Positions 1-61,078 of a stretch of 61,078 nt of DNA are shown here, piece after piece. The notes under the pieces were generated by a model. That model worked only from the letters and a program-made list of their open reading frames with translations. It was not told the origin of the DNA and searched no databases. The position numbers and the translations under genes were made by a program. Within the stretch, counting starts at the first letter, position 1; each line of letters begins with the position of its first letter. The stretch comes from Saccostrea cucullata (taxonomy: Eukaryota): contig NW_026940900.1 in NCBI RefSeq assembly GCF_032062105.1, positions 62,001-123,078 of the forward strand, read 5' to 3'.

Positions 1-963
1 CTTGGCACAAAAGTAGAATACACTAAGATACATAATTCTGTGCATCGGTTTTTGATTTCGATGAATGGTGTTGCCGTGGTTACTAAAAATAGAAATTTCT
101 TTGAAATTCTTTCAAAATGCTACTCCTCCTACAGTTTTGGTCCAATTTCAATATTTCTTGGCACACAAGTAGACTACACTAAAATACATAATTCTGTGCA
201 TCGGTTTTTGATTTCGATGAACGGTGTTGCCGTGGTTACTAAAAATAGAAATTTCTGTGAAATTCTTTCAAAATGCTATCTTCCTACAGATTTGGTCCGA
301 TTTCAGTATAACTTGGCACACAAGTAGACTACACTAAGATACATAATTCTGTGCATCGGTTTTTGATTTCGGTAAACGGTGTTGCCGTGATTACTAAAAA
401 TAGAAATTTCTGTGAAATTCTTTCAAAATGCTACTCCTCCTACAGTTTTGGTCCAATTTCATTATAACTTGGCACAAAAGTAGACTACTAAGTTACATAA
501 TTCTGTGCATCGGTTTTTGATTTCGATAAACGGTGTTGCCATGGTTACTAAAAATAGAAATTTCTGTGAAATTCTTTCAAAATGCTACTCCTCCTACAGT
601 TTTGGTCTGATTTTGATATAACTTGGCATACAAGTAGACTACACTAAGATACATAATTCTGTGCATCGGTTTTTGATTTCAATGAACAATGTTGCCATGG
701 TTACTAAAAATAGAAATTTCTGTGAAATTCTTTCAAAATGCTACTCCTCCTACAGTTTTGGTCTGATTTCAGTATAACTTGGCACACAAGTAGACTATAC
801 TAAGATACATAATTCTGTGCATTGGTTTTTATTTTGATGAGTGGCAAGGACCATTTTTCTATTTATTGCTGATTTAAAGTCTCAAGTCCCAACTGCTACT
901 TTTCTCTTCCTTTGTTTTAAGTATAAACCAGTAGAGCTACAGTCTCGACAGAGACTTCTGGTT
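1..963 (+). repeat. ~156-bp tandem (satellite-like) array, ~5.4 copies, within the 3' part of a non-autonomous Helentron-like element
   Basis: Unit CTTGGCACA.AAGTAGA.TACACTAAGATACATAATTCTGTGCATCGG... restarts at 1, 157, 312, 468, 622 and 778. Terminal hairpin AGTCTC-GACA-GAGACT (941-956) is followed by TCTGGTT, resembling the hairpin+CTAGTT ends of other elements in this window. Confidence 0.85.
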
Positions 964-1027
964 CCTATTATATTATTTAATTCTTTCTGATATTATATAA
1001 GAAATTATTTGTTCCCTTAACTTTTAG

Positions 1028-1557
1028 CTTCTGTCAGATAGAGAAACCCAGAAATTTTTTGAAGAAATTGGAGAAGTAAAAACATTACAACAACTTCAAA
1101 AAGTAAGTCAGTGTTTATTGAACAATCATATTACAGCTTCTTGTAATGTTTAAGACAAGGACCTTTTCTCACATTAGATTTACTGAATTATTTGTGTGAC
1201 AAGCAAAAGTTGATAATTCATAGCTTATCTTTTTTGTAATTGACCTTTTATTCTCTGTTATTTGCTACATCAAGTATGAACGGGCTATTCAGTGGAACAT
1301 TATATTTTGTTTTACTTACTCAGGAAACCCAGAAGCATGGTCAGCTAGATAAATGGGCTAACTTTCGCGGGCCTCGGCCCGATGATGATAACTCCATGAA
1401 AACCTTCATGAAGATCAAAGAGGAGGGTGACAGAGAAGCCGCAGCCAAAAACAAACGATTGAGGAGCAGTGAAGATTACAAAAAACAACAGGAAGTTAAA
1501 AGAAAGTTTTACGAAACGATTCAACATCAGCAGGATATTGCAATGAAAAATAAGTGA
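1028..1557 (+). CDS. Last two coding exons (1028-1102, 1324-1557) of an unidentified gene that starts left of the window
   Basis: TTTTAG|LLSDRETQKFFEEIGEVKTLQQLQK|GTAAGT joins in phase 0 to CAG|ETQKHGQLDKWANFRGPRPDDDNSMK...AMKNK*. AATAAA lies near 1913. Family not recognised. Confidence 0.7.
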
Positions 1558-2953
1558 AGTTCTTTAAGTATGATTGATATATAGTATTTTTAAAGTGAAG
1601 GATTGTGTGGAACAAAGCTTTATTTACTTAGGCTGTGTTTCCATAATTGCATTTTTGAATGTGTGAAAGATAATTGAAAACGTAAGATGTATATATGTAA
1701 TATTTGATTAAAGTGAAAATGTTGAGTGCACTACAATCTTTCATTCATGTGAAATACCTTTACAGTATAATATTGTGAAATGATGTACAGTCAGTGAACA
1801 ATATTTTCTTTCAGCTTTCAATTGTTGACTTTTTTTTAGCACTGAAGTGTATATTGTATTTCCAATGGAAAAGATATTTTTTGTAGCACTTGTTTGTGTT
1901 AATGCAATCTGCAATAAAAGATTTCAAAATACTTTATAGGAATTTGTTATTCTCCTTTCTTTTTATTTCAAGGTCTTTTTAATGTCTGGTTATGAAAAAT
2001 AACTTTTTTTATGATATTTGAAACCCAGTTTAATATTCTTAAACGTGAATAAACCAAATGTTCCATTTAGCACAGTGATCCTAAATCTGTACACAATCTA
2101 TGATTAGGTCAAAGACTAGGGATGTGCAATTTTATATAGGTATATCGCGAAAGACACAGATACCAGTCTTTAGGTACATATTATAAAGTCCAGAAATTAT
2201 TCATTTATTTGTTCAATCTTTCTAATCACAATTACAGAAAGTGTTAAAAATGTAAAAAGTTAAAAGAACGGCATCTTACCGTCCAAACATAATTGATTTT
2301 AAATACATAAAAATTTCAAGGAAGTAAAATTTTGTTTTTCTAGCATATTTTTTAGAAAAAATTATGACTTTTCAAATAATATCATTGTAAAAACTGCTTT
2401 TAAAAATATCATGATATTATCGTGATATTGTGGGAAAAAATCTGATATATGTGAAAGCCCTATCAAAGACACAGATTTTAAATCAGAGGCTGATCAGGTG
2501 CTTTATTGAAGAAATAAGCCCCTTTCAAACAATCACATCTGTGTGAGCCCTATGTTTTAATCAGGTAAACAGAGTACAGTGTATTTCATAATCAATATAA
2601 TAAATGACCCAAACAACTGTCACCAAACATAGTAATACAATACAATGTTGTATTTGTAAACAAGGTCGTTATGTAGAATTTGAGATGTACTGACTTTATG
2701 AGATTGTTGAAATCCTTGTATCATTCAATTATTTGTCAGTAACCTGCCTCAGATTAAACTTGATGGTACTCGAAGCATGTTCTTGTATACTGAATCAGTT
2801 CCACTTTCAGGAGACAGAGGAATGTTATACTGCATGAATATAAAGTAGGATATCATTTGAATGTGAAAAAAAAAAATAAATTAACAACACTTCAAAATGT
2901 CAAAAAATTCTTTTATTTATTAAAAACTTAAATAAATTATTTTTAAATATTAA

Positions 2954-3394
2954 TCACGTGGTATACGGAATTTTAAATAAAGTAATTGTAACGTCATCAT
3001 CTCGTCTCTGAAATAACATTTCTCCAGGAAAAGTTAATAATTTTTGTTTTCGTGCACGCATCAACATCCCCACCAGTTTGTTTGATATCGTTGTGTATGC
3101 TTCGAATAGATTTCCAAAGGATATACTGAATGTTCCATCCGCGTTCTTTTGTCCAAGATCAGCGATCACGTGACATAGTTCCACGATTTCTCCGCTGATG
3201 AGTTCTCCGGCCTTTTGACCCCTATATTCTGTCATAGATCCCTCCACGGGGCGTCCGTAGTTAGGGTCATTTTTGTCCAGTTTCTGACGATGTGAGGCCC
3301 CCTCCCATTCAGAGAAGGGGTTTATTTTCTGTTTTTGTTCGTGTTCGTCAAAGAATTTCTGCCACTGGTTGACCCTCTTTGATATCCCTGCCAT
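2954..3394 (-). CDS. ABRA: Actin-binding Rho-activating protein-like (ABRA/STARS, Costars domain), 146 aa, single coding exon
   Basis: Motifs NPFS, YGRPVEGSMTEYRG, FGNLFEAYTTISNKLVGMLMRARK and FPGEMLFQRRDDDV match the ABRA C-terminal region. ACCATGG start at 3394, with a splice acceptor just upstream (~3408). Confidence 0.9.
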   Translation of the reverse strand: MAGISKRVNQWQKFFDEHEQKQKINPFSEWEGASHRQKLDKNDPNYGRPVEGSMTEYRGQKAGELISGEIVELCHVIADLGQKNADGTFSISFGNLFEAYTTISNKLVGMLMRARKQKLLTFPGEMLFQRRDDDVTITLFKIPYTT

Positions 3395-4005
3395 GGTAAC
3401 ATAGATTCTGTGGGTATAAATAATACAGCATAGTTTTACAAAAATAAATACATAATGAAATAAGGGGGTTGCAATCGCACTTAGCAACGATTAACCAACA
3501 TGGTCTTTTACAAAGAAGAGTGAAAAGAACTTGGCGTAATGGGTAGCCTTTAAGACCCTCTCCAACCACTTCCTTTTAAGGAAAAGTCCATGATTTTGAT
3601 GACCTTTATGACATATTTTCAAAAAAAAAAATCTGCAGCTTGACGACCCTCGTATAACTTGGAATACACGCTTGTAGTTACATGCTTTTTAATAGGTCTG
3701 CATTTTTTCTCTACATACATGTAGCAGACATTTACACCACTACTTCTGCTATCACATTGTGACAGATAATTTCGTATTATAGTTTGGTTAACGTTTATAT
3801 ATAGCTTGGCATGCAGTGCATATATAAAGCCTAGTTTACACGTTCTGCTTGAAAGCAACTGCAAAAAACAGACTGACATAATGGACAGACATGTCCAGAC
3901 TTTTTAGGCATTTCTAATTATGATAACCAAAATATTTTTATATATGTAGTAAAGTCTTAAGTTTACACGAACATCTCTACTTTTGCAGCTCTGCTTGAAA
4001 GCAAC

Positions 4006-4287
4006 TATCCCACCATTCTCCTATAGCCAAGGGTTTTCTCCTAGGGGATTTTTTCTCCCATGAATTTGTTCAAATGGGATAAATCCCGCGGATATTGACA
4101 TTAAACCCTTGTGAAACATGGAATATATCCCATTCATTATGACGATGACAAATTTCTCATCATAATATATTAAATATATTCCATGTTTCACAACGTATTG
4201 GAAAAAATAATTTATTGTCAAAGGGATTTATCCTATTTGAATGAGGAGGAGCTGACATTTTTTCTCCCATGGGAGAATGGTGGGATA
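4006..4287. mobile_element. Small MITE-like element
   Basis: Inverted termini TATCCCACCATTCTCC ... GGAGAATGGTGGGATA. Confidence 0.55.
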
Positions 4288-6249
4288 AACCCTTGGATTC
4301 TTTAGGACTTCATATCTTTAGAAGTGGAAAGATGTTCTTGAGTCCAAATAAAACCTGGAATACTTATACAAGTGATATAAAAACATTTTGGTAAACAGTT
4401 TTAGAGTTAAATGTTCATAAAGTACGTGTAAACTTTATGTAATATTTTATATGATTTAATTAAGTTTCATAAAGATGCCTTTTTAATTATAATTTCAGAG
4501 AAGCCTTTTAATGAATCAGTATTAATACAATGACACTTGTAACAATGTGAAATTAGTTTGAAATTATTTATTTCAAATTCTATATGAAAGAATAATGTTT
4601 CTGGTACCAGCGAGTAGCCATGATGGCAGTACAAACACTTTCTTGGAGCTCAACTACCGACATCTCCCAACGATCATTGTAAATCCTGATTATACTCATC
4701 ACTAAGGAAAGGGTCGATTTTTTTTGCAATTATAGTTTTGTCATAGTGTATAGGTTTATATTTCATTTCAACCTCCGATAGTGTGACCATGAGTAGCGCA
4801 AATATCTGCACGAATCTAGTTTATTTTTTATAGCAAGACTGTATGTCGAACACACGTTCATACAGTTGCTGTATGGTGTCTGTAATCATTCTGCTTGATT
4901 GTTGGAACAAGTCCAACTCATACTCCTCGATTCGACAATGCACACGTCTACAAACAGTTCCAAGGAAAATGGTACAGTAATAAACACAAACAAAATAGCT
5001 ATAGACATCAACGAAAGGCAATCGTCAAACGAAATAGGGTTCGAACACCCGCAGGTGGCAGGGAGGATGGAGATCAAGAGAGTACATGTATTAAAATTTG
5101 GATAATGTATGTGTTACTAAAATAGATGGATAACATTAATTTATTTTAAAAGTAAATCTTTATTGTAGAATTGGAGAAAAAAATAATTTGAAATTCTTTT
5201 TTGAAAAGAAGACGTCCGGTCAGTTTATAATGAGTCTATATATCTGCTTTCAGTTTCCAATGGGTACATATGTATATGTATATATACATATATGGCAAAT
5301 GCATTACATTCATAAGAAAAGGGTAGCGGTTTATAATGTTTCAGAAAGACACCAACCCAGAATCTATGCCCTTATCCCCACCCCAGCAGGAGGGATACCA
5401 TATAGTATACTGGCCAGCTAGGAATGTTTTTGATTACCCATCAAACTTAAATAAACATGCACTTTATCAGCGGCGCAAAAAAAGTTAAACTGTATTTTAA
5501 ACCAAGTAAAAATACGGACAGTTAACCACCAAAATAGTACATGTAATAAAGAATAGGGCATATGCATACCTTTGTGTCAGTATTCGAAGAATTCCAAGCC
5601 TAATTCCGCATGCATTCTGCCATATAGAATTTAATCTGCGTGGGAGGATTGTTTACGTAAGGTGGCCCAAGAGGGACATTTCTTAAAATACTAGTACTTT
5701 ACCTGTAAATTCAGAATTCATCTTGAATAGAAAAGGTCAAGAAAACCTGAATCGAAGAACATAATAAAAATAAGTGAATATATAACTATGAATAACAGAA
5801 TATTTTTAAAATTAATTATGTAATGCATGAATGGATATCGAGTAATTTTATACCATTCTTTACTGAGTAAAAATTAATGAAAGAGCAATATTTTCAAGTA
5901 GGAAATGTAAAATGCAACAAGCATGACCATCATGCAATATATATTTACGAAGTTATACTTTGAATTTTGGTAATATCGTCAACCAACCGAAGTTAAAAAT
6001 ATTTGGATATTGATAAATTAAATATTTTGTAACCAAATAATCCGAATTTTACATATTACATCCCTTTAAGTAGTCATATTTTATTATTGCACATCCAGAT
6101 AACACACTCTTATATCTTTCAACCTTATTCCCACTTTTATTGGAAGGTTAAGCACTTGCAATTGTTTAAAGAAAACAATTATAACACAAAATACTTCTCG
6201 TAATTCAGCTCATAACCCAATTTTACATGTCTATGAATATAAATTCCGC

Positions 6250-8670
6250 AGAGTATACATAATCTTTCACTCAATTCATTCTATACTAAAAAAAATGACA
6301 ATGATTTTCACATTTTGAATTACAAATTTATTTCTTTTCAATTATGGATGATTTATGAAATTTTATTAAAAGGATTTCAAAGTACTTATGTTTACCAACC
6401 ATCAATATTATATCGCAAATATATAATCAGTTACATGTAATACAAAAATGCAAGTTTGGTTTAATTTTGAAACGTGAGGGAAGTCGGGTCATTATCCATC
6501 ACGTCCAAATTCAGCCTTATAAAATCTATATTTTGAACATTTCTTTTGTGACCTGTTATAAAATTTTACAAAGACTTGCTTTTGTATATGTGTTCGGAAC
6601 GTTTTAATTCTCCTCAATTATCATCTATGAATATATCAATTCAAATGTTTGGAATGATAAACATTCGGAAATGTGGCTAGGAAAAACGTTTGTAAACAGA
6701 AACAATCTTCTCAGTTTTCACCATCGTGCTGATAATATATAGAAATGTTATCTCTCTTTTACATTCATTCAAACTTTAAAATCTATGATACAAAAATTAA
6801 ATTGACAATGATTTTTCATCATTTTGAATTACAAATTTATGACTCAGCTGAATTCTTTTATAACAAGATTGTATAAATTATATTTTTTAATGATTTCAAA
6901 ATGAAATTTTATTAAAAGGATTTCAATGTACTTGCAAACTTTTTTCTTACGTTTACCAAACCTATCGATTATTAAATGCTAGCAAATATATAATGCTTGA
7001 AATTTCAATTCACAATTTGCATCCAAATATCCATGCAAGTTTAGTTTTATTTTGAAACGTGAGGGAAGTAGACCGACGGGTCATTATCCATCACGTGAAA
7101 CAATTTAATGATAGACATTTATCTTTTCGTAGTAATCACCTGAGAAGAGGCAGAATGCACGAACACGTAAGTGTTCGAAAGGATTTCTTTTGTTGACCTG
7201 TTATATAATTCGTTAAAACCCCCAAAACAAAGACTTGCTTTTCGAAAGAAATGATTCATAAAGAGTTTTTTTTCCCCGTTGACTGCTACATCTGCTGTAT
7301 ATTGGAGGTCAACATGCAAAGATTTATATAGATTACATTTCATATAATTAAGCAATGAGATATAGAAAACAGTTTTTCTGACGAATATACGTTTATTAAA
7401 GCTTCTTTTAATTCATATTTTTAATATTTTATTTTCATATTGCAGCTTTCTGGTTGAGAAAATTCGAACAGACAAACCAGAGAGCTACATCCAAACATCG
7501 TAAAAACCTTTGATTTACGGCGACACTTTTCTTGGTCGCTCTTGATATATATATTATTGAAAAAATCAAGCAACGGAGAACGGAATACAAAAAATGTACG
7601 CGTGTTTCTGCCAGCATATACGATATATCTTGGGGTGTTTCGTTTTCACATGTTGCTTGTCCTTTTTATACACTCGTTGCCCTCACTTTACTTACGTACT
7701 ATGGCACTAATGGGCTTCGGTAACAAAACACCTAGTTAGCATAGTCATATCTCAGAATATTATTTATCCCAGTTTTAAAATAAAAATAATAAAATTTGTT
7801 TTTTTGGGCAATGGCGCATGCGCACGCCGTTTGACTTATTTCTTTGCCTATTTTAATTAAATTTTTTTATTTATCAATTTTATGAGCCCGGGAAATATAT
7901 TGTTAACATTTCACTTTTAAATTACTATATGGAATTTTAATTAATTTTGATTAACATTTATTTCTGAACATTATTTGTCAGTTTTCAAAAAGCTACTAGT
8001 AATTAAATGATAAGAAATATATTTATGACATAATATCTTATAACAACTAATGGATTGCAATTCAATGTTTATAAAACCATTAATTTTGAATAACTACTCC
8101 CACCCCAATCCCCATATACCAACATATAAACTTATATGTATAGAGCAGCCCGGTCCTCCGGGCTGCAATAAGGCTCTGACAGATGCACAGGAGAGACATT
8201 GAAGATAAGTCGAGCTTCAATAACTCATGAATTAATGGACAAAATCAAATGGGTTGTTATCCATCACGTAAACATTAACTTAATAATAGAAATAACAGCG
8301 ACAAAAAATGATCACCATTACGATAAAGATGTTGCTTGAAATTCCTCACTTTGTGTACTATGGCACTAATTACAAAGCTGAACATCATATCTCAGAATAT
8401 TATCTCCCTTAGTTTTAAAATAAAAATAATAAAATGGACAATATTCTTCCTATTTTAATTATTTATTTATTTATTTTATGACAAGATTGTTAACATTTCA
8501 CTTTTAAATTTTTTATGAATTTTAATTAAACAGTAACATTTACTGAACATTACCAGTTGAAAAACTATATAATTAAATCAGAAATTTTATGAAATTATCT
8601 TATAAGCATCCAAAAAAGCAAGTTTGGTTCAATTTTGAAACGTGGGGGGGGTTGTTAACCATCACGTAAG
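6250..8670. repeat. Degenerate local direct duplications (~6250-6590 vs ~6750-7245; ~7690-8100 vs ~8345-8610)
   Basis: Shared blocks such as TGACAATGATTTT...TTTTGAATTACAAATTTAT, TTTTGAAACGTGAGGGAAGT...GGGTCATTATCCATCACGT and GTACTATGGCACTAAT...CATATCTCAGAATATTAT...AGTTTTAAAATAAAAATAATAAAAT recur. Confidence 0.7.
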
Positions 8671-9411
8671 CCATAGAAGAAAACAGCAAACATACATGAA
8701 AGATGAAATTTCGTTATTCACAGCTGAACATCACTGAACAAGTAGGTTACCTTCCTTTTGAGAAAACAACAAAACTAAATCTTTTTAGTGTAATCAATAT
8801 AGTTGAAACAGTGATAGTGTACATGACAAACTGTGATATAGTTGATTGTGATTCTTTATTTTTCATTATAATTTTATTGATTATCATGTTCATGTATTAT
8901 TACATGTATCTTGACCTATTATACAAGGAGAGGGTGTACATAGGCCTTGCCTGTTGCCCAATCCTTATTGAATTATTCAATAAAATATGTTTAAAGTGAC
9001 AAACTGTGATATAATTCAGTTTAATAATATCTTATAAGCCCGTGGAAAGCAATTTCATTTGGGGGGGGGGGGGGGGGGGGCACAACCAATTTTCAGTTGG
9101 GGGCAAAAAAACTTGACAAGCAAATTACAAAAAAAGTTATCAGACATTATATTGGGGGGGGGGGTAGCTTTGTTTTCTATGGTGTTCTATAATATCTACA
9201 AAATTAGGCGGGGGGGCACAGTTCCTAAGGCCATGTTTTAAACCCCAGCCTGGTCCCCTGAAGTCAGACAATTATATGTAGTACTAAGGATGCCTTATAC
9301 TGAGCTATCCAAAACCTGTGTTTTAAAAATGTTGTTCATTTAAAATTATTTCAGAAGTTATACTCATGTCAAATTTTCAATACATTCTGTTCTCAGTTTG
9401 TGGTTTTGCGG

Positions 9412-9757
9412 CTAACTGCAGATCTGTAGCTTGCTGGTCTGAATAAAAATTGGATGGATTAGGATGATCAGAGACACAGATCTCTGGTCGTCCACCCTAA
9501 TTTCTTCAGACCAGTGAGCTACAGATCTGCAGCTAGAAGGAGTAGAGCACAGGGGCATCTTAGTATATTCACTTGTGTATTTATACATATATGTAGTAGA
9601 GAACAATTAGAATATAGTGTTTAAGATGCCCCTGTGTCAGTGAGTATAGTTTTACAGGTGTTCAGTGGTCACTTTGAGTGCTTTCAACTTGTAAAAATGT
9701 TTTTTTTTTTAAAACCATCTCCAAATAATATTCAAAGTACCCAGTGAATAAGCTGTA
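9412..9757. repeat. Three adjacent foldback (inverted-repeat) units: 9412-9536, 9548-9636, 9653-9757
   Basis: CTGCAGATCTGTAGCT..CTGGTCTGAA / TTCAGACCAG..AGCTACAGATCTGCAG; CACAGGGGCATCTTA / TAAGATGCCCCTGTG; imperfect TACAG..TTCA.TGG..ACTTTGA / TCAAAGT..CCAGTGAA..CTGTA. Confidence 0.75.
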
Positions 9758-9983
9758 ACAACATATATATAAAAAAGATTAACACTTTACTTTAAAAGGA
9801 ATTTTAGTAATATATGTACATGTACAATGCATTTAAATGAAATATAGTTTTTAATAAATACCAGTATTTGGATTAGAAATTCTACAAATACACAAGGACA
9901 ATGAACCAAACACATTATGTAAAATATATAAAAATTTATTTTCAAAAAAGTCAATATGAGATATAAATAATTTGACATCAGGG

Positions 9984-11072
9984 TTATGTGAGACTTTTTT
10001 GTTCTGTTCTACTGTCGAGCATCTTTTGGACTTTCCTACTACCATAAAGTACAGATTTCACTATTCCTGCGGTGAATATGCCTTTAATGCTCTGGCTTCT
10101 GCTGGAACTCTTCACAATATCTGCAATACTCTGTCTCACATAGTCCGCACAGTTACTGTCAAAAGCTAGCTGTCTAATGATTTCCTCTAAGTCAGGGTAT
10201 TTCCCTGGCCTTTTGTGCATACAAGATAAAAGATTTAACTGAACTGTTTTTGGAAGAAGGTTCAAGTGATGAAATTGGGACACATGATTGGGGTATTGTT
10301 CTAAGACACCTTGCTTCATATTCCATTTGACATGTTCCTCTTTTAATAAAATTTGTTCGTAAAGGTTCCTAAAGTAAGCCATATTTGGTTTGACAATATT
10401 AGAAATTTTGTTTTTGTCTTCACCAAATTTCATCCTGAAGTCACCATCGTACGAGAGGGCAGCAATCTGCTGATACAGTTCCTCCTCCGTGAAAGTTTCT
10501 GGAAGTAAAAGTAATGCTGCATGTATGGCATTCTCCAGATTAATTTGCATAGCCGAACACAGCTCCATCTTCTTGGGTGAAATAAGAATTTTGATTGGTT
10601 TATGCATTCTACCACTCACATACAAAGTGTTCCAATCCAATAGGTCAGTTATAAGTTGTTTAGTGCTTATAACTCCATATTTAATTTCTCTCCCCGCACA
10701 CTGAACTTTAGTATTGAAATAAACAGCAGCACCATACTTCTCTTGAATATTTGAAACTTGTTTTGCTCCCAAAAATTTTAGGAATGAATAGTGTTTCCCA
10801 TTTTGTTTCATATTTTTGTAATGCCAGCTGTATGAATCATCTACAACAAATATCAAATCAATCATATTTCCCTTAACTTGGGCATCACTTTGACCCTCCT
10901 GTTTAAATACTCCAGATCCATAAGCAAATGCCATTTGTATTCCTCCAGGAAACTGCTCCAAGATAGCTTCATACTGATCCAAATGCTTTGAGGGATTACT
11001 GTAGGTTGCATATCGTTTTACACAAAACACTGAACGACAAACTGAAAGTCGAGATAAAACAGACCACATCAT
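9984..11072 (-). CDS. TAMM41: Mitochondrial phosphatidate cytidylyltransferase (Tam41), 362 aa, intronless
   Basis: AFAYGSGVFKQ, MIDLIFVVDD, AAVYFNT, IKYGVIS, DLLDWNTLYVSGRMHKP, LSYDGDFRMKFGEDKNKISNIV and QSIKGIFTAG motifs. The Arg/Ser-rich, acid-free N-terminus resembles a mitochondrial presequence. Confidence 0.96.
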   Translation of the reverse strand: MMWSVLSRLSVCRSVFCVKRYATYSNPSKHLDQYEAILEQFPGGIQMAFAYGSGVFKQEGQSDAQVKGNMIDLIFVVDDSYSWHYKNMKQNGKHYSFLKFLGAKQVSNIQEKYGAAVYFNTKVQCAGREIKYGVISTKQLITDLLDWNTLYVSGRMHKPIKILISPKKMELCSAMQINLENAIHAALLLLPETFTEEELYQQIAALSYDGDFRMKFGEDKNKISNIVKPNMAYFRNLYEQILLKEEHVKWNMKQGVLEQYPNHVSQFHHLNLLPKTVQLNLLSCMHKRPGKYPDLEEIIRQLAFDSNCADYVRQSIADIVKSSSRSQSIKGIFTAGIVKSVLYGSRKVQKMLDSRTEQKSLT

Positions 11073-11308
11073 TTCTCTCGCTCAAACACACCAACACCGT
11101 CCACTTCTGAATTCTTCAGATTATCAAGTTGCTTTTTTCCCAACCTATATTGATACTCTATCCTCAATGTGTCTGTTCGAGGCAATTTTGCATTTTTGCG
11201 GAACTCAGTACGGATTATTTCTTTTAAACCTGGTTTATCTTTTGAGAGTTTTAAAAATTCCTTGTAGAGGCTTAAAATTTGAAGCTGAATTTGACTGTGT
11301 TTTGGCAT
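11069..11308 (-). CDS. SDHAF1: Succinate dehydrogenase assembly factor 1 (LYR-motif protein), 79 aa
   Basis: MPKHSQIQLQILSLYKEFLK...IRTEFRKNAKLPRTDTLRIEYQYRLGKKQL parallels vertebrate SDHAF1 (HSRLQRQVLSLYR...[30 protein letters not shown]). Acceptor TTTCCATTTCAG ends at 11331, 22 nt upstream of the ATG. Confidence 0.93.
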   Translation of the reverse strand: MPKHSQIQLQILSLYKEFLKLSKDKPGLKEIIRTEFRKNAKLPRTDTLRIEYQYRLGKKQLDNLKNSEVDGVGVFEREK

Positions 11309-11679
11309 GACAAGTTTTATCAACTTGAATCTGAAATGGAAAAAAGAATCATGTATTATTTGTATATCTTGTAAGAATATCTTGTTAATCAATTAATAAA
11401 TTGCACACATACTCAGTTTAGGCCTTGGTACATTAACAAATACTTAGATCAACCAGAGACTTATATATAGGCCTATCGGTCCCTGGATCAACTATAGTAC
11501 TATTTATTCAGGGCATGTGTCGAGGAAATTCTGACTTATCTATATATCACGTTAAAAATCTCATTATTTTTAGGTTAACGTATTGAAGACAATAAAAATA
11601 TCTAACATTGTTAATTTACTATTGAGGAGATGGTATTAATTTTATGTATATTAATTTAAACACAATGAACACGCCTACC

Positions 11680-12062
11680 AGGATCAATTTGTCCTTCCAT
11701 AAGCTGACTGCATTCTGATTCTGGTTCCTATCATATGGAAAGCGAACCAGCAAAATATTTAGTAAAGCGTACACATGTGTCATGACCCTTTCTTTATTAA
11801 TTTGAAAGACTTATAAAGATTGTTTTAAAAAAATTATTGTTCTCTGTTTTTTCTACACTAAACTGAAAGAATTCGATGACATTTAACAAGATAAAAATCT
11901 TGATAAAAGAATACGCTTTACTTCGAAATAGAAATCGTTCGAGTTAACCAACAAGTTAAAAATAGATATTTTATTTATAGACCTTTATAAACACATTTCA
12001 TTTTGATTTTCTTCTATATTAACGAGGATAGCGTGTGTAGCAGTTCTGTAACGATTGATTCG
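11680..12062. promoter_or_regulatory. Putative bidirectional promoter between SDHAF1/TAMM41 (-) and KCTD3/SHKBP1 (+)
   Basis: Divergent genes. A candidate 5' exon donor (CTG|GTAGGC) at 11679/11678 on - and the KCTD3 ATG at 12063 leave <400 bp between them. Confidence 0.55.
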
Positions 12063-15000
12063 ATGCCAGGAGACGTGATTCACCTCAATGTAGGAGGAAC
12101 AAGGTAAGAAAAGAAGTAATTTAGTAAAATTTCGTTTGTTAAAAATTTTCTGCAGCAAAGTAGTTGCATTTGATTTGTTGTTGCTCATCAAATATGGTTG
12201 CTCCACTATTACATGAGAGTTTCTTTTTCATACAGGTTTTCAACATCAAGACATACCCTGACATGGATTCCAGATTCGTTCTTTACAAGGTATGATTAAA
12301 TCTTAAAAAAGAAAATGCATTGAGTGAGGTACTGTTTAAAACAATATAATGCCCAATTTTTTTAGCCTAGTATCCCCTGGCATGTTCTTGAAATCAAGGG
12401 TGGCGGTCAACCGAGTTTGATTGCTGATGGCCAGATAGCTCAGTCGGTAGAGCACCTGATCAGAGATTCAGGGGGCCAGGGTTCGAATCCCGGTCTGTTC
12501 CACTGCATTTTCTCCTCTCCCTTTACATTTGATGTCGTGACCATGCCCTAGAACCAGAAATGAGCGGGGGTTGGGGTCTTTAGAGGCCAAAGACCTTTAA
12601 GGAGGGAGGAATGTGGCAGTCAGCTGGGTTCGTTCTCCGCTGGCCAATTGTAGCTCAGTGGGTACAGCACCTGACCAGAGATTCAGGGGGCCCAAAGTTT
12701 GAATCATGGTCTGGTCTACTGCATTTTTCTCCTCTCTCCTAACACAAGTAAATATTCTCCTTTCTCCTAACACAAGTAAATTTGCAAAATTTACTGTCAA
12801 AACATTAGATCCTCCTAATTATGTTCCCCAAACGAAGTTGGGGAACATATTGTTTTTACTCTGTTTCTTATTATTATTAAGGTCTTCCATTTCCAACGGA
12901 AGACCTTTCTGTTATTCTTAGGTTTCTTTTCCAGTTTTTTTCTTTTTTTTCTTACCGATTTTGTGCACGCGAGTTCTCGGAAACGGCTTGTTCGATTTTC
13001 ATGAAACTTTCAGGGCTGATGGAACATCAAAAAATCTAGATATATATTTTTTAATTTTGATGACGTCACTTCCGGTTCCGAGATTTTTGCATTTTAGTGA
13101 ATTTCAGAGGGTTAGTTTGTCCGCGAGTTTTCTCGAAAACGGCTTAAAATAGAAACTTGAGATTTTCAGTGATAATAGAGCAATAAATGTAGTTGTGCGG
13201 AACGTATTTCATATTCACCGAAATTGCTTTGTACGGAAGCTAGTTTTGGCCCGAAAATAGTCCTATCGCGAATTTCAAAAATTTTTACACCTTTTCATCG
13301 ATAACTTTTTACCTAGAAATATTTTTTTAAAACATGTATAACAAAAGAAGTGTAGAATTCCAAGATCTTTCAAATGATATCTCGAAAAAAGGGCTGGCCC
13401 CTAAAATTAAGGGCCTAGCGGGGTCGAAAGTTTTTCTTTTATATCTCAAAAAGTATTGAGAATTTGTAATACGTCAAAGAAGCAAAATTGTTCAAAATGT
13501 TAAGCTTCATTTATTGGAGTCATCAAAATACGTCCGGCGACGTCACTTCCGGCCAAACCGGAAGTAGTCAGAAAACGCATATTTTGGCCGTTCTTGACAA
13601 GATTTTGGGTATCATCTGTCACTGGGAGCCTAAAAATTAAATTTCCATCCGTCGTCATCACTTCCGGTCAAACCGAAAGTAGCAAAAATTAGCTTATTTC
13701 TGCTTTAATTAACATAGATTTTGAGGATTTAAACCATTTTTCGGCATTATTACTCAATTTTGTTACAAATAAAAGTAACTTCCGGTCAAACAGGACGGAA
13801 GACCTACTCGTTGCTTTGCAACGAGCTTTGCTCTAGTTATGTTCCCCAAACGAAGTTGGGGAACATATTGTTTTTACTCTGTTTCTTATTATTAAGGTCT
13901 TCCGTCTTCACGGAAGACCTTATAGTGATTCTACTGTTTCTTATTATTCTTTTTATTATTTTTTTGACTTTATAATTTTGTGCACGCGATTTCTCGAAGA
14001 CTACTGGATGGAATGACGTAAAACTTTCAGAAAAGATGTGTCGTAACATGAATTTTGTATATCCGAGAGAAAATTTGGAAACTCACTTCCGGTGCCAAGT
14101 TACGGACAATTTCCTGAAATTAAAATGACATTTTGTCCTCGATTAAACTTAAAAACGGTAAAAGATATCAACATGAAACTTTCAGGGATTATAGATCGTG
14201 ATATATACTATCCAGGACGCGACTTTATGTTCGTCGTCGGTACTTCCTGTCGTTAGGTGAAGGGGATTGAAAAAATCGCATTTTCTAACTTTTTTGTTTT
14301 TCAATATTTTTTATTTATTTTTGGAATATTAATAGAGACACTTCTATTGATGCTTACTATATAAGTTGTTTGAATATTGGTTAATCTGAACTCTAGATAT
14401 TAATATTTGAAAATCTGAAGCGGGTCCAAGATGGCGTCTGCCTCTGTCAACTCCGCCATTTCGCGAGTAGGGGTTTATGGAGGCAGCTGAGCGTTTGATT
14501 AAACCATTCTGACATAATGATACATGAAATGTAAAAAACTACTTGGACTTTCACGTAGTAGTACGTTGTAATTACGTGTCAATCTTAAAACTTAATTTCC
14601 GTTTCACTGCTTTAGTTTAACTGGGCTAGATACGATATGTAATGTGTACAATGTGTTAAATATACCTTCTTAACGTCGAAATAAAATAAAGGCGATAAGA
14701 ACGTTTTATTAATTTAATTTCATTGAAGCTATCACACCTATTTAATAGATCAGTCCAAAGAAAAGGTGCAAACATTTACTCATGGCGTTTGGCGCGAAAT
14801 TATGAATAGTGGCCGGTCGTTTATAATTCTTAGACAGGTGTACTGTTGCAAATGTATACACAAGTATATTTAGAGCACTGCTCCCAATAGCTTAATGGTT
14901 TTCGTGTTAATCAAACACGAAGTAATTACGTTACAATTCTGTGTCAAAATAAAGATGTATTCCAGAGTCTTCTCAAACGTCTTCTGTGACTGGTTTTGGT

Positions 15001-18000
15001 TGGTTCTCAAAGTAGAAAAAGAAAAGACTAAATGTGCAAATGAGAGATACCTACCATCATTTGCTTTACAAGATGGAAATACAGATCTTTAATCATAGTT
15101 AAAAGTTATAGTTTTTTCAAGAAACAATATCGATGCATGTACATATAGTAAGTATAAAACGTATAACCACTGTTTTTCCCATGCACACTTGTGTGACATT
15201 AAACGAATAGAAAAGACAAAAATAAGAAAACCATTTTAATAAGATCGTCTAATGTAGTTTAAATTAACATTCTTTTCTCAAAGATCTGAATCAAGTTATT
15301 GAACATGAATGGTATCTGATTCCTTGACTGTCGTAGAGCGAGGCATGTTTTTTCGGCGAAACATTTCAACCTTTTTTTTTAAGTGTAACTAGTCGGTATA
15401 GTTCACTTCTGAGACGGAAAAAAAATTAAATTATGGTAATTTTCACTGCTTTTGTGTTACTTTTCTGTAGAATGTGTACAGTGTGTTAAATATATTTTCT
15501 AAACCTCGAAATGTAGGCTATGAGAACGTTCTTTTTTCTTAATTTCATTGAAGCTATCACACCTATTTAATAGATCAGTCCAAAGAAAAGGCGCGAAGAT
15601 TTAACGTGGCGTTTGGCGCGAAATTATGAATAATGGTCCGTCTTTTATAATTCTTAGACAGGTGTACTGTAGCAAAAGTATACACAAGTACATTTAGAGC
15701 AGCACTCTCAATAGCGTAATGGTTAGCGCGTAGGGGATAAAAGGGAAAAAAAGCGGATCGGATTTTCGCGCTGGCGACCTGGATTCAATTTTTGACCAAA
15801 ATTTTTTATTCACCTCTCAGCTCGACTTTACGAGTTTTTTTTCCAGAATCGGACGGAAGACCTCTCGTTGCTCGCAACGAGATCGTTTCTAGTTATTATT
15901 ATTAAGGTCTTCCGACTTCCTTCGGAAGACCTTATTGTTATTCGTCTGTTTTTTATTATTATTATTATTATTCTTTTTTTCATAGTTAGGGCGATATCTC
16001 AGCTGTGCGTGGACGGATTTGGAAGATTTTTACAGGGATGATGCATCATGAAAATATCTCCAGACGTGTTTTTCATTTTTTCAAAATTCACCTTCGTTCG
16101 CGATTTTTGGGGATTTTTGTATTTTTTAAAAGGCATTTTGTCCAGCAGTTTTCTCGAGAACGGCTAAAGATATGAAAGTGAAACTCACTGAGGTGATAGA
16201 ACATCAAACTCCATTATGGGGAACGGCCTTTATTTTTCGTCGTCGGCACTTCCGGTCGCAAACGGAAGTGAATTCAAAAAGTCCCATTTCTCAACTCTTT
16301 TGTTTTTCAATATTTTTCTTTAGAATTTACAGGGTTAATAGTGTGTCTTATGAGAATTCTAAATATGTGTTTAGTATCTTGATGCGTGCATATATTGAAA
16401 AGATATGACCAAACCAAACTTTCTCCTACCGTCGGGGGTTCGAATCCCGCTGTGGGCGTTTCAAATTTTTTTTCTTTGTTTCTGTCTTTTTTCAGCTTCA
16501 AATGACTTTTATATCTTTCATATCACATATGGAATATTTTGCCGATTTTTAAAAGCTTTTTTTTGAGATTTTTGAGGAATACCTGTAATTATCATGATAT
16601 ATGTTGAGAGACTGTTGTAAATAAACGTGAGCAAAAAATACATTCTGAAATCTATTTCATGGGATGACGCAGCATAGAACTCTAAAGAAAAGTCGGTCGG
16701 AAGACCTGCTTGTTGCTCCAGCAACAAGAACGCATCTAGTTATTATTATTTTTCTTCTTCTTCTTCCTGGGTACTTTTTTGTCCGGGAATGATCTTGTAA
16801 ACTGTTCGTCCGAGGTAGGTTAAACCTTTTTAGGGTAAGTAGACATGTTATGCAGATTTGCGGAATCAAGGTCATTTTGCGCGCACGTGCTTGCAAGAGC
16901 GCGCACGTGCAACACTTGAAATAACCAATATAATAGATATAGTCGGAACTTTTCTATTTTTTGATAAAATGCTTTGAAACTCATAATGTAAGGATACATT
17001 AGTAGTATAGACAAGATGGCATGGTCAAAATAGCAAGATCTCACGCGCATGCACGTGCGCTTCGCTCTGATTGGCTGAAACTAAAGTCTCAATATCTTTC
17101 TTGTTTCTTGTCATAATCTTTTGAAATTTTGAACATGGTCCTACATTATGAAGATCTAGAGCATGATATATTAAAATTTTAATAAAAGCATGCGCATGCG
17201 CATGTGCTGTAATCTGATTGGCTAAAACTTTAAATGGCTATATCTCCTTTGTTTTTTGACGAAGTGCTTTGAAATTTAAAACATAGTCATGCATTACGAT
17301 ATCCTAAAATATGATATAGAAAATATTCATGAAATCACGCGCATGCACGTGTGCTGCAATCTGATTGGCTGAAACTTCAAATGGCTATAACTTTCTTGTT
17401 TTTCAACCAAACAGGATGGGATTTAGAACTTGGATAAATATAAGGGACTCCTACAAGAAGGTGTAGTCATTATGCACGTGCTTGCACGTGTGTGCACGTC
17501 AAATGAGTAAAATAAAAAATACACTCGAATGAGTGCATTTTTTAATACTTTTGGATTAAATGCTTTGATATTATTAAAATTTTAGATAGTGTAGACAAGA
17601 TAAGATGGTCTTTACACAAATGAACACGCGTGCAATGCCTATTTTTTAAATATATTTTGTATTTTTCTTGGAAGACCTTGATTAAGTCTAAATTCCATAA
17701 AGTATTTCTTATTTAATAGAGATAACAGGGAATATGGCACCAAAAGGGTGTTGGGAAGCGTTTGGGGAACATCTGTAACAGTCCCCGTTACAATTAGCAC
17801 TAGTTAAGGTCTTCCGTTTTCACGGAAGACCTTCTAGTGATTCTACTGTTTCTTATTATTATTATTATTATTATTATTATTTTTTTCCCCAAAATTTTGT
17901 GCACGCGATTTCTCGAAAACTATTCAGTGGTTTTTAATTAAACTTTCAGGAATTATGCGTCATTATATGAAGTTGTGGCATGATAGAAAAATTTGGAATA

Positions 18001-18992
18001 CTCACCTTTGGTTCCAAGTTATTGACACTTTTCTGATATTAAAATGCAATTTTGTCCCCCCTTTTTTTCGAAAATGGTTTAAGATATTAACTGGAGACCT
18101 TTTAGAGATGAAAGATGATGACTTTTAGATATGACGAATCACCTATTCGTGTGTCGTCGGTACTTCCGGTTGCTGCCGGAAGCGAAATTAAAAAGTCCGC
18201 ATTTTCTAACTTTTTTGTTTTTCAATATTTTTCATTTATTTTTGGAATGGTAATAGAGACCCTTCTTATAATGCTTACTGTATGATTTGTTTGAATATTG
18301 ATAAATCCAAACTCTAGATATTAACAATTAAAAATCTGAAGCGAGTCCAAAATGGCGGCCGTCTCTGTCAACTCCGACATTTCGCAATAGGGGTTTACGG
18401 AGGCAGCCGAACGTTTGCTTGAACGAAAGTTACATAGGGACAAATGAAATGTAAAGGAATACTTGGATTTTCACGTCATAGTTACGTTGCAATTTTGTGT
18501 TAAACTACGTTCTTCTTAAACGTCTTCGAATTCTATAATTGGTTTTGACTGGTTCTCAAAGTAAAAAAAGGTGTTACTTGCTTACATACTATATGGACTT
18601 TGTAAAATGTGTTAAATATACTTTCTAATCGTCGAATTTTAGGTTACATGAACGGTTTTTTTATTTCATTGAAGCTATCACACGTATTAAATAGAACATT
18701 TCATAGAAAAGGCGCCAAGATTAACTCGTGGCGTTTGGGCGAAATTATGAATAGTGACTAGCCTTTTATAATTCTAAAACAAAAGCACTGTTATACAGAG
18801 GTATATACATAAAGATTTAGAGCAGAGGTCCCAATAGCGTAATATTTAGCGCGTTCGATTTTCATGCTGGCGACTTGGATTCAATCTCCCTTGAGTGCAA
18901 TAATTTTTTTTACATTTTCATCTCGACTTTACGTTTTTTTTAACGGAATCGGACGGAAGACCTCTCGTTGCTCGCAACGAGATCGTATCTAG

Positions 18993-19023
<31 letters not shown>

Positions 19024-22000
19024 CTACTGATTCGTTTGTTTCTTTTCCACTATTATTATTATTATTATTTTTTTTCTTACCGATTTTGTGCAGGCGATTT
19101 CTCGAGAACGCCTCGACAGATCTTTATGAAACTTTCAGCAATGATGGCAAATCATATGAACTTAAGGCGTTTTTTTTAATTTTGCCGTCGTCACTTCCGG
19201 TCGCGAGATACGGCCAATTTTCTTTTTTTAAAGTGTCATTTTGTCCGGAAGTGTTCTCAAAAACGGTATGAGATTGAGTCTTGAAACTTTCAGGGATGAT
19301 AGATTGTGACAGGCTCTCTTGAATTTTGTATAAAGTTTTTGTTGCCGTCACGTCCGTTGTCCACCGGAAGTAGTTTAAAAATATGCAAAATTTTATTTTT
19401 TTCTTTTTTAAATATTTCTTATATAGGCAAATAGAGTGTCTCGAGTATTATTATGTCCACCGGAAGTTATTTTTTCCAAACCGGAAGTAGTCCAAAAAAT
19501 GAGCATTTTTCATCGAAATTATCAGGGATGATTCCTTCACACTCAGAGAGGAGTTATAGGTCATTTTTAGTACTTCCGGTCACACCGGAAGTGAATTATA
19601 AAGACCGGAAGTTGTCTGAAATTTACAAATTTCACTCTTAAATGTGTTCTCACGTATTTAGAAGAATTGATATGAACTTTTTTTTTATTTTAAGTTGTTT
19701 TATGATCGTATCAAAAATCGAACGGAAGACCTACTCGTTGCTTGCAACGAGATCTCCTCTAGTTAAGGTCTTTCGTCTTCACGGAAGACCTTATAGTTAT
19801 TCTACTGTTTCTTATTATTATTATTATTATTCTTATTTTTTTTCCCAAAATTTTGTGCACGCGATTTCTCAGCAACTATTCGGCGGATTTCTATGAAATT
19901 TTCAGGAATTATGCGCAATAAGATGAACTTGATACATTTTTAAGGAAATTTGGAAATTTGCTTCTGGTGCCAAGTTATGGGCAATTTCCTGATTTTAAAA
20001 TGCAATTTTGTCGCCCCTTTTTTTCGAAAATGGCTAAAGATATGAACTGGAGACTTATTGGAGATGATAGTTCGTGACTTTGTGGTTTGCAGAATCACCT
20101 TTTTGTGCGTCGTCAGTTCTTCCGGTTGTAACGAGATGCAAATTTAAAAAAATCGTATTTTCTAACTTTTTTGTTTTTCAGTATTTTTCATTTATTTTTG
20201 GTTTGTTAATAGAAACCCTCCTGATAATGCTTACTATATAATTTGTTTGAATGTTGATCAATCTAAACTCTAGATATTAGCATTCAAAAATCTGAAGCGG
20301 GTCCAAAATGGCGGCTGTCTCTGTCAACGCCGACATTTCGCAATAGGGATTTACGGAGGCAGTCGAGCGTTTGCTTGAATGAAAGTAACATAAGGATAAA
20401 TGAAATGTATAGGAATACTTGGATAGTCACGTCATAGTTACGTTGCAGTTCTGTGTCAAACTAACTTCTTGTATAATTGGTTTTGGCTAGTTCCCAAAGT
20501 TGAAAAAGAAAAGACTAAATGTGCAAATAAAATTCGATACCTAATATCTTTTGTGCACCACGGAAAATAGATCTCATCAAATTTATAAGTAATACTTTCT
20601 CAAAAAAGAATATTGATTAATATTGTCAGTAGAAATCTTAACCACTGTTTTTCCTATGCACACTTGTGTCATATTAAACTAATAAATAAGACAAAAATAA
20701 GAAGACGATTTTTTTAAAGATCGCTTCATGGAGTTTATTTTAGCATTCTTGTCTCAAAGACCTGATTCAAGTTATGGAGCATAAATGATATCTGATTCCT
20801 TGACCATCATAGGGCGAGCCATGTTTTTCGGCGAAACGTTTCAACCTTTTTCAATTAACTAATCGGGATAGTTTACTTTGGGGATAAACAGGAAATTGAA
20901 AAAAGTTAGAAATTCATAACCATTTCACCGCTTTAGTGTTACAGGCATATATACCATATGGAATTTGTAAAATGTGTTAAATATACTTTCTAAACCTCGA
21001 ATCTTAGGCTATAAGAATGTTCTTTTTTTAATTTCATTGAAGCTATCACACCTATTTACTAGAACATTCCAAAGAAAAGGTGCGAAGATTAACTCGTGGC
21101 GTTAGGTGCTAAATTTTGAATAGTGACCCGCCTTTCATAATTTTAAAAGAGAATCACTGTTTCATAAATATATATAAATAGATTTAGAGAAGAGGTCCCG
21201 ATAGCGTAATATTTAGTGCCGTCGGAATTTCATGCTGGCTACATGGGTTCAATTCTCCTTGTGTGCAATTTTTTTTTTACTTTTTCAGCTCGATTTTACG
21301 TTTTCTTTCCGGAATCGGACGGAAGACCTCTCGTTGCTCGCAACGAGTTTCTCATCTAGTTATTATTATTTTTCTTCTCGGGAAAATATTGTCCGCGAAT
21401 GATCTTGTAAAGTACACATCCGATTAAGGGGAAACCTTTTTAGGGTAAGTAGGCATGTTATGTAGATTTGCGGAACGAAGGTCATTTTGCGCGCACGTGC
21501 TTGCAAGAGCGCGCACGTGCAACACGTGAAATGACCAATATACTTGAAATTGCCGTAACTTTTACATTTTTCGATGTAATGCTTTGATTTTTATAATATA
21601 TAGACACATTATAAATGTAGGTAAGATGACATTGTCAACATGCCATTTTGTGTGCACGTGCTTGCAAGAGCGCGCACGAGCAACACGTGAAATGACCGAT
21701 TTAATTGATATAGGCGTATATTTTTACCTTTTTGATGAAATGCTTTGAAACTCATAATATAAGGATATAGTAGTAGCATAGACAATATGACATGGTCAAA
21801 ATAGCAAGATCTCACGCGCATGCACGTGTGCTTTGCTCTGATTGGCTGAAACTAAAGTCTCAAAATCTTTCTTGTTTTTTTATGAAATCATTTGAAATTT
21901 TGAACATAGCCATGCATTAGGATATCCTACAACATGAAATATAACAATTTTCATGAAAACACGTGCATGCACGTGCGCTGCAATCTGATTGGCTGAAACT

Positions 22001-36051: not shown

Positions 36052-38739
36052 ATGATCACATTTTGTCCGTAGTACGTCTGTCCACCTGTAAACTTTTCAC
36101 ATTTTCAACTGCTTCTCAAGAACCACTGGGCCAATTTTAACCAAAGTTAAAATAAAGCATCCTTGGGGGATGGGGAGTTTAAATTATTAAAGTAAAGGCC
36201 CAAGTCCCCTTCCAAGGGGAGATAATCAAGAAAAGACAAAAATATGGTGGGGTCATTACAAAATCTTTTTCTCAAGAACCACTGGGCCAGGAAAGCTGAA
36301 ACTTATGTGGAAGCATCCTTGGGTAGTGTAGATATTCAATTTTTAAATCATGACCCCGGATTATAGGGTGGGGCCACAGTAGGGAATCCAAAATTTACAC
36401 ATAAATGTATAGAAAAAATCTTTACATGTAATAATCTTCTTCTCAAGAACCACTGGACCTGGAAAGCTGAAACTTATGTGGAAGCATCCTTGGGTAGTGT
36501 AGATATTAAATTTTTAAATCATGACCCCGGGGTAGGGCAGGGCCACAATAGGGAATCCAAGTTTTACATAGAAGTATTAGGAAAAATCTTTTAAGAATCT
36601 TCTTCTTAAAAACCATTGGGCCAGGAAAGCTGAAACTAATGTAGAAGCATCCTGGGGTAGTGTAGATTCTAAAGTATTAAAATCATGAAAGGCGAGGGGG
36701 TAGGGGGGCTCTATAGGTATAGCAAGAGGGAAAATCTGGTAAAGAACTGCATCACCCAAGCTACTTAGGTGAGTGATGTGGCCCATGGGCCTCTTGTTGT
36801 CCTATCTGTCTGTCTGTTTGTTTGTTTGCAAACTTTAACCTTCACCCTAACTTTTGAACCATGAAAGATAGAGACTTCGTATTTGGTATGCATACTCCAA
36901 TAATTAAGCTCTTTCAAATGAAACCAAGGTCAATGACCTTGTGACTGCATATTTGATATTTACTCATCAAGTTCTTTCAAATGATATCAAAATCAATGGC
37001 CTTGTGACTTTGACTGTGACATAAGACAGTTTTTTAAAAATTGTGTTGCCGCCGGGCGCATAGTGTTGCACAAACACATCTTGTTTCAAATTAATTTTAA
37101 GAAAATTGTATACAATTTTACATAGAATTATTTTATTTTTTCAGACTAATCAATTACAGATTTTCTAACCAATTGACATCATTCCGACCTATTAATGGTT
37201 AACTGGTTACAAACTGCCATCCCTACAATAAATCATTATCATCAAATTCACATACAGTATATTTTTGTCTGGAATGTTTTTTGACGGCTAGTTTCTAGTT
37301 CTTTAACATTATAAAGGTTAATGTATTTGTCTTTGAATTTTCAGATGTGGGATTTAACTACAGCTTTGGATAAAATGGTCAAGACTGAACAAGGTTAGAA
37401 AATGTCTGAAGTAATACAGAAAACATCTTTTATAATGTATATATCTCACAGGAATGTGGTAAATCCTACGTTATAGCTGGTGTACTTTATAAACAGAGAC
37501 CAGAAGTCCTCAGTACACCTTTACCGTGAACACAATCAAACCACTAGTGTGTTATCAATATTTTAAAGTATGTTTGGTATGTAAGATACAAGATTTACAG
37601 ATATATTTGGTTTCATTTCTTCTATTACAAAAGATTTATAGTCAAGAACAGTTTATTTCCGCAAGCGATAAATATTTTAAAAGCGTGAAGTACACTGTAC
37701 ATTGTACTGCACAATCTTGATGATCGTCAAATCATTTTAAAAAGTCTGTAATGTTTGTCTGGTTGGCCTTATGACATTTATTTACAAAATTTTCACTTAT
37801 GAGAGATCGAAAAAACACTGTCTTTCACATCTTTAAATAAATTTTTGCAAGTTTAGTTGTAAATTTGGTAAATGCAGACCTGTGAAATCATTTTAATTTG
37901 TGGGGGTCTATGTTTGTGGGCAAATTTTATTTGTTCTTGAGGAGGTTATTTCTTTAAATAGGTAACTTGAATATGGAAGATTCAATGAAAGAATACACTA
38001 GTATCCACAAAATAAAAAATCTTGGGATGTAAATTCATGGGAAAAGGATGAACTACAAAATCCACAAACATTGGTCCCCCACGAGCAGAGATGATTTCAT
38101 ATTATTTTAAACATGCACTTCTTCCAGTATACAAGATTATGTGCTACGAGCTTTCAAACTTTTCCTTTATACTTGACAGGAACAGTGAAGGATGGTGGAC
38201 CCACTGCCAAAGAACTGGTGAAACTCCTTGAACAATGTGACCTTTCTTCCTCAAGGTCACCCACCCCTTGTGTCAGCAGAACCCCCTCTGTGATTCACAT
38301 GGCCCCACCTCAGCACGGGGCAACTTCTGGTAGGAGGAATTTGTACTTTTGCAGATATTCTAGGATTTTAAAGTTGTATGGATTTTTTAAAATGAAATTT
38401 GGGATTATGGTGGGGCAAAAATTGAGGATTTGATCAGCTTCAATCATTTTTATTGTCAAACATTTTTTTCTTTATAATTTATGCAATATAAAATGGGTAA
38501 AAATCCTTTGTGAAATTAATCAGGGTATTTCACTAAGTGCTACCATTTTGACACAATGGCATAAATATTCAAGAATTTCACAAAATTTCCATTTTTTGGC
38601 AGTGCCTAATACCAGTAATATCCTTACTTTTGAAGGTCCATGGATAATGCAGACAGAAACAGAGAGTCTTGGAGAAGGGGCCACAGGAGGGGACTACATG
38701 GAAACAGTAGAAACAGACACACAGGTCACAAGAATTTGA
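12063..38739 (+). CDS. KCTD3: BTB/POZ + WD40-like protein KCTD3 / SH3KBP1-binding protein 1 homolog, ~20 coding exons
   Basis: Phase-consistent GT-AG exons: 12063-12103, 12236-12289, 22822-22867, 22959-23032, 23305-23363, 23722-23802, 24104-24212, 24524-24669, 24796-24883, 25105-25289, 26682-26797, 27302-27389, 27482-27598, 27892-28062, 28415-28570, 28794-28890, 29258-29390, 37345-37393, 38180-38329, 38603(or 38636)-38739. Motifs [88 protein letters not shown]. Homolog of both vertebrate paralogs. Confidence 0.93.
12404..12740 (+). mobile_element. Dimeric tRNA-derived SINE-like sequence (tRNA-like heads at 12429-12502 and 12642-12718)
   Basis: A box TAGCTCAGTCGGTAGAGC, CCTGA/TCAGG stem with an 8-nt loop, and B box GGTTCGAATCCC. 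A second, more decayed copy lies 213 bp downstream with the same tail (CTGCATTTTCTCCTCTC). Confidence 0.7.
12879..13836 (+). mobile_element. Non-autonomous Helentron-like element B1
   Basis: 5' AAGGTCTTCC..GGAAGACCT; 3' CGGAAGACCT, hairpin CTCGTTGC-TTT-GCAACGAG and CTAG|TT. Confidence 0.85.
13894..15892 (+). mobile_element. Non-autonomous Helentron-like element B2 (internal duplication ~14600-14920 / ~15440-15730)
   Basis: B-type termini; body homologous to B4 and B6. Confidence 0.85.
15904..16739 (+). mobile_element. Non-autonomous Helentron-like element B3
   Basis: 5' AGGTCTTCCGAC..TCGGAAGACCT; 3' GTCGGAAGACCT, CTTGTTGCT-CC-AGCAACAAG and CTAG|TT. Confidence 0.85.
17806..18992 (+). mobile_element. 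Non-autonomous Helentron-like element B4
   Basis: B-type termini, with (TTA)n after the 5' hairpin. Confidence 0.85.
18995..19762 (+). mobile_element. Non-autonomous Helentron-like element B5
   Basis: 5' AGGTCTTCCGTT..AACGGAAGACCT; 3' AACGGAAGACCT, CTCGTTGC-TT-GCAACGAG and CTAG|TT. Confidence 0.85.
19765..21359 (+). mobile_element. Non-autonomous Helentron-like element B6
   Basis: B-type termini; body homologous to B2 and B4. Confidence 0.85.
25497..26537. mobile_element. Possible non-autonomous TTAA-targeting DNA transposon (Kolobok-like) in KCTD3 intron 10
   Basis: TTAA|GGGGAGACAGGGAAC ... GTCCTGTTCCTCC|TTAA: imperfect inverted termini flanked by TTAA. Confidence 0.5.
29534..30547. mobile_element. 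Tc1/mariner-superfamily MITE nested in the hAT element
   Basis: TA|CAGTAAAACTTCTC.ACACCGGCC ... GGCCGGTTTGGAGAAGTTTCACTG|TA. Confidence 0.8.
31085..31470 (+). mobile_element. 3'-truncated non-autonomous Helentron D copy (left arm of composite)
   Basis: TT|AGCTCACCTGAGCCGAAGGCTTAAGTGAGCT, then GTCC-type microsatellite and ~2 satellite-like repeats. Homology to 36018-36796 stops at ~31470, before the terminal hairpin. Confidence 0.85.
32332..34065 (-). CDS. RING-less TRIM-like protein: two B-boxes, coiled coil and NHL-type beta-propeller, 577 aa, intronless CDS, nested antisense in KCTD3 intron 17
   Basis: C..C...[18 protein letters not shown] and CKIH...[13 protein letters not shown]....HHGH B-boxes, helical middle region, and repeats [45 protein letters not shown]. 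Acceptor TTTCAG lies directly before the ATG; candidate non-coding exon donor GTAAGT at 35663. Confidence 0.92.
34116..35404 (-). mobile_element. Decayed full-length mariner element (1289 bp) in the 5'UTR intron of the TRIM-like gene
   Basis: TA|TGAGGGCTGTTCAATAAATAAT ... ATTATTTATTGAACAGCCCTCG|TA. Minus-strand transposase remnants: KWVL (WVP-like), LHDSV (LHDNA-like), SDL*PFDLF (SPDLAPxDF-like) and GSAIFQY, broken by stops and frameshifts. Confidence 0.85.
36018..36796 (+). mobile_element. Complete non-autonomous Helentron D copy with ~156-171-bp satellite-like repeats (right arm of composite)
   Basis: TT|AGCTCACCTGAGCCGAAGGCTCAAGTGAGCT ... CTTAGGTGAG, GGCCCATGGGCC palindrome and TCTTG|TT. 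Repeats start at 36117, 36273, 36444 and 36607. Architecture matches oyster Helentron-associated elements that carry satellite DNA. Confidence 0.88.
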
Positions 38740-39391
38740 TCAGAGACTAAAAAGGAGCAGCATTTAAATGACTTTTAAAATGAGCATATTTATTGAATGA
38801 GATATTTGCACTGTAATGTTATTTTAAATGCCATTTTGTCAAGAGCATACATCATAAGCATCAATGATATGATGGCTTCATTACATTAATTTTTAGATTT
38901 TCTTACATTGTGTGTGTGATAAGTTGGTACGTCACTGTTCTTATCATTTAATCTTAACATTTTCAGTGAAAATGCAGACTTTACAATTCACTGTTTTATA
39001 GTGGATTGTAGTACAATTAATTGTTTGAATCTCGGACAGGCGTTGATGATCAAAAGAATTCCTTTTTATCCCTTTCACTGTCACTATGTGTGAAGAGATT
39101 TAGAAAAACATACAAATATGTCTCGAGGCATAATTTATTTTCTCCCCAATTTGACAATGTGATGTATCATGTCCTTATTATATGTTTCATTATTAATGAA
39201 TTCTTTGTAATATTAATAGAAATTGTTATTCCATTACAACACAAAATAAAATGTTAAAAACATTTGCATTCTTTTTAATTCATTATGCATGGAGGGCATT
39301 GCAGCAGCATGCACATGTGCTTAATTGATTTTATATCAATGTTTGTGTACATTTAAGTTTGTCAATTTGTTGTGTTAATTACTTAAGTATT

Positions 39392-40382
39392 TATAACCCC
39401 CGCAAACGAAGTTTGGGGGGGTATATAGGAATCACCTTGTCCATCTGTCTGTGCAAATGTGTCCGGTCCATATCTTTCTTACAGAGGAACATTAGAATCT
39501 GCTACTCCACAAAAGACAGCCCATGACCTAAGGGTGTGTCATGACCTTGACCCAAGGTCATTTGGGGAAGTTCAAGGTCACTGGAAGAAAAAATTCAGAA
39601 TTCGTGTCCAGTTCATATCTTTCTTATGGATAAACTTGGTAAGTTCTAATTTCACACAAAGATTGCTTATAACCTAAGGGTTTGTTATGACTTTGACCCA
39701 AGGTCATTTGGGGAAGTTCAAGGTCACTGGAAAAAAAATTTCATAATTCGTGTCCGGTCCATATCTTTCTTATGGATAAACTTGCTAGGTTCTTATGTCA
39801 CACAAAGATTCCTCCTGACCTAAGGGTGTGTCATGACCTTGAACCAAGGTCATATGGGGAAGTTCAAGGTCACTGGAAGAAAAAATTCATAATTTGTGTC
39901 CAGTCCATATCTTTCTTATGGATAAACTTGGTAGGTTCTCATTTCACACAAAGATTCCTCCTGACCTAAGGATGTGTCATGAACTTGGGTCAAGGTCATT
40001 TGGGGAAGTTCAAGGTCACTGGAAGAAAAATTTTATAATTTGTGTCCATATCTTTCTTTATTATGGAAAATCTTGAATTTACTACTTCACACAAATGTTG
40101 CTTATAACCTGAGGTTGTGTCATGACTTTAAACCAAGGTCATTTATGCCAATTCAAGGTCACTGACAGAAAAAGTTCATAATTCCTGTCTGGTTCGTATA
40201 TTTAGTCTATTTTTATTATTAGGCTGCACCTTCGTTTCATTTATAAAAAATATAATGAGCAACTACATTTGCACTAAAAATGTTTTAGCATTTCTCTCTT
40301 CTCTTAGATCCATAAAATATTCATGATTTAGCAGTTCTGAATAAACCAGCGGGGGGTATTTTGTCCCGTTTGGACAGTTCTA
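39392..40382 (+). mobile_element. Non-autonomous Helentron-like element with ~5 copies of a 146-bp repeat
   Basis: 5' TATAACCCCCGCAAACGAAGTTTGGGGGGGTATA plus microsatellite. GTCC.GT.CATATC repeats near 39461, 39606, 39752, 39898 and 40044. 3' GCGGGGGGTAT, TGTCC..GGACA and TTCTAATT. Confidence 0.8.
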
Positions 40383-41393
40383 ATTTTAAACAGAGAACTT
40401 CATTGTTAGTATCACACATATGTACTTGACTATGTATACTTTTCATCTGGTACCTCTATTAAAAGGCAGTACACTAAATCATGGTTATAGCGAACACATT
40501 TGTAATGAATTGACGCTTTATACATGGAATTTACTTTTATTCTCTATGGTTCTATTATATATTATAAATGGATACACAAATTACGTTTGTAACGAATCAA
40601 AACTGTTTGTCCCTGGCACTTCATTATATACATTTTACTGTATTTCACTAATGAGTAAATTTGCAATATTAATCCTTTTAAGGAAGCTGGGAGGTGAATG
40701 AAACCAGCAGATATAAATTCATTTTTAAGATATGATATCTCAAGCTGTTAAACATCATTTAGCAATGAAAAATTTCATACATTTTAGTTTTAAAATTTGA
40801 TTAATTTTGTGTATTTTTATATTGAGCTCTTCTTCTAAAGGAGATCAATATAGACAAAAAGCCACAACCATCCAGCCCTCTTAAATCAACTCAATGTTGT
40901 AGGAAATAAAAAAAAGACGTCATATGAAAGTTCATTTATCTCAACTGGGTCTTTGTTAACAATGAGAACATTAGACAAATTTAAATTTACAAATCAAACC
41001 AGTTACCTACAAGATACATGAATATGTAAATGCACCATGTTGAAATCAATGGTTTCGTTATCACAAAACATTTATTACAATTACACAAATGTAAAATCCA
41101 GTCTTCATAAAATTACATGTACATGCACATTGTACATCCAGTACACATTGCAAAAGAACATTTCAACATATTTCATACATGTACTTCATTAAAATATTCA
41201 CATTAAATATATGCACGAAATGAGAATGGCACATGATAAACATGTTGAAGTTCATGAAATAAGGATTGTATCTTCATTTAACAATTTTCATCCATGATGT
41301 GTGACAACAAGAGACTCGATGACTTAAAACACGGCACAATCAACGGGGAAAATCGGAGTCCACTGATTTCTCTGTTCACAATCCCCCCATGTG

Positions 41394-47682
<6,289 letters not shown>

Positions 47683-48119
47683 TTAAGTTTTACCAGTTAA
47701 TTTACAAAGAAAAAAATAAATAAACAGCTGCAACCAGGATTTTCTCTTTTATGAGAAAACCATATGTCCCTCCTTTTCAGTGGAATTTTCACGATATCTG
47801 AATCACTACGAAGTCTTCATAGTTTACAGAATATTCTTGGACATACACTCCAATAAATAAGTGGAAATTTCCTTGTTGAAAGCGCTTCTCATACGAGTAA
47901 CAAACACTTTCTGGAAAATTTATTTTCTGTTGCAATATTTTCCCCTCTCCACGTCCAACTTCCGGAATAAGCAGCTCGTACCAAAAGTAATTCGTGCTAA
48001 CGTAGGTCAAAGTAACTAAGAGGCACTTGTTTCGCACCCCCTTCTAAATAACTTGCAGTGCCCAGTTTTCGAAACAAGTGCTTTTGAAAGCAACACTAGA
48101 ATTTAAAATTGAAAGTGAA

Positions 48120-48680
48120 TCCATTCCTCCCTGTAATTAAAGATTTGGGAGTAAATAGTTTTTGCCCTGTCCGTCTGTCTGTCTGCAGAAACTTGAACCT
48201 GTCCATAACTTTTAATAGAGTAAATAGAATTATGGATTTCATATTTCAAAAGTGTATTCCTTGTGGCAAGAACTTTCTTTGGGTACCACCAAATTTGACC
48301 TCTTGACTTTGTCCTCGGAGTTAGACCATCTTTTACTACTTTAATTGGTCATAACTTTTGAACAGTTTATCAGCTTGATGCTAGGGCTTTCATACTTCAA
48401 ATTCATTGTAACAAGCCCTTTCCATGGGTATAAATATTTTTTTACATTTAACCTTGACCTTAGACTATGACCCACTTTCAAGAACCTTTGACCTCAGACA
48501 TAACTTTTGAACTGCTAGAACTAGGGCTTTCAAATTTCACTGGTGTATTCCTTGAGACAAGACTTTTCTTTTGTACCAATAATTTTGACTGATCTTGGTC
48601 GGAGTAAACTCGCATTTGAGGAATTTGAACCCTAACCATAAGTGCCATATATGGGGTTTATCAGTGTTTCACAAACACTT
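48120..48680 (+). mobile_element. Degenerate C-type non-autonomous Helentron-like element
   Basis: TAGTTTTTGCCCTGTCCGTCTGTCTGTCTG..., CATAACTTTT repeats, terminal AGTGTTT-CAC-AAACACT. Confidence 0.6.
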
Positions 48681-49086
48681 ATTATTCATTTATTTTTATT
48701 AATATTAACAACAACACAGGTTAATAAATATGTATATATACATAGGGGCTTGCATAAGATCCTAGCATCAAACTTCTTTTTATAGTACCAATTTTTTTTA
48801 TTAAAGTATTTCTTTGCTTCCCTCAGAGGGGGGGGGGGGGTCTGCTTTTAAATGAAACCAATACATATTCTGAGCTCACTTCCTTCAAACTTCACTATAA
48901 ACATCAAAGAAAATATATTTTTACAATAATTTATGTACAGACTCACTCAAATGGTTATAAAAAATAGAACATTATGAATCTTTTTAATGCTTCATATGAA
49001 TGCATATTTACAGTTATCCCCAACTTAATCCATTTTTCAATACATATCCAAAACATTACATTAACAGAACACATTCAAATACTTTA

Positions 49087-51827
49087 TCATTTCAAGTACT
49101 TCATGCAGTCATGTAGAATGTCAATTCCATGAAGTTCCCGTAGTCTTTCTAAATGCCTCTTATCACCCTGAGCAAGCTTAGCTATAAGAATGGCACAATT
49201 TTGCTGGAGACCAGACTTCTTTCCATCTCGCGCCAAAACCAAGAGGTCCTTAATGATATCAGTCTTTGCTAGGGCTGCACAAACTTTGGGCACCTGGGTG
49301 CAGTGGCTGAGGCACAGAGCAGCATTTCCTATCACAGTCTCATCCTCACATTGCAGTTGTTTTATCAGAGTCCCCAATCCTTTGTGGTCCACCACGAAAA
49401 TTCGGGCATGGTCATTTATCTGAGTGCAGCCAGTAAGGGCCTTCAGGGCAAACTTCCTATTGGCCGATTCTTCGTCGTTCTTCAAAATGAACACCAAGAC
49501 CTCCACCCCTACGTTGTCACAAAACCAGTCCACTGATGGAATGGAGTAGGGTAAGATGTGGCTGAGAATGCCTAGGCTGCGAGATACCATCAACTTGTAG
49601 TGTTTCAGCGATTGACAGATCATGAGGCACTGTTTGCAAATGGGAAGACTAAACTCCTTAAAGTTCATACTAGTTTGTTCATGGGTCAAATTAGATATGA
49701 GGCCTAAGCAAGCTTCCACAAGCTCCACACTGATAGGTTGAGGTAATTTTTGTTTGTGGTTAGAAACAGTGTCTAAAAGGATTTTCCAGAGATCTTTCCT
49801 GTCGGAAATCTTTTTCCTGATGACAACATCAGTGGAGAGGTTGGTGATTGTGGAGACACAGGAGGGTAGAACGGACTGTTTACTAGATCCCTCCTTCAAA
49901 AGATTTTCAAAAGCCGGTATGACACTTATTTCAATTTTATCTCTTAGTTGCTGCTTAAACTTGTTGTCAAGGGCCAGATTGTTCAGAACACATCCTGCGG
50001 TTAATGCAGCATCATCATTTGCTCTGATCAAGTTGAACACAATGGTAAGTAATCTGGAAATGTCAAACTTTTGAAACACCAATGATCGTCCAATAACAGA
50101 TATCGTCACTGTGTGAAGAATCTTCACACAACTGGATTTAAGAACACGACCTAGACCTTTCATTTTCACTTCCATGAACCTCATCAGTTTGTCAGGCATC
50201 CCTTCGATACACAAGAAAACTTCCTGATTCTTCTCATTATCTTCACAAGCCAAACTGAACATGCACAATCCGGAGTTCAACATATCTAATTCCTCCTTTG
50301 ACAGACTCTTTGGTGAAGCAGAAAAACATTTAGAGAAGCATGGATGTTCATTAACAATTTGGAATCCTCCCTCTGTTCTAAAGAGAGTCCGTTCTTCATT
50401 GTTTTTCAGGAAATTTTGCATTATTTGAAATCCTCCACTGTAGTAAATAGGAAGCTGGTCTTTCTTCTGGAGTTGCTGAAGTAAAGCTACAGGGCCTTTA
50501 TCACCTGCCTGAAAAGCCTCCTTTGCCTTATCTTCCTCCTGCTGTGTCCGTTCCGCCCTATCAACTTCTGCCAAGTAGTCGTTGATCAGGTTTTGTTTGG
50601 TTGGGTCACATTCAAGAGCTTTCTTGTAAGCCTCTCTTGCTTCCTTGTATTTCCTAAGACCAAGATTAGCCTTTCCCATCAGAACATGGGCTTTCATGCT
50701 GTTGTTAAAAACCCTTATTGCCCAATCACAGTCAACAAGAGCATCTTCATATCTACCTAATTTAATGTTAGTCTGTGCCTTATTGGTCCATAAAGCGAGA
50801 TGATCTTTAATATGCGTCAGTCCCTCTGTATAGAACTCTAGTGCTTTCTCATAATTCCCCTGTCGGAATTCTTCATTTCCTTTCTCTTTCAACTCATTAG
50901 CCTTCTTCTCACCAACTTTTCTCCTTTCTGCCCTCTCTCTTGCATCTGCTTCCATGGCTGCCATAAAACCTAGTTGATCTGGTGGTGCCATTGGCTGGGG
51001 ACCACTGGGAGGTGGTGCTGTGGAGGGGGACTTGTTGATTACAGTTTTACTGAATCCCGTTTTGGTGGAGGGTAAGGGTTCCTTAGATTCCTCCTCCTCA
51101 TCTTCTGTCTGGTTCAACTTCTCATTTAGCTGTGCTTGGTTTTTGGCAATTATTTCATCAGCTTTCTGCATAGCTTGTTTGACATCCTTATCTTCTCCAT
51201 ACTTGAGAGTTTTCACCTGAACAGAAAATATATATATTTTACATTTGTTTTCAATTGATTGATTAAAAAATATGCTTATTCCATATTTTTCTGTGGTTTA
51301 CTTAGCATTCACCCATCTTGCAATTATCTACCTTACAACTTTTCATCAAAATTTTCAAAAATGAAAACTAAAACAGACTTGAGGCTCTCAATGTCCAAAT
51401 CCAATTTAAACATTACTGTCGGCAGGGGAAGCTCACACCTCCATGGCACCTGATCCCACCTCTGATGTTTCAGAGGTCCGTGTTTCACAGTTTGCTTTGT
51501 TCCTATTTCATTTTTTTTTTTGTTTTATGGACAGTCTTTTGATCTTGAATACTGTTCGTTATCTCCATATGTTTCATTAAATTCATTACACTGGGACCAA
51601 ATATCTAATACTTGTACTTGCAAACACAAGCATTCTAGAAATTTCCTCGCTAGGTCACAACCTCACAATCAGAAGCCGAGAAGGTCAGTCGATGGATTCG
51701 ACAGACATTAAAAAATAAATTAGGTATGTAAGAAATCTGTATTTCGTACCAAAGTCTCAATTTCATCCACTTTGTTGATGAATTCATCCAATTTCTTTGA
51801 ATCTTTCGTTATATCGTCGCCCGCCAT
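49087..51827 (-). CDS. TTC12: Tetratricopeptide repeat protein 12 (TPR + armadillo-like repeats), 735 aa, two coding exons (51827-51750, 51216-49087)
   Basis: MAGDDITKDSKKLDEFINKVDEIETL|VKTLK joins in phase 0. FMAAMEADARERAERR, LKEKGNEEFRQGNY, WTNKAQ, ALVDCDWA, GNAALCL and HLERLRELHGIDIL match TTC12. Confidence 0.92.
51415..51570 (+). mobile_element. Fragment of a SINE/LINE-tail-like interspersed repeat in the TTC12 intron
   Basis: GTCGGCAGGGGAAGCTCACACCTCCATGGCACCTGATCCCACCTCTG...GGTCCGTGTTT resembles a common bivalve repeat. Recognised from memory, not verified. Confidence 0.4.
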
Positions 51828-52593
51828 GTTGACGCTTTTCTCTGGCAACCACACACACCTGTTTCCGGTATTAGGTTGTACGTAAAATTAACGGAAACCG
51901 AAGTGCGAGCTCGATCAGAAATTTTTTTTTAATGTTGCAGATTTCATTTCATAGCATAAGATATGTCAGAAAGGACAATAATCAAGCTCAAAATCCATTG
52001 TCTATTTGAAACAATAGAATATGGGAACAGAATTAACGTAGACTTTTTAAAAACATCAGTCAGAGTGAGACATGGGCTCAAGTATTATCATGAGCATAGC
52101 CTGTGTGTTCCTAGTCATGGTCGGGCTGATGAAAAAATCATTCTAAAATATTTAAGAAAAATGTCAGAAGTCAACATTCAACTTGAACAATGCATTTGCT
52201 GAATAGATCATTTACCGTGGAATATGCGAGATATCCCAATTTCATCAACTTATTTGTCAGGAGCTTGCCTCATTTTGAAAGTGATCGTACGTTCATTTTT
52301 TTCAATTTCAGTTTACTGATTCACCAAACATGTTGGCATACAATTATGCTACATACAGTGTGTTTTCACATTACTGGTAAACTGAAGTACATACATATAT
52401 GCAAACTTGTGTACAGATCAGATTGTGTGAAGTCAGCTATGTTTACAACTTTAAGTTTATATACATAATCATTATACAACCTGAACAGTTTAATATGGAC
52501 AGAAATGAACTGATTAAGGCAATTGTTATATATTATTGTACTCTATTTTTAGGACGCTATTCAAAATATTCATGTAAAAATTAGCATAAGTAG

Positions 52594-52981
52594 TTATGAT
52601 AGCCTTAAATTCTAGAATGAACTGCAATGTCATGATTGTCAGGATTACATATTACTTTATAATGATTTTCTTTACACCAGTGTGTTGTGCGTCTTGTAGA
52701 AAATGAAATACTTTTCATATAATTAAGACTGTCCTAAATATAAAGATTTGCCAAAAAAGTATTATCCAATGAACATTTCATTTTCTACAACAGTTTTATA
52801 ATATACAATAGTAACAAAAAGTAGGTACTAGGTAGAACATGCTCTTACTGCATCAAGTTGGAGACAAAAACTCAGACGAGGTAGCAAATCCAAAAAGAAC
52901 AACCCCCCCCCCCCCCCCTCCCCTAGAATCACTGTACCTGACAAGAAGAATATATATGCTAGTAATGATAAATTTATGTGG

Positions 52982-53050
<69 letters not shown>

Positions 53051-61078: not shown

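Follow-up and report, generated by a model that had tools for sequence, protein, structure and literature searches.

SDHAF1 and TAMM41, two unrelated mitochondrial genes, have stayed head to tail in bivalves, a gastropod and annelids, and the distance between them ranges from 87 nt down to two kinds of overlap. The pairing is old, and the cellular stop-start overlap between the two genes in the oyster Saccostrea cucullata is real. Both reading frames are likely carried by one shared mRNA. Leaky scanning is the route to the second frame in oysters that we prefer, with roughly even confidence. A virus-like TURBS element around a UGGGA motif upstream of the junction, which an earlier note had put forward as a possible cellular use of this mechanism, is mostly unsupported.

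The analysed DNA is a stretch of 61,078 nt (the window; NCBI RefSeq assembly GCF_032062105.1, contig NW_026940900.1, positions 62,001 to 123,078 of the forward strand), and all positions are those of the window. The features discussed are collected in Table 1.

Table 1. Positions of the SDHAF1-TAMM41 features in the window
Feature	Positions	Strand	Details
Splice acceptor	11345-11331	-	13/14 pyrimidines, AG at 11332-11331; begins the exon containing both ORFs; contigs in 4/4 runs stop matching at 11330-11331
SDHAF1 (LYR family) ORF, ORF1	11308-11069	-	79 aa; Pfam PF05347, E 4.5e-10
Sole AUG within ORF1	11193-11164	-	Out of frame, 9 codons, A at -3
Hairpin 1, TATCAA-tatag-GTTG-ggaaaaaag-CAAC-TTGATA	11155-11122	-	Inner GUUG/CAAC stem predicted at 0.74-0.97 (4 contexts)
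Possible P1-like 5' arm	11155-11147	-	Tyr-Gln-Tyr codons
UGGGA motif	11142-11138	-	Leu56-Gly57 codons (TTG GGA), preceded by U at 11143 (GUUGGGA)
Hairpin 2, TCTGAA-gaa-TTCAGA	11120-11106	-	Well predicted, 0.45-0.94
Possible P1-like 3' arm	11097-11089	-	Gly-Val-Gly-Val codons; closes 16 nt before the AUG; 4/9 pairs G-U; duplex -5.6 kcal/mol
AUGAUG junction	11072-11067	-	AUGA overlap (AUG 11072-11070, stop 11071-11069) and UGAUG overlap (AUG 11069-11067)
TAMM41 ORF, ORF2	11072-9984	-	362 aa, intronless; Pfam PF09139, E 7.7e-115, match from residue 35

Results

Reading frames and junction in Saccostrea

The Pfam matches of both proteins (PF05347 for SDHAF1 and PF09139 for TAMM41) were above cut-off. 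ORF1 was named after a same-family protein of Crassostrea virginica annotated as SDHAF1-like (XP_078313707.1), and the TAMM41 protein shares a cluster at 90% with XP_061162624.1 of Saccostrea echinata, to which it is 98% identical. Residues 1-25 of TAMM41 contain four R/K and no D/E, and this N-terminus would fit a mitochondrial presequence.

The junction reads AAA TGA TG TGG, so that the SDHAF1 stop codon overlaps two AUGs, at -1 and at +2. The two ORFs lie in different frames, and no slippery heptamer of the type XXXYYYZ was seen at the oyster junction. Weak AGs are present within ORF1 (11324-11239); between 11107 and the TAMM41 AUG there is no acceptor-like AG with more than 8/14 pyrimidines. 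A search of Rfam over 9500-12300 gave one weak match, which lies outside the UGGGA element.

RNA contigs across both frames

Contigs of four of the 24 listed runs (X1, X2, X10 and X13) were aligned to the window; X10 alone is recorded as RNA, and the RNA nature of the other three is a guess. In three of the four runs a single contig extended without a break from the acceptor through SDHAF1 and TAMM41 (X1 10001-11331, X10 9854-11331 and X13 9978-11330), although a contig over two genes is not proof of one transcript and rare variants are dropped from contigs. The X2 contig was split within TAMM41, at 10877-10899. Beyond the acceptor, where the match ended in all four runs, the contigs continued with other letters, as spliced RNA would. 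Each of the X1, X10 and X13 contigs showed 35-45 differences from the window and thus stems from an individual other than that of the window; among the differences listed, none fell within 11069-11308. None of the splice joints listed led to a first exon of the SDHAF1-TAMM41 mRNA. SDHAF1 and TAMM41 are likely to lie on one shared mRNA, which is very probably the main source of TAMM41.

Spliced exons at 12063-12103, 12236-12289 and 22822-22868 on the plus strand, joined in all four runs, mark a gene that lies head to head with SDHAF1-TAMM41 and that may be a BTB-domain, KCTD3-like gene. As its start codon and that of SDHAF1 are only 755 nt apart in this head-to-head arrangement, a shared promoter is likely. 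The region 12300-22900 of the window holds many dispersed repeats, over which hundreds of short contigs were found in all four runs. CG33331 of Drosophila is presumably the fly Tam41. CG33331 is listed as having its promoter and 5' UTR in common with the gene downstream of it (PMC4528330, row 150 of supplement file 6, seen in excerpt).

Linkage of the two genes in other species

An alignment scan for TAMM41 kept 80 of 194 metagenome loci, giving 82 loci together with two genome loci. An SDHAF1 profile was searched against these 82; a broad SDHAF1 alignment was too variable for a locus scan. SDHAF1 was found directly upstream of TAMM41 and on the same strand in nine of the 82 fetched loci, and eight of the nine ORF1s scored over the Pfam cut-off, the exception being L052 with 22.3 against 24.8 bits. 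A quick tree that included 39 of the 82 loci grouped L018 and L033 with heterodont clams and L001, L002, L003 and L064 with annelids, and left L031 and the pair L047/L052 unplaced. Three database proteins (P0245, P0250 and P0291, from Potamilus, Pomacea and one annelid-clade species) are models with LYR and Tam41 fused; because a separate TAMM41 model (XP_025104205.1) exists for Pomacea as well, they are probably gene-prediction joins across the junction. A search for longer fused proteins returned two matches among 8000 candidates and was insensitive, missing two known fusions. It is from the linkage in nine loci and the three fused models that we conclude that the pairing is old.

Annelid-clade loci such as L004, L021, L022 and L030 showed no SDHAF1 in the 1.8-4 kb upstream of TAMM41, and L012 showed none in 326 nt; loss of linkage applies here to the fetched DNA only, and many of the other loci are short or come from distant groups. 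L004 and L021 carry acceptor-like sequence shortly before the TAMM41 start, so that the pair is either lost or split by an intron. Two bacterial genome bins contain Tam41-family ORFs with bacterial-looking neighbours (L081:3923-4876 and L082:3944-4852).

The distances from the SDHAF1 stop to the TAMM41 AUG in the nine relatives are +47, +61, +60, +87, +15, +24, -1, +2 and +36. TAMM41 is in frame with SDHAF1 at five of the seven gapped loci (L003, L018, L031, L033 and L064). One stop codon alone separates the two frames in L031 and L033, where readthrough would yield a fusion. The TAMM41 coding sequence is a single open frame in the window (9984-11072) and in L001-L003, L018 and L033. Vertebrate TAMM41 has several introns. 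The pair could have arisen from a TAMM41 retrocopy that landed behind SDHAF1.

Other oysters were compared as proteins. Lys is the last residue of SDHAF1 in all 43 proteins; at residue 2 of TAMM41, all 27 proteins have M, T, N or I, whose codons begin with A. Judged from these residues, the AUGA overlap appears to be kept in four oyster lineages, and the second AUG of the junction would be limited to Saccostrea.

Comparison of the last 100 nt of SDHAF1 at the ten linked loci gave GTCAA in eight and ATTGA in seven as shared words, both within the null (39/500 and 212/500, respectively), and folding energies gave no sign of conserved structure (z from -0.6 to +3.6). ATTGA (11170-11163 on the minus strand of the window) was expected at 3.95 loci, lies mostly in Ile-Glu codons and is not significant as the best of many words.

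Leaky scanning and reinitiation as routes to TAMM41

Our preferred reading is a bicistronic mRNA with leaky scanning as the main route in oysters, for which we judge the chances about even. A capped, spliced mRNA would carry both ORFs, and most 40S subunits would start at the SDHAF1 AUG, whose context GUCAUGC has a purine at -3 and C at +4. Some 40S subunits would bypass this AUG and then either bypass the internal AUG as well or translate the 9-codon frame that it opens and return to scanning; those that do so would start at the AUG at 11072 and produce TAMM41 with its own presequence. Since scanning does not need a gap, the gap of 15-87 nt found in most relatives could have shrunk to an overlap in oysters.

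Between the two starts Saccostrea has a single AUG. An internal Met in SDHAF1 occurs in none of the 43 oyster proteins compared with 31 of 150 other matches, and the intervening AUGs number 1, 2 and 2 at the three overlap loci and 2-9 at the seven gapped loci (3 of 120 permutations as low); the 43 oyster proteins represent one clade and L047 and L052 are sisters, so that these counts are not independent. We also count the range of offsets, -1 to +87, for leaky scanning because it reaches far outside the -8 to +6 of TURBS. These observations point to leaky scanning at loci whose gap has closed and, at those that still have one, perhaps to resumed scanning. Compared with synonymous recodings, none of the nine relatives showed AUG depletion (2-9 AUGs between the starts, up to eight within ORF1), and leaky scanning therefore cannot be a rule for the whole clade. 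In 11 of the 43 oyster SDHAF1 proteins (P0004 and related) an N-terminal extension with KKIQSPSK starts from an upstream in-frame AUG that apparently lies on a spliced leader; this is one more AUG to pass and counts against leaky scanning. So do the A at -3 of the internal AUG, the kept AUGA overlap, which leaky scanning does not require, and the P1-like pairing described below, which it leaves unexplained.

Termination-reinitiation without a TURBS is rather unlikely in our estimate. Some 40S subunits would remain on the mRNA after the 79 codons of ORF1 and initiate anew at the closest AUG, which they would reach by sliding a short way in the overlap species and by resumed scanning in the gapped species. 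At all ten linked loci the start of ORF2 is no more than 87 nt from the stop, with no AUG in the gap at six of them, and for this route the AUGs inside the ORF1s of relatives would be no hindrance. The apparent keeping of AUGA across oysters points the same way, and cellular reinitiation at overlapping ORFs has been reported (excerpts of PMC10275272). Against this route, a further element is usually required for reinitiation once a long ORF has been translated (PMC10275272, same excerpts). The last 100 nt of the ten loci share neither word nor structure beyond the null given above.

The UGGGA motif and the TURBS reading

In an oyster-specific TURBS, UGGGA would pair with helix 26 of the 18S rRNA, a P1 stem would hold the motif, and the tethered 40S subunit would restart at AUGA. 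We consider this improbable. The history that it implies, in which a change from Arg to Leu made UGGGA, the Tyr-Gln-Tyr and Gly-Val-Gly-Val codons came to form P1 and the space between the genes closed down to AUGA, is doubtful in the same way.

The motif, both hairpin strings and the stop/start junction are present in the letters as the earlier note had read them, and its spacing of about 65-70 nt agrees with the 65 nt that separate the end of UGGGA from the first AUG. The 5-mer does lie in Leu-Gly codons, as was cautioned there. Among 20000 synonymous recodings of SDHAF1, 17.8% contain UGGGA at -95..-25, and 5 sites in 5373 nt of plain coding background correspond to about 5% for every 60 positions. 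UGGGA is thus likely a by-product of two codons.

The motif had been described as displayed on top of a hairpin. Folding predictions do not confirm this: its U and first G pair within the GUUG/CAAC stem in all four contexts, with unpaired probabilities of 0.00-0.01 for U and 0.03-0.25 for the first G. All five bases are predicted to be open with a probability of 0.001-0.002 in each of five fragments, at an opening cost of about 4 kcal/mol. Of 300 synonymous recodings that retain the motif, 261 leave it just as exposed or more so. The outer TATCAA/TTGATA pairs depend on context (0.02-0.62). The folding of 11067-11160 was not stronger than that of shuffles (z = -0.81, 42/200 as good; other four excerpts +0.83, -1.84, -0.44 and -2.31) or of synonymous recodings (z = -0.15, 134/300 as good).

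The earlier note saw no motif 2*/2 pairing near the overlap, which is partly wrong, since the two arms at 11155-11147 and 11097-11089 can pair on the minus strand. The resulting P1-like stem has 9 bp, lies 4 nt before UGGGA, leaves a linker of 16 nt to the AUG and has C-G as its fourth pair; it can be extended by a G-U pair, which makes this C-G the fifth. A 9-bp pairing of this kind is reached by 88 of 3000 recodings that keep UGGGA, and among the 76 UGGGA sites in the window only the one in SDHAF1 has it, figures obtained with a P1 descriptor applied after the sequence had been seen. By our reading of the codons, six of the nine pairs are nearly fixed by the amino acids. The predicted probability of the P1-like fold is 0.98 in the shortest of five fragments (77 nt), where 64 of 500 recodings fold as well, but fades to 0.23, 0.27, 0.00 and 0.00 in the four longer ones.

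According to excerpts of PMC11921876, the start codon of viral TURBS lies within -8 to +6 of the stop, with AUGA and UGAUG among the commonest overlaps, and a purine stands directly before UGGGA in all viral examples, in which the ribosome-complementary motif is unpaired. P1 flanks the motif, closes 12-23 nt before the AUG and has C-G as fourth pair in all viral cases; in the large form, which includes P2, the letter just 5' of P1 is C (PMC11921876, excerpts). In Saccostrea, the overlaps at -1 and +2 fall within this range and UGGGA lies upstream, the latter with a chance of 0.18. The letter before UGGGA is U (11143) and not a purine, the motif is predicted to be paired, and the possible P1 is preceded by G (11156) and not by C. 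The excerpts also record a virus that has UGGGA and an overlap yet no activity, and state that a matched motif is needed in yeast (PMC11921876).

The earlier note would have taken absence of the motif from relatives that keep the overlap as a refutation. UGGGA is absent from the last 100 nt of SDHAF1 in both such relatives (L047 with AUGA, L052 with UAAUG), and none of the nine linked relatives has it at the orthologous codons. Anywhere in the last 100 nt it occurs in one of nine, L002, whose copy sits in Met-Gly codons 41 nt ahead of the stop while the AUG lies 61 nt past the stop; L031 is unable to encode it in this region. Oyster Leu56 sits where Arg is found in 95 of 150 other matches and Leu in four, and 104 of the 150 other SDHAF1-like proteins cannot encode UGGGA at these codons. 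RLGK is kept in all 43 oyster proteins, and UGGGA is thus encodable in all of them.

A scan of viral contigs with primers for oyster 18S gave four chance matches, none of them rRNA. The helix-26 loop of bivalves may differ. Described as conserved in vertebrates (excerpts of PMC7354566), the UCCC loop varies among invertebrates: by our own location of the helix, UCCCA is present in one of four readable 18S types, namely in the branchiopod and not in two copepod types and the hydrozoan (PMC4864665 Table3.CSV, in part; its ten mollusc 18S rows all end before helix 26).

What stands of the proposed cellular use of TURBS is the overlap between two Pfam-confirmed genes, crossed by contigs in three of four runs; the absence of the motif from the overlap relatives and of three features of the viral class speaks against it. 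In all likelihood UGGGA has no tethering role.

Separate mRNAs and fused proteins

TAMM41 could also come mainly from a separate mRNA, made from an alternative acceptor or a start site inside SDHAF1, the overlap then being a matter of compaction; we regard this as quite unlikely. At 114 of 159 dicistronic loci in Drosophila, one or both genes also have a monocistronic isoform (excerpts of PMC4528330), acceptor-like AGs occur in the gap of L003, and the weak AGs in ORF1 and the dropping of rare variants from contigs would leave room for such an mRNA. The unbroken contigs through ORF1 and the junction in three of four runs argue against it, as do the gaps of L002, L031 and L033, which contain no AG. 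A fused SDHAF1-TAMM41 protein arising by frameshift, readthrough or splicing is very improbable despite the three LYR+Tam41 database proteins and the five of seven gapped loci in frame, two of them without a second stop, given that the oyster frames differ without a slippery heptamer being seen, that TAMM41 has a presequence-like start in five of five oyster proteins checked and that Pomacea has its separate TAMM41 model.

Discussion

The conserved SDHAF1-TAMM41 pair is a real finding, and the UGGGA itself is probably ordinary. The gaps of the linked loci form a natural series on the way in which animal ribosomes get to a second ORF and on whether the route shifts once the gap closes, and the junction accounts for annotation faults in the form of fused LYR+Tam41 models in three genomes. 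We found no earlier report of the pair in the open-licence literature; the sole paper found that names both genes, seen in part, is on a protist proteome. Bicistronic animal mRNAs as such are known, with 159 pairs in Drosophila (PMC4528330, excerpts).

TURBS are known from caliciviruses, influenza B and hapaviruses (excerpts of PMC11921876, PMC3035654 and PMC4090194). The oyster junction resembles them in its AUGA/UGAUG overlap, the UGGGA 65 nt upstream and a possible P1 that ends 16 nt before the AUG with C-G as fourth pair. It differs in that the purine is missing, the motif is predicted to be half-paired, P1 is unstable in context and the motif is not conserved in the nine relatives; moreover, the upstream ORF is a cellular gene of 79 codons and not a long viral ORF. 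Were the TURBS reading true, a cellular mRNA would use a viral mechanism, and cardiolipin-precursor synthesis would be coupled to complex II assembly via 18S tethering. It would also answer whether cellular mRNAs carry TURBS-like elements, a question left open by a 2023 review (PMC10275272, excerpts).

Coupled reinitiation without TURBS has been described for SART1, CHV1, HvV190S and human overlapping ORFs (excerpts of PMC10275272). Like these, the oyster junction has an overlapping stop and start without proven rRNA pairing; no required upstream or downstream element was found in it.

Leaky scanning has been shown for algal and Drosophila bicistrons (excerpts of PMC11291117), including Drosophila stoned/Snapin (excerpts of PMC4528330). 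The oyster ORF1 is likewise short and nearly free of AUGs, and LYR-motif proteins are also found in conserved algal bicistrons. In contrast to these systems, the gapped relatives lack AUG depletion.

The human MIEF1 mRNA, in which a LYR-family uORF (PF05347) precedes MIEF1 (excerpts of PMC4383229), has the same layout of a small PF05347 protein first and a larger mitochondrial protein second on one mRNA. The SDHAF1-TAMM41 pair differs from it in combining another LYR member with another partner, in the stop/start overlap of the oysters and in its recurrence across molluscs and annelids.

Follow-up and report, generated by a model that had tools for sequence, protein, structure and literature searches.

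How is the second protein made when the stop codon of one nuclear gene lies inside the start of the next? This question is raised by a 61,078-nucleotide (nt) stretch of Saccostrea cucullata DNA (the window), on the minus strand of which SDHAF1 (11308 to 11069) and an intronless TAMM41 (11072 to 9984) occupy one common terminal exon and are joined by an ATGA stop/start overlap. The initial annotation had described this arrangement, and upon re-reading the sequence, the coordinates, the overlap and the single acceptor at 11331 held in every detail checked. The shared exon (9920 to 11330, minus strand) has its counterpart in Magallana exon 3, which contains both open reading frames (ORFs), and its 3′ end is approximate, being placed from the AATAAA at 9940. 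It opens behind a pyrimidine tract and splice acceptor (11331 to 11350, minus strand; AG at 11332 to 11331, CAG, 14 of 17 pyrimidines), and RNA contigs of Magallana are spliced at the corresponding acceptor. The sole AATAAA between 9800 and 11335 is a likely polyadenylation signal located 3′ of TAMM41 (9935 to 9940, minus strand), and none separates SDHAF1 from TAMM41. Likewise, no strong acceptor was found just before the TAMM41 ATG, where the AGs at −8, −4, and −2 are all GAG with 8 to 9 of 17 pyrimidines, bearing out the earlier statement that neither a polyadenylation signal nor a good acceptor lies between the ORFs. A probable 5′ noncoding exon (11679 to 11800, minus strand), with a candidate donor at 11679/11678, is suggested by loose alignment to Magallana exon 1.

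The upstream ORF (11069 to 11308, minus strand; ATG at 11308, stop TGA at 11071 to 11069) encodes a LYR protein of 79 amino acids (aa) that matches PF05347 (E = 4.5e-10; 39.8 bits, cut-off 24.8), is 86% identical to the Crassostrea virginica protein, and has a dN/dS of 0.03 versus Ostrea edulis. Matches of the C. virginica orthologue are named SDHAF1 (P0128, P0130, and Geotrypetes SDHAF1, the latter at 55%), and the most distant TAMM41-linked LYR protein falls in SDHAF1 clusters. By these named relatives, the protein is assigned to SDHAF1 over other LYRM proteins. SDHAF1 promotes SDHB iron-sulfur maturation, a family role that is predicted for this protein. The downstream ORF (9984 to 11072, minus strand; ATG at 11072 to 11070, second ATG at 11069 to 11067, stop ending at 9984) encodes a TAMM41 of 362 aa that aligns to positions 2 to 322 of the 322-position profile PF09139 (E = 7.7e-115), retains 68 of 68 invariant family columns in a 22-sequence animal alignment, and has a dN/dS of 0.04 to 0.07. 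Its best named matches are from O. edulis (83%) and C. virginica (82%), it groups with oysters at 100% support, and the C. virginica orthologue matches PDB entries 6ig2 and 6ig4. The first ~24 aa (11001 to 11072, minus strand) resemble a mitochondrial presequence: in all oysters the first 25 aa contain 3 to 4 Arg/Lys and zero acidic residues, with the common motifs Trp3, L-S-R-L/I-S, and Arg-x-Tyr, and this N-terminus presumably directs mitochondrial targeting. Because it is conserved and the next in-frame Met is residue 48, inside the domain, the overlapping ATG appears to be the working TAMM41 start, in agreement with the earlier argument from the presequence-like peptide, which now extends to four oyster genera.

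Both genes are single-copy in the genome, aside from a second assembly copy (contig C8820, L005:1501-2830) that is 98% identical including the intron and flanks, keeps the overlap, and looks like a haplotig; as it is the sole further copy, both proteins must come from the locus in the window. In the C8820 copy, TAMM41 has gained 1 nt and SDHAF1 has, near its end, lost a net 6 nt; either errors of assembly or a null allele may account for these differences. An origin as a retrocopy or pseudogene was considered and ruled out, the parent copy being absent from the genome and purifying selection being strong.

The ATGATG junction (11067 to 11072, minus strand) holds, in succession, TAMM41 Met1, the SDHAF1 stop, and TAMM41 Met2. 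The identical 79-codon SDHAF1 length and the ATGA are found in C. virginica, O. edulis, and Magallana, at dS values among oysters of 1.3 to saturated and dN/dS of 0.03 to 0.07 for both ORFs, ratios indicative of purifying selection on SDHAF1 and TAMM41 alike. Because the ATGA has been kept in three other genera despite this divergence at synonymous sites, it is not a product of chance. The initial annotation had stressed a double overlap involving both methionines; both are present here, but Met2 (TGATG) is private to S. cucullata and has no counterpart in the other three oysters, and the conserved element is ATGA. Conservation in relatives, which had been proposed as a check on the arrangement, was found as the ATGA in four oyster genera and as pairing of the two genes in further spiralians.

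The surroundings are conserved as well. A KCTD3/SHKBP1-like gene (BTB_2, WD40) with its first coding exon at 12063 to 12103 (plus strand), 733 nt from the acceptor of the shared exon, lies divergently upstream, and the same head-to-head order occurs in four oyster genera including this one; the stretch between the two units is a probable bidirectional promoter. Downstream lies a Costars-domain (ABRA-like) gene (2954 to 3487, minus strand), which is also the downstream neighbor in Magallana; a gene model of Mytilus edulis (P0266) fuses it to TAMM41. Elsewhere in the window, we observed an uninterrupted ORF of 709 aa with TPR and ARM repeats (49087 to 51216, minus strand), which we take to be TTC12-like and whose absence of introns suggests a retrocopy; a B-box/NHL TRIM-like ORF of 577 aa (32332 to 34065, minus strand), of a kind expanded in oysters; and an exon-containing stretch of a tetrahydrofolate dehydrogenase/cyclohydrolase gene (PF02882; 57229 to 57732, plus strand).

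Transcription of the pair was assessed in Logan short-read contigs from the Pacific-oyster group (the sister genus) and from a cephalopod; such contigs report presence only, drop rare isoforms, and cannot prove single molecules. On the M. angulata locus (L109), the Pacific-oyster contigs define exon 1 (~2790 to 2833), exon 2 (5216 to 5276), and exon 3 (from 5750), with clear GT-AG ends for the second intron, and exon 3, the last one, holds both ORFs. The spliced SDHAF1 form of Magallana is indexed in 72 blocks, in a contig set that was picked on an intact SDHAF1 ORF and is therefore biased. The cephalopod set was picked on TAMM41 alone (n = 24, 10 shown); these contigs are transcript-like, their ends recur across runs, and they are sister to an Octopus cluster. 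All 10 of those shown reach upstream into SDHAF1 or into the 55-nt spacer, and none of the 10 has an alternative 5′ exon. Contigs of C. virginica, O. edulis, and P0146 are unspliced and thus uninformative on RNA. The layout found is accordingly that of a nuclear bicistron, namely, two conserved ORFs (dN/dS < 0.07) on one spliced transcript in the Magallana short-read contigs. No TAMM41-only isoform was detected among the Magallana and cephalopod contigs, from which, as short-read assemblies, rare forms drop out, and the bicistronic mRNA is likely the main source of oyster TAMM41. The earlier proposal that one mRNA co-produces both proteins thus stands as far as spliced sister-genus contigs carry both ORFs, whereas translation of both from a single molecule is what we infer. 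In the cephalopod, the spacer (L125:326-380) contains AATAAA and ATTAAA ahead of a T tract, and SDHAF1-only mRNAs may also be made there from these putative poly(A) signals.

These data bear on the possibility that the two genes share a promoter but not an mRNA, with minor TAMM41 transcripts that splice before the ATG or start inside SDHAF1, and with the two-ORF RNA yielding SDHAF1 alone. Rare isoforms of this kind would be among those that contigs drop, Magallana has a T-rich GAG at −8 (12 of 17 pyrimidines), and the spacers of Lingula, Potamilus, and L022 contain a plausible acceptor, such that these three may make separate mRNAs from a shared promoter. The Drosophila lists give Tam41 (CG33331) a 5′ UTR in common with CG33332 and do not class it as dicistronic (PMC4528330, PMC4736822). 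However, the candidate acceptors of oysters are GAG or AAG, the AG at −8 is missing in O. edulis, none of the contigs seen uses a candidate internal acceptor, and the spacers of the cephalopod, L017, L024, L025, L048, L051, L055, and L077 lack a strong acceptor. We therefore consider separate mRNAs an improbable source of oyster TAMM41.

Beyond oysters, TAMM41 directly follows a same-strand SDHAF1 in Potamilus (spacer, 333 to 342 nt), Lingula (174 nt), and an annelid-like ENA contig (27 nt), and the tandem occurs in 10 of 80 metagenome loci. Altogether, bivalves other than oysters, a brachiopod, and annelids carry it, with spacers of 12 to 402 nt; Pomacea linkage is known from a fused gene model alone. 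According to trees obtained from quick runs only, the linked metagenome loci comprise heterodont bivalves, annelid-like loci, one unplaced long branch, and one distant pair. Loci of this distant pair overlap by ATGA (L075, L121) or TAATG (L082), and their AT-rich, compact layout and neighboring sarcosine-oxidase-like gene make them probable bdelloid rotifers. The gene order in L121:632-1062 and L082:1-1565 is RSL24D1-like, SDHAF1, and TAMM41, followed in L082 by the sarcosine-oxidase-like gene. In both L121 and L082, an out-of-frame AUG lies 7 nt before the SDHAF1 AUG and could carry ribosomes past it. SDHAF1 is absent within 6 kb upstream of TAMM41 in amphioxus and Priapulus, where TAMM41 is intron-rich, and it is absent within the DNA sampled at clitellate-like and arthropod-like loci, labels that derive from the samples and from placement in the tree. 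Every linked TAMM41 on a complete contig lacks introns, with the exception of L082, the intron of which lies two codons from the amphioxus one. The simplest history that we infer from this distribution is one in which an intronless TAMM41 arrived downstream of SDHAF1 in an early spiralian, clitellates lost the pair, and the spacer shrank to an overlap at least twice.

Some gene models suggest a fused SDHAF1-TAMM41 protein, which could arise through splicing or through slippage into the −1 frame at the stop. TAMM41 is indeed in the −1 frame, GAA AAA precedes the stop in three oysters, where Lys-tRNA re-pairing would be possible, and the database models of Potamilus, Pomacea, and an ENA contig show a fusion. 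Against this, the S. cucullata codons are GAG AAA, a predicted intron connects the two ORFs in the Potamilus model, a TGA is read through in the ENA model, TAMM41 retains its own presequence, and frames and spacer stops vary among relatives; a fused product is thus very improbable. Of the 12 nonoverlapped loci, 9 have a spacer length divisible by three (L016, L017, L018, L022, L048, L051, L055, L077, and L096; P = 0.004, a post hoc value from partly related loci). Readthrough fusion across these spacers was rejected, since 6 of the 9 contain in-frame stops. SDHAF1 has no gene call in the records of O. edulis, M. angulata, and Lingula, and the models of Potamilus and Pomacea merge it with TAMM41 (misannotated set: L010, L109, L018, P0043, and P0048).

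Given a bicistronic mRNA, ribosomes terminating at the UGA could restart at the overlapping AUG, in a coupled termination-reinitiation that would fix the ratio of the two proteins. The exact ATGA in four oyster genera at a dS of 1.3 to saturated is consistent with this reading, all the more so as an earlier stop would arise by single changes in the final E-R-E-K codons and yet the ATGA has been kept, and ATGA and TAATG overlaps recur far away in the tree, in the two probable rotifer loci. However, UGGGA, the 18S-complementary TURBS motif, occurs in S. cucullata alone (11138 to 11142, minus strand), and this pentamer was weighed as a TURBS motif and rejected, as it is missing from C. virginica, O. 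edulis, and Magallana. Nor was a conserved RNA structure found at the junction, where consensus folds are weak (−6 to −7 kcal/mol), and synonymous sites before the SDHAF1 stop are no more conserved among oysters than elsewhere. Junction types are the same as those of viral reinitiation, AUGA and UAAUG, used in TURBS of caliciviruses and influenza B and in SART1 coupling (PMC10275272), but the oyster pair consists of cellular housekeeping genes in which we found no conserved rRNA-complementary motif or structure. The stop-start distance in oysters (−4) lies within the ~20 nt expected of TURBS, although a conserved motif on a structure is lacking; TURBS reinitiation tolerates ~20 to 30 nt, whereas spacers exceed 30 nt in 9 of 12 nonoverlapped relatives (PMC10275272 for the tolerated distance). 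With respect to the earlier comparison of the overlap with termination-reinitiation junctions, the ATGA is conserved, but the lack of a conserved TURBS-like motif and the spacers of 12 to 402 nt in relatives weigh against the overlap itself driving reinitiation, and we regard coupled reinitiation as possible but unlikely. A stronger version, in which oysters and, independently, the probable rotifers tightened an ancient spiralian bicistron to a selected overlap, with TURBS-less coupling setting the ratio of two essential mitochondrial proteins, appears more doubtful.

Because spacer length varies between −4 and 402 nt and a conserved TURBS-like motif was not found, we favor a distance-independent route, namely, leaky scanning combined with reinitiation after a mini-ORF, to which we give a probability of slightly more than one-half. 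One promoter would yield a spliced mRNA with SDHAF1, then TAMM41, in its last exon. Many ribosomes would initiate at the SDHAF1 AUG, while a fraction would bypass it (G at −3, C at +4). The bypassing ribosomes would meet one further AUG, that of a mini-ORF of 9 to 11 codons ending 92 nt upstream of TAMM41, and would then start or restart at the TAMM41 AUG, which has A at −3 in other oysters and at Met2 here. Junction-dependent decay would be avoided because the SDHAF1 stop is in the last exon, with no exon junction downstream. The ATGA would then be the oyster end-point of a shrunken spacer and not required by the pair.

Several observations can be set beside this route. The mini-ORF (11164 to 11193, minus strand; 9 codons, third frame, A at −3) confirms the earlier count of a single internal AUG in SDHAF1, at 11193; this AUG is present in all four oysters and stems from a conserved Asn-Ala codon pair. 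The −3 base of SDHAF1 is G or T in 6 of 6 overlapped loci, and that of TAMM41 is mostly A. Between the two starts there is one AUG in oysters, 4 in the cephalopod, and 9 in L025, and AUG depletion before TAMM41 is not significant with oysters counted once (P = 0.10 to 0.28). The trends in start context and AUG number fit leaky scanning but lose significance upon merging of related loci. Short upstream ORFs precede the SDHAF1 AUG in 11 of 18 versus 9 of 26 cases (P = 0.12), some of the counts being intronic. Leaky scanning has been demonstrated for green-algal bicistrons, including TOM22_SDHAF3 (PMC11892635). Two points count against the favored route: the internal AUG, with its good context, could trap scanning ribosomes, and scanning alone does not explain a stop positioned exactly on the ATGA in four genera.

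Regarding flies, we take CG34229 to be SDHAF1. This gene is absent from the Drosophila dicistronic and polycistronic lists, which comprise 159 dicistronic pairs, 45 of them from dicistronic transcripts only (PMC4528330). Some Drosophila dicistronic loci likewise have short ORF overlaps, and FlyBase contains 26 genes whose coding frames overlap on polycistronic transcripts (PMC4528330), which makes such overlaps less exceptional in animal nuclear genomes than the initial annotation implied. Human MIEF1 mRNA similarly encodes a short LYR (PF05347) protein upstream of a longer mitochondrial protein (PMC4383229), but with another LYR member and partner, whereas the oyster ORF1 is the only SDHAF1 of the genome and the pair has a stop/start overlap in one exon. 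At the green-algal TOM22_SDHAF3 locus, a conserved nuclear bicistron likewise encodes two mitochondrial proteins, an SDH assembly factor among them (PMC11892635), but it involves other genes in another kingdom, with the SDH factor as ORF2 and a spacer between the ORFs. MOCS2A/MOCS2B is an ancient animal bicistron with overlapping reading frames (works cited in PMC5817353); in contrast to the oyster pair, it encodes subunits of one enzyme. A literature search, to which subscription papers were mostly closed, returned no description of SDHAF1-TAMM41 linkage. SDHAF1 and TAMM41 are not known to interact directly. The pair is real and conserved, and apparently undescribed.

The locus matters in several respects. 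Within Spiralia, these two genes are found at spacers of anything from −4 to about 400 nt, a natural series that makes the route to the second ORF testable; functional cellular reinitiation after a long ORF is not established according to the review on viral reinitiation (PMC10275272). The same series allows the passage from a shared promoter to a bicistron and on to an overlap to be traced. Finally, it matters for annotation, given that the gene calls for O. edulis and M. angulata miss SDHAF1 and the models of Potamilus and Pomacea fuse it to TAMM41.
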